A stretch of DNA of 64,000 nt from Bacteriovoracaceae bacterium (lineage in GTDB: Bacteria > Bdellovibrionota > Bacteriovoracia > Bacteriovoracales > Bacteriovoracaceae). Location of the stretch: NCBI GenBank assembly GCA_036171615.1, contig JAVHRK010000153.1:8758-72757 (forward strand), in the 5' to 3' direction. The notes below the pieces were generated by a model. That model made no database searches and was not told the origin of the DNA. It was given only the letters and a program-made list of their open reading frames with translations. This document shows, one piece after another, positions 1-64,000 of this stretch. The position numbers and the translations under genes were made by a program. How positions within the stretch are numbered: the stretch's first letter is position 1; every line of letters begins with the position of its first letter.

Positions 1-12
1 ACCTAGATCATT

Positions 13-708
13 ATGGATGACTATTCTTTAAAAGAAGATTTTAAATACAAACACGATAACCCTTATCATGATCGCCTGGGCGAATTCTCAGACTTTGTCA
101 TGCGTGATAATGAAGCTGAAAGTTTCAAAAATAAATGGAATACCGACGTTTTCAAGCGTGATGGTAAACTTTTTTTAGAAATTGGAACTGGGGCTGGCCA
201 CTTTATGATCGATTATTGCACTAATAATCCACTAGATCATTTTGTAGGTCTTGATTATCGCTTTAAAAGAAGTTTTTACTTAGCTAAAAAATTATCCGTT
301 TTGGAATTTAAGAATTTTCGTTATCTAAGGGCCAAGGGAGAGCGAATTGAGTTTCTTTTTTCTGAAAATGAATTAGATGGAATATTTTATTTTTTCCCCG
401 ATCCGTGGCCAAAAACACGACACCATAAAAAGAGACTTCTCCAAGTAAACTTTTTAGCATCGGCCTATAAAGTTTTAAAAGCTGGTGGAATTTTTTATAT
501 TAAAACAGATCACGACGATTATGCAGAATGGATGGCCCGAGAGATTAAGTCCAGCGGATTATTTAACGTCTTGCTTGAAAGTAAAGACATGCGAGTTGAA
601 CATCCCGAGCATTTCTTAAGTCAGTACTTAACTGGTTTTGAAAAAATCTTTATTGAACAAGGTATTAAAATAAAGGCCTTTGTTTTACAGTCAAAAAAAG
701 AGGCCTAA
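13..708 (+). CDS. trmB: tRNA (guanine-N7)-methyltransferase
   Basis: SAM-binding LEIGTGAGHF, then FFPDPWPKTRHHKKRL and IKTDH motifs typical of TrmB; in-frame TAG at 4-6 fixes the start. Confidence 0.92.
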   Translation: MDDYSLKEDFKYKHDNPYHDRLGEFSDFVMRDNEAESFKNKWNTDVFKRDGKLFLEIGTGAGHFMIDYCTNNPLDHFVGLDYRFKRSFYLAKKLSVLEFKNFRYLRAKGERIEFLFSENELDGIFYFFPDPWPKTRHHKKRLLQVNFLASAYKVLKAGGIFYIKTDHDDYAEWMAREIKSSGLFNVLLESKDMRVEHPEHFLSQYLTGFEKIFIEQGIKIKAFVLQSKKEA

Positions 709-712
709 TAAA

Positions 713-2581
713 ATGTCATTGGAAGATCTTAAAAATAAAATAAAAGAAGACATTCCTATTTCTTCTATTATTGGTAGTTACCTGGCCGTAAAAAAGCAAG
801 GCTCTACTATGATTTCACTTTGCCCATTTCATACTGATACTAAACCTTCCTTGCATATCAATGATTCAAAAAAAATGTTTAAATGCTTTGCATGTGATTC
901 GGCCGGTGATGCAATTTCTTTCGTTATGAAACATCGCCATCTTGAATTTATTGATGCACTAAAAGAAATTTGCCAAAAACAGGGATTACATTTTGAATCC
1001 TACCAAGATGAAAAGAAGTCCCATCCAAAAATGGAAATGGGTAAAAAAATTCTTTCAAAAACTGCACAATTATATAGACGAATGGCCACCACACATAAGT
1101 TTCAGGCCTATGACAGCTTTATTAAAAATCGCGGTTTAGATGAAGAGATTGCAAATACTTATTCCTTGGGATTTGCGACTTCAAAAAACTCTCTGCTTGA
1201 TTATCTTTCCTCCATCGGTGATGAGAAAGATCGTACTTTTGCTTTAGATATTGCACTTGAATTGGGTCTAATAAAAAAAGATAAAGATAATCCGAAGAAT
1301 CACTATGACACTTTTAGAGACCGAATTATCTTTCCCATTTGGGATCATTTTGGCCAAGTCATAGGTTTTACCTCTCGGGCCACAAGAGACGAACAAAAAG
1401 CCAAGTATATGAATTCGCCTGAATCTTTCATGTTCAAAAAGCAAAATATTCTCTATGGCCTTCACCTTGCAAAAAATGCCATCAGAGACCAAGATGCTGT
1501 TATTTTGGTTGAGGGTAATATGGATCAAATTGCTTTATACCATTTTGGATTTAAAAATACCGTGGCCGTCATGGGGATCGCGCTTGGGCCCCAGTCATTG
1601 GAGCGACTCGTTCATTTAACAAAAAATATTTATCTAGCACTAGATTCTGATGGTGCCGGTTTTAATGCGATGACAAGAATTAATGCACAATTAGCCGAGA
1701 AAGGTATTGTTGCAAAATATTTAGAATTTTCTCCTGCAAAAGATCCTGATGAGTTTTTAAAATTGGAAGGCGCCTTAGCTTTGCAGAAAAAAATTGATAA
1801 TGCGCTCCCCGCCTTTGATGTCTTATTAAATAATTTGATTCCTGAAAAAATACCTGAAGTGCTTGATCGGAAATTAGAAATATTGCACCAAGCATTTGAA
1901 CTTATGTCACCTCTGCAGTTAAACCTTGCAGGAACAGAGCGCGTTGTCTCTATGGCAAGACGTTTGGGCCTTAAAGCAGATCCTGCACAAATTATAAATA
2001 ATTTCACAGAACATTTTAAATCCCCGAGGGAAGAAAAGCATTTACCGGCCTTAAAAAAAGTTGAAGAGAATTCAATTGAGAATGAAATTCCTTTTGTTTT
2101 AGAAAATACAAATCGACTTAGTAAAATTGAAAAAATACTTGTGCAAGAACTAGTCCAACTTCCCTCTGTACTTTCAACAGTTAATTTAACTGAATTACTT
2201 GATTTAGTTACCTCTCTTGAGGTAAAAATTTATATTGAGAAAGTTTCCAAGCTAACATTAGAAATAGATGAAAGTGAATATGTTTCAGTAGTGGCTCGGT
2301 TAACAGATAGTGATGAGTATTCAAATGATTTAAAAGAAGCAGCTCGTGGAGCACTTTTTCTTTACCGATCAGTTGAATTAGATAAAAAAAACAAAGCACG
2401 TCTTGTGCATGATTTAAAAATTAAACTTCAAATGGAAGTATTAAAAATTCGCAAAGAGGAATTAAACTTGCTTCAAAAAAAATGTGACGATGTACTTGAA
2501 ATGCAAAATATTTTAAATCAATTAACAGAAATAGAAAAAAAATTACAAATACTAAAAAAATCAAAACCTGAAAAAAAATAG
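713..2581 (+). CDS. dnaG: DNA primase
   Basis: CHC2 zinc finger CPFH...[44 protein letters not shown]. Start moved to ATG 713, 4 nt after the trmB stop. Confidence 0.97.
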
Positions 2582-2594
2582 TAAGGGAGAACAC

Positions 2595-4355
2595 ATGACC
2601 GTTTCACAATTAGTTTCATCATTTCTAAACTCAAAAGATTTTACTCGTTTGCTTATCAAAGGGAAGGATCAAAATTTTATCACAGCGGAAGAAGTGAATG
2701 ATGCAATTCCAGCTAGTATTATTTTAGCTGAAGACCTAGATGCCATCATGGGCAAATTCCTCGAGCTTAAAATTGATGTCATGGACAGTGCTGTTGAGGA
2801 AGAAGAAGCTGAAGAAGGTATCCGATTAGACGGTACTGAAATCATCGAAGAAACTTTATCTCGAGAAGAAAAAGCTGAATTAAGATCTGCTTCTACTGAT
2901 CCAGTAAAATTATATTTAAAAAGAATGGGTTCTGTTGCACTTCTAACTCGCGAAGGCGAAGTAGTGATTGCAAAAGAAATTGAAGAAGGTGAAAGAGAAA
3001 TTATTCTTTATGCACTATCATCAACCCATGCACTTAAAGAAGTTGTAAAGCTTCGTGAGAAAATTGAAACTCAAGAAAATCCACAAGAATATGTCAAAGA
3101 ACTTGTGCGTGGACTCGATGATGAATCTTCTCCTCAAGACATTAAAAAAGTTAAAGATAGAATCAATGCAGTTATTGATCAAATAACATTTATTCTTCAA
3201 GAAACAGAAAAAGCAGATGGTACTTTAAAGGCATTGAATCCAGAAGAAAAAAAATTAATGGCCGATATCTCTAATGAGCTTGCCGATCTTACTTTTAACA
3301 GAAAAATTATTAACAGTTTCGTTGAACCAGTTAAGCGTTATTATCTTCAATTTAGAGAACTCTATGATCAACAAGATCGTATTTTTAAATTTATTGAAGT
3401 TAAAGATGCAGATGAATATAAAGTTCTTTACGAAAGAACTTTAGAAGATGATGTTTTCAAAAGAAAACTCGCTAAAGATTTATTTACCAGCGATGCTAAA
3501 ATTGAACAATTAATTAGAAATCAAGAAGACATAATCAGAAAACTTCGTCGACTAAGTATTGACGCCGGTATGGAATATGCTGATATTGAAAAAGTTTATA
3601 AAATTATTATTCACGGAGAAACTAAGGCCGATAAAGCAAAGGCTCAGCTAGTAGAAGCGAACTTGAGACTAGTTGTTTCAATCGCAAAAAAATATACCAA
3701 CCGTGGACTACAATTTCTAGATCTAATCCAAGAAGGGAATATTGGTCTAATGAAGGCTGTGGATAAGTTTGAGTACCGTCGTGGGTATAAGTTTTCAACT
3801 TATGCAACATGGTGGATTCGTCAGGCAATTACACGAGCTATCGCTGATCAGGCCCGTACGATTAGAATTCCAGTTCACATGATTGAAACAATCAATAAAA
3901 TGGTAAGAACTTCAAGACAACTGATCCAAGAATTAGGTCGTGAACCAACTGCAGAAGAAATTGCTGTAAAAATGGAACTTCCTGTTGATAAAGTTAAAAA
4001 AGTTCAAAAGATCTCTAAGGAACCTATCTCACTAGAAACTCCGATTGGAGAAGAAGAAGATTCCAGTTTAGGTGACTTTATTGAAGATAAAAAAATAATC
4101 TCACCTGCAGATGCAGTAATGAGTATTACTTTATCAGAACAAACTAGATCAGTTTTATCAACTCTTACACCAAGGGAAGAAAAAGTTCTAAGAATGAGAT
4201 TTGGAATTGGTGAAAAATCAGACCACACACTTGAAGAAGTTGGTCAGGATTTCTTTGTAACGCGTGAGCGTATTCGTCAAATCGAAGCTAAAGCACTAAG
4301 AAAACTTAGACATCCTTCACGTGCTAAGCTTTTAAAGAGCTACGTAGATAATTAA
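2595..4355 (+). CDS. rpoD: RNA polymerase primary sigma factor (sigma70)
   Basis: Region 1.2 DPVKLYL, region 2 [16 protein letters not shown]...[14 protein letters not shown], region 4 [20 protein letters not shown]; downstream of dnaG. Confidence 0.98.
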
Positions 4356-4379
4356 ATTGCAGAAAAATTTAAAACTTAT

Positions 4380-4409
4380 AAAAAAGGGCCACAACTCTGG
4401 TCCTTTTTT
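4380..4409 (+). terminator. Intrinsic terminator after rpoD
   Basis: AAAAAAGGGCCA-caactc-TGGTCCTTTTTT stem-loop with U-tract. Confidence 0.8.
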
Positions 4410-4473
4410 ATGCCTTTATAAGTAAAAATCGCTTATAATGTCCCATTAATCATTAATAAAAGAAAATATAACA

Positions 4474-7400
4474 ATGACCGAAAATAACTGGAAAATTCCA
4501 GAACCGATTACTAGTGAATGTTTACGATTTTTTGGGCCAGTTGTTTATCAACAAGGTCTAAAATTTTTTAAACTTTCGCGTGTTTCAATTTCATTTAAGA
4601 AAGGTGATCCAAGCACATACTATATCGTAAGTGGTATCGTGAGAGATGATCGTTCTCATGAATCAAAGATCGTATATAAGAAAAGACTGGAAGAAACTGA
4701 AGAGGGGCCACTTGCTTGTCAATGTGACTGTCAAATGTGGAAAGAAAAACAGAAATGTGGCCATGTCGCTGCACTCTTTTTAAATTATCATGTTCAACTT
4801 CACCTTGAATCACTTGGAGAAGAATATTTTTCAAATGAAACTAATCTACCTCCTATAAGCCTAAATTCGAACTTAGGTGTAAACGTAGCAGAGTATGGAA
4901 CAATATTAGCAGGTCCTCATCACTTATTGGGTGCTCCACCTGCCTCTACATACTCATCACTACAATACTTACTACATGATAAAAAAGTTGTCAGTTTTCC
5001 AATGCCAAGCCCGTTCAGAGGGCGACTTCAATTGTATTTATCTACTGCTGATAAGGTAATCTTCAAATACTTATCCCCTGATGGGAAGTTAAATTTCGAA
5101 ATAAGTATTTTTGAAAATCTGTATTTATTTAACTGGAAAGAAGGAGAAGTTCTTCATCTACCAAGTGAATTAAAAAGACTAGTTCAACGTATTAGACTCA
5201 ATATATTTACCTACCAAATTGACGATATATTACTAAACATTCAAGAACTAAATCTTTTTAACTCTCTTGATTTGTTTATAGAAGGAATATCGTATAATGA
5301 TATTCCTAAAGTGAAGCCGATTCCTCGATTAACCCTGATTCCAGCTGAAAAGAAAGGCCTGCTTCATGTTAATTTGGAATTTTCAAATGGCGAACAGATA
5401 TTAGTTACTCCCCCTTTATTTTTATCATATTTAACTTTTACACATGGAATTTTATCACATTTTAAGAAAAAACAAGATGCTTATGAATTTGTAAAAGCTT
5501 TAGCTGATGGTATTCATTTACAAAATGATCATTACAAAAAACATATAGTCTCTTCTTCTAAAAAAACAAAAGCACATCAGCTTATATCAGAAATTTTAAA
5601 GCCCGGTGATAGTGTCTTGTATGACGAGGAAAATAAATGGTTATGTCTTTATGACAATCACGTTCAACGTGAACTATTTCTCTTATTGGTTGAACATTTT
5701 TCAGAACAATTTTTTAGATACTCTAATATTGATCTCCCGCTAAAAAAATTAACATATGATATTCAACCAACTTTTATCTTTCAAGGTTTAACTGAATTTC
5801 ATCGTAAAGCTTCAATTTATGGAATTGAAATTTATTACGATAGAAATGAAATTTCCAAATGGAATTCACGAATAAGATTTGAAAGAAGATCTTCAAGTAC
5901 GAAGTGGTTTGATTTAGAATTATCAATTGATCAAGATGATCTTGCAGTAATACGTGAAGCCGATCTTAGCAGCGGAATGGTTATTACCAAAAAAGGACTT
6001 ATTCTTTTAAGTAAAGATCAACGTGATCTAATTCGTTTTATGCAAAAGTACACTAAGTATGAAGCAACTGACGAAAAGATGGAAGTTGATGGAAGTAAAT
6101 CTTTTAAAAAATTTTTATTACCCTTTAATCGAGCAAGAATATTTGAACTTTTTGAATTGAAAAAGCTGGGGATAGAAGGAGCATTAAACGATGATGAAAT
6201 CGCTTTGTGTGAGCGTTTAGCAAACTTAGAAGAAATGCCTCAATATCCAGTTCCAGCTCCTCTTGAAAATGTATTAAGACCATATCAAGTGGTAGGTTAC
6301 AACTGGCTAAGATTTCTTCATGAAAGTAAACTTGGTGCCTGTCTCGCTGATGACATGGGACTCGGAAAAACATTACAGGCAATTACGTTTCTCCAAAGTA
6401 TTTATGATAGTATTACGAAAGTGCTAGTTGTTTGTCCGGTAACTATTTTATTAAACTGGGAAAAAGAACTACAGAAATTTTCGACTATGGACATGCATAT
6501 TTACCACGGTGGTTCACGCGTCCTTCCACCAGACAAAAAAATTATACTAACTTCTTATGGAGTCATGAAAAAAGAATCTGAAGCCGTTTTTGCTTCTATT
6601 AATTTTGATGTTCTTATTTTAGATGAAGTACAACAGTTAAAAAATGTAAGATCCTTAGGAGCATTTTCAGCCAGAAAAATTAATGCAGATTTTAGAATTT
6701 GTTTAACAGGTACTCCCGTTGAAAACGATCTTTCAGAATTTTATAATATATTAGATTTGGCCATTCCTGGAATTTGGGGAGATCTTCAATTTATTAGAGC
6801 TGTCTCTAATTCTAAAACTCGCGGCATTGCCAGAAAAACAGCAGCACCATTTATCCTCAGAAGAACAAAATCTCAGGTTCTTCATGACTTACCTCCGAAA
6901 GTTGAAAATAATATTTATTTGGAAATGAATGAAGAAGAATTAAAATTTTATCAATCAAATATGCTTGGTATAAAAAATCGTATAGCAGCATCTGCTTCAA
7001 CAGCTAAATATGGTGAGATATTAAGAGGTCTACTACAATTAAGACAAAATTGTTTATGGCAAAATCGAACTAATGATCAAAATATTAAGCATATTGATTC
7101 TACTAAAATAGAATTTTTACTTGAAACTCTTGAATCAATTTTAGAAGAAGGACATCAAGCAATCATCTTTTCTCAGTTTACAACATATCTAGATATTATT
7201 CAGCGCTACTTTAAAGAACGTCATTGGAAATATTCTAGAATTGATGGAAGTCAGACTATTAATAAAAGACAAGAGCAAGTTGATCTATTTCAAGAACAAA
7301 AAAATCCATTATTTCTCATCAGTCTTAAGGCCGGTGGTGTTGGGCTTAATTTAACAGCTGCAAGTTATGTCTTTATCATGGATCCTTGGTGGAATCCCGC

Positions 7401-7617
7401 GGTGGAGTCACAAGCAATTGATAGGGCCCATAGAATTGGACAAAAAAATAATCTTACAGTTTATCGCCCTATTATAAAAAATTCTGTTGAAGAAAAAGTT
7501 TTAAAACTTCAAGAAGATAAGAAACAACTTTTTGCAGATTTGCTTTCTACGACAGATGATGACGAAGTATTTTCAGGTCGGCTCACGATGAAAGACTTTG
7601 AAATGTTATTTAGTTAG
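4474..7617 (+). CDS. SWIM zinc-finger SNF2/Swi2-family helicase-like ATPase
   Basis: N-terminal CQCDC...CGHVAA SWIM motif; LADDMGLGKT Walker A, DEVQ, TGTPVEN, SLKAGGVGLNL, QAIDRAHRIGQ SNF2 motifs. Confidence 0.9.
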   Translation: MTENNWKIPEPITSECLRFFGPVVYQQGLKFFKLSRVSISFKKGDPSTYYIVSGIVRDDRSHESKIVYKKRLEETEEGPLACQCDCQMWKEKQKCGHVAALFLNYHVQLHLESLGEEYFSNETNLPPISLNSNLGVNVAEYGTILAGPHHLLGAPPASTYSSLQYLLHDKKVVSFPMPSPFRGRLQLYLSTADKVIFKYLSPDGKLNFEISIFENLYLFNWKEGEVLHLPSELKRLVQRIRLNIFTYQIDDILLNIQELNLFNSLDLFIEGISYNDIPKVKPIPRLTLIPAEKKGLLHVNLEFSNGEQILVTPPLFLSYLTFTHGILSHFKKKQDAYEFVKALADGIHLQNDHYKKHIVSSSKKTKAHQLISEILKPGDSVLYDEENKWLCLYDNHVQRELFLLLVEHFSEQFFRYSNIDLPLKKLTYDIQPTFIFQGLTEFHRKASIYGIEIYYDRNEISKWNSRIRFERRSSSTKWFDLELSIDQDDLAVIREADLSSGMVITKKGLILLSKDQRDLIRFMQKYTKYEATDEKMEVDGSKSFKKFLLPFNRARIFELFELKKLGIEGALNDDEIALCERLANLEEMPQYPVPAPLENVLRPYQVVGYNWLRFLHESKLGACLADDMGLGKTLQAITFLQSIYDSITKVLVVCPVTILLNWEKELQKFSTMDMHIYHGGSRVLPPDKKIILTSYGVMKKESEAVFASINFDVLILDEVQQLKNVRSLGAFSARKINADFRICLTGTPVENDLSEFYNILDLAIPGIWGDLQFIRAVSNSKTRGIARKTAAPFILRRTKSQVLHDLPPKVENNIYLEMNEEELKFYQSNMLGIKNRIAASASTAKYGEILRGLLQLRQNCLWQNRTNDQNIKHIDSTKIEFLLETLESILEEGHQAIIFSQFTTYLDIIQRYFKERHWKYSRIDGSQTINKRQEQVDLFQEQKNPLFLISLKAGGVGLNLTAASYVFIMDPWWNPAVESQAIDRAHRIGQKNNLTVYRPIIKNSVEEKVLKLQEDKKQLFADLLSTTDDDEVFSGRLTMKDFEMLFS

Positions 7618-7620
7618 AAC

Positions 7621-8286
7621 TTACCAAGAAATTGGTTCTTGAGCTGTTTTAATCAAATATTTATTACAAAGGGAAAAATGCTTACAGCCAAAAAATCCCC
7701 GATAAGAAGATAGCGGTGAAGGGTGTGGTGCGGTTAAAACCAAATGTTTTTTTTTATCAACTGAGCTCGCTTTGGATTCTGCAGGCTTGCCCCATAAGAT
7801 AAAAACCAGATTTTCTTTTTTTGTATTTAATATTTCAATTACTTTATCTGTGAATACTTCCCATCCTTGATTCTTATGTGACATTGGACTGGAGTCTTCT
7901 ACTGTGAGAATTGTATTTAAAAGAAGAACTCCCTGTTGGGCCCATATCTGTAAATTCCCATCACTTACAGTTGGTGATAATCCTAGATCATCATTAATTT
8001 CTTTATATATATTTTTGAGTGAAGGAGGAATTTTAATATTGTTAACAGAAAATGCTAATCCGTGTGCTTGCCCTTTTTGATGATAGGGATCCTGGCCAAT
8101 AATTACAACTTTTGTTTTTTCAAAAGAAGATTCATGAAATGCATTAAAAATTTTAGACTTCTCAGGGTAGATAGTCTTAGATTCATACTCTTTATCTAGA
8201 AACAGCATCAGTTTTTTAAAGTACTCTTTTTGAAATTCAACTGACAATTTTTTTTCCCACGAGGCTTCTAGTTTAATTTTCATCAA
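7621..8286 (-). CDS. ung: Uracil-DNA glycosylase, family 1
   Basis: GQDPYH, GLAFSV, GVLLLN and HPSPLS motifs. Confidence 0.97.
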   Translation of the reverse strand: MMKIKLEASWEKKLSVEFQKEYFKKLMLFLDKEYESKTIYPEKSKIFNAFHESSFEKTKVVIIGQDPYHQKGQAHGLAFSVNNIKIPPSLKNIYKEINDDLGLSPTVSDGNLQIWAQQGVLLLNTILTVEDSSPMSHKNQGWEVFTDKVIEILNTKKENLVFILWGKPAESKASSVDKKKHLVLTAPHPSPLSSYRGFFGCKHFSLCNKYLIKTAQEPISW

Positions 8287-8995
8287 ATAAATCTTCCTTT
8301 ATTTTTAAAACTTTAGAAAAAACTAGCAATACTTTTTCTGCGTTCACCCACCCTCCACAGCATTCAGGGCTCATGGCAATTGTTAATACTTGAATAATTT
8401 CATTATCTAGTCCACTCTTGATGGCCGTAGCAACTGCTTCCAAATACTCGAGACTATACATCATTTTTTTCTCTGGTAAGGAACTAAAAAAATAATCTAA
8501 ATCCAAATTCATTATCCATTTATTTTCATTGATATATTTTTTGCCGCTAAAAATTGCGTTTAACTCTCCCAGTAATTGATAACCTGAAATGTCATGATTT
8601 AGCGTTTCATTACTTCCTAATTTATGAGTTGCAGAGTAGGTATTTTCTTTGTTAATAATTTCGGGATAAAACTCAAGCATGATTTGAAGATAATTATCCC
8701 ACCTAAAGATAGGTAAATTAATTTCTGGCTGCATGATTGTTTGATATTTTTCAAGCGACAAATTATCAATTTTTATTTTCAATTTATTCACGCTTGCATT
8801 GGCAGAACTCGACATGTCAGGATGAGCGTCGAGGTGAAAAAAGTTATATTTTTTTGTTTTATCAATCTTTTGGAACCAACACCATAAGGCCAGGCGATGA
8901 TTATCCATGATAAAAATATTTTTTTCTTGGTAGAGAATATTATCTGTTATATTAGTTGAACGGTTTCGACCTTTAAACGGAACAAGAAAGCTCAT
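8273..8995 (-). CDS. UPF0489-family (ureohydrolase/arginase-like fold) protein
   Basis: MDNHRLA, HLDAHPD, LDLDYF and TIAMSPECCGG motifs, resembling an arginase-type binuclear metal site. Confidence 0.7.
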   Translation of the reverse strand: MSFLVPFKGRNRSTNITDNILYQEKNIFIMDNHRLALWCWFQKIDKTKKYNFFHLDAHPDMSSSANASVNKLKIKIDNLSLEKYQTIMQPEINLPIFRWDNYLQIMLEFYPEIINKENTYSATHKLGSNETLNHDISGYQLLGELNAIFSGKKYINENKWIMNLDLDYFFSSLPEKKMMYSLEYLEAVATAIKSGLDNEIIQVLTIAMSPECCGGWVNAEKVLLVFSKVLKIKEDLFDEN

Positions 8996-9852
8996 GAATG
9001 AAACATCTCAAGTGAGTAGGAAAATGAAAACTCTTTTCCTTCTAGTAATTTAATAATACCTTCTTTGTTTTCCAGTTTTTGATCATGCGTGATTAAATCA
9101 GAAACTCCATGCCACGGCTCCATGCAAATAAATGGTACACTACCTGTGCCCCAAATTCCCATATAAGAAGTATTTATTCCCGATACTCGAATTACATGGT
9201 TTTGAGTTTTATTTATTAAGTCTACATATTTAGATCGTGGCCGTTTGAAGATTATTGCACCTTTAGAAAAAAGATCTGCACTTGGAGTCAGTCTTGTTTC
9301 TTTAAACATGATTTTTTTTCCAATATCTAAAAGACCTTCTTTCGTCGAAAAATAAGCTTCTTCTTCTTTTTCAAATTGAATTTCATAATCTTCGATTTTG
9401 TTTGTTTCAAAACCAGGATGAGCTCCAATTGAAAAATATATATCTTGTCGGTCAATATTTTTAACAGTGTAGGTTATGTTTAATTTTGCTGCTTCAAGTG
9501 AATAATGAATTTTTAATTCAAATAAAAAAGGATAATGACTGAAACTCTCTTTATTGGCCGTCAATACAAATTCACATTCATGAATTTCGGCTTGTGTGCA
9601 AACAAATTCCATATCTCGAGCAAAGCCATGTTGATTTAGTTGATATTTTTTCTCTTGAAAAAGATATTTATCATTCTTTAATTTCCCAACAATAGGAAAT
9701 AAAACAGGCGCGGAACGTTTCCATGCTTTATCTTCACCTGACCAAAGTAATTCACGGTTCCACGCGCGGTGAAACAGACGCTTCATTTCAGCCCCTTTTG
9801 AAGTGAGTTGTATTGTTAAAAAGCCATTCTCAATCTGGCACCATTCACTCAT
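8992..9852 (-). CDS. Aldose 1-epimerase family protein (LacX-like)
   Basis: APVLFPIVG, HGFARD, GAHPGF and CMEPW motifs; ATGA overlap with the next gene. Confidence 0.85.
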   Translation of the reverse strand: MSEWCQIENGFLTIQLTSKGAEMKRLFHRAWNRELLWSGEDKAWKRSAPVLFPIVGKLKNDKYLFQEKKYQLNQHGFARDMEFVCTQAEIHECEFVLTANKESFSHYPFLFELKIHYSLEAAKLNITYTVKNIDRQDIYFSIGAHPGFETNKIEDYEIQFEKEEEAYFSTKEGLLDIGKKIMFKETRLTPSADLFSKGAIIFKRPRSKYVDLINKTQNHVIRVSGINTSYMGIWGTGSVPFICMEPWHGVSDLITHDQKLENKEGIIKLLEGKEFSFSYSLEMFHS

Positions 9853-9919
9853 TGAAATTCCCCTCTAATTAATGATACAATGGACTCTCTAAAAAGATAA
9901 TCGTTTAAAGGTATAAAAA

Positions 9920-10867
9920 ATGAAAATTATCGAGCACCTAGAAAGGGCCAAGAATCCGCTTTTTAGTTTCGAGATTGTCCCACCACCTCGCGGACGTTCA
10001 GTTCAAGATATTATTGATATTGTTAAAGCACTTGCCCCACTAAATCCCCCTTGGATTGATGTGACAGCTCATGCCTCGTCAGCATATTATAATGAAAAGG
10101 ACGATGGAACTGTAGAACGAAAAATTTATAAAAAACGCCCTGGTACAATTGGCATATGTGGAATTATTCAAAATAGATTCAAAATTGATACTGTTGCTCA
10201 CCTTTTAAGTCTTGGATTTACAAGAGAAGAAACAGAAGATGCGCTTTTAGAGTTAAACTTCTTAGGTATTCATAATGTATTAGCACTACGTGGCGATAGT
10301 ACAAACTATAAGAAAGAAATTAGTCGGGATCGTTCTCAGAACAATTTTGCCTCTGAACTTGTCGAACAAATTGTTGACTTAAACCGTGGCAAACTTTTAG
10401 ACGAAGGAAATCACGGAGCAGACTTTGGCTTTGGCGTGGGAGTTGCCGGTTACCCTGAAAAACACTTTGAGGCCCCAAACCTCAAGCTTGATATTCAATA
10501 TCTGAAAAAGAAAGTTGAGGCCGGTGCAGAATATATAGTTACTCAAATGTTTTTTGATAATGCTAAATATTTTAACTTTGTGAAATTATGCAGAGAAGCT
10601 GGAATAACTATTCCAATTATACCCGGTGTGAAGTTATTAAGAAGTACATCACAGCTTGTAAGTATTCCTAAGAATTTCTATATAGATTTACCTGATCAAT
10701 TAGTAGATGCCATCTCTCATGATCCAAAAAACATTCTGGCAATAGGCGAAGAATGGACTACCAAGCAAGTCCAAGGCTTGCTAGAAGGTGGATGTCCAGG
10801 AGTACATTTTTATATTATGAACGACACGGCCACCATTGTGGATATCGTAAAAAAATTTCAAAGATAA
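9920..10867 (+). CDS. metF: 5,10-methylenetetrahydrofolate reductase
   Basis: [29 protein letters not shown] and PIIPG motifs; 1 nt gap before metH. Confidence 0.92.
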
Positions 10868-10868
10868 T

Positions 10869-13800
10869 ATGACAAAAAGACATGCAACACTCATAGAACT
10901 AGAAAATACCCTTAAAAATAAAATTTTATTTCTAGATGGTGCTATGGGCACCATGATTCAAAGATATCGTTTAGAGGAAAAAGATTTCAGAGAAATTTTT
11001 TTTGAAAATCATCCTCAAGATCTAAAAGGAAACAACGATCTTCTGAATTTCACAAGACCAGAAATTATTAAAGAAATACATACTCTCTATCTGGCCGCGG
11101 GTGCAGATATTATAGAAACAAATACTTTCTCTGGTACTCGTCTGGCTCAAAAAGATTATAATCTAGAACATATTGTTTATGACTTAAACTTGGCAGCAGC
11201 TAAAATTGCCAAAAGTGCATGTGATGAATTCATGCAAAAAAATCCAAATCGCAAGTGCTATGTAGCTGGCGCTCTTGGTCCAACAAATCGAACGGCATCA
11301 CTTTCTCCCGACGTAAATAATCCAGCTTACAGGGCCGTTACTTTTGATGAATTAGTTGAAAATTATTATGAACAAACAAAAGCCTTAATCGAAGGTGGCG
11401 TAGATATTCTATTACCTGAGACAACCTTTGATACTCTAAATTTAAAGGCCTGTATTTTTGCAATAGAAAAATATCAAGATGAAGTACAACTTAAGTTTCC
11501 ACTTATGCTTTCAGTTACCATTACAGATGCTTCAGGAAGAACACTGTCTGGTCAAACAGTTGAAGCTTTTTGGAATTCAGTTAGACATTCTCATCCACTC
11601 TCTGTTGGAATTAACTGTGCACTTGGTGCAAAAGAAATGCGTCCCTATATAGAAGAGTTATCTCAACTTGCTGATTGTTATATTTCTTGTTATCCAAATG
11701 CAGGACTGCCTAACCCCTTATCTCCCACTGGCTATGATGAAACTCCGTTAAAAACTGCACAATTTGTAAATGAGTTTGCAGAAAGTGGTTTTATTAATTT
11801 ACTAGGAGGTTGTTGTGGTACAACTCCAGATCATATTGCAGCGATAGTCAAAAAAGTTCATAAATGCCCCCCGAGAGTCCCTCCTGCTCCAAAACATTCA
11901 ACTCGTATTGCTGGACTTGAAGCATTTACCATTGAAGATAAACTTGGACATCCATTTTATATGGTCGGAGAAAGAACAAATGTCACCGGCTCACCTTTAT
12001 TTTCCAAATTAATTAAGGCCAATAATTTTGATCAAGCCCTTACTGTTGCCCGTCAACAAGTTGAAAATGGTGCCAATATTATCGATATCAATTTCGATGA
12101 AGGATTACTAGATTCAAAAAAATGCATGACTCATTTTTTAAATTTAGTGGCATCCGAACCAGATATAGCAAAAGTTCCAATCATGATTGATTCCTCAAAA
12201 TGGGAAGTAATTGAAGCAGGACTTAAGTGTGTACAAGGTAAATCAATTGTCAATTCGATCTCCTTAAAAGAAGGCGAAGAAAAATTTTTAGAGCAAGCTA
12301 AACTTATTCAAAGATATGGTGCAAGTGCCGTAGTGATGGCATTTGATGAAAATGGACAGGCATCTTCTAAAGATGAAAAAGTTCGAATATGTAAACGTGC
12401 TTATGATTTATTAATTTCAAAATTACAATTTGATCCCTGTGATATTATTTTTGATGCAAATATTTTAACCGTAGCAACTGGAATTGAAGAACATGATTGC
12501 TATGCTGTAAATTTCATAGAAGCAGTCCGAGAAATCAAAAAACTTTGTCCTGGGGCACTTACCTCAGGTGGTATCTCTAATCTTTCTTTTTCGTTTCGTG
12601 GAAATAATTTAGTAAGAGAAGCTATGCACACCGTCTTTTTATATCATGCTATTAAGGCCGGACTTGATATGGGGATTGTCAATGCCGGAATGCTTGGCGT
12701 TTATGATGAGATTAATCCAGTACTTCGAGAAAAATGTGAAGCTGTTGTTTTAAATAAACATTCTAATGCTACTGAAGAATTGCTTATTTTGGCCGAATCT
12801 TTGAAAAATCAAAATACTAAAAAAGAAGACATCGTTGAAGAATGGAGAGACCACTCTGTCGAAGCAAGAATTGCTCATTCACTAGTAAAAGGTGTTGATA
12901 CTTTTATTGAGATAGATACTGAAGAAGCACGAATTAAATATGGTGCCCCCCTTAATGTTATAGAGGGCCCACTTATGAGTGCCATGAAGATAGTTGGAGG
13001 GCTTTTTGGCGAAGGCAAAATGTTTCTCCCTCAAGTTGTTAAGTCGGCCAGAGTGATGAAGAAGGCCGTAGCTTATTTAGAACCTTTTATGAATGCGAGT
13101 GAAGATCATCAACAGGGTGTTTTTGTCATAGCAACAGTTAAAGGCGACGTTCACGACATTGGTAAAAATATCGTGGCGGTAGTTTTGGCCTGTAATGGTT
13201 ATAAAGTAATAGATTTAGGAGTTATGGTTTCCTGTCAAAAAATTCTAGAAGAAGCAATTCGGTTGAAAGCTGATGTTATCGGTTTATCAGGTTTAATTAC
13301 TCCTTCATTAGATGAAATGATTCATAATGCGAAAGAAATGGAGCGACTCGGACTTAAAGTTCCACTACTAATCGGTGGTGCAACAACTTCGAGGGCCCAC
13401 ACGGCCATTAAAATTTCGCCTCATTATAGTGGCCCAATAGTTCACGTAGGTGACGCATCTTTGGTTATTGAAGTTTGCAATAAACTCTTAAGTCCAACTT
13501 TGCACGCTGATTATGTAAAACAATTGAAAATAAATTATACAGATATACGCGAGCGTTTTTTACAACGACAAGAAACCCCAACGTCTTTGCTTTCTTTTAC
13601 TGATTCGCAAGAACGAAAGTTTCAATCCAATTGGGATAAATTAGAAATTTCTCAACCTTCACGCTTAGGTGTATTTAATCTAGAATTTACACTTGAGGAA
13701 ATATTACCCTATATAGACTGGTCTCCTTTCTTTTGGACTTGGGAGCTAAAAGGCACATACCCAAAAATTTTAGGACATACCACCTACGGACAAGAGGCCC

Positions 13801-14564
13801 AAAAAATATTTGATGACGCTCAAATTCTCTTAAAAGATATTGTTAAAAATAAACGCTTTTCTCCTAAGGCAGTTATCGGAATTTTTGAAGCTTATTCTAT
13901 TAATGAAGATATAGTAATGTTCTCAGGAGAGAAAAAAACAACTTTTCATTTTTTACGTCAACAAAAAGAAAAACTCGAAAGTAATGATTCCAAGCAGGAG
14001 TTTAACTACTGTCTTTCAGACTATATAGCTCCAAAAAGTACAGGAATCAAAGATTATTGCGGTGGATTTGCAGTTACTACGGGTCATGAGGTTGAAGAGT
14101 TTGCTAAATCTTTTCAAGCAAAAAATGATGATTACAGTTCTATAATGGTAAAGGCCTTGGCCGATCGATTGGCCGAAGCTCTGGCCGAATTGGCCCATAA
14201 AAAAGTAAGAGATATTTTTACATTTGGTCAATCCGAAAACTTGGCACCAGAAGATTTAATAAAAGAAAAATACCGTGGAATCAGACCGGCGCCTGGATAT
14301 CCAGCTTGTCCAGATCATACAGAAAAAGAAATTTTATGGCAGATTCTAGATGCTCAAAAAAATTCAGGTATAACACTTACTGAAAGTTTTGCTATGAATC
14401 CACCAAGCTCAGTCTCTGGATTTTATTTTAATCACCCACAAGCAAAATATTTTGCTGTCGGTAATATTGATAAAGATCAAGTTGAAGATTATGCAAAAAG
14501 AAAAAAATTATCTATTCTATTAATTGAAAAATGGTTAGGCCCAAACTTGAATTATGAACCCTGA
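10869..14564 (+). CDS. metH: Cobalamin-dependent methionine synthase
   Basis: [15 protein letters not shown] (Zn), GERTNVTGS (pterin domain), GDVHDIGKN (B12 binding) and [14 protein letters not shown] (reactivation domain). Confidence 0.97.
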
Positions 14565-14997
14565 AAGTTTAACAGATCTGATTTTACATAAAGGTGATGA
14601 CTGGAAACCAAGTCTACTTAATGCACGTGAAGTATTACAGGATAAATTTTTAAGCGATAAATCACTTATCCGAATTGCAATTAATTCAACCCAAATTACT
14701 CACTTTAATACAATTATAAAATTTCTCTATCAAGATTCTAAAGAACGACCTGTAGGGATTGCTGGAATTGATTATTTAATAAAAGCAGTTAATTATTCCA
14801 ATTACTCATTTAAGGATTGGATCATTGTTATAGATCGATTTAGCCAATGGATTCAGAAAGAAAATAGGCAGACTTCCTTTTTAAAATTACTTGGATATTT
14901 GCAGTGTTGTGAAGAATCGCCTGAAACTAAAGATATTAGTAAACCATTTATTGATTTAGTAAATGAAATGTTAGAGCAATATGGCTTTGTAGGTTAA
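14554..14997 (+). CDS. Hypothetical protein, 147 aa, in the met operon
   Basis: Overlaps the metH stop and ends 2 nt before the next gene; no motif recognised. Confidence 0.6.
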
Positions 14998-14999
14998 AC

Positions 15000-15656
15000 A
15001 TGAAAATAACCGGAATAGGTAGTCTTCCACATGACTCAGTCATTAAAGCAGTTGCATATTCACTGAGACACGATTTGCCCTTTCTACCTCAACTGACAGG
15101 CCTTGGGGAAAGAATGATTTCACAGGTGATGAATAAAAATGAATTATCAAAAAAATACCAAGCACTTCAATTGTTTACAGAAAAAATTCTAGAAAAAAAT
15201 ATTTCCCAATTTAAAATTCAATTAGCAGGCCCTGAAACCTGTGGGACAAGTGAAGTACTGATCATTGAACAAATTAACAGTTTTTTAGAGTTTTTTGATC
15301 AGTACAAACTTAAGCCTATTATTTTTATTGATGAGCCTATATTAACTTTAAAATCCGATCATTTAAATAAAGTTTTTATAGAATTAAAAAATCTTGGTGT
15401 GAATTCAGGACTACATTCTTGCGCTCAGTTCGAATGGGAAAAAATCGAGTGCCTAGAGACAACCTATATATCATTCGATCTAAATCTAATAAAACAACCT
15501 GAAATAACCTCAAAAATTAAAATTGCTGGATTTCAACCATTTATCACTAAAGAATTTAATTATTCTGGAGAATGGATCTCATCTAATTGTGGACTAGCAA
15601 GTTATACGGAAAAGGATTGTGAAATAATTCTTAGAAATTTAGAAAATCACAAATAA
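15000..15656 (+). CDS. Small MetE-like (cobalamin-independent methionine synthase catalytic-domain family) protein
   Basis: TGIGSLPH and PFLPQL N-terminus, FIDEP, candidate Zn ligands in GLHSC, SFD and SNCGL. Confidence 0.6.
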   Translation: MKITGIGSLPHDSVIKAVAYSLRHDLPFLPQLTGLGERMISQVMNKNELSKKYQALQLFTEKILEKNISQFKIQLAGPETCGTSEVLIIEQINSFLEFFDQYKLKPIIFIDEPILTLKSDHLNKVFIELKNLGVNSGLHSCAQFEWEKIECLETTYISFDLNLIKQPEITSKIKIAGFQPFITKEFNYSGEWISSNCGLASYTEKDCEIILRNLENHK

Positions 15657-15682
15657 AAAAGGCTTCTTGCGAAGCCTTTTTT
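15655..15682. terminator. Bidirectional intrinsic terminator
   Basis: AAAAAAGGCTTC-ttgc-GAAGCCTTTTTT perfect stem between convergent genes. Confidence 0.87.
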
Positions 15683-15717
15683 ATATTATTTAACACTTAA
15701 TAAAAAGTGGTTAATAA

Positions 15718-15945
15718 CTAGTGAGCTGGAGCAGCAGCAGGTGCAGCTTCAGTAGCAGGTGCAGCTTCAGCAGTTGGTGCTGGAGCAGCTTCAGTAGTAG
15801 GAGCAACAGCAGGAGCAGCTTCAGCAGCAGGAGCAGCTTCAGTTGTTACAGCAGCAGGTGCAGCCTCAGTAGTAGCTTCTTCTTTTTTAGAACAACCAAA
15901 AGAAACAGCAGAAACGATAAGAACTAGAGCTAATAAATTTTTCAT
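15718..15945 (-). CDS. Small Ala/Pro/Glu/Thr-rich lipoprotein with six EAAPA repeats
   Basis: AAGGAG RBS 8 nt before ATG 15945; signal peptide ending SFG-C; repetitive low-complexity mature part. Confidence 0.75.
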   Translation of the reverse strand: MKNLLALVLIVSAVSFGCSKKEEATTEAAPAAVTTEAAPAAEAAPAVAPTTEAAPAPTAEAAPATEAAPAAAPAH

Positions 15946-16061
15946 CTTCAATTCTCCTTAAATCCGTTAAGATGACAGTTAACGCGCACAAAAATAGTGA
16001 ACTGTTAATTTTTACTACTAAAACAGTATTTAAGTCAACATACTTCTACAAAAACAGTAGA

Positions 16062-16583
16062 TTAAACTGCTTTTAAGACACCGTGCACCAAGTCTGAATA
16101 TTGAGTCATCCCCCATATTACTACTCTTTGCTCACAGGTTCTTTCCCTAACCGGCATTACTTTTCTACTATTTCTTACGTTTAAAAAGAAGTTTTCTAGG
16201 TTGATCATATGGGTATTTAAAATTGTTTCTTCATCTGCAGTTAACCAAATTTTTTTAATTTTTAAAAGTGAATGAGACTCCTTTTTTTGGACAATATCTT
16301 TTTTAAAATATTCATTTACTAAAGATGTAAATAATTCTTTTGCTTCTTCCTTGATATTATCATCACTGTTTATTCCAGCTAGCCACTTCAAAGAAGATTC
16401 TTTATCAATTGAATAACTTCCTCTTTGATATTGAATAATATTTTTCATCAACAAATTGGGTAAAATATTCAATAAAAAAGCATGTTCTAAATTGGTGTCA
16501 ATAGACAATTCATGTATATTTTTATCTTTTTTTGCAATTGATTCAATTATAATTCTTTCAAGTATTATTAATCCATCTTTCAT
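16062..16583 (-). CDS. Hypothetical protein with probable N-terminal winged helix-turn-helix
   Basis: ERIIIESIAKKDKNIHELSIDTNLEHAFLLNILPNLLMKNIIQYQRGSYSI follows a wHTH pattern; RBS-like GGAG upstream. Confidence 0.5.
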   Translation of the reverse strand: MKDGLIILERIIIESIAKKDKNIHELSIDTNLEHAFLLNILPNLLMKNIIQYQRGSYSIDKESSLKWLAGINSDDNIKEEAKELFTSLVNEYFKKDIVQKKESHSLLKIKKIWLTADEETILNTHMINLENFFLNVRNSRKVMPVRERTCEQRVVIWGMTQYSDLVHGVLKAV

Positions 16584-16601
16584 GTTTTTCTCCAGGTTAA
16601 T

Positions 16602-16937
16602 TTAAATTGCTGTATGAACTTGCGTCGGTATTTTTACTTCGTTTTTAATATTCCAAATTGCCATTTTCCGTTGCATGAAATGTTCAATTTCACTTATGCT
16701 TTGTGGACTTAGCTTATTAAAACAATCTTGAGCAAGCTCCTCTAGACCTTGATTCATTCCCATCATATTCTTCACCTTAAGAAGAAAAATTTCATACTCA
16801 GCTAGCTTCATTAAACTTCCATTTAATAATCGAAATACTCGTGTCTGTTGAATTCCGGTATCGACCGAAATTTTTTTGAGAGTAGGATACTGATTTAAAA
16901 GCATGTACTGATCTAGAATAGTTTTTTGTAAATTCAT
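16602..16937 (-). CDS. Small helix-turn-helix (XRE-like) protein
   Basis: PTLKKISVDTGIQQTRVFRLLNG HTH pattern; start moved to ATG 16937 after the AAAGGGGG RBS. Confidence 0.55.
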   Translation of the reverse strand: MNLQKTILDQYMLLNQYPTLKKISVDTGIQQTRVFRLLNGSLMKLAEYEIFLLKVKNMMGMNQGLEELAQDCFNKLSPQSISEIEHFMQRKMAIWNIKNEVKIPTQVHTAI

Positions 16938-16962
16938 ATGGCCCCCTTTGTACAAATTACAA

Positions 16963-16980
16963 AGCAGGCCTTGTGCCAAA
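16963..16980 (-). promoter_or_regulatory. Sigma54 (RpoN) -24/-12 promoter
   Basis: Minus strand TTTGGCACAAGGCCTGCT has TGGCAC and exact GG-N10-GC spacing, about 25 nt before ATG 16937. Confidence 0.7.
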
Positions 16981-17065
16981 GATAAACTATCGAGAAGTGA
17001 TTGATATAATTAAAAAAAGAAGTGCACTACAGCTGAAAGTATTCTGATATAAGAATATATCGTAT

Positions 17066-17959
17066 TTAAATCAGAACACCTACTTGGGTTCCTAAATGTA
17101 GGTAAGTTTCAATTCCATTTTTTGTATTTTTTAAAATGTCTTCAGATGGATTCCATTTACCATGTTCACCCAATACGATAACAGTCGATCCTCCGAATAA
17201 AAAATATCCTTTCTCATCACCTTTGTTAAAGGCCACTCCAGGCTTTAGTTGTTTTGATTGTATAATTTTTCCAACACAAATAGCACCTACTTCTATATAA
17301 GCTAATTTACCAAAGTTTTCCGTATCAAGAATTGTTATATGTCTCTCATTTTGAATAAAAATTTTGGGTTTGGCCTTTAATGCTAATGGGTTTACAGAGT
17401 GAAATAATCCATGAATTCGATAATCTTCAATTACAGTTCCATTGTCTGGATAGTGAAATCTGTGATAATCAACAGGACATAATCTGGCCAGTAAAAGTGG
17501 GCCGTCTTGAAAAACCTTTGCCCATTGACTATTTTCCAAAAGCGCTTCAGCTGATAAGAAATTTCCTTTTACAGGAACTTGTTGAACTGCAGTCATCGTT
17601 TCGTAACCAAAATATCGAGCTTCAGCAAATGCAGCTAATTCATTTTTATTTTCAACAAAACTACGTACACCCTTTCTAAATTTTCTAATAAAAAAATCAT
17701 TGAAATTATTATAGACTCCGCTTTCTGGCAAATAGTCTGACATTTTGATTGAAAAATCTTTTATAAAAGGAGCAATTTTTTTTTGACTCCAATTGGTATC
17801 TTGAATCCCTCCATATAACTTGCTTATTGGCGAACTACAAATGAGAGGAGAAAATAATTTAGCTATAGGACTTTCGTATAACCATTTAACTGCTTTGGCT
17901 CCATATACTTTTTCAATTTCTATCTGGCCATTTATCCGACTAAAATATTTTACTTCCAT
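17066..17959 (-). CDS. psd: Phosphatidylserine decarboxylase proenzyme
   Basis: FNDFFIRK, RLCPVDYHRFH, IEVGAICVGKI and the self-cleavage motif GYFLFGGST. Confidence 0.92.
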   Translation of the reverse strand: MEVKYFSRINGQIEIEKVYGAKAVKWLYESPIAKLFSPLICSSPISKLYGGIQDTNWSQKKIAPFIKDFSIKMSDYLPESGVYNNFNDFFIRKFRKGVRSFVENKNELAAFAEARYFGYETMTAVQQVPVKGNFLSAEALLENSQWAKVFQDGPLLLARLCPVDYHRFHYPDNGTVIEDYRIHGLFHSVNPLALKAKPKIFIQNERHITILDTENFGKLAYIEVGAICVGKIIQSKQLKPGVAFNKGDEKGYFLFGGSTVIVLGEHGKWNPSEDILKNTKNGIETYLHLGTQVGVLI

Positions 17960-18039
17960 AATTCCTCTTGCAAAGCTTCTTGAAGATCTTTTCCAATTGG
18001 ATTATATCTATAGTATCAATTCCTAGCAAGGAGAGAACC

Positions 18040-19101
18040 GTGAATAAATTTAATATCAAATTAAGTTATGTAATCTTTTTTATTTTCATTTTTAGTAGCT
18101 ACGTATTTGCTCAAGAGAATATGCTTTTAGAGAATGAAAAAAACTCAATTTCTATTTTTCAAAAAACAGCAAGCTCAATAGTAAACGTTTCAAATATGAA
18201 GATTGGTCGGGGACCATTTGATATGGATGCAACTGAATTTGAAGCAGGAATGGGATCTGGATTTATTTGGGATCTGCAGGGCTATATTGTGACTAATTTT
18301 CATGTTGTAGATAAAGGTGAATCTTTTCTTATCTCATTCAAGGATGATAAAAAACAATATCGAGCAAGATTAATAGGAGCAGATCCTAAAAAAGATATTG
18401 CAGTATTAAAATTAAATGAATTGCCAAAATCTCTAAACCCTATCATTGCGGGAGATTCAAAGACACTACAGGTAGGTCAGAAAGCATTGGCCATTGGAAA
18501 TCCACTAGGACTTGATCATACACTTACAACTGGAACCATTTCCGCCTTAGAAAGAAAAATTCAAGGTTATGGCGGGGTTTCAATTAATGGAATGATTCAA
18601 ACTGATGCCGCTATTAATCCTGGAAACTCTGGTGGCGCACTACTCGATTCACGAGGGAAATTAATAGGTATAAATGCAATGATCTTTAATGGTGCAGGAG
18701 CACAAGCAAATGCTGGTTTAGGTTTTGCAATCCCTGTAGATACAGTTAAAGCGATAGTACCTCAAATAATTAAATATGGAAAAGTCATTCGTCCAGGTTT
18801 GGGCATCGCCATTCTAGAGGAAAACTACGCGGCAAGATTTGGAGTTTACCAAGGAGTAATGATTAAAGCGCTAGACCCCAAGGGCCCATCAGCTAAAGCA
18901 GGCTTACAAGGGATTAGAAGCGATCGTCGTGGCCAATATTATATAGGTGATATTATCACCGGTATTGATTCAATTCCAATCAATAACTTTGATGACTTAT
19001 ATTCAACACTAGATAAATATAAAATTGGTGATCGAATTAAATTAAAATATATTAGAAACGAAAAAATTAAAATAGTAGATATTACTCTCGTTCAGATTTA
19101 A
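18040..19101 (+). CDS. HtrA/DegP-family trypsin-like serine protease with one PDZ domain
   Basis: GSGFIWD, TNFHVV (His), DIAVL (Asp), INPGNSGG (Ser) and C-terminal PDZ; start moved to GTG 18040 after GGAG. Confidence 0.92.
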   Translation: MNKFNIKLSYVIFFIFIFSSYVFAQENMLLENEKNSISIFQKTASSIVNVSNMKIGRGPFDMDATEFEAGMGSGFIWDLQGYIVTNFHVVDKGESFLISFKDDKKQYRARLIGADPKKDIAVLKLNELPKSLNPIIAGDSKTLQVGQKALAIGNPLGLDHTLTTGTISALERKIQGYGGVSINGMIQTDAAINPGNSGGALLDSRGKLIGINAMIFNGAGAQANAGLGFAIPVDTVKAIVPQIIKYGKVIRPGLGIAILEENYAARFGVYQGVMIKALDPKGPSAKAGLQGIRSDRRGQYYIGDIITGIDSIPINNFDDLYSTLDKYKIGDRIKLKYIRNEKIKIVDITLVQI

Positions 19102-19801
19102 TAAATATTTTTTTTGCATTACTTGGGGATTCTTCTACTAGGAGGCCAAAAGTATCGATATGCCATATTTGATCAGCATATTCTGATGCAAGGTCAGCAT
19201 CATGACTGCTTAATAAAATTGCCAATCCTCTTTCTAGTGAAATCTTTTTTAACATATTCATTAAATCAATTTTAGATGGAATATCCAAATAAGTTGTAGG
19301 TTCATCTAACAATAAAACTTTTGGATTTTGTGCGAGTGCGCGAGCAATACTGACTTTTTGTTTTTGACCATCGCTCAAATCTTGTAAATATGAATCTTTA
19401 AGTTCAAAAATATTCATTAAAATTAAAATATTTTTTACAAAGTTATTATCTTGGTCACTTAAAACCCCCCTTGTATTTGAATAAGGAGATCTACCTAATG
19501 ATACTAATTCTGAGACAGTTAAAAAATCTACTTGAATTTTGTCAGTTAAAACAATTGCTATTGTTTGGGCAAATTCTTTAACTGTAAAATCATGCGCAAG
19601 TCTATCGGTTATAAGTATATTCCCAGCTTTTAAAGGAATTAACCCAGAAATTGATTTTAGTAAACAACTTTTGCCAATTCCATTGACTCCCATAAGTGCA
19701 ATGATTCCACTTTCTGAAATAGTGGCACTAATATTTTCTAAAATATTTTTTTCTTGATAACCAACGGTAATATTTTGAAGTTTTAGCAATGTCGAACTCA
19801 T
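19082..19801 (-). CDS. Cobalamin/iron-complex ABC transporter ATPase (BtuD/FecE-like)
   Basis: GVNGIGKS Walker A, LSDGQKQK signature, LLLDEPT, SSHD; ATGA overlap with the permease gives start 19801. Confidence 0.88.
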   Translation of the reverse strand: MSSTLLKLQNITVGYQEKNILENISATISESGIIALMGVNGIGKSCLLKSISGLIPLKAGNILITDRLAHDFTVKEFAQTIAIVLTDKIQVDFLTVSELVSLGRSPYSNTRGVLSDQDNNFVKNILILMNIFELKDSYLQDLSDGQKQKVSIARALAQNPKVLLLDEPTTYLDIPSKIDLMNMLKKISLERGLAILLSSHDADLASEYADQIWHIDTFGLLVEESPSNAKKIFIKSERE

Positions 19802-20748
19802 TGATGTAAATTCCTTTGGTGGTACAAGTAAATAATTACAACAGGGGCACCAAAAAATCCTAAGATTGTATTTACTGACAAAGACCATGAAGGTGTTAAT
19901 ACAAGTAATGATTCCGCCAGTAGGGCAATTACACTTCCAAAAAGAAATGTTGCCGGTAATACATAATTCATATTACTAGACTTCAAATAGAATCGAGCAA
20001 GATGAGGTGCAATTATTCCAATAAATCCAACTGGGCCGCAAAACAAAGTGACAGTCGAAATTGAGAATGCACAAACAGTAATTAAAACATTTTTAATATT
20101 AGTAACATTCGCTCCCATACTCTTAGCGTAGTTTTCACCAAGCTGGAACAGATTAAGTGATTTTGGTAAAAAGAGTAGCGGAATGAGGGAAATAACTCCC
20201 ATTAAAATAAAATATGGTAATTCTTCAATTGTAACATTTCTAAAACTACCAAGAGTCCATATCAGATAGTTTTTAACTTGGAGGTTTGTACTAATATTCA
20301 TTAAAAAAGAAATACAACTTGATGCAAAGGTTGAAATTAATAACCCAACAATTAAAAGGCTAAATCTGCTAAACTTTTTATAAAGGAAAAAAAGTAAAAT
20401 ACCGAACACACTGAAAGCTCCAAACAATGAAAGTACCGTTGCTCCAATTTTATATAAAAAGCTAGGGAAGAAACTAGCGCCCATTACCCATAAAGCGACA
20501 AACAAACTTGAGCCTGCGCTTACCCCTAAAATATCTGGGCCGGCCAATGGATTTTGAAAAAAGACTTGCATCAGTAAACCTGCAGTTGCCAAAATTCCTC
20601 CTGACAATAATGCCACAACAACTTTGGGAAGGCGTAACTGCCAAAAAATAGTTTGATTAAAGAGTAGGCCAGCTTCTCCATAGCTCAATAAAAACAGAGA
20701 AGCTATTATTACTAAAATTATTAGAATAATAAATTTAAAATTTCTCAT
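19798..20748 (-). CDS. Cobalamin/iron-complex ABC permease (BtuC/FecD-like)
   Basis: LRLPK, QNPLAGPDILGVSAG and GFIGIIAPH FecCD motifs. Confidence 0.88.
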   Translation of the reverse strand: MRNFKFIILIILVIIASLFLLSYGEAGLLFNQTIFWQLRLPKVVVALLSGGILATAGLLMQVFFQNPLAGPDILGVSAGSSLFVALWVMGASFFPSFLYKIGATVLSLFGAFSVFGILLFFLYKKFSRFSLLIVGLLISTFASSCISFLMNISTNLQVKNYLIWTLGSFRNVTIEELPYFILMGVISLIPLLFLPKSLNLFQLGENYAKSMGANVTNIKNVLITVCAFSISTVTLFCGPVGFIGIIAPHLARFYLKSSNMNYVLPATFLFGSVIALLAESLLVLTPSWSLSVNTILGFFGAPVVIIYLYHQRNLHQ

Positions 20749-21809
20749 AATTTTTTATACCATAAAAGCTTGTGTTGAATAAAAATTTCTGGAAAAAACA
20801 TCGTTGCATAATCTTCAAGTAACAAATCAGGCCTGGACATCCCCATTTCCCAATAATCATTTGCCCCATCAGCACTAATTCTATTTTGGTTATTATAAAT
20901 ATTACTTGTTTTAATATTTTTATAGCGCGAGTCAGATTTTATAAATGATAAATTAGTCCAATTATTTTGAGTTAGCCAAATATCTGGCACAGATGCTATC
21001 AAATAAAGATCTTCAAGACTTCGACGTTGTGTTGATGAACTCTTACTTGAAAGTAAAAGCTCACCTCCGGCATCATTGATTAATTTAGCGAGGTCACTTT
21101 CACCTCCACATGTCACCCACTTCCCATTCTGAATATCACCGATTAAAACTTTTCTTCTTTTTTTTATTGTTTCAAGTTTGTTTTTTATAAGATTATATCT
21201 TAATAAAATATCGTTAAAGATTTTTATGGCCAGCTCTTCCTTATTATAAAAACTCGCAATATAGACAAGCCATTCTGCACGTGCCAAAGAGCTTTTCTCA
21301 AGAAAATCATCGTTTAAAACGATTGGTATTTTTAGTTTTCTAAACTTAGAGATTAATTCATTTGACTGGGAGTTTAACTCATAAGTCATCACGAGATCTG
21401 GTTTGATTTTTAGTAACTCCTCAGCAACTAGTGGATGAGAAATATTGGTGATTTTATTTTTAATAAAATGATTGGAATAAATATATTTTTTGCCCTGAAA
21501 ACCCAAAAGGCTATCTTCCAAGGAAAGTAACTCTAGGGCCGGCAATTGTGTAGTTGATGTCAAAACTATTTTTCTTACTGGTGTTTCTATTTGAAATAAC
21601 TTAGATTCACAGGACAATTCAGTATTTTTTGATTTTAAAATTATTTGATCTAGTCCACGATGGAGGATCCTATACCCCTTGTAATAATCAATTGAAAATG
21701 ATTTTGATACCATTGGACTATAAGTATGTTCTGGCTTGATCGATTGGCAATCACTGGCTAAAAGGAGAGAGGAATATAAAAAAATAAATGGATAATACCA
21801 ATTCTGCAT
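20745..21809 (-). CDS. Cobalamin/iron-complex periplasmic binding protein (BtuF-like)
   Basis: Signal peptide, RKIVLTSTT, EELLKIKPDLV, LARAEW and RPDLLLED motifs; operon with permease and ATPase. Confidence 0.8.
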   Translation of the reverse strand: MQNWYYPFIFLYSSLLLASDCQSIKPEHTYSPMVSKSFSIDYYKGYRILHRGLDQIILKSKNTELSCESKLFQIETPVRKIVLTSTTQLPALELLSLEDSLLGFQGKKYIYSNHFIKNKITNISHPLVAEELLKIKPDLVMTYELNSQSNELISKFRKLKIPIVLNDDFLEKSSLARAEWLVYIASFYNKEELAIKIFNDILLRYNLIKNKLETIKKRRKVLIGDIQNGKWVTCGGESDLAKLINDAGGELLLSSKSSSTQRRSLEDLYLIASVPDIWLTQNNWTNLSFIKSDSRYKNIKTSNIYNNQNRISADGANDYWEMGMSRPDLLLEDYATMFFPEIFIQHKLLWYKKL

Positions 21810-21874
21810 AATCTTATTCTAAAGGTCTGAATTTTTCTTGTAAAGGATTAGCTTGTGACTTACTCTAGCAGGCT

Positions 21875-23578
21875 ATGGCCCTATTTTTACTATTTCTTTT
21901 TTCTCGACTTTTACTTGCAGATGATACCGTCGTAATTACTGCAGACCGTATTAAAACAGATCTTCATAAATCGACAAGCAATATCATCTTGCTAGATAAC
22001 AAAACGATCTCTGAGGCCAATGCTCAAACTCTACCGGAGCTCTTAAGAGATAACAGCGATATTCATATAGCTAATGGTAGTATTTTTTTAAGAGGCACTG
22101 ACTCTTCTCACGTCTTAATCATTTTAGATGGAGTGCCACTTAATGATCCTAGCAATCCAAATAGGTCTTTCGATATAAGTAGACTCTCCTTAAATAATAT
22201 TAAAAATGTTCAAATTTTAAAAGGGGCCCAAGGACTACTATATGGTGCTAATGCTATTGGAGGTGTAATCCTTTTGACTAGTCATACACAAGCTACCACG
22301 CATACAACAGGATCAAGCTTTCTCTCATATGGAACATATCAAACTATTAATTTTGGCGTTAATGCCCAAAAGAAAATTGATATTCACCAGCTTTCAATTG
22401 GTGCTGAATATTTTGGCACAAAAGGATTTTCTGCTGCTAATTCTCTTCAAAATTTAAATGCAGATGCTGACGGTGAAAAACGCTCAACTCTCAATTTACA
22501 CTTAATTTCTGATTTCAACTCACATCAGTCGACAGAGCTGAGTTTAAGATATAATCACTCTCTCCTCGATTTAGATAATTGTGGCGGGCCTGGTTGTGAT
22601 GACTTAATTAATCAACTTACAAATGAAGAATTATTTTCACATATTCAATTTAATCAAATTTGGGATAATGAATTAAACGAAACCCATTTTTATTTCAATC
22701 GTGGTAAATATTCGCACCTAAATCACTCATCAACTTCAAACAGCTTAAACAAGGGGGAAATTAATAGTTTTGGCATTAATCACTCAAATTTTTTTACTGA
22801 TAATTTTACTCAAAATATCAATTTCGAATTTGCTAAAGAAACTAATCAGCTTCAACAATCAAATGAAAACACCAGTCTTTTTGTCTATCATAAATATGAT
22901 AAAGGTAATTGGATTAGTAATTTTGGTACAAGAGTTGATCATAACAAAATTTTTGGTGACCACTTTACGTATAAAGCCGCTGTTGCCAATCAATTATCAC
23001 CTGCTCAACTCCTTCGCTTAGCTTACTCTACAGGGTTTACTGCACCTGGACTGTATCAATATCTTGATCCTGTTTATGGCAATTCTTCGCTTCGTCCAGA
23101 GAAAAGTTATACACTAGATCTTGGACATGAATGGACGACTGGTTCAACCCAATTACATACAACTTTTTTTATGACAAAGATTTATGATCGATTTACCTAT
23201 ATAGCAGTATTGAAAAAAACAATTAATACAGGTGTTTCATACATTAATGGGCTAGAAGAATCATTCAACACTAATTTTTCTAAAACTAGTATGACATTGC
23301 TAACATTTAAACTTTTAAGACGGCCACAGACTTTACTAAAAAATACATTTTTTTATCATGAATTAAGTTTTGAAAGTGAATATATTGGAAATCGATTAGA
23401 CTATAATGAATTAGGCAATATAGTGAATACCCCGGCCTATTTTATTTCCCATCTTAATTATTCATATAACGACTATTTTCTAAAAATAAAAAATATTTTC
23501 AATACAGAATATGAAGAAGTTTATGGCTATGGAACCGGAGGAAGAATCATAACAGTTGGAATTAAAAAATCATTTTAA
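21875..23578 (+). CDS. TonB-dependent outer-membrane receptor, BtuB-like
   Basis: TonB box TVVITADR, plug LRG...VLIILDGVP and LYGANAIGGVI, C-terminal NIFNTEYEEVYGYGTGGR...F; divergent from the ABC importer and near metH. Confidence 0.8.
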   Translation: MALFLLFLFSRLLLADDTVVITADRIKTDLHKSTSNIILLDNKTISEANAQTLPELLRDNSDIHIANGSIFLRGTDSSHVLIILDGVPLNDPSNPNRSFDISRLSLNNIKNVQILKGAQGLLYGANAIGGVILLTSHTQATTHTTGSSFLSYGTYQTINFGVNAQKKIDIHQLSIGAEYFGTKGFSAANSLQNLNADADGEKRSTLNLHLISDFNSHQSTELSLRYNHSLLDLDNCGGPGCDDLINQLTNEELFSHIQFNQIWDNELNETHFYFNRGKYSHLNHSSTSNSLNKGEINSFGINHSNFFTDNFTQNINFEFAKETNQLQQSNENTSLFVYHKYDKGNWISNFGTRVDHNKIFGDHFTYKAAVANQLSPAQLLRLAYSTGFTAPGLYQYLDPVYGNSSLRPEKSYTLDLGHEWTTGSTQLHTTFFMTKIYDRFTYIAVLKKTINTGVSYINGLEESFNTNFSKTSMTLLTFKLLRRPQTLLKNTFFYHELSFESEYIGNRLDYNELGNIVNTPAYFISHLNYSYNDYFLKIKNIFNTEYEEVYGYGTGGRIITVGIKKSF

Positions 23579-23580
23579 TT

Positions 23581-24603
23581 TTATAAACTATTAGGATCCA
23601 TTGCGTCTCGTACACCTTGTCCAACTAAGTTCAAAAGAGTGAGTACTGTAAACAATGCCAATGAAGGATAAACTGCAAGCCACCAAGCAATGGAATAGTT
23701 CTTCTGTGCTTGTGCTAACAACTCCCCCCAGCTTGGAGTAGGTACTTGTAATCCAAACCCTAAATAATCAAGGCCTGCAAGGCCCACTATTTCAGCAGCG
23801 ATGGTAAAAGGAGCAAAGGTAATTATTGGCGTTAATGAATTAGGAAGAATATGTTTAAAAATAATTTTTAAATTAGAAGCGCCTAATGATCTCGCAGCTT
23901 CAACATATTCTTTATTTCTATTTTTTAAAAACTCTCCCCTGACATAATAAGAAATATTGATCCATGCAAAGATACATGTAATCATAATCAACATATAAAG
24001 CGATGGAGAAAAGATAGATATTAATATAATAAGTAGAAAAAACTGGGGAACAGTACTTAAAACCTCAACAATTCGTTGTCCAATAAAATCAACTTTCCCG
24101 CCAAAAAACCCCATGGTTCCACCCAAGATAGTACCAATAGACAAACTGATAAACCACACGGCCACAGCATAGGTAATGCTGTATTTAAATCCATAGAGGA
24201 GACGTGTGAATACATCACGACCGCGGTCATCTGTTCCGAACAAATTAGAAGGAGTTGGTCTTGAGGGGTAACTATCGACCTTAGGATTACTTTCATAAGG
24301 ATCCCATTGAATAATCGGCCATATCGCAAAATCATTTTCAGATAATTTTAATTCTTTATAATCAACACTTATTCGGTCCTTAATTCCAAAAGCTCCAGCT
24401 GTGTAACTTTTTACAATTGGAAAATAATACTGCTGATTATATTTTAAAATGATTGGTCGTGAATTCGCTATAAATGTGGAAGAAAAAGTAAGTGCAATAA
24501 AAAACAACAAAACTATAGATGAAGCTACTGCAGTTTTTCTCTGTTTAAAGATTCGCCATCTTTTTCTACTAAGTTCATTTTTAATTAAATATTTTTCAAT
24601 CAT
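23581..24603 (-). CDS. yejE: Peptide ABC transporter permease (YejE/OppC-like)
   Basis: FGTDDRGRDVFTRLLYG, EAA loop EYVEAARSLGA, LDYLGFGL and PSWGELL motifs. Confidence 0.8.
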   Translation of the reverse strand: MIEKYLIKNELSRKRWRIFKQRKTAVASSIVLLFFIALTFSSTFIANSRPIILKYNQQYYFPIVKSYTAGAFGIKDRISVDYKELKLSENDFAIWPIIQWDPYESNPKVDSYPSRPTPSNLFGTDDRGRDVFTRLLYGFKYSITYAVAVWFISLSIGTILGGTMGFFGGKVDFIGQRIVEVLSTVPQFFLLIILISIFSPSLYMLIMITCIFAWINISYYVRGEFLKNRNKEYVEAARSLGASNLKIIFKHILPNSLTPIITFAPFTIAAEIVGLAGLDYLGFGLQVPTPSWGELLAQAQKNYSIAWWLAVYPSLALFTVLTLLNLVGQGVRDAMDPNSL

Positions 24604-25631
24604 TCAAAATCAATCCTTGGATCTACTGCTACATAGGCCAAATCGCTCAGTAAGTTTCCAAAGAGCAACAGAACACTTTGAATAAATATTAGCCCCATAA
24701 TTACATTATAATCTCTTTGTAATATTGATTTATATCCGAGAAGACCCATTCCATCTAATTGAAAAATAGTTTCAAGCAGAAGCGCCCCTGTAAAAAACAC
24801 GGAAATAAACCCACCAATCCCTGTTACAATTGGAATTAATGCATTTCGAAGTGCATGCTTTAAGTAAATCATTTTTTCAGGAACACCTTTGGCTCTTGCA
24901 GTTCTGATATAATCCTTTTTGACTTCATCTAAAAGGGAATTTTTCATCAGCATTGTTAAAACTGTAAACGACCCAATCATATAGCATATGAGTGGCAAAA
25001 TAAAATGATGAACTCTATCTAGAATTTTACCTACTAAAGTTAGTGAATAATAATTATCTGAATAAATTTCCCCAATCGGAAACCAATTGTAGAAGCTTCC
25101 ACCTGCAAAATAGACGATCAAGAGAATGGCCAACATAAATCCGGGAATAGAGTAAAGTGCAATTAAGATAAAACTTGTAACAAAATCAAAAGAGGAACCA
25201 TTCTTTACGGCCTTGGCAACACCTAGAATAATAGAAACTAAATAAGAAATTAGAAGTGAAATTACACCAAATTGTAAGGAAACAGGAAACTTGCTCGCAA
25301 TGACATCAAGAACAGGTTCTTCGTAAGTAAAACTTTCTCCAAAATCTAGATGCGATAAGTTTTTAAGCCAAATCCAGTAACGTACGTGAATAGGCTTATC
25401 AAATCCATACTGCACTCTTAGTGCTTGAAGTACTTCTTCAGACACTCCACTACTTTTATCACTTCCAGATCGACTACTACCTTCATGTCCCATACCTCCA
25501 AATTTCATTTGTTGGATTTTTTGTTCAATGGGACTTCCTGGGGCCAAATTAATAATTGCAAAAGTTACGAGAGTTACCCCTAGTAAAGTTGGAATCATTA
25601 TCAATAGTCTTCTTAGTATATATTTAAACAC
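24600..25631 (-). CDS. yejB: Peptide ABC transporter permease (YejB/OppB-like)
   Basis: YILRRLLIMIPTL, YGFDKP, DFGESF and DYIRTARAKG; GTG start overlaps the upstream TAG. Confidence 0.82.
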   Translation of the reverse strand: MFKYILRRLLIMIPTLLGVTLVTFAIINLAPGSPIEQKIQQMKFGGMGHEGSSRSGSDKSSGVSEEVLQALRVQYGFDKPIHVRYWIWLKNLSHLDFGESFTYEEPVLDVIASKFPVSLQFGVISLLISYLVSIILGVAKAVKNGSSFDFVTSFILIALYSIPGFMLAILLIVYFAGGSFYNWFPIGEIYSDNYYSLTLVGKILDRVHHFILPLICYMIGSFTVLTMLMKNSLLDEVKKDYIRTARAKGVPEKMIYLKHALRNALIPIVTGIGGFISVFFTGALLLETIFQLDGMGLLGYKSILQRDYNVIMGLIFIQSVLLLFGNLLSDLAYVAVDPRIDFE

Positions 25632-27265
25632 TACTTGGCCATCCACCAGTAATCAGTACCCGTATCATATTTGTAAGCGTCTTTTTCTTTTCCCATTCTT
25701 TTTGAATGCGCATAATAGAAATACTTAGCATTAAAAAGAAAGATATATGGAACATCAGTTGCAATCATTTTATAAACTTGACGTAATTTTTGAATACGAA
25801 TTTTTTCATCCATAATAACTCGGGCTTCATCTATCAGTTTGTCAACTGTAGGATTTTTATAACTTATAAAATTAGACCCGCCACCAGCAATTGAATCAGA
25901 ATGCCAGATTTGTTTTGGGTCCCATTCTAAATCCCCACCAGACCAAGACAATCTCACGGCTTCAAATTTTCTTTCATCAAGAAGTTTAATAAACGCATTC
26001 CATTCAACAACCTTTACGTTTACATCTACACCGGCCTGTTTAGCATTTTCTTTAAAAATTGTAAGATATTTTACAAATTCTGCACTTGGTTCAATGATTG
26101 TAAAACTTAAACTTAGTTTTTTTCCATTTACCATTTTTGAGAGGAATGTATCTCCTGGAGCTAATTTCCAACCATCTTCTCTTAAGAGTTTAAGTGCTAG
26201 CTTAGGGTCGTATTCGATTGGCTTAACAGATGGATCTGCATACTCACTCTGTTGATAAATTGGTCCAGTAGCAGGTAACGAGAGATCAAATAAAAACTTC
26301 TTAATCATCGTGCGACGATCAAAAAGATGTACCATTGCAGTTCTTGTTTTTACAGATGAAAAAAGTGGACTGGTTAAGTTAAAACCAATAAATGCATATC
26401 CTCGTGCTTTTTTATTTTGGGTTTTAACTTTAAAAACTTCTTTTCCCCATCTTGGACCTGAAGTTTTTTGCATATATTCTTCTGCTCCCAAATCAATAAA
26501 ATCCAAATCACCTTTTTCAATCATGGGAATCGACACAGCATTTTCTTTTACAAATCGCATAGTCATTGTTTCAAAATTATAAATTCCTTTTTTTGCAGGA
26601 TCAGCTTTACCCCACCACTTAGGATTAATTTTTAGTATAATATTTTTAGCTCGATCAAAACTTTCTAAAATATATGGCCCTGTTCCAATTAATGTTTTAT
26701 TAAGAACTTTTTCTTGCTCTTTTGAAGGATCTTTATATAAATGCATTGGAACAACCGGCATCGTCGCTGCAACACTAAAGTTATCAAAATACAGTTTTCC
26801 AACAGTAAATTTCAATTTATTAGGAGCTAGAATTTCCACCGATTTAATATTTTCATAGTACGGTTTTTTAGTAGCAGTTTTATATTTATTTGAGGGATCT
26901 ATTAAGGCATCAAAACTAAATTTTACATCTTCAGCTGTTAGTGGTTTTCCGTCCTGCCATTTTACTCCATCTCGAAGAGTAAATTCAAAACTTAATCCAT
27001 CCTTTGCAATTTTCCATTCTTTTGCAAGTGCTGGTTCCCATTCACGTGTTTCAATATTACGAGTAAGTAATGATTCTAAAATCATACTTTGAACTTGAGT
27101 TGCATAATAATCAGTTGAAGAAAGCGCGTTAAGAGTAGTAGGAGCTTCGCTGATATTTATTTTAAAATTACCAGTCTGTGGAGCATTGGGATTTCCAACA
27201 GCAGTGGCACTAGAAAAATTACAGTAAAATAAACTCGATAATAGTAAAGCATAAACTTTCAACAT
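25631..27265 (-). CDS. Peptide ABC transporter substrate-binding protein (family 5, OppA/YejA-like)
   Basis: PTTLNAL, LAKEW, LRDGVKWQDGKPLTAEDVKFSF and GTGPY motifs. Confidence 0.88.
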   Translation of the reverse strand: MLKVYALLLSSLFYCNFSSATAVGNPNAPQTGNFKINISEAPTTLNALSSTDYYATQVQSMILESLLTRNIETREWEPALAKEWKIAKDGLSFEFTLRDGVKWQDGKPLTAEDVKFSFDALIDPSNKYKTATKKPYYENIKSVEILAPNKLKFTVGKLYFDNFSVAATMPVVPMHLYKDPSKEQEKVLNKTLIGTGPYILESFDRAKNIILKINPKWWGKADPAKKGIYNFETMTMRFVKENAVSIPMIEKGDLDFIDLGAEEYMQKTSGPRWGKEVFKVKTQNKKARGYAFIGFNLTSPLFSSVKTRTAMVHLFDRRTMIKKFLFDLSLPATGPIYQQSEYADPSVKPIEYDPKLALKLLREDGWKLAPGDTFLSKMVNGKKLSLSFTIIEPSAEFVKYLTIFKENAKQAGVDVNVKVVEWNAFIKLLDERKFEAVRLSWSGGDLEWDPKQIWHSDSIAGGGSNFISYKNPTVDKLIDEARVIMDEKIRIQKLRQVYKMIATDVPYIFLFNAKYFYYAHSKRMGKEKDAYKYDTGTDYWWMAK

Positions 27266-27322
27266 TATTTTCCACCTTTTTTAAGAATAAAATAGTTTAG
27301 ATTAGTTAGAAAGGGAGTTCAA

Positions 27323-28000
27323 TTATTTTTTAAAGTAGAGCTTAGAATCTAGTGACCAGCGATCAGTTGTAAGATTTTCGTCCTTAACTTTATAAAGCTC
27401 CATCTTTTGGTCTATTTCATCACGGCGCCTTGTTAAATCTAGCATTGAATGGGTAGACGCTAACTTATCAGATTCTAACGCTTGAAGTTCTTTTTTCCAT
27501 TCTTCCTCTAATTTGGCCCTTAGAACTTGATAACGATCATTAAGTGTGTTCACTCTTTCAATATTAGCAGAAATCTCTTTGTTCTTATTGTCAATTTGGC
27601 CCTGTACGGCCAATCGTTTCTTAATCAAAATTCCAACAACTTCTTTTCCCATAACGATATTATTAACTAAGTCTTCACTATAAAATCGAAAATAAGCTCC
27701 TGTCGTAAAATACAAAAACTTTTCACAATATTTTATTTGATTGACCTTTACTAATACGTAACTAGCGCTACGTCCCAAAATATAGCCATTACATTTCTGA
27801 TTTATATTTTTTTCATCCCAAAATTGTATTTGGTCTTTGGGATTTAGATATTTGATGTTATCGAAATCAACTTTTACCCGAACTGTGGAAATCTGGTAAT
27901 TGATGTGAGAAAGCCTTCCTGAAAAGAATCCATCTTCGCTTAACTCAGCTTGTGCCAAATGCGAGTTTAATAAAAAAATGAATAGAAAATATAATTTCAT
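27323..28000 (-). CDS. Exported hypothetical protein (beta-rich N-terminus, coiled-coil C-terminus)
   Basis: Signal peptide ending AQA; heptad-like C-terminal half. Confidence 0.65.
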   Translation of the reverse strand: MKLYFLFIFLLNSHLAQAELSEDGFFSGRLSHINYQISTVRVKVDFDNIKYLNPKDQIQFWDEKNINQKCNGYILGRSASYVLVKVNQIKYCEKFLYFTTGAYFRFYSEDLVNNIVMGKEVVGILIKKRLAVQGQIDNKNKEISANIERVNTLNDRYQVLRAKLEEEWKKELQALESDKLASTHSMLDLTRRRDEIDQKMELYKVKDENLTTDRWSLDSKLYFKK

Positions 28001-28059
28001 TATTTTATTATCGCAAAATTTGCTAAGTAGTAAATAAGGGCAGAGGATTCCCGAGCTTT

Positions 28060-28548
28060 TTACTTGGTTTTAAGCAAGTAAAAATTGATATTCTTTTCTG
28101 TTCGATAAGTAATAATTTCAAAATCTTTTATTGAGTTTAGCATTTTATCTAATGGTCTAGTATCAAATAAGGCCACCATTTTTTTGCCTCGTAAATATTT
28201 CAAAACACTTTTGTCTTTCTGGAGATTGGCGGTGATTAAAAGATCAAAACCTAAATCCATGTTTTGTGCCTCTTTAATATTTTTGGCCCTAATACCTACT
28301 TCCATAGAGGCAAGATTGGTATAGAGTATTTCTCCAGATTCATTGATGAAAAACTTTTCAACCTCATTCCAGATTTGTTTATTTGAATCACGATCAAAAT
28401 TTCCCACATCTAGACTTTTCCCACTACGGGATATTTTTATACCTGACAATGCTTCATATCTTCCGGCCGGAATGGCCTTTCTTGTTTGTGAAGAAAGTGC
28501 AAATGGAATTGCAAGTATCAAAAGAAAAATTAATATATTAGTTTTCAT
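28060..28548 (-). CDS. Exported hypothetical protein
   Basis: Signal peptide; overlaps the upstream gene by 11 nt. Confidence 0.6.
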   Translation of the reverse strand: MKTNILIFLLILAIPFALSSQTRKAIPAGRYEALSGIKISRSGKSLDVGNFDRDSNKQIWNEVEKFFINESGEILYTNLASMEVGIRAKNIKEAQNMDLGFDLLITANLQKDKSVLKYLRGKKMVALFDTRPLDKMLNSIKDFEIITYRTEKNINFYLLKTK

Positions 28549-28981
28549 CAGGAATTACATCGCTCACTTCTTCAGATATTTCGTGTTTTATTTCTTCATT
28601 TCTTATACCAAGATCTACATCGATGTATAAATTCAGAGTTTCATAAAAAACTTTTAGTTCACGAATATAGGAATAGATTCTGTCTTCAACCTTGCTAGGC
28701 ATATCTTGAGTATGATTTACGTACCATCTCATTTCATCAATCTTGGAATAAAATTGATCTAAGCCAATGATTACTTCTGGTCCGCAAATCATCAATTCAC
28801 GCAATTGCGTTTCATCATATCTGTTTTTAAAAATTGCAGGAAAATGATCCCTCGTTCTTTTTAATGAAAACTCCGCCACATATTCCGGAGCTCGATATTT
28901 AACTCTCTCAAATAAACGTTGAGCATCTAGCTTTAAAAGCATTAAAATTCGTTCTGATTGTTCATTAGTTTTTACTTTCAT
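28538..28981 (-). CDS. Hypothetical helical cytoplasmic protein
   Basis: 147-aa ORF tightly packed between same-strand neighbours. Confidence 0.6.
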   Translation of the reverse strand: MKVKTNEQSERILMLLKLDAQRLFERVKYRAPEYVAEFSLKRTRDHFPAIFKNRYDETQLRELMICGPEVIIGLDQFYSKIDEMRWYVNHTQDMPSKVEDRIYSYIRELKVFYETLNLYIDVDLGIRNEEIKHEISEEVSDVIPDEN

Positions 28982-28984
28982 ATC

Positions 28985-29452
28985 TTATGATTTAATCTCT
29001 GCTGTTTCTGGAATTTTTGATCTTTTTCCGCCTGGCCATTCTTCAATTTCATTTTTTGTTTTAAAATAATCGATTGCTATACTCATTACAACTTGCTTGA
29101 GATCTATTGGCAATGGGAAATAAAAGTAGGATTTTTTACTTTGGTATTTTGAAGCATTTTCTATTTCTGAAAATGAACTTAAGTCATAGACGGCAACATG
29201 GCCTCTGGACATTGAAAAATCTAAATATGATTTTTTTATTTCTAAAAAATTCTGAGCAGATAATAGATTATCTCTGAAAATTATAATTTGGTGTCTTTTG
29301 TGTCTATCAATATTTTTTAATTCTGCAACTGTCACCGGGAGCAAAACAATATTCAGCTGGCTAAATTGTTCGGCCATCTGAAAAAAAACACCACCAAGCT
29401 GCTCGGTAGATTTTAAATAAAAAATATAATTAATAATTGATTTCTCACCCAT
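28985..29452 (-). CDS. Hypothetical protein, possible atypical receiver-fold domain
   Basis: Alternating (beta/alpha)5 pattern ending FPLPIDLKQVV, without the canonical acidic pocket or Lys. Confidence 0.5.
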   Translation of the reverse strand: MGEKSIINYIFYLKSTEQLGGVFFQMAEQFSQLNIVLLPVTVAELKNIDRHKRHQIIIFRDNLLSAQNFLEIKKSYLDFSMSRGHVAVYDLSSFSEIENASKYQSKKSYFYFPLPIDLKQVVMSIAIDYFKTKNEIEEWPGGKRSKIPETAEIKS

Positions 29453-29493
29453 GTCTTCTTATCGACATAATGTGAATAAAAATGAATAAATTA

Positions 29494-30279
29494 TTACTTG
29501 ACTAAAACCTTTATCTTTTTAGTTCTTGGTCGTAATACATAAGCTATTAATAGGCCTAAAAATCCTGTGCCAAGAAAATTACCCGGTGAGGAATTTATTT
29601 CTTGAATAGTACCGCAACCTGAAAAAAGTTTATTACTTGATGAGGAGTTTGTTGTTGAATATGGCGAAATATATCCTCCTCCTTGTCTTTCAAGTGTGGA
29701 ATCAACAAGGGCATTCATTCCTGCAATATCATCTGGCTGCAAAGTGCTTATAGACCCAAGATTAGCTTCCATAATGGCCTGTTGATCAGAATGATCTAGG
29801 CCAATGGTGTGGCCAATTTCGTGTAAGAGAGTAATTTTTAAAGTATTACCCCAATTTTGTCTTAAGTAACTTAGACTTCCATTTAAAATAATTACAGTAT
29901 GTTCAAAAAATGTTCCTTGATTATAACGAATTGTTACCGCCAAAGTTCTGCTAGGATCAAAGCCTGTATCATTTCCAAAATTGTCAGACCAGCGAATATA
30001 GTTACCATTATAATTACTACTTTCTTCCACTGGAAGTATGTCCCATAGATTTTTTCCTGTAGCAGCTTCCCACTCATTAAACGCTTCAGTAGAAAGCGCT
30101 TCTAAAAGTGCACCATCAGTTGGATTGGTTACAAATTTTCTCATTTGTATGGGAAATGCTTTCCAGTAAAAACCTCTATTGAAGTCTTGAGTAAAAGCAT
30201 AACCAAAAGAATTTGTAGAAAAGAAAATGGCCATAAGAGAGAGGGAGTAACTTATGGCCAATTTTTTTGTCAATTGCAA
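29494..30279 (-). CDS. Matrixin-family (M10, metzincin) zinc metalloprotease with C-terminal membrane anchor
   Basis: Signal peptide, HEIGHTIGLDH zinc motif, Met-turn AIMEA, DDIAG; tail of Ser-rich linker, GCGTI, hydrophobic helix and RPRTKK. TTG start 8 nt after AAGGA. Confidence 0.88.
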   Translation of the reverse strand: MQLTKKLAISYSLSLMAIFFSTNSFGYAFTQDFNRGFYWKAFPIQMRKFVTNPTDGALLEALSTEAFNEWEAATGKNLWDILPVEESSNYNGNYIRWSDNFGNDTGFDPSRTLAVTIRYNQGTFFEHTVIILNGSLSYLRQNWGNTLKITLLHEIGHTIGLDHSDQQAIMEANLGSISTLQPDDIAGMNALVDSTLERQGGGYISPYSTTNSSSSNKLFSGCGTIQEINSSPGNFLGTGFLGLLIAYVLRPRTKKIKVLVK

Positions 30280-30280
30280 C

Positions 30281-30336
30281 TTTTACATCCTTGTAAAAAA
30301 TTGTGACTATCTAGACCTTTCCATCCATGGAAGGGT
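30281..30336 (-). promoter_or_regulatory. Two CsrA/RsmA-type GGA hairpins in the matrixin leader
   Basis: mRNA hairpins CCUUCCAUGGAUGGAAAGG (30315-30336) and UUUUACA-AGGA-UGUAAAA (30281-30298) both contain CANGGANG; the second is the Shine-Dalgarno site. Confidence 0.65.
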
Positions 30337-30342
30337 TATGAA

Positions 30343-30666
30343 CTATTTTGATGCAAATATTAGAGCAGTACAGAGCCAAGAATCTCGCATTTCCACAGTA
30401 TAAATTTCGCCACTCTTAAAATTTAGTGGGCCATTTTTCACAAGTTGAATTTTTCGAATTGGCATTTCCATACCCTTTAGCGTCTGTATCACTTGAAAGC
30501 TAACTTCTTCCTTTGGGTAAGCAGCGGCCACTACATCTTCAACACTTATAACTGTACCAATAAATTTTTCAGGGCAACTAAGACCGATTTGAGAAGTCGA
30601 GTAAAGAGGCAAGGAAAATAATCCTGTAATAAATCCGACCATCCATAGTCGCTTTGCTTGCTTCAT
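30343..30666 (-). CDS. Small secreted protein with a TIMP/NTR-like OB-fold pattern
   Basis: Signal peptide, then C...FIGTVISVE...VSFQVIQTLKG...FKSGEIYTV...LC, with two Cys near the ends of the domain. Confidence 0.55.
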   Translation of the reverse strand: MKQAKRLWMVGFITGLFSLPLYSTSQIGLSCPEKFIGTVISVEDVVAAAYPKEEVSFQVIQTLKGMEMPIRKIQLVKNGPLNFKSGEIYTVEMRDSWLCTALIFASK

Positions 30667-30730
30667 CCTAAAGCTCCTTTATTTTCCTTTAAACTCTTGT
30701 GAGATCTTCCTAATCTCTTAATTATTAATG

Positions 30731-30749
30731 TGCACAGGTCGTGCCAAAA
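30731..30749 (-). promoter_or_regulatory. Sigma54 (RpoN) -24/-12 promoter
   Basis: Minus strand TTTTGGCACGACCTGTGCA has TGGCACG and exact GG-N10-GC spacing, 65 nt upstream of ATG 30666. Confidence 0.75.
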
Positions 30750-30795
30750 CTAAATGAGTAATAAAGACTTGATTTAGTATTTTCTGGGGAGAAAA

Positions 30796-30855
30796 TGACA
30801 CTTTTTATCCTGATTTAGGTGTCAAAAGAAAAAGTCAGATTCCAAAAAATTGACT
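30796..30855. promoter_or_regulatory. Candidate upstream activator sites for a sigma54 enhancer-binding protein
   Basis: Inverted repeats TGACAC-N17-GTGTCA (30796-30824) and AGTCA-N13-TGACT (30833-30855), 50-110 bp upstream of the -24 element. Confidence 0.45.
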
Positions 30856-30866
30856 CCGTAAAAAAA

Positions 30867-31388
30867 TTACTCGAATTTAAATTTATCTTTATGTAGATGA
30901 TGAAGTCTTAAAAATCCAAGCACTGCAGAAGACCAACGCAGCTTATCTGACATAATAAGGTCAAATAATTCATTGTAAGAAAATTTTTCAATTGAAACAA
31001 CGACATCTCCATCGGGATTAGGTAAAGGATCTTCTACAAGCTCAGTTGCTAATACAAAAGAAACTGAATTGTTTACTGTACCGCTAGATTTAATTTCAAA
31101 AAACTTTTCTAGCTTATTGGCCCGTAAACCAACTTCTTCACGTAATTCTTTATTTGCATTTTCTAACACAGTTAACTCTTCTTCTATATGTCCCGCAACG
31201 AATCGTAAGCGAATTTTTACATCCTCATGTGGACGTCGTTCATTAATTAAAATAAATTTACCGTCATTATCAATTGCATAAACGATAACCCCATTTCGAA
31301 GATAGCACCGTTCCCAATTATTTTCTTCAATCATCTCTTCAGTCACTTTTATATAGCGACCTTGATACATTGTATTTTCCATCATCAT
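30867..31388 (-). CDS. NUDIX hydrolase (ADP-ribose pyrophosphatase-like)
   Basis: Nudix box AGHIEEELTVLENANKELREEVG. Confidence 0.85.
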   Translation of the reverse strand: MMMENTMYQGRYIKVTEEMIEENNWERCYLRNGVIVYAIDNDGKFILINERRPHEDVKIRLRFVAGHIEEELTVLENANKELREEVGLRANKLEKFFEIKSSGTVNNSVSFVLATELVEDPLPNPDGDVVVSIEKFSYNELFDLIMSDKLRWSSAVLGFLRLHHLHKDKFKFE

Positions 31389-31804
31389 TCCCGTATATAG
31401 TTAATAGATTTTTTATATTCATAAGTATGTTTGCTATTAAATATTTCTATCTCAAATAAGATACCTGTTGGACTTAATTTGTAGACCTGGGTTTGATAAT
31501 ATATATCCCAGAGATGCTTATCGATTATATTGATGGTTAAGGCTTGCTCATCTACAAAAGCTAATTCTGTAATTGTCCGACCACCTCTATTCCAAATAAG
31601 TCTGGTTAAGTTGTCTGCTATAACATGCCCAGTTCGTGATTCGGCCGGTAGAGCAAGCTCGAAAGTTGGAGCACAATTACTTACCTTTATTTCGAGAATA
31701 TTACTAACATTAGTCTCATCAATATACTTTCCTACAAAGGATTCTTCACAAGAAAAAGTATTAGTAGTGAATAATATTATAGTGATCGTAAGAAAAGTTT
31801 TCAT
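31385..31804 (-). CDS. Exported beta-strand-rich hypothetical protein
   Basis: Signal peptide, two Cys, ATGA overlap with the NUDIX gene. Confidence 0.6.
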   Translation of the reverse strand: MKTFLTITIILFTTNTFSCEESFVGKYIDETNVSNILEIKVSNCAPTFELALPAESRTGHVIADNLTRLIWNRGGRTITELAFVDEQALTINIIDKHLWDIYYQTQVYKLSPTGILFEIEIFNSKHTYEYKKSINYIRE

Positions 31805-31806
31805 GA

Positions 31807-32352
31807 TTACTCCATTTCAAGAAATTTTACTCTGAGATGATTTTCCTCTGCCGTTAGACTAGCAAAATGAGAGGCATTTTTATTTTTACTAGATGAAACA
31901 CACTCGATAAGTTCTTCATTAATATACAAGGCACCTACCCCATCATCAAGGGCAATTCCACCATTCAGAATTCCATCCTTGATAAATTTAATTAACGTAG
32001 GCCTTCGATTTTCTTCTCCATCAAAGTGTGGACAGGCGCTTCCTTTTAAAATCCCTAAACATTCTATTTTTTCTAGGGCACCACCAATATGAATAATATC
32101 TTGATTAAAAATAAAATCACGAAGATCTCTAGTAGGTGGCTTAAAAAGTGAAAGATAGGTATAGTCGCAATCAAGAGTTCGGTAAGCATCTTGAAACTGA
32201 TTAATAGAGTGTTCACTGTCTCCACTAGCCGTTCCAATAAAACAAATTTTAGGATTTTTTTTCACAGACAAAGACAAAATATATTTATCTAGTAATAAAT
32301 TATCGGGCTCCATGGCAAAGCCACCGCCGCCCATAATAAATAATTTACGCAT
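31807..32352 (-). pseudogene. Peptidase E (S51) homolog with an in-frame internal deletion removing the catalytic Ser region
   Basis: Both ends are typical (MGGGGF, KICFIGTASGD, QDIIHIGG; CLGILKGSACPHFDGE, GIALDDG), but the GGGNT...G-x-SAG segment between them is absent. Confidence 0.7.
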
Positions 32353-32363
32353 AAATAATTCCT

Positions 32364-32390
32364 AAAAAAAGGGAGCCGAAGCTCCCCTTT
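32364..32390 (-). terminator. Intrinsic terminator after groEL
   Basis: Minus strand GGGAGC-TTCG-GCTCCC-TTTTTTT, with a C(UUCG)G tetraloop. Confidence 0.9.
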
Positions 32391-32422
32391 GAATAACGTT
32401 TCTAAGTTTAAAATGAAATGAA

Positions 32423-34081
<1,659 letters not shown>

Positions 34082-34116
34082 TTAAGATATTTATTACAAA
34101 ATTTATATTGATTTAA

Positions 34117-34404
34117 TTAGTGTAGGATTCCTAGGATTTCATCTTCTTTCATAATAAGAACTGGATTTCCTTCTACTTTTACTTCAGTACCTGAGTACTT
34201 GCCAAAAAGAACTCTATCGCCAACTTTAACTTCTAAGTTACGAATTGATCCATCTGCTAGTCTATGACCAGTTCCAATAGCAAGGATTTTTCCTTGTGAT
34301 GGTTTTTCTGTGTGGTTATCTGGAATAATAATCCCGCCTGCTGTTTTTGTTTCTTCATCAAAACGTTGAACGACAACTCTGTCCTGTAATGGTCTAAGTT
34401 CCAT
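34117..34404 (-). CDS. groS: Co-chaperonin GroES
   Basis: [19 protein letters not shown] and GKYSGTEVK; AGGAGG RBS. Confidence 0.98.
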
Positions 34405-34439
34405 AATAGATCCTCCTAATTAAAAAAAATTACTCTCAC

Positions 34440-34467
34440 AATGTAATATGTGTTTGATCAGTGTCAA
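34440..34467 (-). promoter_or_regulatory. Candidate sigma70-type promoter for groES-groEL
   Basis: Minus strand TTGACA-N16-TACATT, 35 nt upstream of the groES start. Confidence 0.45.
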
Positions 34468-34525
34468 GGTTGTAAGCTGAAAAAATCTCGGCGTTTTGAT
34501 GACTCAGGTGGCAAGTTAGTTGGAA

Positions 34526-37168
34526 TTACTTCAAGTCGTACCAATTGACTCCAATCCCCATTTCGACTTTTAGTGGAACCTTTAAATCAACCACGGTTTC
34601 CATCTGTCTGCGAACAAGTTCTTTCATAATATCTAATTCTTCTTCAACTACTTCAAAAATCAATTCATCATGAACTTGCAAAAGCATATGGGATTTTAAT
34701 TTTCTGTCTTTTAGTTCATGATTGATGTTTATCATTGCGATTTTTAAAATATCAGCTGCTGTTCCTTGAATTGGACTATTAATGGCCATGCGCTCTGCTT
34801 GTGCCTTTATCGTTCTATTTTGCGAATGAATGTCTGGAAGAAAGCGTTTTCTTCCATGGTATGTTTCTGCATGGCCTGTTTGTTCGGCCTTATCTTTTAG
34901 TGAATCAAGAAATTTTTTAATTGAACTAAAGTGCGTAAAATATTGATCGATATAATTTTTTGCGTCTGTACGTGATATTTTTAATGTAGCAGCTAATCCA
35001 AAAGAAGATTGACCATACATCAATCCAAAATTGACAGTTTTTGCCATCGATCGATCTTTGGGAGTTACGCTTGATGGTGGAATTTCTAAAATTTGAGAAG
35101 CAGTTTGGGTATGAATATCAATATTTTCTTGAAAAGATTTTAACATTGTCGGATCTTCTGAAAAATGCGCAAGTAATCTTAACTCTACTTGAGAATAATC
35201 GGCCGATAAGAGAATCATTCCGGGTTTTGCAATAAAGGCCCTTCGTACTTTTTGTCCCATTTCGCTTTTAATTGGAATATTTTGCAAGTTGGGATTTGTC
35301 GAGGAAAGTCGGCCGGTTTGCGCCACTGTTAAATTAAAATTAGTATGAATTCTCTTTGTAAGAGGATTTATCATCTGGGGCAAGGCCCTTACATAGGTTG
35401 ATAAAATTTTTCCATATTCACGATGGGTAAGCATAAAACTGGGAACCTCACTTAGGTTCATCCCATCTAGTTCCTCTAGTACATCAGCATCAGTTGAATA
35501 ACCCGTCTTAGTTTTCTTAATAACTGGTAATTGTAATTTTTCGAAAAGAAGTGCTCCTACTTGCTTAGGAGAATTTAGATTAATTTCTGTTTCAGCAATT
35601 TCAAAAATTTTCTTTTCTATATTGGTAATTTCTTTTTGTAATTCATGTTCAAGTTCAATTAAATAATTAGGATTTAAAAGAATACCTGCAACCTCCATCT
35701 CTGCTAAAACTGGAGTCACCAAAAGGTCAATCTCTTCATAAACTTTTAAGAGATTGAGCTCTTTAAGTTTAGTATGAAATATTTCGGCCAGTTGAAATAA
35801 GGCCTGGGCCCTTTCTGCGTTGGCAATTTGTTCATCAGAACTTGGATCTCTCTGTAAATATTCTTTCATTAACGTATCTACGTCATGTCGAGTATTGGTA
35901 TTAATATTATAGTGAGCAAGCCCAATATCAAAAAACTTTGCTTTGGTGATTAATTGATGAGTCATGCAATGTACGATTTCTCGTTTTACGTTTTCGCTAA
36001 TAATTTCAATTTCTGGATTATTAAAAAGAGCAACTGGAATGTGGTTAAAAAGATAGATATCATCTCCACCAATTGAGCAAAATACTTGCGTTACATTTCG
36101 AGCAAAAATATCTTCACCAGCATAGATAAAATAGAGCGCTACCGATTTTGCCTCAAGTAAAATAGTCGGTATCTCCTCTACTAAAATTAAATTAATCGTT
36201 GATGGTTGCGGTGGTTGAAAGAGTGTACTACTTAAATCAACTGGTTCATCTGTATTTAATCTTTTATCGTTTTCTTTTCCCATATGATATTGAAAACGAA
36301 TTTCTTGAAGTTTAGTTAGAGCAGATTTAAATCCAAGCTCACTTAAAAAATCACTTAACTCATTGGTGGGATAAAAATGCACAGCTGTTTCATCAGGAGT
36401 GTGTCCAAGTTCAATATCAGTTACAATTTGTACTAATTGTTTTGAGAGTAATCCTTTCTCAAGATAATTCGTAAAGGCATCAATAACTTTTTTGCCTTTT
36501 AATTTTTCTTTATTTGCTAAAATATTTTCAAAAGTTCCGTATTCTTTTAAAAGATTTGTGGCACCAACAGCTCCGATACCTTTCATCCCTGGAATATTAT
36601 CGGAGGTATCTCCTACTATTGATAAATAATCTACAATTTGATCTGGCCTTACTCCCATTTTCTCTTCAACATCTTTAGCAGAATATAATTTGTCCTTCAT
36701 CGTATCTAAGAGTTTTATATTTCCGCCTACAAACTGCATGAGGTCTTTATCACCTGATGCAATAAATATTTCTTCAAACTCATCACGCCATTGTATACAG
36801 GCACTCCCAATAATATCATCGGCCTCAAAATTATCATGGGAAAACGTGGGGAAATTCATTTTTTCAATCAGCTTGTCTATTAAAGCAAATTGCGGAATAA
36901 GATCAGCAGGGGGTTCACTTCTATTGGCCTTATATTCTTCATAAATTCGATTTCTAAAAGTTCCGCCTTTTGTATCACGGGCCAAAAATAAATGTGTTGG
37001 TTTTTGATCTGATAGTAATTTTAGCATCATGGTAAAAATACCATAGACAGCATTCACTGGCGTACCATCTGGCGCATGTAACGGACGAATGGCAAAGAAA
37101 GCACGGAAAATAAAATTACTTACATCAACAATAATTAAACGTTTGCGGGGAATGTTATTTTGGTTCAT
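34526..37168 (-). CDS. polA: DNA polymerase I
   Basis: 5' nuclease (VDVSNFIFRAFF, EADD, GDKDLMQ, GIGAVGA) and polymerase motifs A (SADYSQVELR), B (AKTVNFGLMYG) and C (QVHDEL); proofreading domain looks degenerate. Confidence 0.97.
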   Translation of the reverse strand: MNQNNIPRKRLIIVDVSNFIFRAFFAIRPLHAPDGTPVNAVYGIFTMMLKLLSDQKPTHLFLARDTKGGTFRNRIYEEYKANRSEPPADLIPQFALIDKLIEKMNFPTFSHDNFEADDIIGSACIQWRDEFEEIFIASGDKDLMQFVGGNIKLLDTMKDKLYSAKDVEEKMGVRPDQIVDYLSIVGDTSDNIPGMKGIGAVGATNLLKEYGTFENILANKEKLKGKKVIDAFTNYLEKGLLSKQLVQIVTDIELGHTPDETAVHFYPTNELSDFLSELGFKSALTKLQEIRFQYHMGKENDKRLNTDEPVDLSSTLFQPPQPSTINLILVEEIPTILLEAKSVALYFIYAGEDIFARNVTQVFCSIGGDDIYLFNHIPVALFNNPEIEIISENVKREIVHCMTHQLITKAKFFDIGLAHYNINTNTRHDVDTLMKEYLQRDPSSDEQIANAERAQALFQLAEIFHTKLKELNLLKVYEEIDLLVTPVLAEMEVAGILLNPNYLIELEHELQKEITNIEKKIFEIAETEINLNSPKQVGALLFEKLQLPVIKKTKTGYSTDADVLEELDGMNLSEVPSFMLTHREYGKILSTYVRALPQMINPLTKRIHTNFNLTVAQTGRLSSTNPNLQNIPIKSEMGQKVRRAFIAKPGMILLSADYSQVELRLLAHFSEDPTMLKSFQENIDIHTQTASQILEIPPSSVTPKDRSMAKTVNFGLMYGQSSFGLAATLKISRTDAKNYIDQYFTHFSSIKKFLDSLKDKAEQTGHAETYHGRKRFLPDIHSQNRTIKAQAERMAINSPIQGTAADILKIAMININHELKDRKLKSHMLLQVHDELIFEVVEEELDIMKELVRRQMETVVDLKVPLKVEMGIGVNWYDLK

Positions 37169-37680
37169 AGGGTTTCAGTTGTATTCGATGGAAACCAACT
37201 TGTCTTTCTATTTTTTACGCCAACAAAATTATCGTCATTGGCCATAACAGATGTATCGGCCATAACATCACCTAAGCGATGTCCGGAATCTAAGTTATAA
37301 AGTAAATATAATTCAAGTCCAACTAAACCAATCCCTAAAATTCCACCAAGTATCCAACCCCAAAATGGCACAACTGCTAAGGTAAGAGGAATGCTAAAGG
37401 GCAAATTTCTAATGATCGACTGTTTATAAGAACACGGAGAGCCATCTTCAAGAGATTTGACAGCAAAACCTAATCCTTTTTTTCCAAGGGATTGCCCATT
37501 TTTCATTCCGTCGGCCAAGGAAATATAAATAATGCCTAAATAAAGTCCGGCCTGATAAATGCCTAGTGGATACGTCATGATGGGCAAGGCGATAACAATT
37601 GCTAAATCAATGCCCTTGGCAATTAAGCGTGTGAGTTTGGCCACTCGAATTGCCTTTTCTAAAAGATGTCGTCTTTCCAT
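37165..37680 (-). CDS. RDD-family membrane protein
   Basis: RLIAKGID, GQSLGKK and RLGDVMADT motifs. Confidence 0.85.
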   Translation of the reverse strand: MERRHLLEKAIRVAKLTRLIAKGIDLAIVIALPIMTYPLGIYQAGLYLGIIYISLADGMKNGQSLGKKGLGFAVKSLEDGSPCSYKQSIIRNLPFSIPLTLAVVPFWGWILGGILGIGLVGLELYLLYNLDSGHRLGDVMADTSVMANDDNFVGVKNRKTSWFPSNTTETL

Positions 37681-37788
37681 AACTTAATATTAGTGACACA
37701 CCAAAGAAATGCAAAGCAAAAAAATATTAAGTTTTCACAATCAACTTACTTGGTTAACATAACAATCAATTAATTAAAGGGGGCCCTT

Positions 37789-38112
37789 ATGTCATCATTA
37801 AATAAAACTGACGTCTCTCATTTTGAAGCAGACGTACTTAAATCTGATAGACCTGTACTTGTAGATTTCTGGGCCGAATGGTGTGGACCATGTCGCGCGT
37901 TGGGACCAATACTAGAGGAACTTGCTCAAGAAATTGGAGAAAAAGCTACTGTCCTTAAAGTAAATGTTGATGAAAATCCAGAACTCGCACAAAAATATGG
38001 CATTAGAGGAATACCAACAATGATTTTCTTTAAAAATGGTCAAGCTGCAAAAACACTTGTGGGTATGCAAGCTAAAGAAGAAATTAAAAAATCACTTGAG
38101 GAATTGGCATAA
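37789..38112 (+). CDS. trxA: Thioredoxin
   Basis: [11 protein letters not shown] and GIPT motifs. Confidence 0.96.
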
Positions 38113-38115
38113 AAT

Positions 38116-38694
38116 ATGTCTTTCATTCAAAACTCACTTAATGAAGCTCACTCAGTTCTAACTAAATTTGTTAATGATGAGATCAATACTAAGACTATAA
38201 ATTCGGCCATCTCAATGATGGTCGAATCATATCAAAATAATGGTAGAATTTTTAGTTGTGGAAATGGCGGTTCAATGTGCGATGCCATGCATTTTGCTGA
38301 AGAATTAACTGGTCGCTTTAGAAAAGAACGAGCACCTTTGCCCGCGATGGCCATTAACGATGCTTCTCATCTCAGCTGTGTTTCAAATGACTATGGATAT
38401 GATTTCATTTTTTCAAGATATCTAGAGGCTTGGGGTAATAGTGGAGACATACTTCTTGCTATCTCTACCTCTGGCAATTCGCCCAATGTAATACTGGCAG
38501 TTGAAGCGGCCAAGAAAAAAGGGATGAAAGTTGTAGGTCTACTAGGAAAGGGTGGCGGAAAATTAAGCTCAATGTGTAACACATCAATAATTGTCGATTC
38601 AATGATTAGTGATCGAATTCAAGAGATTCATATTAAATGTATTCACATTTTTATTGAAGGTATTGAAAGACAATTATTTCCAGAAAACTATTAA
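38116..38694 (+). CDS. gmhA: Phosphoheptose isomerase (SIS domain)
   Basis: CGNGGSMCDAMHFAEEL, ISTSGNSPNV and DRIQEIH motifs. Confidence 0.93.
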   Translation: MSFIQNSLNEAHSVLTKFVNDEINTKTINSAISMMVESYQNNGRIFSCGNGGSMCDAMHFAEELTGRFRKERAPLPAMAINDASHLSCVSNDYGYDFIFSRYLEAWGNSGDILLAISTSGNSPNVILAVEAAKKKGMKVVGLLGKGGGKLSSMCNTSIIVDSMISDRIQEIHIKCIHIFIEGIERQLFPENY

Positions 38695-39126
38695 TTACAT
38701 CGCTATCGAAAAAAAGATAATAAAAATTCCTCCAATATTAGTAAATAATAACCATTTTTTTGAACGAGTCTGTTTGTAATGTAAAAATGAATCAAGTAAA
38801 AAAGCTTGGGCCCATAAGAGTAATCCTACTTTGCACACAAATGACTGGGTTCCATTTTTAACATTAAAAACTTCAAATAAGACTGGCACGATAAGTAAAA
38901 TGACTAGAAAGATAGTCATAAATTTACGCTTAGATTTAGCCTCTTTAAGTAGATTGAGTTCAGGTTTTGTTAATTTAAAGTAAAGATCATTTAAAAAGAG
39001 AGCAAAAATAAAAATCACAAGATAATCATCTATTTCTTTAAAACCAATAAGAATTTGAAAAAGTAACAGTAAAATAAAATTCATCAACAATAGTTTTTTT
39101 ACTGCACTTATGTGTTTCATCGTCAT
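38695..39126 (-). CDS. Hypothetical membrane protein (about 4-5 TM segments)
   Basis: Several hydrophobic stretches; start set to ATG 39126. Confidence 0.55.
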   Translation of the reverse strand: MTMKHISAVKKLLLMNFILLLLFQILIGFKEIDDYLVIFIFALFLNDLYFKLTKPELNLLKEAKSKRKFMTIFLVILLIVPVLFEVFNVKNGTQSFVCKVGLLLWAQAFLLDSFLHYKQTRSKKWLLFTNIGGIFIIFFSIAM

Positions 39127-39226
39127 AGCAGAATTATAGTTCACATTTAAGTAGTAACAAAAAATCAATGGGTTGAAAGTTATAGAATTGTATAAAGCCG
39201 ACTACTATTTATGGCAACCAAGAGAC

Positions 39227-39490
39227 TTAGCGAACGCGCTCAATCCCTTTTCTAATTTCCATAGTAAATGATCGTCTATAAGGTAAGCGATTTGTGTATT
39301 TCTTTTCATGAATGGGAGAGATAGATAAATCATTAGGAGCGCCTTCCTCACCTTCAATATTCAAATCATCAAAGTCAAATTTTTCAAATTGCTTATATGT
39401 ATAAATAACTTTTTTACTCTCGGGTTTATCAGTTTTAGCAGAAGCATCAAAAATAAAAACCAAACTAAAGATAAATAAAATAATTTTCAT
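39227..39490 (-). CDS. gltF: CglF/GltF-like small gliding-motility protein
   Basis: Signal peptide plus KFDFDDLNIEGE...RRSFTMEIRKGI pattern; 87 aa, last gene of a glt-like operon. Confidence 0.6.
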   Translation of the reverse strand: MKIILFIFSLVFIFDASAKTDKPESKKVIYTYKQFEKFDFDDLNIEGEEGAPNDLSISPIHEKKYTNRLPYRRSFTMEIRKGIERVR

Positions 39491-39492
39491 AA

Positions 39493-42400
39493 TTAATTCC
39501 TAATAAAATTTTCAACTTTTAGTGCATAATCTTTTAGCTCACCTGTGCTTGCTGGAATTTTAGCCAAAACATTAATTGCCTCGTCTTTTTTATCTGAAAG
39601 CTTAAGAGCAATTGCATAGTTTAATCCAATTTCAGGTAAAACCTGGCTTTCTTTCGGTAAGGCATTATATACAAGCAAGGCACTGGCAAATTCACCTTTT
39701 TGTAATTGAGAAGACGCTACTGCAGAATTAAATTCTATATCAGTAGGTACTTTTTTAAGAAGAGCATCAAAAATAGGTAAGGCCTTCCCTATAGCTCCAA
39801 AATGTAAATACAACTGAGCAACATTGTAAATACTATCAAGAGAAAATGAATTCATTTCAGTGGCCCTTTTAAAAGCAGCTAGAGCTTTTTGATATCGACC
39901 TTGTTTTTGGTAAACTACCCCAATATTATTAACGGGAGCATCAAATTTAGGATCAAGATCACGGGCTTTATTATAAAAAAGTGTTGCTTTAGCAAAATCA
40001 GATTTCAGATAATAACAACTCCCTACTTGATTCCAATAAACTGCGTTGTTTTTAAATTTTAAATAAATCTCATCAGCTTGTTTAAATGCTTCATCAAATT
40101 TATTTTCTAAACATTTAGAGGAAACATTAATTCCTGCAGATTTTTCATTGTCAGCATCCATAAGAACAGCTCCGCGGTTACTGTAATATTCAGGTGAAAA
40201 TGAGAAATTATTTTTAACAAGAAACCATGTATTATCTGAGGATAAAATACTTTCCTTCTCAATTCTTTTAATTGCAGTCTCTCTATAATCTTTTGCCTGA
40301 TTGGCAATTGGATCAGAAACTTTATTCATACTTGCTTTAAAAGATGTAACATAGGCTTCAGATTTCCCAGGTGGAACGAAGGCAACAATTTCATCATGTA
40401 TCGCTTCATGTGCCGTAACAATTAATTTATATGCACGAACAATTCCAATACCTGAACCCATTTCAGCAATCGAAATTGCTTCTGATGTTAATTGATCTAA
40501 TTTAATTAATTTATTTTTTAAATTTTTGTTGTATTCTGCCTCTGGAAATTCAAGTTTAATCGCCGCAAGTTCTTTAATCTTTTCTTCCACAGAAGCAAGA
40601 CGTATATAAGAGATAGCATCTAAGGCTTCAAGAGGTATGGCAGACTTCTGTTTTACACTTACTTCATAATAGCTCATCATTTTTGCCTGGACTTTTTTTA
40701 CATCATCAAGACGTCCCATACTTTCAAGTTCATTCGCGAGTAACGACGATGGATAAATTAAATTTGGCCAAATATTTTTAGCAGACTCTAATGCTTTAAT
40801 TACCTCACTATATGAACCCCATTTATTTGAAGCAGCTAATTCATTAAGATGATCTAGTTGTCCGGCCAAAATTATCTCTGAAGGAATTCCGCATTTCGCG
40901 CCTTTATTAAGTAAGGCCTTACTTTTATCAAATTCTTTTTCCGCGAGATATATAACATTAGCATTCTTAAAAAATACTTTCTTATTAGGTGATGAAGTTG
41001 AGCACACTTTATCGAAATTCTTTTCACTAAGTGCAGCTGAGACTGCAAATTGTCTACGTTGAAATAAATCGGTAGAAAACAAAATAAAATCTTTTTCAAA
41101 ACGCATAATATCGTTAGCGGACATCAGATTTGAAGCACGGTCGGCCCAAACGTACATTTCTTTAAAATCACCTGTTTGATAATTTAAAACAGCAATATTA
41201 TAAGCCGCCATTTTTTTAGATTCTACGTCTGAATCAGGGGATTGGAATATTTGCATATATCCATCGAGGGCACCTTTTTTATCACCCTTGGTGTTTGCGG
41301 ACTCAACTTTTTCAAACTGCATGCCCATGACAAGTGCTTTTACCTTTGATGCATATTCTGGTGAAACTTTAAACTCATTAGAATCAACTTTTTTTGCCCA
41401 GGCAAATAAGCTTGCTTTGTCGCCTTGAGCTTTATAATAATCCATAACTTGAGCTAGCATTTTTTCCTGAGTTTCATTTTCATTAGGAAATGCCGTTTTG
41501 TAATTCATTAAAACTTTTTCTGCATCAGCAATTTGTTTTTTTTCCATTTGAGCAGAAAATAATCTTTGATAAACAGCATTTGATTTTTCTGATTTAGGAT
41601 TTACTGCTAAGTAACCTTCATATGCCGGTATCATGTACTTCTGAGAAGTTTCTTTTTTAACATTTTTCCCCAAAGAAACTAACAATGATGTCCCTGCTAA
41701 ACTTTCCGTTTTCTTATCATTATTTTTTTGTGAAAGTTTAATTGCCTCAGCATAGTAAGGAATTGCTTCGTCAAATTTCCCCATAGAGAAAAGCGTTTCA
41801 CCTGCATGAAAATAAGAAATCTGAGATAAGATTGGATCTAATTTGGCCTCAATCATAAAATATTCATTTGCCGCCGCAGCTTTTTTTGCTTCAGTGTCTG
41901 GTAAATGTGTGTAGGTTTTTTTAACAACTTGTTGTTGAAAATGAGCAGACATTTTTTTTGTATTAAATCTTAAAATATCTACTTGTTCAGCGGTTAGCAG
42001 TCCTTTTTCAAAATATTTTGCGAGTGTTCGGCAAGCATCAAGATGTTTGTCATCACGACCAAATTTTTCATAAAGACCTAAAAGTTCTAGATTAAGTTCA
42101 ATTTCTTCTTTATCTATTTGCTTGTTTTGCAATCCTTCATTTAGAGTTTTTTCTGCAGATGAGAATTTTCCTTGCAGCTTAAGATATCTTCCAACCTTCA
42201 GCATTACATCAGCAACACTTTTTCCATTTTTTTTATAAAATGCAACAGCATCTTGAGGTCGTCCGGCCTCAGTAAAAAAAAGAGCTATATCCCTTTCAAC
42301 ACTTTTTGACATATCAATATATTTGGCATTTTTAGATAATTCATAAGTCTCATTCATTGTACTAATGGCCTTATCCAACTTCCCAACCTTGTAATAACAC

Positions 42401-43014
42401 CAGGCTAAATTAAAGGCATCCTTAGTCCACCATTTATCTCGTTTAGTTTTAAGTGACGATTCATAATAATTAAGTGACTTATCAAAAGATCCTTTATTAA
42501 AATATATTTCCGCTAAAGCAATTTTTGATTTATCTGCGACAAGTGTATCTCCACGTGATTCACTTAGTACTTTTTGAAAATATTTCTGTGACTGCTCCTC
42601 TTGCTTTAATTCTTTCGCATTATAGGCAAGAATATAATATGCATCGGCCTTCTCTTCAAAGTTACTAAATTTTTTAAAAAGGACAACTACTGTTTTTTGT
42701 GCTTGATCAAAGTAACGTCTTGATTCTTTAAACTGTTCATCTTTATTTAATTTTAAACGTTCTGTAGGTGGAATTTCTAAATACTTTTGATTCTCAAAAT
42801 CTTTTAAGAGTCGACCTTTTTCTAATAAGACTTGTGCCATTCTCAGCATTAAGTCTGGACGATTCCCTTTTGTTTGTTTATTTAAACGAGTAACTTCTTT
42901 TAGCTCTTCATCTAAGATTCTAATAAGCTCAGCTCGTCTTTGTTCAACATCTGCAATTGCAAACTGTAAGGGAATAAAACTTAAAATTAAAAAAATTAGT
43001 AAAATATTTTTCAT
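39493..43014 (-). CDS. gltD: Large exported TPR protein, GltD/AgmU-like, possibly fused to a GltE-like TPR module
   Basis: Signal peptide, many TPR helices (AYYILAY, FNLAWCYY, YNIAVLNY), extra C-terminal TPR block; position in a glt-like operon. Confidence 0.6.
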   Translation of the reverse strand: MKNILLIFLILSFIPLQFAIADVEQRRAELIRILDEELKEVTRLNKQTKGNRPDLMLRMAQVLLEKGRLLKDFENQKYLEIPPTERLKLNKDEQFKESRRYFDQAQKTVVVLFKKFSNFEEKADAYYILAYNAKELKQEEQSQKYFQKVLSESRGDTLVADKSKIALAEIYFNKGSFDKSLNYYESSLKTKRDKWWTKDAFNLAWCYYKVGKLDKAISTMNETYELSKNAKYIDMSKSVERDIALFFTEAGRPQDAVAFYKKNGKSVADVMLKVGRYLKLQGKFSSAEKTLNEGLQNKQIDKEEIELNLELLGLYEKFGRDDKHLDACRTLAKYFEKGLLTAEQVDILRFNTKKMSAHFQQQVVKKTYTHLPDTEAKKAAAANEYFMIEAKLDPILSQISYFHAGETLFSMGKFDEAIPYYAEAIKLSQKNNDKKTESLAGTSLLVSLGKNVKKETSQKYMIPAYEGYLAVNPKSEKSNAVYQRLFSAQMEKKQIADAEKVLMNYKTAFPNENETQEKMLAQVMDYYKAQGDKASLFAWAKKVDSNEFKVSPEYASKVKALVMGMQFEKVESANTKGDKKGALDGYMQIFQSPDSDVESKKMAAYNIAVLNYQTGDFKEMYVWADRASNLMSANDIMRFEKDFILFSTDLFQRRQFAVSAALSEKNFDKVCSTSSPNKKVFFKNANVIYLAEKEFDKSKALLNKGAKCGIPSEIILAGQLDHLNELAASNKWGSYSEVIKALESAKNIWPNLIYPSSLLANELESMGRLDDVKKVQAKMMSYYEVSVKQKSAIPLEALDAISYIRLASVEEKIKELAAIKLEFPEAEYNKNLKNKLIKLDQLTSEAISIAEMGSGIGIVRAYKLIVTAHEAIHDEIVAFVPPGKSEAYVTSFKASMNKVSDPIANQAKDYRETAIKRIEKESILSSDNTWFLVKNNFSFSPEYYSNRGAVLMDADNEKSAGINVSSKCLENKFDEAFKQADEIYLKFKNNAVYWNQVGSCYYLKSDFAKATLFYNKARDLDPKFDAPVNNIGVVYQKQGRYQKALAAFKRATEMNSFSLDSIYNVAQLYLHFGAIGKALPIFDALLKKVPTDIEFNSAVASSQLQKGEFASALLVYNALPKESQVLPEIGLNYAIALKLSDKKDEAINVLAKIPASTGELKDYALKVENFIRN

Positions 43015-43016
43015 AG

Positions 43017-44432
43017 TTATTTACATTCTGTACGAAGAGCAAAGACATAGTCTCCTAACTCATCGGCCCAAAATTCTCCCTTGAAATTCCAAAAATATTG
43101 TTTATCTGTTCTTTTAACGTACATAAAATCACCACGGGCCCTCTCGCCTCGTAGAGAGACCTGTTCGTACAACTCTGTCTTTCGTTTTGATAATATCTCT
43201 AATTTAATATAACTCATATCCTCAAAAGCCTTTACCATTTGAGCTGAAAATAAATGCAATTGTCCTCTGATATACCCACCAATTAAATCCCGTTGCAAAG
43301 TGAGAGAATCTTTTAAGTTTTCATTTAAGGCCGACTTAAATCTAGAATTTGACATTGAGTTTAGTTTTTCAATTTCTAAATGTGCACCGTTATATGAAGA
43401 TAATAACTCTCTATACGTAGAGTCTTTAGCGATTGATGACAAAGCGATCCCAAGAAGAGGTCCCCCTCGTTGTTTACCTTCACTATGGTCTTTCATCAGT
43501 TGGTAAAACTGTGAATAATCTTTTCCATAAGCATTAATACTTTTTGAAAAATTATCATTGTCTATTTCAAACTTATTATAAAAATCTTCTACTACTTTTT
43601 TCGAATCATCCCAAAGGCAAAGCTCCATAAACGACAGCGCCTTTAGCACTTCTATTTCAGGGTTAAAGATATAGTGAAAAACTGGCGCTTTATAGGTAAC
43701 CAGTTTTCCCAAAGTTCTATTAAAGTCTTTGAGATAAAAACTATTCCAAGCTTCTTCAAATAGGATTTCAGGCCAAATACTAGATGATTTTTGCAAATCT
43801 AAATATGAAGAATTTGCAGCTTCGTACTTTTTCATAGCAAACTCAGTCCTTGCTATACCAACAATACAATAATCACGATTTATTTTTAATTGCCATAATC
43901 TTTCAGATTCTTTGGTATGACGAATAAGTGAGTTACTTACATCAATACACTCTTTAAAGTTTTCAATCGCTCCATCGCTTTTATTAGTAATAGAAAAAAT
44001 ACTGGCCTTAAGTAAAAGCGAAAAAGGTTTTACTATGTTGGAATCATCAATACGTTTTACTAAATACTTTAGGGCATCATCGTATTTTCCCTGCCTAAAG
44101 GCCTTGCGTGCCAAAATATAGCGGATAGTGGGAGCATTTGATTTTTCTAAAATATTTGCTGGAAGAACTTCAAATTGCTTAACTCCAACTTCTGAAATTA
44201 ACTGATCTAAAATTATATCAATTGCAGCATCATTCGATCTTGATGTAGTTGATAGGTATTCTTTTAAAAAAGGGATTGCACTAAAATACATTTTTGCATC
44301 TATTAATTCTGATACAAGTTGGGGATATTTATTTCTATCACCAGATTGATAAATCCTATCGGCAACATTATATGAAGCATAAGACTTGATAGAGATACTC
44401 ACAAAAAGAAGACTACATATTATCTGTTTCAC
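43017..44432 (-). CDS. gltC: GltC-like TPR gliding-motility protein
   Basis: WPEILFEEAW...TLGKLVT...PE...LKAL and C-terminal YFWNFKGEFWADELGDY...C. Confidence 0.7.
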   Translation of the reverse strand: MKQIICSLLFVSISIKSYASYNVADRIYQSGDRNKYPQLVSELIDAKMYFSAIPFLKEYLSTTSRSNDAAIDIILDQLISEVGVKQFEVLPANILEKSNAPTIRYILARKAFRQGKYDDALKYLVKRIDDSNIVKPFSLLLKASIFSITNKSDGAIENFKECIDVSNSLIRHTKESERLWQLKINRDYCIVGIARTEFAMKKYEAANSSYLDLQKSSSIWPEILFEEAWNSFYLKDFNRTLGKLVTYKAPVFHYIFNPEIEVLKALSFMELCLWDDSKKVVEDFYNKFEIDNDNFSKSINAYGKDYSQFYQLMKDHSEGKQRGGPLLGIALSSIAKDSTYRELLSSYNGAHLEIEKLNSMSNSRFKSALNENLKDSLTLQRDLIGGYIRGQLHLFSAQMVKAFEDMSYIKLEILSKRKTELYEQVSLRGERARGDFMYVKRTDKQYFWNFKGEFWADELGDYVFALRTECK

Positions 44433-44446
44433 AGCGAGCTCCTTCT

Positions 44447-45151
44447 TTAAAATGAATAACCAAGAGCAATTGTTGCATCAAAGTTTGAATTAATGGCAGT
44501 ACCAACTGAATTCACTTTCGTGGCACTATAATGAATGGCCGTTAAATCAGTTCTAATACTGAATGATTCATCAATATAAAATTTCATGGCCACGTCCCAA
44601 ACTAAACCAGCATGTGAGAGAGCGGTCTGAGTTGTATCATTTGATCCACTCGGTAATTCCAATTGATTATTATGTTCTTTTAACTGGGCATAGCCCAAGC
44701 CGAATATCCAATCCATATAAACAATTTTATTAAATGTATTAATTTTACTATAAAAGGGAGACCAAAGAACCATGGCTCCCATATAACTATCTACTATTCG
44801 TCGAAATGGTTTTGAACCTGCTCCGCCCGGATTTCTAACTCCTAAAGCTGTATCATTTTCTTTACCTGAATTCTTAGAATAAATTCCTTCTAATCCAAAA
44901 TCTTCTGTAACAAAATAGCCAATTCTTCCTTGTAGTGCAGTCGCATCTACAAAAGCACCAGAAGTAGTAATCCCTCCACCAAGATTCACATAAAGATGGT
45001 TATCTTTTCTAAATTTTCTATTTTGTAAAACATAGACTTCTTTGTCTGGATCAAGCCACAAGAATTCATAGATATCTTTTTCGCTTGCCAAAATAATTGG
45101 TGTATAGAGAAAAGAGAGACAAAGTAAAAAATTTAGTAATTTTGAATTCAT
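44447..45151 (-). CDS. Outer-membrane beta-barrel protein of the GltA/GltB/GltH type
   Basis: VYVLQNRKFRK start, alternating beta strands, WSPFYSKIN and terminal aromatic GYSF; start moved to ATG 45151. Confidence 0.72.
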   Translation of the reverse strand: MNSKLLNFLLCLSFLYTPIILASEKDIYEFLWLDPDKEVYVLQNRKFRKDNHLYVNLGGGITTSGAFVDATALQGRIGYFVTEDFGLEGIYSKNSGKENDTALGVRNPGGAGSKPFRRIVDSYMGAMVLWSPFYSKINTFNKIVYMDWIFGLGYAQLKEHNNQLELPSGSNDTTQTALSHAGLVWDVAMKFYIDESFSIRTDLTAIHYSATKVNSVGTAINSNFDATIALGYSF

Positions 45152-45164
45152 ACACATCCTGTAT
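45152..45164 (-). promoter_or_regulatory. CsrA-type GGA-loop hairpin over the RBS of the first glt gene
   Basis: mRNA AUACA-GGA-UGUGU contains CAGGAUG and lies directly before the ATG. Confidence 0.45.
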
Positions 45165-45210
45165 ATTATTATTAATATAATTATTTTAGCATAGACCGGG
45201 GTTACCGCAA

Positions 45211-48200
45211 CTAAGGATGAGATTTTTTACAGATAGTGGAGTATTCACATACAGAACAATGGGCAAGATTTACTTGATAAAGAGACTCTGTCTTTTTCCA
45301 AATAAGATATAGCTCTCTCGAAATTTCAGATAATGATAATTCTTTTGCAATATTAATTTTTTCATCAATATAAATTAAACTAAGTTTGATTTTTTGTTCT
45401 TGATCTAAGGGGTAAATTTTTCCTATGCCATAAGCATAACACATGAGCTGAAACCAATAACCATCCTCATTTTCCAGTCTTCTTTGTCCTGTTTTAAAAT
45501 CCCATACAACAAGTTGATTATCTTTACCTAAGAAGAAAATATCTGGAGTACCTGAAATCATATTATTAAAAAATGAAAACTTTATTGCCTCTTCACTTAT
45601 TGCTCTAAAATCAACCAAGGGCCTGGCCAATTCTAACACCCAATCTATTATTTCGTTTAGCTCAAGGGAAATTGCTTCTTGAAATAATTCCTTCTTAAAC
45701 ACTTTAGAGAGAATTAAGTGAATTGCTGTACCTCTGGCCTTTGAAGAAAAAAAAGATTCTGCCTCTTCTTCCGTATCAGATGATTCAAAAAACTTTTCAT
45801 CAATATTTATTTTACAAATATTTTTCAGATAAAATTTAAAGGGGCATTCGGCCAGTGTTGCCAATCTGGTTACTGATAATTCCGATGTAATTCCTGTAGA
45901 AATAGGCAGTTTATTAACAGCAATCCCTAATGAATCTTTTTGTATAAAGCTGATTTTGTTCTGATGAATATTTTGATGGAATCTCAACTGAGTCTGAATT
46001 GTATTTACTTCAGCTAGTCTTAGGGCCTTGATCCAACTATTTTGATCACTCATCAGCTCTTTACCATAATGGCGTAAATCTACCCAGCAAAGCTTTTCAA
46101 TGGCCCTTGTACAAGCAACATACAAAAGCCTCTTACTTTCAGAAAAGTTTTTTTGTTTAAGAATTTCAGACTCAAGATAATAGTTTGGTGACTTATAAAA
46201 CTTATTTTGATCAAATGATTTTTTCCAGCGGAAACTTTTTGGCATTTTTCCGACTTTAGCTTTCATTCCCTGATAGCTTCCATTGGTATGAACCCCGCCC
46301 AATAAAACTGCATCGAATTCTAATCCTTTTGAAGCATGAGCTGTCATTAATATTATTCTCTTCTCTTTTTTTCCTGAGACTAATTCAGTTGAATAACCAT
46401 CATCATTTTCTTTAAGTATATGATAAATTTGTAGATAATTATTATTACCAATTTCACAAATAGATTTAAGCAAATTAAAATTCTGATCAAAGAAGGAATT
46501 ACTCAATCCTGACGATAGGAAAAGCTTTATAAACGAATTCATAATTCCCATCAACTTAGAATTTTCAATAAAGATCATAATTTCTGATTGATCAAAATCT
46601 TTAATCCCAATAATATTGCACAAAGCTTTTAACTTGAAAAAACTAGAACTACTCTTTATGGGATCTGAAATATTTAATACACTTTCTATTAAATATTTAA
46701 ACATAGAAAGAAGAGGGTCATCTTGATATGAAATTTTAATTTGCGCATTAAACGAGATTTCTTTTTCTTTTAAAAGATCAATTAAGTAATAGCTTGGCTT
46801 AAGCTTACGATAGAGAACACAGATACTCTCAATTGAGTCATCAGATACTAATTTTTCAATTTCAAAGGCCAACGCCTTAGCTTCATATTGGTCAAGATCT
46901 GCATTTTCATCTTCCACTTCGATACAAATAGAATAAACATCGCCTTTTTGAAGTCCGTTAGTCTCTGGAACAAGCTGTGCTTCCATTTCTGTATGATGTG
47001 GATCCAAGTCTTCATATTTAAAACCCAAAGGAAAGATTTTAGCAAAAAATCTATTATTGAATTCAATTATGTTTTGACCAGACCTATAATTAGATAATAA
47101 AGATAAATTTCCATCCACACTCATCATACGTTCACAATCATGAAAGACTTGCAATTCACCACCACGAAACCCGTAGATAGCTTGCTTTCGATCGCCTACA
47201 ACATATAATTTTTTAAGGTCACCACCAATGAGTTTTTTTAAAATATCAAACTGTATAAACGAAGTATCCTGAAATTCATCAACAATAAAGTACGTATAGG
47301 CCTGGTGAATCTTGGATAAAGCTTCTTGTTGCTTTAAACCTTTATGAACATAATATTCTAAATCTGAATATGAAAATCCAGAAAGACTTTGATAGTTGAG
47401 ATTTATATAATTAAAGACACTTTGAAGAGTTTGGGACCAATCTTTATATGCAGTAGTATTTTCATCTAGCGCCAATAAATCTTCCCCCCAATCTTTTATA
47501 TCTCCATGAAGCGTTTTCATTTCATCTCTAAAGTTATTTTCTTCATAGTTCATGTCTTTTGAAGTTGGAGGAAAACGTCCTAATTCTTCAAAAAAACTCA
47601 TATACTTTTTATAATTTAAGGATGAAATTTTCCCATTACTGCTTGCAAGTTGAGAAAACCCTGCAATGGCCTGAAACCCTTTTTTAGTGCTCTTCTTTTT
47701 ATCACTATCAACTGCAAAATTAGCAGTAAATAATTGATCAAACGATCTTAGATCAATCCATTCGTTAAAAAATAGATCTAACTCTTCATTAATTTCAGCA
47801 AAATTCTGAGGAGACTCCCAAAGTATCCTTAATTCCGGCGATTGAAATATTTCTTCCATTGCAAGAAATAATTCATGAGTGTGAGCTAATACTTGCGGTG
47901 TAAAATTTCTATGATTAATTTCATACCATTGATCAAATAATCTTTTTATTTTGTGCCGTATTGTAAGCTTGTCAACAATATCCACTTCTAATGGGAATTC
48001 AGGCCAAAAGCCTGCACGTAAAAGATTGTGACATAATCCATGTATAGTTAATATTTTCAAGTAACTTAAATTCTTAAAGACAAGTTCCCAATAAGGCCTT
48101 TCATCTAAATAATCTTCATCGTCGATTAATTCTTCAACTTTATTCGTAAGTCGAATAGACATTTCCCCAGCTGCTTTCTTTGTAAACGTCATCAAAGTAA

Positions 48201-48393
48201 TGCTTGATAAAATATGCATCATCTTTTTCTGTAAAGCCTCAGTAGAATATTGCGGTCTAGTTTCTCTCAGCAGATAAATAATATGTTCAATAATGACAAA
48301 AGTTTTTCCCGAACCGGCACCTGCAGATAGTAAGACTCCACCCTTTTTAGTTATTGCGGTTGCCTGTTCTATGTTGGGCGTTCTTGCACTCAA
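45211..48393 (-). CDS. addA: UvrD-family helicase-nuclease, AddA-like
   Basis: SAGAGSGKT, TFTKKAAGEM, VDEFQDTS, VGDRKQAIYGFRG, MTAHASKGLEF, YVACTRA and C-terminal nuclease PD...DFKTG. Confidence 0.85.
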   Translation of the reverse strand: MSARTPNIEQATAITKKGGVLLSAGAGSGKTFVIIEHIIYLLRETRPQYSTEALQKKMMHILSSITLMTFTKKAAGEMSIRLTNKVEELIDDEDYLDERPYWELVFKNLSYLKILTIHGLCHNLLRAGFWPEFPLEVDIVDKLTIRHKIKRLFDQWYEINHRNFTPQVLAHTHELFLAMEEIFQSPELRILWESPQNFAEINEELDLFFNEWIDLRSFDQLFTANFAVDSDKKKSTKKGFQAIAGFSQLASSNGKISSLNYKKYMSFFEELGRFPPTSKDMNYEENNFRDEMKTLHGDIKDWGEDLLALDENTTAYKDWSQTLQSVFNYINLNYQSLSGFSYSDLEYYVHKGLKQQEALSKIHQAYTYFIVDEFQDTSFIQFDILKKLIGGDLKKLYVVGDRKQAIYGFRGGELQVFHDCERMMSVDGNLSLLSNYRSGQNIIEFNNRFFAKIFPLGFKYEDLDPHHTEMEAQLVPETNGLQKGDVYSICIEVEDENADLDQYEAKALAFEIEKLVSDDSIESICVLYRKLKPSYYLIDLLKEKEISFNAQIKISYQDDPLLSMFKYLIESVLNISDPIKSSSSFFKLKALCNIIGIKDFDQSEIMIFIENSKLMGIMNSFIKLFLSSGLSNSFFDQNFNLLKSICEIGNNNYLQIYHILKENDDGYSTELVSGKKEKRIILMTAHASKGLEFDAVLLGGVHTNGSYQGMKAKVGKMPKSFRWKKSFDQNKFYKSPNYYLESEILKQKNFSESKRLLYVACTRAIEKLCWVDLRHYGKELMSDQNSWIKALRLAEVNTIQTQLRFHQNIHQNKISFIQKDSLGIAVNKLPISTGITSELSVTRLATLAECPFKFYLKNICKINIDEKFFESSDTEEEAESFFSSKARGTAIHLILSKVFKKELFQEAISLELNEIIDWVLELARPLVDFRAISEEAIKFSFFNNMISGTPDIFFLGKDNQLVVWDFKTGQRRLENEDGYWFQLMCYAYGIGKIYPLDQEQKIKLSLIYIDEKINIAKELSLSEISRELYLIWKKTESLYQVNLAHCSVCEYSTICKKSHP

Positions 48394-50624
48394 GAAACCA
48401 CCTCCTTAGGACACACTAATTGCAATTCGCAATAATGACAGACTTTCTCATCTCGTGGTATTGGGTGAAAAGTATTCTCGCTTTTAAATCTAGTCATTAA
48501 TTCAGCGTAGAAGCTATCAAATGCTAAAGGATTTAGGATATCTTCTTGAGAAATCCCAGTAATTGACCCATCAGATAAATTTATATAGCCCCACCATACG
48601 ACTTTATACTTTTTTTCTAAGGCCCACTTATAAATCCAAAGCTGAATCTTTTCAAAATTTAGCAGTTCCTTTTTAGAACCAATTGAGGCCATAGATCTTT
48701 TAAAGTCAAAGATATGAACTTCGTTTTCTAAGCGTAAAATACAATCTACAAATCCTCTAAGTTCATGCTCCGAATTAGCTATTGATATTTCAAACTCTAA
48801 AACCGAATGAGGATGTCTAATTTGATAATTAAGTAAAGTAGTAATACCATTTTTAGTATATTCTAATAACTCGTAATAAGTTTCTTCTTCTAACTGCTTC
48901 GTCAGGTTAACTTTATTTTCATCCAGAAATACTTTTAGAATATTTTTACAGAGTTCAGAATGTCCAAGATAATTATAAGCACTAAATTTACTAAAATACT
49001 TTTCAATAATTTTATGTTCTAGGTTTCCTTTTTCATCTGGATCAATCGAAAGCCGTACATCAGGTCTTGTACTAATCTTTTCTTCATAGGAAAAATAGTA
49101 TTTCCTTGGACAATCTAGATAAATTTGTAATCTAGAGGCGGTGAATTTTTGTGTAGTTTGTTTTTTAAAGATTGTTAATTCTTTAATGATGTCACGTTTT
49201 TCTTTAAGTATATGTTCAATATTTAGATCTTGTGAATTCAATTGGAAATTTTTTAACACTTCTCTCCAAGATAAATCATTGTCAATTAATCCATCTTCTA
49301 AGAATAAAGTAACAAGTGGATTACTTAAGAGCTTTTGCAAAGCTTCTTTAGCAAAAAGAAAATCTAAACCAGAACGCTTAAGCGGGCCAATCGCTGATAA
49401 GACTGAAACTATTTTTTCATTATATGAACTATCTTTTGATAATAATTGTCCATAGAGTGCTGAGGCAATTACTGCAATAGGAGATTCTATTTTTTTAAAA
49501 CGATGCTCTTCAAGAGTAATTACTTCTGATGCTAAGTTTTCATTTATTGAAATCATATAGTTTCTAGGTGAATTAAGAGTAATGACTTGTTTTATCACGG
49601 ACAAATAAAAAACATCTATACTCTCTGTCAGTTCTTGAAAAATATCTAAACTTTCTTCGATCATCATAAGAACTTTCAATGCGCAGTAATTTTCAAACTT
49701 GATCGTCTCTTTCTTTTTCTCCATTATCCATTTTTTTATTTCTGAAATTTTGACATCTTCTAAGGCCAGTTCTGAAAAGATATTTTCTCTTTCTATAGCG
49801 AATAGGTCTATGTTTGTTTTAAATGAAAAGTTCTCATTTAAAACTTCTTGAAAATGAGAGATATCCATTGAGGCCGTTGGTATGACAATATTGCAAATTG
49901 TATTTTTTCTAAATTCATTTAGATTAATATTTAATTTATTTTTTTGAAAAAGAACTACTGAGGCTTCTAATTGTTGCTTCTTTTCAATTACTCGATTTTT
50001 ACTCATTTCTGGCATAAGCCAACGAACCCAATCACCAGGCAAAGTTTCATTATAAATAGTCTCTGGAAAAGCAATAATGACATCTTTAAATTCTGACAAG
50101 GATTGCAACATGTCAACTTGAACAGCATTCATATGCTTGAATCCCATAAAACAAATTTTTGTAGTGTCTTGATCCCTGCTTACTAATTTATATCCTAATT
50201 GCTCATCAATAAGTTGCTCTGTTTCAAAATAAACCCAAAATAATAAAATTGATTTTTTTAAATCTGGATCTAACTCAAACAGCACGTCTCCCAGCAGATT
50301 CTGATCAAGTGTAAATGATCTAAAATCAGTAAAAATCTCAAATGCCCTGAAAAAAACTTGCTCTCCAGCAATTGGAAAATAATGCCTCCAGATTGCAGAA
50401 AGTCGAAGCAATAATTCAGACTTCATAATGCGTTTTTTATTTTGTTTTTTTAGATTATCACTAACCCATTTTGCAATGGTTAGAACTTCAGCGTTGCTGC
50501 CTAAAATTGACCTAACGCCATCTGCAATGACAGGTCCTGGACAGATATATCGTGTGTCTTGAAGACTGTTTTTTTGCTCAAAACAAAATTCCTCGATGCT
50601 TTTGTATAAATTCACGATTAGCAC
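48390..50624 (-). CDS. addB: AddB-like protein with C-terminal PD-(D/E)xK nuclease
   Basis: YLDCP, RGFVD...DFK and CHYCELQLVC motifs; overlaps the addA start. Confidence 0.75.
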   Translation of the reverse strand: MLIVNLYKSIEEFCFEQKNSLQDTRYICPGPVIADGVRSILGSNAEVLTIAKWVSDNLKKQNKKRIMKSELLLRLSAIWRHYFPIAGEQVFFRAFEIFTDFRSFTLDQNLLGDVLFELDPDLKKSILLFWVYFETEQLIDEQLGYKLVSRDQDTTKICFMGFKHMNAVQVDMLQSLSEFKDVIIAFPETIYNETLPGDWVRWLMPEMSKNRVIEKKQQLEASVVLFQKNKLNINLNEFRKNTICNIVIPTASMDISHFQEVLNENFSFKTNIDLFAIERENIFSELALEDVKISEIKKWIMEKKKETIKFENYCALKVLMMIEESLDIFQELTESIDVFYLSVIKQVITLNSPRNYMISINENLASEVITLEEHRFKKIESPIAVIASALYGQLLSKDSSYNEKIVSVLSAIGPLKRSGLDFLFAKEALQKLLSNPLVTLFLEDGLIDNDLSWREVLKNFQLNSQDLNIEHILKEKRDIIKELTIFKKQTTQKFTASRLQIYLDCPRKYYFSYEEKISTRPDVRLSIDPDEKGNLEHKIIEKYFSKFSAYNYLGHSELCKNILKVFLDENKVNLTKQLEEETYYELLEYTKNGITTLLNYQIRHPHSVLEFEISIANSEHELRGFVDCILRLENEVHIFDFKRSMASIGSKKELLNFEKIQLWIYKWALEKKYKVVWWGYINLSDGSITGISQEDILNPLAFDSFYAELMTRFKSENTFHPIPRDEKVCHYCELQLVCPKEVVS

Positions 50625-50673
50625 AATGTTTTTCCTCGAGACAAAACTTCTTCATTTTGATAAAATCAATTTT

Positions 50674-51510
50674 ATGCTGTTAGAAAGTAGATTGTATAGT
50701 TTTATTGACCAGAGTAATGGATTCACTCTTCATTTTTTAGAAGGGCAGAAATTAATAAATGATGTAGCTATTATTCACTCAATTAAAAATAAAGGCTTCC
50801 AGTTTTTTAGAGATTCATTGCTTACCTTTCAATTAATGATGACTTACTTAAAGCCTAGAGAAGGTTTAGGCATTTACTTAGATTCAGAAGACCCTTATTT
50901 TAGATTTAAAATCGAAATGAGCGAACAAGGTCAAATGCGAACTCTGCTTATACCAGAAGACTTCAACCAATTACCTATGGCCATGAGTGGGAAATGCCGC
51001 TTAGTTAAGACCGTTCCAAATGAAAGCCATCCCTATACTTCTATTGTTGATTTAGTTAATACAAACTTAAGTGATGTTGTTAATAAAATACTTAAAGACT
51101 CTTATCAACTTCCCAGTCAGGTTTACTTAAGCGCTGACTCTGATCAAAGCATGCTTCTCTTAAAACTTCCTGAGATACAAATTGATCGTATACAAACTAA
51201 TTATACAATGAGTGTTAATGAATTTTGGCATCACCATCAAGAGAGTTTTCAATCAATTTTCACTGAGCACTCACAAGATTATCAAGAAATTCAAAAATCA
51301 TTCGAGAATTTAGGATTTTTATTTTTAGGATCAAAAGAAGTTATTTTTAAATGTAATTGTTCTCGTGAAAGAATGGTTACTGGAATTTGGACGTTAGTTA
51401 AAAGCACAGGTCTCGAACATGTTTTTCTCCCAGATGAAACTGAAATTGAAACAAAGTGTGACTATTGCCAAACTGTTTACACACTACAAAAATCTGAATT
51501 CCTAAATTAA
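50674..51510 (+). CDS. hslO: Hsp33 redox-regulated chaperone
   Basis: C-terminal FKCNCSRER and CDYC zinc centre; start moved to ATG 50674. Confidence 0.82.
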   Translation: MLLESRLYSFIDQSNGFTLHFLEGQKLINDVAIIHSIKNKGFQFFRDSLLTFQLMMTYLKPREGLGIYLDSEDPYFRFKIEMSEQGQMRTLLIPEDFNQLPMAMSGKCRLVKTVPNESHPYTSIVDLVNTNLSDVVNKILKDSYQLPSQVYLSADSDQSMLLLKLPEIQIDRIQTNYTMSVNEFWHHHQESFQSIFTEHSQDYQEIQKSFENLGFLFLGSKEVIFKCNCSRERMVTGIWTLVKSTGLEHVFLPDETEIETKCDYCQTVYTLQKSEFLN

Positions 51511-52538
51511 TTATTTAGTGGATTAATTGCATCCCAAGAAAATTTTTTCCCTTCAGGTTTATATAATAGACGAACAGGCATATCAGCTTCGTCAAATAAT
51601 CCACAAAAATTTTCGGCCATTGGTCCTTTTGCAAAAACTGTAGATAATAAGGTTGAGTTTTTTATATTAAGATTTTTTCCTTTTCGTACAAACTCAGACC
51701 ACTCTTTACCTTCTTTGGGAAAATCAATTTCCAAACCTTCTGTGCCTGTAATAATTACTAAAATATCGTTCCTGTTTTGACTTTTAATCCATAACATCAG
51801 TTGATTTATATCCTTTAAAATATTCTTAGCTGTACCTAGATCTTTTTCTTTAAGCGCTCGTAAATAAGCAAACTCTCTCAAAAGATAAAAATGTTTATTG
51901 CCAACATCATTTATATTATTAAGAATTTTTTTCGAATTATTAAAAAATGATGAATAACACTTCCCCCCCTGACAAGACTTGTCATATGCAAGCCCACTAA
52001 TGGGAAGGTTGGAGGTATCTTGATAATGAAAACTTTGAACACCCACTTTCTGCTCTGGCCCCATTCTTATAAAACTCATTCCTTTCATGTAATTTTTTTG
52101 ATTTTCACCACAAGTTAAAAACTTTTCTAGACTCTCCGTTTCGCTAACACCATTTTCAAGAATTGCTGACCTATAGCCTAGTTCGGATAAGGAACTCCAA
52201 ATGGGTTGTCTTGTTAAATCATCACAGAGGCCTTTAATGTTTTTAGATCCCGTTAATTGAGATAAAAATCCTGCAGAGGCAGTTGGCCTTAGATCAAATA
52301 AATTAAAACTCCACATTTTTCCCATACAGTCGACCGACTCAAATTCAGTGTGAGCATTGGCATCTGGATTATCAAAACGCAATAATGGTATCTGCTGATC
52401 TGTAAACCCTGCAATCTGAATCCAAATAATATTGGAAGGCCGCTCAGAGTATAAATGAGGCTTTAGATTAATGGTTTGTAGTCTCGTACAGCCCAAAAAT
52501 GAAAATAAGATAAAAACTGATAAAAAAAATTTCATCAA
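51507..52538 (-). CDS. Lipoprotein with degenerate alkaline-phosphatase-like fold
   Basis: Lipobox FLG-C; segments NIIWIQIAG, ASAGFLSQLTG, HFYLLRE and DILVIITG line up with the phosphatase core strands but lack the usual metal ligands. Confidence 0.5.
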   Translation of the reverse strand: MMKFFLSVFILFSFLGCTRLQTINLKPHLYSERPSNIIWIQIAGFTDQQIPLLRFDNPDANAHTEFESVDCMGKMWSFNLFDLRPTASAGFLSQLTGSKNIKGLCDDLTRQPIWSSLSELGYRSAILENGVSETESLEKFLTCGENQKNYMKGMSFIRMGPEQKVGVQSFHYQDTSNLPISGLAYDKSCQGGKCYSSFFNNSKKILNNINDVGNKHFYLLREFAYLRALKEKDLGTAKNILKDINQLMLWIKSQNRNDILVIITGTEGLEIDFPKEGKEWSEFVRKGKNLNIKNSTLLSTVFAKGPMAENFCGLFDEADMPVRLLYKPEGKKFSWDAINPLNN

Positions 52539-52637
52539 ATCATTATGAACTATTTAATTAGTTTTAAAACTCCTTTATTCTATTAGTAACTAAGAATTCA
52601 ATAACCGACAAATTCGCTCGTCTTATTAGGAGATTTT

Positions 52638-54632
52638 ATGGAAGCAAGAGAGATCATGTGGAATATCCCATATGAAATGAAAATCCTTATGTATTCACTT
52701 TTTGTAATTAGTGTTGCCGTTATGGCCAAGGGAGTCTATGACAAAATTCAACTTGTCACAAAAGGCAAAGGAGTAGGCGCACTTGCAGAAATTTTTCCCG
52801 AACAATTAAATTGGAAAAAGTTTTTTCATACAATTCTTTTTACAGGAAAAGTGCCAAGGTTTAAGGAAGTAGCATTTTTTCATGGTCTCATTTTTTATGG
52901 CTTTTTTATTCTATGGGTTGCTACGGACTTAGTGGCCATCCATTACGACACTCCACTTAAAGTATTCCAGGGAACAACTTATATTGTTGTTTCATTTCTT
53001 GCTGATATTGCCGGAATTATGGTTCTAGTGGGACTAGCTTTCGCTTTCAGAAGACGTTACGTCACAAAACCTGCTCATCTCTCAGCTACCAAACCAAATC
53101 AAGAACTTTTTATGTATAGGATTCTTGCATCGCTAGTTATTATTGGTTATTTAATTGAAGGTTTAAGAATTTCTGGCACGGGCATGCCTATCTCTGAAAT
53201 GCACTGGTCTCCTGTTGGTTGGGTTATTGCGCTCTTTTTTTCTAAATTAAATCTTAATGATATATCTATGGCCTACACTTACCGAGTGATGTGGGGCTAT
53301 CACATGTTAAACACCATGCTTTTTATAGCATGTCTCGGTTATACTAAATTTTTTCATATTTTCTCTCTTCCGTTTGCAGCACTTGTGACACCTGATCGCA
53401 GAGGAGCTATTTTAAGTCCTATGAATTTTGAAAATGAAAATGCTGAAACATTCGGCCTTGGCAAACTTTCAGAATTAACAATGAAAAATACACTTGATTT
53501 ACTTTCTTGTGTTGAATGTGGTCGCTGCACGCAAGTCTGTCCTGCAAATCTTGCAGGAAAACCACTAGACCCAAAAAAAATAATTACAAAAACAAGAGAT
53601 CTTTTTTATAAAAATAAAGATGGAGAAGTTTGGGGAGAAACTCCCCTATTCACTTCAAATGAATTAGATGCGTGTACAACTTGTGGTGCATGTATGGAAG
53701 AATGTCCGGCCAATATTGAACATGTAAATCTGATTATGGAAGCAAGAAGATATAAAACACTAACTTTGGGAGAAATCCCTGCTGCGGCCGCAGACGCAGT
53801 TAATAAAATAAAAGTTCAAGGAAATCCATGGGGAATAGCTCAAGCTGATCGATTTAAATGGGCCGATGGATTAAATATTCCAGTTATTGAAGTTGGAAAA
53901 AAAGTTGATTACTTATATTACGTAGGTTGTGCAGGATCATATGATTCTGCTAATCAAAAAGTTGTTAAAGATACTATTTCTTTGCTTAAAAAAGCTGGAG
54001 TTAGTTTTGCAGTTATGGGTAAAAATGAAAAATGTAATGGTGACCCTATTAGAAGATTTGGTGATGAATATTCATTTAACGAAATTGCCATAGAAAATAT
54101 TGCTAACATGAGACAATACGATTTTAATAAAGTTGTTACTCAATGCCCTCATTGTATGCATACAATTGGGAAAGAGTATGGCCAGTTTGAAAATGGTAAA
54201 TTTGAAACTCTCCATCACACAGAGTTATTGGCCCAACTAATTGCCGCTGGAAAAATTATCCCAGAAGTTCGCGTAGAAGAAAAAGTAACTTATCATGATC
54301 CATGTTATCTCGGGCGCCACCATGGTGAATACAATGCACCTCGTGCAATCTTAGAAGCAATTCAAGGAATTGAAATCAAAGAAATGGAACGCAATAAAGA
54401 CAAAGCACTTTGCTGTGGAATGGGTGGCGGAAATATGTGGTATGAATTACCAGAAGGTGAACATTTAGCGAATAATCGATTAAAAGACATTGGTGAAACG
54501 TCCGTTAATAAATTGGCTACTGCATGTTCTTATTGTATGATTAATTTTAATTCGTCTAAAGCTCATACAAAGGAAACGGAAAACCTTGAAGTTGAAGACA
54601 TCGCAACAATTTTACTTAAAGCGACTAAATAA
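52638..54632 (+). CDS. Membrane-bound heterodisulfide-reductase-like Fe-S oxidoreductase (FadF/GlpC family)
   Basis: N-terminal TM domain, CVECGRCTQVCP and CTTCGACMEECP ferredoxin motifs, two CCG domains (YVGC, QCPHC, YHDPC, CCGMGGG, TACSYC). Confidence 0.88.
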   Translation: MEAREIMWNIPYEMKILMYSLFVISVAVMAKGVYDKIQLVTKGKGVGALAEIFPEQLNWKKFFHTILFTGKVPRFKEVAFFHGLIFYGFFILWVATDLVAIHYDTPLKVFQGTTYIVVSFLADIAGIMVLVGLAFAFRRRYVTKPAHLSATKPNQELFMYRILASLVIIGYLIEGLRISGTGMPISEMHWSPVGWVIALFFSKLNLNDISMAYTYRVMWGYHMLNTMLFIACLGYTKFFHIFSLPFAALVTPDRRGAILSPMNFENENAETFGLGKLSELTMKNTLDLLSCVECGRCTQVCPANLAGKPLDPKKIITKTRDLFYKNKDGEVWGETPLFTSNELDACTTCGACMEECPANIEHVNLIMEARRYKTLTLGEIPAAAADAVNKIKVQGNPWGIAQADRFKWADGLNIPVIEVGKKVDYLYYVGCAGSYDSANQKVVKDTISLLKKAGVSFAVMGKNEKCNGDPIRRFGDEYSFNEIAIENIANMRQYDFNKVVTQCPHCMHTIGKEYGQFENGKFETLHHTELLAQLIAAGKIIPEVRVEEKVTYHDPCYLGRHHGEYNAPRAILEAIQGIEIKEMERNKDKALCCGMGGGNMWYELPEGEHLANNRLKDIGETSVNKLATACSYCMINFNSSKAHTKETENLEVEDIATILLKATK

Positions 54633-56472
54633 GTTAATCTTATTCTTATGCCTTAGCGGACTATCTGCTAAGGCATTTTCTGTTGATGAACCATATGGTA
54701 TTATCGAGAGTTTTGAGAAACTCATTTCAATTCATAAAACTCAATATAGTGCCTCTGAAAAATTAATTGTAAATAATATACAAATACTCTCAACAGTTTC
54801 AAATCTTAAAGAGTTTTGGTTAGAAGAAAACTTTGTTCGTTCATTACTCATATCATCTGACGATAAGTATCTTTCGCTAGTAAAAGATGATGAATGTAAA
54901 TTTTTCTCAGCATTAGAAAATAATCTCTTTAAGACTGCATCCGGAAGTATTAGTTCCATACCTATTTCTTTTAAAGACACAACAGGAATTACAAAAAAAG
55001 CATCAGTACCATTTTTGGATTTTTTCAACGAACTATATAAAAAGAAATGTTTTAACAATAAAGAGTTTTCAACTTTATTCAGCTTAACCAATGTAAGTAA
55101 AACTATTAATGGAATTAAATTTTCAATACCGAAAAATCAAAAAGAATGTTCAGTTATTCATAATGAATGGTTGCTCAATTCTTACACCCCATACTTGTGT
55201 CAAATACATAATAACTTGATTAATCAAAACTCCAGTTCAAGAGAGTTTTATCGTAAAAAAATTTCTATTTTTCAAAGAACTTACATCAACAATCTTTGCA
55301 GTCATTTAAATTCGGCCGAATTATTTTGTAAGAATTATTTGAAAGAAGATATATGGAACAAGGTGATTAACGGAGAGGCACCTTCGTATAAAATGAGCTA
55401 CAAGTGCCGAAATTTATTTGGTGACAAAGAGGTGTTTGGTAAGAATGAAGAAGCTGCGTGCGCAGCTAAATTCACGTCTACACCAGAGACTTGTGAAATA
55501 AAAGGGAATCGTAATTTTCCATCTGTTTTTCCTCTGCAGAGTTGTGATCTTATCTCGCAAGCCCTTCGAAACTCAAAACTCGTTACCGATTACCATGATT
55601 GTCCTGGAAATATTGATAATGAAATGCTTACCAATATACATCGAATCATTAATCATTTTGATGCTACAAAAATTAACTCTACGCCTTTTAGTTGTTCGGG
55701 TGATACCAATTATTCTATTGCCAAGCTTAATTTTGATGTAAAAAATGATGAAGCATGGCCACTTAAAATTTGCTTTCTTAATCGCATTGAAAACAAAGAA
55801 GAGTGCGTTCCCTATATCCCCGGCTCACATCCAAAAGAAGATAGAAGTGAAGATTTAGTTATTGCCAAAATTCTCTATTTGCATAAAGGTGCACCTCGGA
55901 AAACGACTTGCAAAATTGTTGATTCTAAAACATATAACCCTATAATGTCTGAGTTTAAATTAGGATGTTTTATAGTCTATGATTCTGAAAGCTGCAAAAA
56001 TTTATTATGTAATAAAAAAGTAATTTGGGATGAAAAAGTTCTAACAGATATTACCTTTAAGGGTAAAGCTATATATAATTATTATTCTACAACCTATCTG
56101 AGTGAACGCTTTTCACTTGTATCACTTCTCAATGAAGTCAAAGGAACTCAGGCGCGTTCGATAAAGAACTTAACAGATTTACTGTATTTTTTAGATAAAA
56201 ATACAGGTGGCATCATTCATGGAGTAGGCTGTGCAGAGGATTTACTTCCTGAGTATTTTTATAGAACGAGTATAAATGCATGTCATCCATTACCCTTTAT
56301 TATTGATGGTCATGTTGAAAAAGATGACTATTCGTTACTTGTCTTTCGTAGTGCAATTGATGATATTCATACACCACGTTTGATAATGTGGCATAATATC
56401 TTCAGTGCAGTCAGTGCCTATCAACAACTCCACCCTCTTAACACATGGACTCTTGATGGACTTAAAAAATAG
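54586..56472 (+). CDS. Large Cys-rich exported hypothetical protein (start uncertain)
   Basis: Signal peptide ending AKA; 20 Cys in the mature part by my count; TTG start overlaps the upstream gene. Confidence 0.6.
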   Translation: MKLKTSQQFYLKRLNKLILFLCLSGLSAKAFSVDEPYGIIESFEKLISIHKTQYSASEKLIVNNIQILSTVSNLKEFWLEENFVRSLLISSDDKYLSLVKDDECKFFSALENNLFKTASGSISSIPISFKDTTGITKKASVPFLDFFNELYKKKCFNNKEFSTLFSLTNVSKTINGIKFSIPKNQKECSVIHNEWLLNSYTPYLCQIHNNLINQNSSSREFYRKKISIFQRTYINNLCSHLNSAELFCKNYLKEDIWNKVINGEAPSYKMSYKCRNLFGDKEVFGKNEEAACAAKFTSTPETCEIKGNRNFPSVFPLQSCDLISQALRNSKLVTDYHDCPGNIDNEMLTNIHRIINHFDATKINSTPFSCSGDTNYSIAKLNFDVKNDEAWPLKICFLNRIENKEECVPYIPGSHPKEDRSEDLVIAKILYLHKGAPRKTTCKIVDSKTYNPIMSEFKLGCFIVYDSESCKNLLCNKKVIWDEKVLTDITFKGKAIYNYYSTTYLSERFSLVSLLNEVKGTQARSIKNLTDLLYFLDKNTGGIIHGVGCAEDLLPEYFYRTSINACHPLPFIIDGHVEKDDYSLLVFRSAIDDIHTPRLIMWHNIFSAVSAYQQLHPLNTWTLDGLKK

Positions 56473-57544
56473 CATTGTCTTAATATTCTTTTCCATGATT
56501 TATTTCGCTGATAGCGATGCTAAAATTGTGTTACCAGAATTAATCACAAAGCAATCTACCAACAATCTTCGATTGATAACTCAAAATGGAAAATTTACTT
56601 ATTATCAAAAAAAATCTGGCAGTCTGTATTTCTCTACCAACTACAAAGTTTCTGAATTAATTAAAGGACAAGCAGATACTCAATACACAGTCATCGCCGG
56701 AGATGAACATAAAAAAATCATAATTTCACAAGACGAGAATTTTCATAATTATTTTTCTCTCCGAAATCCAGAAAATATTTTTCTAGCTGACTATGGTAGC
56801 CTTACTCTTCATAAAATTGGTAAAGGTTTATCACCTAGACTACATTTACAAGATACTTGGTTATCTTACTATCAACCTTCAAGTCAGATCCTTACTTTTG
56901 AAAATACCGTAAATTCCGCTTTAAAGTTTTCTATAAGACTAAATAATAAAATGAATCCGTACTTTATTCCTGATGTTGTTATGCCTTATGAAAACACCGT
57001 TTATTATACAGATCTAAGCGATACTGCAAATCCAGGAATTGTAGAATATCGAAGAAGCACACATAAAACAGCACTTATTTATCAGGCCAAGACTCCCTTG
57101 ATGAAACTAGAGCTTTGTTATTCTCATTCTTCTTTATTTTTAATTGAAATGGGTATTAATTCTAGTACCGTGGGATCTACTATTTCACAATATGACCTTC
57201 CTTTTAAAACTCTCCAAGACAAAAGTATCATATACAACTCAGCTTTAAATGATTTGGGCCATTTGGTTTGTAATTATTCGAAAGACTCAGTCTATTTTAT
57301 CAAGAATGTAGGAACAGCAAATATTTCACTCTATGATATTGCTGAAGTTAATTTAGATACAAAAAAACTAAGCATTCTATCGGATTTTAAAAACTCAACT
57401 TCGTTATTTAATATGGATGGAACTCTACTAACTTTTGATAATGGTTCATATTTTATTTTAAAAGGTAAAGCTGATTTTAAAACCATTGATTCATTAAAAT
57501 CTACTCCATCAAAGTTAGAAGATAAGGCAAAAAATAATGAGTAA
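56456..57544 (+). CDS. Exported hypothetical protein, possible TolB-like beta-propeller
   Basis: Signal peptide from ATG 56456 and repeated short beta-strand units. Confidence 0.55.
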   Translation: MDLKNSIVLIFFSMIYFADSDAKIVLPELITKQSTNNLRLITQNGKFTYYQKKSGSLYFSTNYKVSELIKGQADTQYTVIAGDEHKKIIISQDENFHNYFSLRNPENIFLADYGSLTLHKIGKGLSPRLHLQDTWLSYYQPSSQILTFENTVNSALKFSIRLNNKMNPYFIPDVVMPYENTVYYTDLSDTANPGIVEYRRSTHKTALIYQAKTPLMKLELCYSHSSLFLIEMGINSSTVGSTISQYDLPFKTLQDKSIIYNSALNDLGHLVCNYSKDSVYFIKNVGTANISLYDIAEVNLDTKKLSILSDFKNSTSLFNMDGTLLTFDNGSYFILKGKADFKTIDSLKSTPSKLEDKAKNNE

Positions 57545-58382
57545 AATAATTCTTCTTTTTTTGTTATTTTTTTCATTAGGGATTTCAGCAAAAGAAAATA
57601 CTTTAGTATTAACTAGTACGAAAAACTTACCTGTTGAGTTTCAACTTATTCTGCAGGGATTACAATCGTCACCTCTCCCAAGTGAAGAATTTCAGACGCT
57701 CAAAAAACTAATAGATAAAATTGGAAGCTCTACTAAAAAACTTCCAAAGGAAGAGATTTTTTTTATTGTGAAATCAATATTTTATAAAACCCTTTTACTG
57801 GCACCAACCTCAACCCAAAAAGTTTTTTTTGATAACTCTCATTTAAAATCCTTAGCTAAACTTTCTCAAGTAACTACCAATCCATTTTTAAAATGGTTTT
57901 TTAAAGCACTTCAAAAAGATGCACTTCTCTTAAGCAGTTCTCCCGTTTATCGTGATTATCTTGTTGCTAGGAATGCAGGAAAAATTGATAAACCTGAATT
58001 GAAAAGAATAGATCGAAAGGTTCAACTTTTATCCTGGTGGATTTTAAAAATAACTCCCGAAACTCCAGATTTATTGTTAAAAACTATCCATCCTCTTATG
58101 CAATTCATTTTAAATAAAATTGATATAAGCCTTTCATTATTAATTACAGTAACTCCACCTAAAGTCGAAACACCTAACTCCCTAACTTTTTTTATTCAAG
58201 AAGAAGCAACGACCGATAAGCAGATTACCGTTTCGTCTCCTACTGTTGACGACATCATTGATTCAGTAGACAGCAAGGTTCCACTCGGCTCAAATCCTGA
58301 GACACTCCCTCTTCCAAGTACAGAAGATTGGTTACAAAGCGATGAACCTCAATCAGAACTTGATTCGGCAGGAGACTTTTAA
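57537..58382 (+). CDS. Exported helical hypothetical protein with acidic/Pro-rich tail
   Basis: Signal peptide ending ISA; overlaps the upstream gene by 8 nt. Confidence 0.6.
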   Translation: MSKIILLFLLFFSLGISAKENTLVLTSTKNLPVEFQLILQGLQSSPLPSEEFQTLKKLIDKIGSSTKKLPKEEIFFIVKSIFYKTLLLAPTSTQKVFFDNSHLKSLAKLSQVTTNPFLKWFFKALQKDALLLSSSPVYRDYLVARNAGKIDKPELKRIDRKVQLLSWWILKITPETPDLLLKTIHPLMQFILNKIDISLSLLITVTPPKVETPNSLTFFIQEEATTDKQITVSSPTVDDIIDSVDSKVPLGSNPETLPLPSTEDWLQSDEPQSELDSAGDF

Positions 58383-58419
58383 CACTTTTTGTGTTAAAAA
58401 ATATGCAGAGGATCAAATT

Positions 58420-59730
58420 ATGGCTTTAACTAAAATTCCCTATCGTGGTACTAGAGATTTTTTTCCAAAAGATAAACGAATACGTGATTATATTTTTCAA
58501 ATAATGACTAAAACCGCTGAAAGTTTTGGCTATGAATCTTATGATGGGCCATTATTAGAGGAAGTAGATCTCTATAAAGCCAAATCAGGTGAGGAATTAA
58601 TTAACGAACAAATTTATTCTTTCACTGATCGAGGTGAAAGATTTGTGGCGATTAGACCAGAAATGACTCCAACATTAGCTCGCATGGTCTCACAAGTTCA
58701 TCGGGAAACGGCAAAACCAATCCGCTGGTTTTCAATTCCAAACTTAATGAGATATGAAAAACCCCAAAGGGGAAGAGTACGTGAACATTGGCAATTTAAT
58801 TGTGATGTTTTTGGCGCCCCTGGTAGATTAGGTGAATTAGAAATTATCCAAATCGCTGTAGAGTTATTTGAAAACTTTGGAGCAAATAATTCACATTTTG
58901 AAATCCTTATTAATGATCGCGCCATTGTTGACGCTGTTTTTAAAACACTTATGAATGTTTCTTCCGATGTGGCATATAGACTTTATAAAATCCTAGATAA
59001 AGCAAAAAAAGTAAATCATGAGGCCGTTCAAAAGATGGTTGGAGAACTTAATCTAGACTCAAAAATTGAAAATATTTTTTATGCATATTTAAAATTACAA
59101 TCTTTTGAAGACGTTACTGCTTTTTTAAAAATTCATCGTTTGGATGAAGCCGCTGATCTATTTTCAAATTTTACTGAGTTAGTTAGGAGTGCTGGTCTTA
59201 TCTCTTATCTAAAATACGATCCAACAATTGTTCGAGGATTAGATTATTACACAGGAATTGTCTTTGAAATATTTGATAAACATCCTGACAATAGACGTGC
59301 TCTCTGTGGAGGAGGCGCTTATGCTAATCTCTTACAAATTTTTAATGAAGACCCACTAGGTGGTGTAGGCCTCGGGCTTGGTGATGTTACTCTTCGTGAT
59401 TTCCTCGAAGTTCATAATCTCTTACCAAACTTTGACTTACAAACTAATGATGTTTTTCTAACCTTTCAGGAAGATACTGGTCTTGCACCAACGCTACATC
59501 TTGCTAAATTTTTACGAAAACAAAATTTGCAAGTATTAACTTCACTTGAATCCCTAAAGCTAAAAAAAGTATTTCCTATTGCTGAAAAGAAAGGAGCAAA
59601 CTTTGTGGTCCTCATGGGTGTTGAAGAAATTAATGATAAAAAAATTCAATTAAAAAATTTAAAAACAAAAGAGCAAATCAGCTTAGATCTAACTGATCTC
59701 GAATCAATTATTAAAATTATTAAGGCTTAA
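58420..59730 (+). CDS. hisS: Histidine--tRNA ligase
   Basis: RGTRDF, IRPEMTP, RYEKPQRGRVREHWQ, IVRGLDYYTG and GGGAY; start moved to ATG 58420. Confidence 0.96.
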   Translation: MALTKIPYRGTRDFFPKDKRIRDYIFQIMTKTAESFGYESYDGPLLEEVDLYKAKSGEELINEQIYSFTDRGERFVAIRPEMTPTLARMVSQVHRETAKPIRWFSIPNLMRYEKPQRGRVREHWQFNCDVFGAPGRLGELEIIQIAVELFENFGANNSHFEILINDRAIVDAVFKTLMNVSSDVAYRLYKILDKAKKVNHEAVQKMVGELNLDSKIENIFYAYLKLQSFEDVTAFLKIHRLDEAADLFSNFTELVRSAGLISYLKYDPTIVRGLDYYTGIVFEIFDKHPDNRRALCGGGAYANLLQIFNEDPLGGVGLGLGDVTLRDFLEVHNLLPNFDLQTNDVFLTFQEDTGLAPTLHLAKFLRKQNLQVLTSLESLKLKKVFPIAEKKGANFVVLMGVEEINDKKIQLKNLKTKEQISLDLTDLESIIKIIKA

Positions 59731-59733
59731 ACT

Positions 59734-62400
59734 ATGACAACAGGAACAGAACTTCCAACTACCTATTCATCAAAAGAAGCTGAATCAAAATGGTATAAAA
59801 TTTGGGAAGAGGGCAAATATTTTAAACCAAAAAAAGGAAAACAAAATAAGGCATTTTCTATTATTGTTCCGCCTCCAAATGTAACAGGCAAACTACATGC
59901 AGGTCATGCACTAGATATTACTACCCAAGATACAATTATTCGTTTTAAAAGAATGAAAGGTTTTGAAACTCTCCTGTTACCAGGTTTAGATCACGCAGGA
60001 ATTGCTACTCAGTCAGTTGTAGAAAAAATGATCTGGGAAACGGAAAAAAAGAATCGAAATGACTACGGAAGAACAGAATTTGTAAAAAAAATCTGGAGCT
60101 GGAAAGAAGAATATGGAAATGTAATCCTTGATCAACAAAGGGCCATGGGTACTTCTTGCGATTGGGACTATCTTACTTTTACACTTGATCCAATTCCTAA
60201 CCTTGCAGTCAAAAAATTTTTCGTTGATCTTTATAATGAAAAACTTATTTATCAAAGTGATTATATTGTAAACTGGGACCCTTCACTTCAATCGGCAATA
60301 TCTGAAGCCGAAGTTGAACATAAAGACGTTCAAGGTGCTTTTTATCATATTAATTATCAAATCAAAGATAGTGATGAAGTATTAGAAGTGGCCACAACGC
60401 GACCTGAGACGCTACTTGGGGACACAGCTGTTGCTGTAAACCCAAATGATGAACGTTTTAAACATCTCATAGGGAAAGTTGCAATTGTCCCTCTCTGTAA
60501 TCGAGAAGTACCAATAATTGGCGATGAACATGTTGATTTAGAAAAAGGGACAGGATGTCTTAAAGTTACTCCAGGCCATGATTTTAACGATTTTGAGATT
60601 GGGAAAAGACATAATCTTCCAATTATTAATATTCTTAATCTAGACGGTACACTTAATCATCATTGTCTTGAGTGGCAAGGCATGAGTTGCAAAGAAGCAC
60701 GTAAAAAAATTGCAAAACACTTAGAAGAATTAGGAATTTTAATAGACACCAAAGTTCATATGCACCCAGTAGGACATGGTGAAAGATCTGGCGTTATTAT
60801 TGAACCGATGATTTCAAAACAATGGTTTGTTAATGTTCAGGCGATGAGTAAAAATGCTGTTGAAATGGTGGAAAATGAAACTACTAAATTTTTTCCTAAA
60901 GAATGGGAAAATACTTATTTTGCATGGCTGAGAAATCCCAAAGACTGGTGTATTTCACGTCAATTATGGTGGGGACATCAAATACCAGTATTTTATTGTA
61001 AAGATTGCAACCATCAATGGGCCAGTGAGATAAATGAATCTCAATGTTCAAAATGTTTATCCAAAAATATTTTTCAAGACCCAGATGTTTTAGACACATG
61101 GTTTTCTTCAGGTCTATGGCCACTCTCCACTCTTGGTTGGCCTAACAAAGAAGCGATGATCGAAAAAAAGTTTGATACATTTTTTCCGAATTCAGTTTTA
61201 ATAACCGGGTTTGATATTATTTTTTTCTGGGTTGCGCGAATGATGATGATGTCTTTAAAAACTCATAATCAGGTTCCTTTTGAACACGTCTATATTCATG
61301 CAATTGTACGAGATAAATTAGGCCGCAAAATGAGTAAGTCTCTCGGAAATGGAATTGATCCATTTGAGATGATTGAAGAATATGGAACAGATGCATTTCG
61401 TTTTGCTCTGGCCTCAGGTGCAGGATATAATCGAAGTATAAACTTGGATCCAGATCGCATTGCAGGTTATAGAAATTTTATCAATAAAATCTGGAATGCA
61501 TTTCGTTTTATCTACCCTCATTTAAATGCAGGTAGTGCTATAATTACAGATATACAAGGACTAGATCATCATGAGCGTTGGATCTTGTCAGAACTAAATA
61601 CAATATCGAAACAAATGAATCACTCGCTTGAACTGTATCGTTATGATGATGCGTGTTCTGCTATCTATACATTTGTTTATGATAAATATTGTTCTTGGTT
61701 TATTGAATTGTCGAAAAATATTTTAAATGGTGAAGACGCTCTTAAGAAATCTCGTAGAATATCTGTTTTAAAATTTATTTTTAAAAAGATTTTGGCCTTA
61801 CTACATCCCATCACTCCTTTTATCACCGAAGAATTATGGTCATATTTAAAAGAAGAAGATGAAGGCCTTTTAATTATTCAAGATTATCCTGAATATGAAG
61901 CTGCATGGGATTTTACAACTGACCAAGACCAAATGAATAAATTTATTGAAGTTGTAACAGCGATTAGAAATCTTCGACAAAGTGTAAATATTAAACCAAA
62001 AGATGAAGTAAAAGTGGAAATATTTTCAGACAACCATGAACTCGTAGTTTATTTTAGAAATAATGCCATTAATTTTCAAGAACTAGCACGTGTAACAGAT
62101 TTAAAAATTGGTGGTAAAGAATTAACCAGACCTGCTAAATCTATAATGAGTGCAACTGCATACGCGGAAATTTTTCTTCCACTTGAAGGTGTAATTGATC
62201 TCGATGATCAAATTAAACGTATAGAAAAAGAATTATCTAAATTAGTTGCTGACCATGCCAAGGTCGAATCAAAAATTAGAAATGAAAATTTCATGAAAAA
62301 TGCCCCAGAAGAAGTGAGAATTGAAGTTATGAACAAGGATAATGGTTTTCGAGAAAAAATTGGTTCTCTGAAAAGTAATTTAGTTCAATTTAAAAGCTAA
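59734..62400 (+). CDS. valS: Valine--tRNA ligase
   Basis: PPPNVTGKLHAGHA (HIGH), ATTRPET, DWCISRQLWWGH, KMSKS and C-terminal coiled coil. Confidence 0.98.
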   Translation: MTTGTELPTTYSSKEAESKWYKIWEEGKYFKPKKGKQNKAFSIIVPPPNVTGKLHAGHALDITTQDTIIRFKRMKGFETLLLPGLDHAGIATQSVVEKMIWETEKKNRNDYGRTEFVKKIWSWKEEYGNVILDQQRAMGTSCDWDYLTFTLDPIPNLAVKKFFVDLYNEKLIYQSDYIVNWDPSLQSAISEAEVEHKDVQGAFYHINYQIKDSDEVLEVATTRPETLLGDTAVAVNPNDERFKHLIGKVAIVPLCNREVPIIGDEHVDLEKGTGCLKVTPGHDFNDFEIGKRHNLPIINILNLDGTLNHHCLEWQGMSCKEARKKIAKHLEELGILIDTKVHMHPVGHGERSGVIIEPMISKQWFVNVQAMSKNAVEMVENETTKFFPKEWENTYFAWLRNPKDWCISRQLWWGHQIPVFYCKDCNHQWASEINESQCSKCLSKNIFQDPDVLDTWFSSGLWPLSTLGWPNKEAMIEKKFDTFFPNSVLITGFDIIFFWVARMMMMSLKTHNQVPFEHVYIHAIVRDKLGRKMSKSLGNGIDPFEMIEEYGTDAFRFALASGAGYNRSINLDPDRIAGYRNFINKIWNAFRFIYPHLNAGSAIITDIQGLDHHERWILSELNTISKQMNHSLELYRYDDACSAIYTFVYDKYCSWFIELSKNILNGEDALKKSRRISVLKFIFKKILALLHPITPFITEELWSYLKEEDEGLLIIQDYPEYEAAWDFTTDQDQMNKFIEVVTAIRNLRQSVNIKPKDEVKVEIFSDNHELVVYFRNNAINFQELARVTDLKIGGKELTRPAKSIMSATAYAEIFLPLEGVIDLDDQIKRIEKELSKLVADHAKVESKIRNENFMKNAPEEVRIEVMNKDNGFREKIGSLKSNLVQFKS

Positions 62401-62512
62401 GAGCTATGCTATATGCACTAATTCTCGCAACTTGTACGTGCCTTTATTGAAATATATTACTCAAGTATTCCCCTATACTTTCCGAGAAGTCATATCAGAG
62501 TATGGGAGTTTT

Positions 62513-62914
62513 ATGAATCAAAAGCCTGACATTATAATTATTGATGATGATCCAGCAGTAACTGAATTAATTGGATCATACTTGCAGGAGCTAGATTTAG
62601 TCGTAAATATATATAACGACCCAGTACATGCACTAGAAATGACAATTCAATATAAACCTAGTGTCGTTTTTCTAGATCTGCAAATGGCCGGACTTAGAGG
62701 TGATCAGATTATTGTTAAATTAAGTGAAAAATATATATTTCAAACAACTACACTTTTTTTATTAACTGATGTTCTTCTAAGTGATTTTGAACATATGAAA
62801 CTTATGACATTAGGTTTTACCCATATTATCAATAAACCAGTTCATGATTGGGAAATCTTTAATGCCATTGAAAGTGTACTAGGCGTGGTTCGTTTAAGAA
62901 CAAAAGCTGCATAA
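62513..62914 (+). CDS. Single-domain (CheY-like) response regulator
   Basis: IIDDD, FLDLQM (phospho-Asp), LLT and NKP; GGGAG RBS supports ATG 62513. Confidence 0.85.
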   Translation: MNQKPDIIIIDDDPAVTELIGSYLQELDLVVNIYNDPVHALEMTIQYKPSVVFLDLQMAGLRGDQIIVKLSEKYIFQTTTLFLLTDVLLSDFEHMKLMTLGFTHIINKPVHDWEIFNAIESVLGVVRLRTKAA

Positions 62915-62919
62915 TTTGT

Positions 62920-62945
62920 AAAAAAAAAGGCCCCATGCGGAGCCT
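62920..62945 (-). terminator. Intrinsic terminator after tig
   Basis: Minus strand AGGCTCC-GCAT-GGGGCCT followed by a U-tract. Confidence 0.8.
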
Positions 62946-62959
62946 CATTTTTAAATTAT

Positions 62960-64000
62960 CTATGATAGTTTAATTTTCTTTTTTAATTCTTCAAAAGTTT
63001 TTTCTTCTCTAATAGCATACATCATATTGCTTTTAACTTGTGCATTTGATGAATAATATTTTTTAACAGTTTCAACATCTATCCCCGCTGTCTTTGCACT
63101 TTCTTCAATTTTTTTATCAAAATCACTATCAGAAGTTTCAATTTTAAACTCTTGAGCTAAATGATCTAGCACTAATCCAGATCTAACTTGAAATTCAGCT
63201 TTCGTGTTAATATCAGCATGCCATTTTGTAAAGTATTCCATCATCATACTGTCACTGAAGCCTTGAGATTTTAAATTTTTAGCAAGATCATCTTTTACAT
63301 GCTTCTCTTGATTCTCAATAAGTGCGCCTGGGACATCAAATTTATTTTCTTTTACTATTTTTTCCAAAATTTCTTGATGTAATTTTTCACTTGCTTGTCT
63401 TTCTTTTTGAGCAAGTAAAGTTACTTTATTTTTTTCATTGAAATCTGCAACTGATGTATAGCCGAATTCAACAGACATTTCATCTGTTAATGCAGGGTAA
63501 TTTTTTTCTTTAATTTCTAGTAACTCAACTTCGAAATTTACTTTAGCATTTTGAAGTTCAGTTGCATGATAATCAGCAGGAAAAGTAAGAACAATATTTT
63601 TCTTTTCTGCTTTTTTTAAACCCAACATTCCATCTTCAAAACCTGGAATAAATTGTCCAGATCCAATTTCTAAAAGGTATTCAGAACCTTTCATGTTTTC
63701 TGGTCTCTCTCCATTGGCCATTACGCCTTCAAAGTTAAAAACAGCAAAGTGACCTTTTTTAAGTGCTACGGACGTATCTTTAACTTCCGTCATTTCAACT
63801 TTAGATCCCATATAATTTTTTACTAATTTATCTAAATCATCTGCTGTAACTTCTACTTTTTCTTTTTTAAATGCATAACCCGAATAATCATTTAATTTTA
63901 ATTCTGGAAATGTTTCAATCACTGCTTCAAAGCTAACACTTTTACCGTTGTCGTATTTAACATTTTCGAAAACTGGGTAACCAACTGTTTTAAGTTTTTC
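62960..64000 (-). CDS. tig: Trigger factor (5' end lies beyond the window)
   Basis: FKBP-type GSGQFIPGFEDG and FPADYH, then the SurA-like C-terminus; the frame stays open to position 64000. Confidence 0.95.
   Translation of the reverse strand, partial: EKLKTVGYPVFENVKYDNGKSVSFEAVIETFPELKLNDYSGYAFKKEKVEVTADDLDKLVKNYMGSKVEMTEVKDTSVALKKGHFAVFNFEGVMANGERPENMKGSEYLLEIGSGQFIPGFEDGMLGLKKAEKKNIVLTFPADYHATELQNAKVNFEVELLEIKEKNYPALTDEMSVEFGYTSVADFNEKNKVTLLAQKERQASEKLHQEILEKIVKENKFDVPGALIENQEKHVKDDLAKNLKSQGFSDSMMMEYFTKWHADINTKAEFQVRSGLVLDHLAQEFKIETSDSDFDKKIEESAKTAGIDVETVKKYYSSNAQVKSNMMYAIREEKTFEELKKKIKLS

Follow-up and report, generated by a model that had tools for sequence, protein, structure and literature searches.

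The metF-metH operon examined here lies in a 64,000-nucleotide stretch of DNA from a Bacteriovoracaceae bacterium (the window; GenBank assembly GCA_036171615.1, contig JAVHRK010000153.1) and ends in two further genes, coding for proteins of 147 and 218 residues (ORF147 and ORF218), the second of which carries motifs of the methionine synthase MetE. What would such a miniature protein contribute next to a full-length cobalamin-dependent methionine synthase, and where would its methyl group come from? Relatives of similar size are called mini forms below, and larger ones long forms. The host of the operon is a predatory Bacteriovorax.

The metF-metH operon and its two appended genes

The four genes metF, metH, ORF147 and ORF218 form one tight operon (Table 1). 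A gap of 1 nt separates metF from metH, metH and ORF147 overlap by 11 nt (ATGAACCCTGA), and ORF218 follows ORF147 after 2 nt. The terminator, immediately 3′ of the ORF218 stop, is common to the operon and a convergent small lipoprotein-like ORF. An earlier note on this DNA, made from the sequence alone, had described the chain with its single terminator, and coordinates, junctions and terminator agree with that description. The promoter-like site is a consensus match only, such sites being no commoner across 9700-16100 than in shuffled sequence, and Rfam models detect no SAM or cobalamin riboswitch anywhere in the window.

Table 1. Features of the operon and its surroundings (window positions)
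Feature	Position	Strand	Basis or remark
Promoter-like site (TTGAAA-18-TACAAT, extended TG)	9852..9881	+	5′ of metF; top sigma-70-type match in 9700-16100 (consensus match only)
metF, methylenetetrahydrofolate reductase, 315 aa	9920..10867	+	Pfam MTHFR, E 5.6e-61
metH, full-length cobalamin-dependent methionine synthase, 1231 aa	10869..14564	+	NF007024, 1955 bits
ORF147, all-helical MetH-linked accessory protein	14554..14997	+	overlap with metH stop; homologues 3′ of metH
ORF218, miniature MetE-type Zn/homocysteine (beta/alpha)8 barrel, candidate minimal core methionine synthase	15000..15656	+	AF2 fold; aligned residues
Bidirectional intrinsic terminator, closes operon	15653..15684	.	14-bp stem, 4-nt loop, T-runs on both strands
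Small lipoprotein-like ORF, convergent	15718..15951		shares the terminator
BtuCDF-type ABC importer and 567-aa TonB-dependent receptor	19082..23578		substrate putative

The metF product scores 277 bits against TIGR00676, slightly below the cut-off of 294. All five MetH domains are present in Pfam terms (S-methyl_trans, Pterin_bind, B12-binding_2, B12-binding and Met_synt_B12), and the MetH translation contains GINCALG and GGCCGTTP, which we take to be the zinc-cysteine motifs that supply its zinc ligands. The B12-type importer to which the earlier note had drawn attention is recognizable about 4 kb from the operon, with its TonB-dependent receptor; its substrate is putative.

ORF147 is a MetH accessory, translationally coupled to metH and separate from ORF218, because in 25 of the 28 genomes from its genus a homologue lies directly 3′ of metH, mostly without ORF218; only three of the 25 (the window's own counted) have an ORF218 relative. 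An alignment of ORF147 has 34 invariant columns, including Q117-C118-C119-E120 and S122-P123-E124, and its AF2 model has eight helices at pLDDT 91. Searches of Pfam, NCBIfam, PDB folds (Foldseek, VIA-align) and the Atlas returned no relative, the best structural match (Z 6.0 over 71 residues) lying at noise level for helical proteins. The role of partner for ORF218, which the earlier note had proposed, finds no support: the protein tracks metH without ORF218, and no homologue stands beside a mini form in 80 loci of other phyla.

Predicted fold and active site of ORF218

The five MetE-like motifs recognized in the earlier note are all in place: TGIGSLPH (4-11), DEP (111-113), HSC (139-141), SFD (158-160) and NCG (196-198). 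To judge from an alignment of 26 homologues they are not due to chance, since I6-P10, D111-P113, H139, C141, S158, D160, C197 and G198 are invariant in it down to 29% identity.

The AF2 model of ORF218 (pLDDT 92.3, pTM 0.90, eight beta strands) predicts with high confidence a complete small TIM barrel, as the structure-prediction check suggested in the earlier note was meant to reveal, with helices 6 and 7 shrunk to loops. In VIA-align the model matches best the core methionine synthase MesD (3rpd; Z 17.1, rmsd 2.8 Å, 209 of 218 residues aligned), then the MetE C-domain (1t7l; Z 15.9), uroporphyrinogen decarboxylase (UroD; Z 14.8 and 14.5) and a Methanosarcina MT2-type methyltransferase (4ay7; Z 14.1), with coverage of 205-209 of the 218 ORF218 residues over these structures. 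The top ten Foldseek matches are all Thermotoga maritima MetE (E 5e-5). The modelled barrel can thus be superimposed on both MetE and UroD, the property that defines the UROD/MetE-like TIM-barrel superfamily.

Residues S8, D111, H139, C141, D160 and C197 align to S433, D599, H641, C643, E665 and C726 of Escherichia coli MetE, so that mini and long relatives keep invariant six of the seven functional MetE residues in the list of Price et al. (PMC7857596). The putative zinc ligands H139, C141, D160 and C197, which do not vary among the 31 mini and long relatives, agree with the four-ligand definition of the same authors, with Asp at the E665 position, as in active MesB (PMC7857596). A profile-profile comparison of the family with E. 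coli MetE (hhalign) pairs the same residues at E 0.023 and a probability of 2%. The earlier note's reading of an unusually small MetE-type zinc barrel is upheld by these residues and by the structural ranking of MetE and MesD above UroD.

Of the homocysteine-binding positions, S8 and D111 are aligned and invariant, and E484 falls within a 51-residue segment with no counterpart in mini forms; the conserved E/D37 or Q74 may stand in for it, and MesB is equally uncertain at this position (PMC7857596). Five surface segments are missing relative to MetE and to relatives of ~320-350 aa, corresponding to E. coli MetE 479-529, 562-573, 608-614, 675-684 and 698-711. Invariants specific to the family, not found in MetE, are E/D37-x-M39 and K72-x-Q74. 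A tryptophan of MetE stacks on the pterin; Ser84 occupies its position in ORF218.

Sequence searches reach known families only at a distance. ORF218, alone or as a profile, finds nothing significant in Pfam, NCBIfam or PDB sequences; PF01717 matches neither it nor the other 25 alignment members at E<=1, and PF01208 (URO-D/MtaA) does not match ORF218. Only two distant relatives of ~320-330 aa reach PF01717, at 24-27 bits, and the tie of ORF218 to this model is transitive and weak. Placement among the MetE and MesA-D families, one of the checks put forward earlier, came out negative with Pfam and NCBIfam models and positive by the zinc-ligand definition.

Family distribution and genomic context

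The family to which ORF218 belongs is large and undescribed, with 1251 representative clusters matching at E<=1e-3, and no Pfam or NCBIfam model recognizes ORF218. Its clade spans 214-260 aa. One orthologue is 95% identical; other relatives, 51-59% identical, are equal in length with all catalytic residues invariant, and in the comparison with the 57%-identical L119 orthologue synonymous sites (dS) have reached saturation although the protein stays conserved. Length and catalytic residues are kept across Bdellovibrionota, Planctomycetota, Omnitrophota, Bipolaricaulota, DPANN and CPR, and the mini forms cluster together in a tree. No extra Pfam domain occurs on relatives of 363-410 aa, and no fusion protein above 453 aa turned up in a search, although this negative is weak evidence. 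A metagenome scan gave nine loci with the alignment as query and none with the single protein. Family members are at present labeled only “hypothetical protein” or “URO-D domain”; their weak Pfam and NCBIfam matches are mainly to methionine synthase models, with MtaA/MtbA sub-threshold in two long relatives. ORF218 is dispensable in congeners, as only 3 of 28 (the window's own genome counted) carry a relative.

Gene neighborhoods suggest a link to methionine and C1 metabolism through metF-metH, folate and Wood-Ljungdahl clusters. Some 20 Omnitrophota-type loci read PurH-FolE-mini form-FTHFS-FchA-MTHFR-FolD-CooC-CODH, Bipolaricaulota-type loci place the mini gene next to CODH, AcsE, AcsC/AcsD, RACo and FDH, and one long form lies directly 3′ of MTHFR. 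A family gene follows metH in the window, in G031, L119 and Halobacteriovoraceae L102, and in five metagenome contigs, whose long forms have no metF alongside. DPANN and CPR loci (where the neighbor is a radical SAM gene) and Planctomycetes loci offer contexts unrelated to methionine.

Co-occurrence, another check raised in the earlier note, proved informative, the family being complementary to MetH in Omnitrophota and, across its anaerobe clade, co-occurring with the corrinoid iron-sulfur protein (CoFeSP). Among 121 Omnitrophota genomes, MetH (PF02574) occurs in 2 of 27 with the family versus 67 of 94 without it; this overlap of two genomes (27 versus 69) corresponds to an odds ratio of 0.03, and a Fisher test overstates the complementarity because the profiled genomes are related to each other. 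On gene content, then, the mini form is the replacement for MetH in Omnitrophota. Four closed genomes encode SAH hydrolase without a MetH homocysteine domain and without PF01717; in 50 further mini-bearing genomes PF01717 is found in none and PF02574 in eight. To go by such profiles, many uncultured anaerobes appear to have no methionine synthase other than this family.

Outside DPANN, CPR and Bdellovibrionota, 39 of 40 mini-bearing genomes encode CoFeSP (PF03599), against only 2 of 14 controls with a match above cut-off; in DPANN/CPR members there is one weak match in nine. MTHFR occurs in 36 of the 50 mini-bearing genomes and in none of nine DPANN, CPR and Methanosarcinales carriers. The window's own genome (94% complete) has no match to PF03599, no small stand-alone corrinoid protein and no PF01717 match anywhere. 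The B12-binding domain profile PF02310 is uninformative here because B12-radical-SAM enzymes dominate its matches.

Candidate reaction and relation to known methionine synthases

We favor a reading, to which we give about an even chance, in which ORF218 is a functional, loop-deleted barrel of MetE lineage that works as a minimal core methionine synthase and draws its methyl group from a methyl-corrinoid; its catalytic activity, zinc binding and methyl donor are what we infer. Zinc on H139, C141, D160 and C197 would activate the homocysteine thiol, S8 would place the carboxylate and D111 the amino group, probably assisted by E37 and/or Q74, and the thiolate would attack the methyl group to give methionine. 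The donor would most likely be not free methyl-THF but a methyl-corrinoid, as in MesA and MesB: CoFeSP in Wood-Ljungdahl anaerobes and, in Bacteriovorax, which lacks CoFeSP, methylcobalamin, either free or carried by the B12 domain of MetH, whose gene is co-transcribed. MetH would be loaded from methyl-THF supplied by MetF, the product of the first operon gene. ORF218 would then be an accessory second methionine synthase in Bacteriovorax, with orthologues in many anaerobes apparently the only one.

The corrinoid donor, which the earlier note had entertained as methylcobalamin, is the best-supported option because the CoFeSP profile is the MesB-defining pattern (MesB being defined by co-occurrence with CoFeSP; PMC7857596), and because the E484-bearing segment and four further barrel loops of MetE are deleted. 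The characterized core enzymes use methylcobalamin and do not use methyl-THF (PMC7005905). Against a corrinoid, a second corrinoid-dependent homocysteine methylase looks redundant where the window's genome encodes a complete MetH, homocysteine domain included, and physiologically an enzyme independent of B12 would be easier to understand. The lack of CoFeSP and of a small stand-alone corrinoid protein in this genome points the same way. MTHFR-linked operons, as in Omnitrophota and Bacteriovorax, indicate methyl-THF equally, and no single donor fits all clades because DPANN/CPR members lack MTHFR and, the one weak match aside, CoFeSP.

In E. coli, MetE serves as a B12-independent back-up beside MetH. 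It is conceivable, if unlikely, that ORF218 activates homocysteine on zinc as above and takes the methyl group directly from 5-methyl-THF, as a miniature back-up of this kind. A metF gene heading the operon would make the substrate, the Omnitrophota gene sits amid FTHFS, FchA, MTHFR and FolD, the placement of one long form and the frequency of MTHFR among carriers are in keeping, and independence of B12 would explain why the enzyme exists beside MetH in what is probably a B12 scavenger with an importer close by. However, ORF218 has neither the N-terminal folate domain of MetE nor its five barrel loops, Ser84 replaces the pterin-stacking Trp, the nine DPANN, CPR and Methanosarcinales carriers all do without MTHFR, co-occurrence with CoFeSP is stronger than with MTHFR, and metF is missing beside the five long forms that adjoin metH; the Dehalococcoides mccartyi core enzyme, moreover, accepts methylcobalamin alone (PMC7005905).

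The intact MetH alongside, in Bacteriovoracia and on five other contigs, also invites the thought of a MetE-like zinc thiol-alkyltransferase with another job, such as a different amino-acid-like thiol or selenol, another alkyl donor, or servicing of MetH or corrinoids by methyl removal or transfer, and Price et al. suspected a similar other role for distant MesB homologues in genomes already having methionine synthase (PMC7857596). Dispensability in congeners and the DPANN/CPR and Planctomycetes neighborhoods would suit such a role, which we nonetheless regard as quite unlikely, given invariant residues for the homocysteine carboxylate and amino group (S8, D111), complementarity to MetH in Omnitrophota, and the many SAH-hydrolase genomes with no other methionine synthase candidate.

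Membership of the URO-D/MtaA branch, as uroporphyrinogen decarboxylase or as a methylcobamide:CoM-type MT2 methyltransferase with a non-amino-acid thiol as substrate, is very improbable. The UroD and 4ay7 scores do lie close below MetE, and the family's Atlas clusters are auto-named “URO-D domain-containing”; but MesD (VIA-align) and MetE (Foldseek) come out on top, where the earlier note had named a best match to UroD as its refuter, the MetE-specific motifs for homocysteine binding, IGSxP and DEP, are invariant, the weak matches of relatives favor methionine synthase models, and UroD lacks the zinc site. A decaying, functionless relic of a longer core MetE under relaxed selection, the alternative kept in the earlier note, might explain a length ~100 aa below that of any characterized core methionine synthase (308-343 aa) and absence from most congeners, but is extremely improbable given equal length and catalytic residues in six groups from Bdellovibrionota to CPR, conservation at 51-59% identity in relatives, a family of ~1250 clusters, mini forms grouped in the tree, a confident complete barrel, and an intact reading frame tightly coupled to the genes 5′ of it, with a GC content equal to that of the locus.

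Returning to the methyl-corrinoid reading, a broader and still doubtful proposal is that the ~220-aa loop-less MetE barrel is a fifth core methionine synthase type, the smallest known, a detachable module for homocysteine activation that would dock onto any methyl-corrinoid carrier: CoFeSP in Wood-Ljungdahl anaerobes (Omnitrophota, Bipolaricaulota and anaerobic Planctomycetota, as the sole synthase there) and the MetH B12 domain in Bacteriovoracia and other bacteria. If so, MetH would supply, in trans, a catalytic module additional to and separate from its own. The mini enzyme would also provide the methionine synthase missing from reconstructed metabolisms of several large, uncultured groups, as the searched genomes of Omnitrophota, Bipolaricaulota/Acetothermia, Wood-Ljungdahl Planctomycetota and some DPANN/CPR have SAH hydrolase as a source of homocysteine with MetH, MetE and known core enzymes undetectable. 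A minimal MetE-type barrel of 218 aa may separate what zinc-thiolate chemistry needs from what donor binding needs. The recurrent pairing of metH with a MetE-like gene, together with the MetH-coupled ORF147 family, suggests undescribed accessory functions around cobalamin-dependent methionine synthase.

Among known systems, ORF218 falls outside the length of core methionine synthases (~300-390 aa, with Mes families up to 386 aa; characterized enzymes have 308 and 343 aa, PMC7005905). It has in common with MetE the C-terminal barrel (E. coli ~420-753; T. maritima 1T7L, 1XPG, 3BQ5), with S433, D599, H641, C643 and C726 identical and E665 changed to Asp, and differs in having no N-terminal folate/polyglutamate barrel. 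MesA (~308 aa, PRK00957), restricted to methanogens, is a methylcobalamin:homocysteine methyltransferase with a corrinoid donor; some long relatives of ORF218 match PRK00957 weakly, at 20-33 bits against a cut-off of 258. MesD (Shewanella PDB 3RPD; Acinetobacter ACIAD3523), a core methionine synthase that in aerobes depends on O2 and MesX, is the best structural match, and both occur in aerobes, MesD hosts often having MetH as well. Identity to it is only 16%, however, and MesD has ~340 aa and requires an adjacent MesX (DUF1852), whereas the neighbor ORF147 is unrelated to MesX and has no Pfam match; PF08908 (MesX) finds nothing in the window's own genome, and control genomes are equally silent.

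Close in pattern, too, is MesB, the 343-aa core-MetE of D. mccartyi and a methylcobalamin:homocysteine methyltransferase (PMC7005905, PMC7857596), with which ORF218 was compared by published description; for MesB membership Price et al. require at least 173 bits to DET0516. Unlike MesB, ORF218 is ~120 residues shorter, with five surface segments gone and PF01717 silent, its family extends to phyla absent from the discussion of MesB (Omnitrophota, Bipolaricaulota, Planctomycetota, DPANN, CPR and Bdellovibrionota), and in Bacteriovoracia it adjoins a full MetH without CoFeSP. Like MesB, it is a single MetE-type barrel with no folate domain, its ligands follow the pattern H-x-C...D...C with Asp for Glu665 and the E484 region not conserved, and its family is tied to the CoFeSP of the Wood-Ljungdahl pathway, often as the genome's sole methionine synthase candidate.

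The metF-metH operon and its surroundings

ORF218, the 218-residue protein encoded last in a metF-metH operon, is a candidate MetE-like zinc enzyme, small and probably corrinoid-dependent. A 1-nt gap separates metF from metH, the next gene, for a 147-residue protein (ORF147), shares 11 nt with metH, and 2 nt separate ORF147 from ORF218; ORF coordinates, junctions and translation bear out in every detail the operon layout and the motifs TGIGSLPH, DEP, HSC, SFD and NCG reported in the earlier note. The GC content of ORF147 and ORF218 (0.30-0.31) is near the window value of 0.33, and Rfam finds no riboswitch across the whole window. Judged by the names that homologues carry, the genome belongs to Bacteriovorax.

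The upstream flank (dnaG, rpoD, SNF2 helicase, UDG, aldose epimerase) is housekeeping and unrelated to the operon, as is the downstream flank, where two ORFs without assigned function precede psd and htrA. The downstream pair lacks Pfam matches; ORFs of 173 and ~113 aa come after metH-ORF147 in many congeners (loci L013, L022, L023, L027, L031), a genus-wide synteny. A lipoprotein-like ORF is convergent with the operon, the bidirectional terminator being common to both; its signal peptide has a terminal ...SFGC lipobox, and about eight Ala/Pro/Thr repeats of TEAAPA type come after it. Farther downstream, no cobalamin riboswitch was detected in the importer and receptor region, for which cobalamin is a putative substrate.

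Features of the operon and its downstream region (window coordinates)
Feature	Position	Strand	Remark
Operon	9920-15656	+	four co-directional ORFs
Promoter-like site	9852-9881		best-scoring in region
metF (MTHFR)	9920-10867	+	first ORF; Pfam E 5.6e-61
metH	10869-14564	+	second ORF; full-length, five domains; NF007024, 1955 bits
ORF147	14554-14997	+	147 aa
ORF218	15000-15656	+	218 aa
Terminator	15653-15684		strong, bidirectional; directly after ORF218 stop
Lipoprotein-like ORF	15718-15951	-	77 aa
Downstream ORF pair	16062-16979	-	173 and 125 aa
Importer and receptor region	19082-23578		
ABC importer ATPase	19082-19888	-	BtuCDF-type
FecCD permease	19798-20748	-	of BtuCDF-type importer
Peripla_BP_2 binding protein	20745-21809	-	of BtuCDF-type importer
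TonB-dependent receptor	21875-23578		567 aa, BtuB-sized; divergent from importer

Fold, active site and family of ORF218

Pfam, NCBIfam and PDB sequence searches do not detect ORF218. Its equal-length homologues are 51-59% identical and others, of 225-260 aa, ~30%; a 26-sequence alignment has 26 invariant columns, including I6-G-S-L-P10, D111-E-P113, H139, C141, S158, D160, C197 and G198. The AlphaFold2 model built from it (pLDDT 92.3, pTM 0.90) has eight strands, and only loops remain at helices 6 and 7. T. maritima MetE accounts for all ten top Foldseek matches in the PDB, and exhaustive VIA-align places MesD (3RPD; Z 17.1, rmsd 2.8 Å, 209 of 218 residues) and the MetE C-terminal domain (1T7L residues 404-725; Z 15.9) above UroD (Z 14.8 and 14.5) and an MT2-type methyltransferase (14.1). 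Since MesD and MetE rank first, UroD is not the best homology, the outcome that the earlier note had held would count against its reading. Its interpretation is supported in part: the small MetE-like zinc enzyme stands; the decaying relic it offered as an alternative is contradicted by the confident barrel, the invariant columns and the well-conserved homologues of the same length.

By the definition of Price et al. (PMC7857596), core methionine synthases bind zinc through H641, C643, E665 and C726 and contact homocysteine through S433, E484 and D599 (E. coli MetE numbering). When the E. coli MetE C-domain is aligned with mini and long relatives of ORF218 (31 sequences), S433 pairs with S8, D599 with D111, H641 with H139, C643 with C141, E665 with D160 and C726 with C197 in 31 of 31; these six pairs are also kept in divergent Bacteriovorax paralogues and MetH-adjacent long forms, and hhalign recovers them weakly (E 0.023). 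Active MesB likewise has Asp at the E665 position (PMC7857596). The mini form has no counterpart to the 51 residues at E. coli 479-529, among which E484 lies, and four other E. coli segments (562-573, 608-614, 675-684 and 698-711) are likewise missing from it. A residue of E/D37-x-M39 or K72-x-Q74, which are invariant in the family and absent from MetE, may stand in place of E484.

A profile search over 1.84 billion representatives yields 1251 clusters when the threshold is E<=1e-3 and 645 when it is E<=1e-10, with lengths in two groups, ~215-260 and ~320-360 aa. Maximum-likelihood phylogeny places the mini forms in one group (SH-aLRT 83), containing a Bacteriovorax clade (97) and an anaerobe clade (100), with long forms outside. 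The long forms seldom match PF01717 (24-27 bits in two), and none reaches any NCBIfam methionine-synthase cut-off. All named members are annotated "hypothetical protein", and Atlas clusters are auto-named "URO-D domain-containing".

Gene neighborhoods and genome profiles

Scanning one genome per species placed a relative of ORF218 in 140 species, and 80 loci were examined. Some 20 loci of Omnitrophota type share the single-strand order PurH-FolE-MINI-FTHFS-FchA-MTHFR-FolD-CooC-CODH, and a different Omnitrophota lineage has a long form directly after MTHFR. The Bipolaricaulota/Acetothermia-type neighborhood is a Wood-Ljungdahl cluster, the mini gene adjoining CODH, AcsE, AcsD, AcsC, RACo, CooC, formate dehydrogenase and NuoEF-like genes. 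DPANN/CPR loci (Nanoarchaeota, Woesearchaeota, Parcubacteria; L048, L064, L088, L089, L116) have a ~324-aa radical SAM gene beside it. Planctomycetota neighborhoods are uninformative; in many (including L039, L040, L046, L051, L060, L062, L098, L107) a conserved ~515-aa and often also a ~650-aa protein, neither with a Pfam domain, flank the enzyme, with two CNNM/CBS transporters and a histidine kinase upstream.

In Bdellovibrionota the partner is MetH. The order metH-ORF147-mini occurs in the window, in genome G031 and on contig L119, and the two genes lie within 2-3 kb of each other in genomes G013 and G024. The metH-to-MetE-like pair recurs outside Bacteriovorax: a 316-aa form follows MetH in Halobacteriovoraceae locus L102, and a long form lies directly 3' of a complete MetH on metagenome contigs L120, L121, L123, L126 and L127. 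Across these six loci MetH is 31-35% identical to that of the window, and the adjacent relatives (316-389 aa) keep all catalytic residues.

ORF147, which the earlier note had suggested as a partner of ORF218, follows metH instead. It defines a family found across Bacteriovorax, whose members in every case overlap the metH 3' end: among 28 same-genus genomes, 25 have a homologue directly 3' of metH that shares the short overlap, as does one other genus (loci including L010-L035), whereas just 3 of the 28 (the window's own counted) carry an ORF218 relative, and the ORF147 profile has no match in 80 loci of other phyla. ORF147 is therefore a lineage-specific, translationally coupled, predicted MetH accessory, not the mini-enzyme partner. 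Its homologues (42-68% identical) share 34 invariant columns, including a Q-C-C-E-x-S-P-E motif and three Trp residues; the confident model has eight helices, with no credible structural relative and no match in Pfam, NCBIfam or Atlas. It may serve MetH as a chaperone or as a factor for B12 handling or reactivation.

In four closed genomes, from two Omnitrophota, one Bipolaricaulota and one Thermoplasmata, SAH hydrolase is encoded but PF02574 (the MetH homocysteine domain) and PF01717 are both missing. Among 50 further mini-bearing genomes PF01717 occurs in none and PF02574 in eight (five Planctomycetota, a Halobacteriovoraceae MAG, one Omnitrophota and one Nanoarchaeota fragment). Of 121 evenly sampled Omnitrophota genomes, 27 have a member of the family (mini in 3, long in 24) and 69 have PF02574, with just 2 having the two together (odds ratio 0.03; Fisher p 1.7e-9, which overstates the case because related genomes are not independent). 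Such a complementary distribution is expected for an alternative methionine synthase.

Methyl donor and comparison with known core synthases

The neighborhoods fit two donors, methyl-THF and methyl-corrinoid. Methyl-THF is the less likely of the two; MTHFR, present in 36 of 50 carriers, is absent from all nine DPANN, CPR and Methanosarcinales genomes. Outside DPANN, CPR and Bdellovibrionota, 39 of 40 carriers have CoFeSP (PF03599), all five Planctomycetota among them, whereas just 2 of 14 control genomes score above the cut-off; this is the co-occurrence signature by which Price et al. linked MesB to CoFeSP (PMC7857596). The D. mccartyi core enzyme uses methylcobalamin and not methyl-THF (PMC7005905), and loss of MetE surface goes further still in the mini form. 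Methyl-corrinoid is therefore favored, with a weak point in its physiology: beside an intact MetH, a corrinoid-dependent enzyme is redundant and a B12-independent one would not be.

The window's genome has no detected CoFeSP, and MetH, two large mutase-like proteins and radical SAM enzymes make up its set of B12-binding proteins, which includes no small corrinoid carrier; the donor there would be methylcobalamin, MetH-bound or free. Because genomes of the Nanoarchaeota, Woesearchaeota and Parcubacteria loci lack both MTHFR and CoFeSP, the donor there must be one supplied other than through either.

A literature search found no core methionine synthase described below 308 aa. ORF218, whose activity and donor are both predicted, represents a widespread and hitherto undescribed variant among core methionine synthases, one with deleted loops.

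Follow-up and report, generated by a model that had tools for sequence, protein, structure and literature searches.

We found that a small secreted protein, encoded directly upstream of a matrixin metalloprotease in a Bacteriovoracaceae genome, is by its sequence a member of an undescribed family that has so far been seen only in Bacteriovoracaceae-type predators. Its best reading is as a candidate cognate periplasmic inhibitor of the neighboring protease, a proposal that we hold tentatively and with confidence just short of even. It is the best reading because the protease leaves no space for a prodomain and ends in a putative membrane-sorting tag. Both ORFs lie on the minus strand of a 64-kb window (the whole stretch of 64,000 nucleotides analyzed here), where a first-pass annotation of the same DNA had placed them (Table 1). 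That annotation had also assumed a predatory host, and the lineage, Bacteriovoracaceae, agrees. Among metagenomes, the window sequence occurred in groundwater DNA only, and a metagenome scan with a narrower alignment returned only three loci.

Table 1. Features of the locus, with positions in the 64-kb window and the basis of each assignment where given
Feature	Position	Strand	Remarks
Inverted repeat TTGACAC-N15-GTGTC	30797..30825	-	Roughly 50-95 bp before the -24/-12 element; candidate activator site
Sigma54-type -24/-12 promoter element TGGCACGACCTGTGCA	30731-30746	-	Only match in the 64-kb window
Gene 1 leader with predicted GGA-loop hairpins	30660..30730	-	
Hairpin A, GAGAT-TAGGAAG-ATCTC	30701-30717	-	Gene 1 leader; predicted
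Hairpin C, GCTT-TAGGATG-AAGC	30660-30674	-	Encloses gene 1 start codon; predicted
Gene 1 ORF	30343-30666	-	107-aa precursor
Gene 1 signal peptide	30598-30666	-	Sec-type; by eye and alignment
Gene 1 mature protein	30346-30597	-	84-aa OB barrel; family alignments and AF2 model
Gene 1 N-terminal segment TSQIGLS			7 residues before Cys31; family alignment
Intergenic hairpin HP1, CCCTTCC-ATGGAT-GGAAAGG	30316..30335	-	GGA in loop; predicted
Intergenic hairpin HP2, TTTTAC-AAGGAT-GTAAAA	30281..30300	-	Ends one base before gene 2 TTG start; predicted
Gene 2 ORF, matrixin (M10) metalloprotease	29494-30279	-	261 aa
Gene 2 signal peptide	30202-30279	-	Sec-type; by eye and alignment
Gene 2 catalytic domain	29683-30201	-	173 residues, without prodomain; alignment
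HEIGHTIGLDH	29791-29823	-	Coordinates verified
Met-turn Met	29770-29772	-	Coordinates verified
Ser-rich linker in gene 2 protein		-	Alignment
Putative C-terminal sorting tag, FSGCGT...hydrophobic...RPRTKK	29497-29625	-	Alignment
Hairpin ATGTC-GATAAGAA-GACAT	29451..29468	-	Overlaps start codon of the ORF after gene 2; predicted
Two conserved ORFs after the pair	28538-29452	-	155 aa and 147 aa, without signal peptides
ORF three	28985-29452	-	Cytoplasmic
ORF four	28538-28981	-	Cytoplasmic

Gene linkage

The locus had been described as a two-gene unit behind a sigma54-type promoter. The promoter element was recovered, and the two-gene extent did not hold, as two further conserved ORFs follow the pair. 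The transcription unit probably takes in these two cytoplasmic ORFs along with genes 1 and 2, with no T-run terminator found between gene 2 and the next ORF. Genes 1 and 2 share a strand and are separated in the window by a 63-nt spacer without a terminator (10–108 nt across loci), an arrangement that suggests co-transcription.

A survey of gene neighborhoods in relatives, proposed with the first-pass annotation, found the M10 linkage throughout: a matrixin homologue sits directly downstream of the gene 1 relative in 31 of 31 related loci, counting those in which the contig runs on downstream past the gene 1 homologue. Gene 1 identity among the linked loci ranges from 23 to 80%, with some members at no more than 23–37%, and cultured Bacteriovorax stolpii is among them. 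On either side of the block, before gene 1 and after the fourth ORF, the neighboring genes differ between loci (NUDIX, S51, DUF900, PTPS and methyltransferase genes), and the pair is kept. Most loci are collinear in the order groES-groEL, gene 1, M10 gene, two cytoplasmic ORFs, SBP_bac_5 and opp, even where groEL identity is 77%. ORFs three and four, which matched nothing in Pfam, NCBIfam or PDB sequence searches, come after the matrixin gene wherever the locus is long enough to show them, including the distant loci L025, L029 and L030. Part of the linkage may thus be plain synteny, since the two cytoplasmic ORFs are equally linked and groEL and opp flank most loci. An upstream ORF (31385–31804, SCEESFVGKY), considered as a gene 1 homologue, was rejected because the family HMM matched gene 1 alone in the window.

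The protease

Gene 2, previously taken for a secreted metzincin, passes the PF00413 Peptidase_M10 model (34.1 bits versus a gathering score of 24) and combines the HEIGHTIGLDH motif and a Met-turn Met with a Sec-type signal peptide, so that the assignment is confirmed. The H, E, H, G, H and M show no variation among 22 gene 2 homologues, and the TTG start codon aligns with ATG or TTG in relatives. The best PDB sequence matches were the MMP-12 and MMP-8 catalytic domains, and some of the 173 homologues found are named matrixin family metalloprotease. For this protein and for gene 1, signal peptides were assigned by eye and from alignment.

Residues 97–191 align to positions 59–156 of the MMP-8 catalytic domain. 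With the mature protein starting at Y27, the alignment to the catalytic domain has about 11 residues left over. A prodomain with a Cys-switch (PRCGxPD) is absent from the protein, whose sole Cys belongs to the C-terminal tag, and without a prodomain latency cannot be intramolecular. The tail consists of a conserved [AST]-C-G-[ST], a Gly-rich spacer, a hydrophobic helix and a basic end, a layout that resembles MYXO-CTERM and other C-terminal sorting tags and suggests a putative membrane-sorting tag. Four such tails gave no NCBIfam match to curated sorting-signal models at E≤10, and no second protein bearing a tail of this type was found in the window.

The upstream protein

The gene 1 ORF is present and begins with a Sec-type signal peptide, in agreement with its annotation as a secreted protein of 107 aa. 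Its family comprises about 121 cluster representatives, and all named matches come from Bacteriovorax, Bacteriovoracaceae or Bacteriovoracales. Searches with gene 1 returned nothing from Pfam at E≤1, nothing from NCBIfam and nothing from PDB sequences beyond one chance match (E 1.1); neither the PDB sequence search nor hhalign gave sequence similarity to known inhibitors or PDB chains.

An alignment of 117 family members places small residues at -3/-1 some 7–8 residues ahead of the first Cys, which marks the predicted signal cleavage site. In the window protein this Cys lies 7 residues past the predicted cleavage, in the context S-C-P-E-K, and the segment ahead of it is almost indel-free across the family and variable in sequence. 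Cys31 and Cys99, the only Cys in gene 1, are invariant or nearly so (kept in 114/117 and 116/117 members) and probably form a single disulfide. The two Cys, and the position of the first about seven residues after predicted cleavage, had been noted in the first pass and are confirmed by this alignment; the motif then read as C-x4-FIGT is correctly spaced as C-x3-FIGT. The loop between β3 and β4 is also highly conserved (L-K-x-G-P-x-x-F-x-x-G).

The AF2 model used here, built from a 97-sequence alignment, is a five-stranded OB barrel (pLDDT 89.6, pTM 0.77); an earlier model from 27 sequences was moderate (pLDDT 71.7). DSSP assigned no helices, and strands E65-71 and E74-80 (β4–β5) are joined by a 2-residue turn. 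Residues 1–4 of the model fall below pLDDT 50, and such low confidence in the N-terminal segment is as expected if the segment orders on binding only.

We compared the model with known structures using Foldseek. The first-ranked match was the PCOLCE1 NTR module (TM 0.66), with TIMP-1 and TIMP-2, agrin NtA, meteorin NTR and C3/C4 C345C at TM 0.57–0.61. NTR/TIMP modules made up 10 of the best 50 matches, and only they and DUF2500 reached TM≥0.57; 1uap, 1br9, 1jb3, 7tlh, 6xzu, 6mav, 1uea and 3ma2 matched at TM 0.57–0.66. No match was statistically significant (E<0.001), all being at E≥0.011. Generic OB proteins (CsaA, PheRS-beta, S12 and DUF2500) were matched as well, CsaA at TM 0.51–0.52 with an rmsd of about 6 Å. 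The proposal that gene 1 has an NTR/TIMP fold therefore stands in part: the predicted barrel has five strands, and no structure matches it better than NTR/TIMP modules do. Membership in the TIMP/NTR family is not borne out, given the Foldseek E-values, the equal match to DUF2500, the lack of similarity in Pfam, PDB-sequence and hhalign searches, the lack of an N-terminal Cys-x-Cys, the presence of two Cys only and the lack of predicted helices.

Promoter and RNA elements

The -24/-12 element upstream of gene 1, TGGCACGACCTGTGCA, is the one sigma54-type match that the 64-kb window contains (0.05 expected). Of 32 loci (the window and 31 related loci), 29 have the pattern TGGCA[CT]-N5-xTGCA upstream of gene 1, the distant L025, L029 and L030 included. 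Farther upstream, a TTGACAC...GTGTC(C/T)TTTCGTCAC-type element occupies the same position in most close relatives, and its inverted repeat is a candidate enhancer-binding-protein site (UAS).

Gene 1 leaders contain 2–8 GGA each compared with 0.7–1.9 expected, and in a set of 28 distinct leaders the loops of predicted hairpins hold 63 GGA, compared with 4.2 in shuffles. Hairpin C is invariant in 17 leaders; RNAalifold recovered only this invariant hairpin and therefore yielded no covariation information for the leaders. Support for the other leader and spacer hairpins comes from folding each sequence separately and from visible stem differences among loci. The best Rfam match in the leader was CsrB (20.5 bits, E 0.0032), far below the gathering score.

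Similar hairpins are predicted in the spacer between the two genes. In HP1 the GGATGG core is invariant in 26 spacers, stems vary by locus, and the GGA is in the loop in 25 of 26 MFE folds. The HP2 loop displays the GGA of the gene 2 Shine-Dalgarno sequence; TTTACAAGGA.GTAAAA does not vary across 26 spacers, and folding predicts the loop in 22 of 26 close loci as well as in 3 of 4 distant loci, where it is closed by other stems (ACA/TGT, AACCT/AGGTT). At the start of the next ORF, an xxCC-GAUAAxxx-GGxxAUG hairpin with covarying stems recurs in about 25 loci.

We infer that the conserved GGA-loop hairpins before both cistrons are candidate CsrA-type sites, new here. GGA-loop hairpins are the pattern recognized by CsrA, so translation is probably gated too. 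The predicted folds present at least two GGA hairpin loops with one at the Shine-Dalgarno sequence, as do CsrA-repressed leaders such as B. subtilis hag, which carry at least two GGA stem-loops ahead of the start (PMC13443453). The Rfam match to CsrB is sub-threshold, and no csrA gene was found in the window. Bdellovibrio CsrA is functional on GGA hairpins (PMC13443453).

Interpretation

If the favored reading is right, gene 1 would be a tight-binding inhibitor that serves as a latency factor provided in trans. The protease would be kept silent in the predator's own periplasm until surface sorting or release, with gene 1 contacting it through the constant-length flexible N-terminal segment, the conserved β3–β4 loop or both. 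The sigma54 promoter would transcribe the unit and the GGA-loop hairpins at both cistron starts would gate translation, possibly with CsrA. That the two proteins bind, and that binding inhibits, is suggested by the linkage of the pair and by the prodomain-less protease. Certain observations speak against inhibition: the charges are not complementary (gene 1 is near neutral, the protease acidic), the sequence of the N-terminal segment varies, and the β4–β5 turn, where OB-fold potempins carry their inhibitory loop, has 2 residues in the model.

Gene 1 could instead bind the protease without blocking catalysis, as a periplasmic chaperone for folding or escort, a helper in sorting the C-terminal tag, or a targeting subunit that binds substrate or cell wall. 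We think this unlikely, while recognizing that the evidence from linkage and co-expression is identical to that for an inhibitor and that the unusual tag of the protease needs handling. Typical ligands of OB folds are oligosaccharides, oligonucleotides or peptides, and a secretion chaperone, CsaA, is among the top Foldseek matches; its low TM score, however, marks a generic OB similarity. Small single-domain matrixins are not known to need helpers to fold, and a missing prodomain calls for a latency device, not a foldase. Less probable still is that gene 1 encodes a periplasmic OB-fold protein unrelated to the protease, whose adjacency reflects only a gene order frozen in one lineage or shared sigma54/CsrA regulation. 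The collinear stretch from groES-groEL to opp would fit such an account, as would the DUF2500 barrels that match gene 1 as well as NTR modules do, and ORFs three and four, which are equally linked, cannot act on a periplasmic protease since they have no signal peptide. Yet gene 1 and the protease gene stay together wherever the flanks change, and the short spacer contains conserved regulatory hairpins in close relatives and two distant loci.

Homology with the TIMP/NTR module is harder to sustain. It seems to us extremely improbable that gene 1 is a true, highly diverged TIMP/NTR homologue that chelates zinc via a free N-terminal residue after further trimming. The share of NTR/TIMP modules among the top Foldseek matches, rank 1 included, points that way, and so do a Cys before strand 1 and another in the last strand, which resemble the TIMP disulfide Cys3-Cys99, and a local K-F-[IV]-G-T match to TIMP-1 residues 22–26. 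Set against these are the hhalign comparison with the TIMP-1 N-domain (probability 0.35% over 8 columns), the lack of a PF00965 or PF01759 match with a best Foldseek E of 0.011, and a family-wide signal-peptidase site 7–8 residues before the Cys. The mature protein moreover has no Cys-x-Cys and no predicted helices, and 2 Cys compared with 6 in the N-domain. It is likewise very improbable that the family is a bacterial NTR/TIMP relative, with the pair of matrixin and OB-fold inhibitor genes shared, or transferred, as a unit between bacteria and animal ancestors; if true, TIMPs would get a prokaryotic root.

Should gene 1 inhibit its neighbor, it would define a new metallopeptidase-inhibitor family; following TIMPs and potempin A, it would be a third case of an OB barrel independently directed at matrixins. 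Such a role would further show in what way a predator with a prodomain-less surface protease spares its own envelope. CsrA/sigma54-type regulation in predatory bacteria is almost unexplored (PMC13443453), and the locus offers a concrete candidate target for both. The idea is directly testable, since the pair is present in cultured Bacteriovorax stolpii, and a small disulfide-stabilized specific matrixin binder could serve as a scaffold for selective MMP inhibitors.

Comparison with known systems

The first-pass annotation had been drawn up without RNA-level control elements and without the potempin A/karilysin and aprin/serralysin precedents. Aprin, Inh and SmaPI (MEROPS I38) are eight-stranded barrel inhibitors of serralysins (M10B). 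They are periplasmic and Sec-exported, and they share an operon with an M10 protease that has no classical prodomain; their short, flexible N-terminal trunk enters the active-site cleft, where the alpha-amine binds zinc. Gene 1 may resemble them, with its Sec-type signal peptide, its M10 linkage and a 7-residue low-confidence segment before the barrel. It differs in having five predicted strands instead of eight and in lacking a PF02974 match. Serralysins exit by type I secretion, whereas the gene 2 protein has a Sec signal peptide.

Another small bacterial OB-like barrel, DUF2500 (PF10694; 3q6c, 3rd4), is similar to gene 1 in size and matches it at TM 0.58–0.64 by query and 0.66–0.75 by target, but has no sequence similarity to it; as a domain of unknown function, DUF2500 offers no clue to mechanism. 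The TIMP N-domain and NTR modules (PF00965, PF01759) share with gene 1 an OB core, secretion, pairing with a matrixin, and conserved Cys on the N-terminal side and in the last strand. Unlike the TIMP N-domain, gene 1 has one possible disulfide rather than three, 84 residues rather than about 125, and no alpha-helices. Its mature N-terminus is also not the Cys1 of a Cys-x-Cys, the residue whose free alpha-amine chelates zinc in TIMPs. Karilysin carries a short propeptide together with a T9SS C-terminal domain; gene 2, by contrast, has no propeptide and ends in the Cys-Gly/TM/basic tag. TIMPs have been described as an animal family (PMC4860685).

Bacterial precedents exist: OB-fold proteins of 98–132 aa, each encoded just upstream of a secreted peptidase and sharing its transcript, have been proven to be inhibitors, and the MMP-like karilysin is one of these peptidases (PMC9890683). 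Like potempin A in the KLIKK-peptidase/potempin system of Tannerella forsythia (PMC9890683), gene 1 is a small ORF directly upstream of a secreted MMP-like M10 peptidase, is predicted to form a five-stranded OB barrel, and would presumably protect the producer's envelope. Potempins are lipoproteins with a lipobox Cys (PMC9890683), whereas gene 1 has an AxA-type site upstream of its Cys; a potempin-like lipidation was considered and is excluded by the residues at -1 to the Cys, where family members have K, Q, E, N and D among others. No potempin was among the top 50 Foldseek matches of gene 1, and there was no similarity at the level of PDB sequences. PotA inhibits via two loops, one of them inserted between β4 and β5 (PMC9890683), where gene 1 has its 2-residue turn. 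The role proposed for gene 1 would be functionally analogous to that of the inhibitor in the potempin A/karilysin, aprin/serralysin and TIMP/MMP pairs.

Gene 1 and gene 2 form a conserved pair

Gene 1, for a small secreted OB-barrel protein, and gene 2, for a matrixin (M10) metalloprotease, form a genuine gene pair, conserved in predatory bacteria and so far undescribed; in the window a 63-nt spacer separates them. The gene 2 product scored 34.1 bits for Peptidase_M10 (Pfam gathering score 24), its best PDB sequence matches were the catalytic domains of MMP-12 and MMP-8, and its HEIGHTIGLDH and Met-turn residues were invariant among 22 homologues. Since both ORFs, the M10 match, the invariant motif with its Met-turn and a unique sigma54-type element were recovered, the first-pass annotation described the locus correctly, except that it read C-x4-FIGT in gene 1, which has C-x3-FIGT.

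Features of the gene 1-gene 2 locus (window positions)
Feature	Position	Strand	Remark
Two further small secreted ORFs	27323-28548	minus	162 aa; 225 aa with coiled-coil region
Two conserved ORFs	28538-29452	minus	155 aa and 147 aa; downstream of gene 2
Hairpin over start codon of 155-aa ORF	29451-29468	minus	conserved; loop GAUAAxxx, covarying stem
Gene 2	29494-30279	minus	ORF, 261 aa, TTG start
Gene 2 C-terminal tail	29497-29625	minus	conserved [AST]-C-G-[ST] motif, Gly-rich spacer, hydrophobic helix, basic tail
Met-turn methionine of gene 2	29770-29772	minus	
HEIGHTIGLDH of gene 2	29791-29823	minus	
Spacer hairpin HP2	30281-30300	minus	gene 2 Shine-Dalgarno AAGGA in loop; ends one base ahead of start codon
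Spacer hairpin HP1	30316-30335	minus	GGA in loop, invariant GGATGG core, stems vary among loci
Gene 1	30343-30666	minus	ORF, 107 aa
Gene 1 leader	30660-30730	minus	GGA-rich; same region in related loci L001-L033
Sigma54-type element TGGCACGACCTGTGCA	30731-30746	minus	sole match in window, 0.05 expected by chance
Inverted repeat TTGACAC-N15-GTGTC	30797-30825	minus	~50-95 bp upstream of -24/-12 element
Peptidase_S51 ORF	31807-32352	minus	short, 181 aa; two separate stretches match Pfam model

The gene 2 signal peptide leads directly into Y-x-F-T-x-D-F-x-x-G-x-Y-W and a 173-residue catalytic domain. Alignment to MMP-8 left ~11 residues over, with neither a Cys-switch nor space for a prodomain. 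The enzyme appears to be Sec-exported already mature, so latency must come from outside. Its C-terminal part begins with a Ser/Thr-rich linker and a conserved [AST]-C-G-[ST]-[IV]-E; Gly-rich spacer, hydrophobic helix and basic end complete a tail arranged like MYXO-CTERM-type sorting signals. This tail matched no NCBIfam sorting-signal model, and no other window ORF with a tail of this type was found.

The gene 1 family is undescribed: the window protein matched nothing in Pfam or NCBIfam, ten distant members matched nothing in Pfam, and the family profile matched no PDB chain. Close homologues (n=43) were 48-81% identical, all named ones coming from Bacteriovorax or Bacteriovoracaceae genomes, and scanning a single genome for each species yielded 21 gene 1 loci, none outside Bacteriovorax, Bacteriovoracaceae or Bacteriovoracales MAGs. 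Among 1.84 billion representatives searched with a profile, 121 proteins matched, nearly all of them 83-171 aa long and with both cysteines kept. Gene 2 had 173 homologues, one from cultured Bacteriovorax stolpii, and the window sequence was present in groundwater metagenomes. One profile-search protein (P0123, 722 aa) has repeated Ig-like units and hits the gene 1 profile weakly four times (E 2e-6), probably through repeat-amplified chance similarity. In one Bacteriovoracales MAG (L006), a diverged additional paralogue of gene 1 (2928-3251; HMM score 86 bits) lies ~1 kb upstream of the usual copy, beside a homologue of the window ORF at 31385-31804.

Promoter and RNA hairpins

Of 32 loci (the window and 31 related), 29 have the sigma54-type -24/-12 element ahead of gene 1. 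The inverted repeat, found again in most close relatives and extended there by TTTCGTCAC, is a plausible candidate enhancer-binding-protein site.

Gene 1 leaders carry 2-8 GGA motifs each versus 0.7-1.9 expected, a 3-5 fold enrichment. Predicted hairpin loops of 28 distinct leaders held 63 GGA versus 4.2 in shuffles, with 1-3 GGA-loop hairpins per leader. One invariant leader hairpin, GCTT-TAGGATG-AAGC, surrounds the AUG that starts gene 1; this accounts in part for the conserved MK(Q/H) N-terminus. The design of HP2 is retained in distant loci with different stems. CsrA recognises GGA-loop hairpins placed at the ribosome-binding site, and ACAAGGATGT of the spacer resembles its SELEX consensus. 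The top Rfam match of the region was CsrB, sub-threshold at 20.5 bits (E 0.0032; 30611-30735). The spacer hairpins (30281-30335) therefore resemble a translational gate of the CsrA type; for Bdellovibrio, action of CsrA on a GGA-loop hairpin target has been demonstrated (PMC13443453). No terminator was found between gene 2 and the 155-aa ORF, whose start codon is predicted to be sequestered by its conserved hairpin.

Gene 1 encodes a five-stranded barrel

In the gene 1 family, small -3/-1 residues (alignment positions 21 and 23) are followed by a 7-residue segment, variable in sequence with hardly any indels. Strand 1 starts with the invariant C-P-x-K-F-x-G-x-V; K52, V55, F57 and G65 are also conserved, the most conserved loop, L76-K-x-G-P-x-x-F-x-x-G86, lies between strands 3 and 4, and Y89 and L-C99 fall in the last strands. 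Co-conservation of the two cysteines in an exported protein suggests one disulfide joining the N-terminal region to strand 5. A lipoprotein reading was rejected, as the residue before the Cys is often K, Q, E, N or D.

With 27 close sequences, AlphaFold2 at first gave a model of moderate confidence (pLDDT 71.7), whose Foldseek matches were generic OB folds. The second, of the mature chain and built from 97 diverse family members, reached pLDDT 89.6 and pTM 0.77; it shows five strands but no helix, and confidence drops below pLDDT 50 at residues 1-4. Foldseek of this model against the PDB gave nothing at E < 0.001. The top match was the PCOLCE1 NTR domain (E 0.011, TM 0.66), and TM of at least 0.57 was limited to bacterial DUF2500 barrels and NTR-type modules, the latter also including TIMP-2, TIMP-1 (three complexes), agrin NtA, meteorin NTR and C3/C4 C345C. 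CsaA, PheRS-beta and ribosomal S12 matched at lower TM, and the top 50 matches included no potempin.

Linkage and possible functions

The proposed pairing of this gene type with an M10 protease in relatives was borne out: a matrixin homologue lies directly downstream in 31/31 related loci whose contig continues past the gene 1 homologue. These include B. stolpii and members only 23-37% identical in gene 1, from genomes with GroEL merely 77-78% identical to the window's. Upstream neighbours vary (NUDIX and S51 in the window; in other loci DUF900 or none), as do genes past the 147-aa ORF. The 155-aa and 147-aa ORFs, which lack signal peptides and matched nothing in Pfam, NCBIfam or the PDB, are as constant in position as the pair itself, distant genomes included, and in most loci the block is flanked by groEL and an opp operon. 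The linkage therefore partly reflects lineage-wide synteny.

Beyond this block, methyltransferase/PTPS genes take the place of the 162-aa secreted ORF in distant loci, and the 225-aa one is kept upstream of SBP_bac_5/opp genes. The Peptidase_S51 ORF may be truncated or disrupted.

By analogy with potempins and aprin/Inh, whose logic it shares, the gene 1 product would best be explained as a cognate inhibitor of the matrixin encoded next to it, a reading to which we give slightly less than even odds. Outside-supplied latency for a Sec-exported mature protease is the main functional argument for it. The constant pairing would also suit a non-inhibitory partner of the protease, which we consider rather unlikely, and the synteny of the whole block would suit a function unrelated to the protease, its position simply frozen, to which we give somewhat less credence still. 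The TIMP/NTR fold that the first-pass annotation read from the strand pattern is supported as a fold, since NTR modules are among the best Foldseek matches, but not as homology: hhalign with the TIMP-1 N-domain aligned eight residues (K-F-V-G-T region) at 0.35% probability, and gene 1, unlike TIMP, has no Cys-x-Cys, no helices and only two Cys. A true TIMP homologue is thus highly improbable.

Comparison with known inhibitor systems

The TIMP analogy holds for fold and gene logic, not for family membership. By analogy, the closest precedent is instead the potempin/KLIKK-peptidase system of Tannerella forsythia, whose potempin ORFs (98-132 aa) each immediately precede a secreted peptidase gene and share its transcript; three potempins are five-stranded OB barrels, and PotA inhibits the MMP-like karilysin and shields the producer's outer membrane (PMC9890683). 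Unlike potempins, gene 1 has no lipobox, no beta4-beta5 loop and no sequence similarity to them. Aprin/Inh, a periplasmic barrel inhibitor of serralysins that places an N-terminal trunk in the cleft, is a second precedent; gene 1 differs in having five strands versus eight, again without sequence similarity. Gene 1 belongs to neither group and shares with both its position, export, small barrel, M10 partner and free N-terminal segment. That bacteria can encode an OB-fold inhibitor just ahead of an MMP-like protease is already known.
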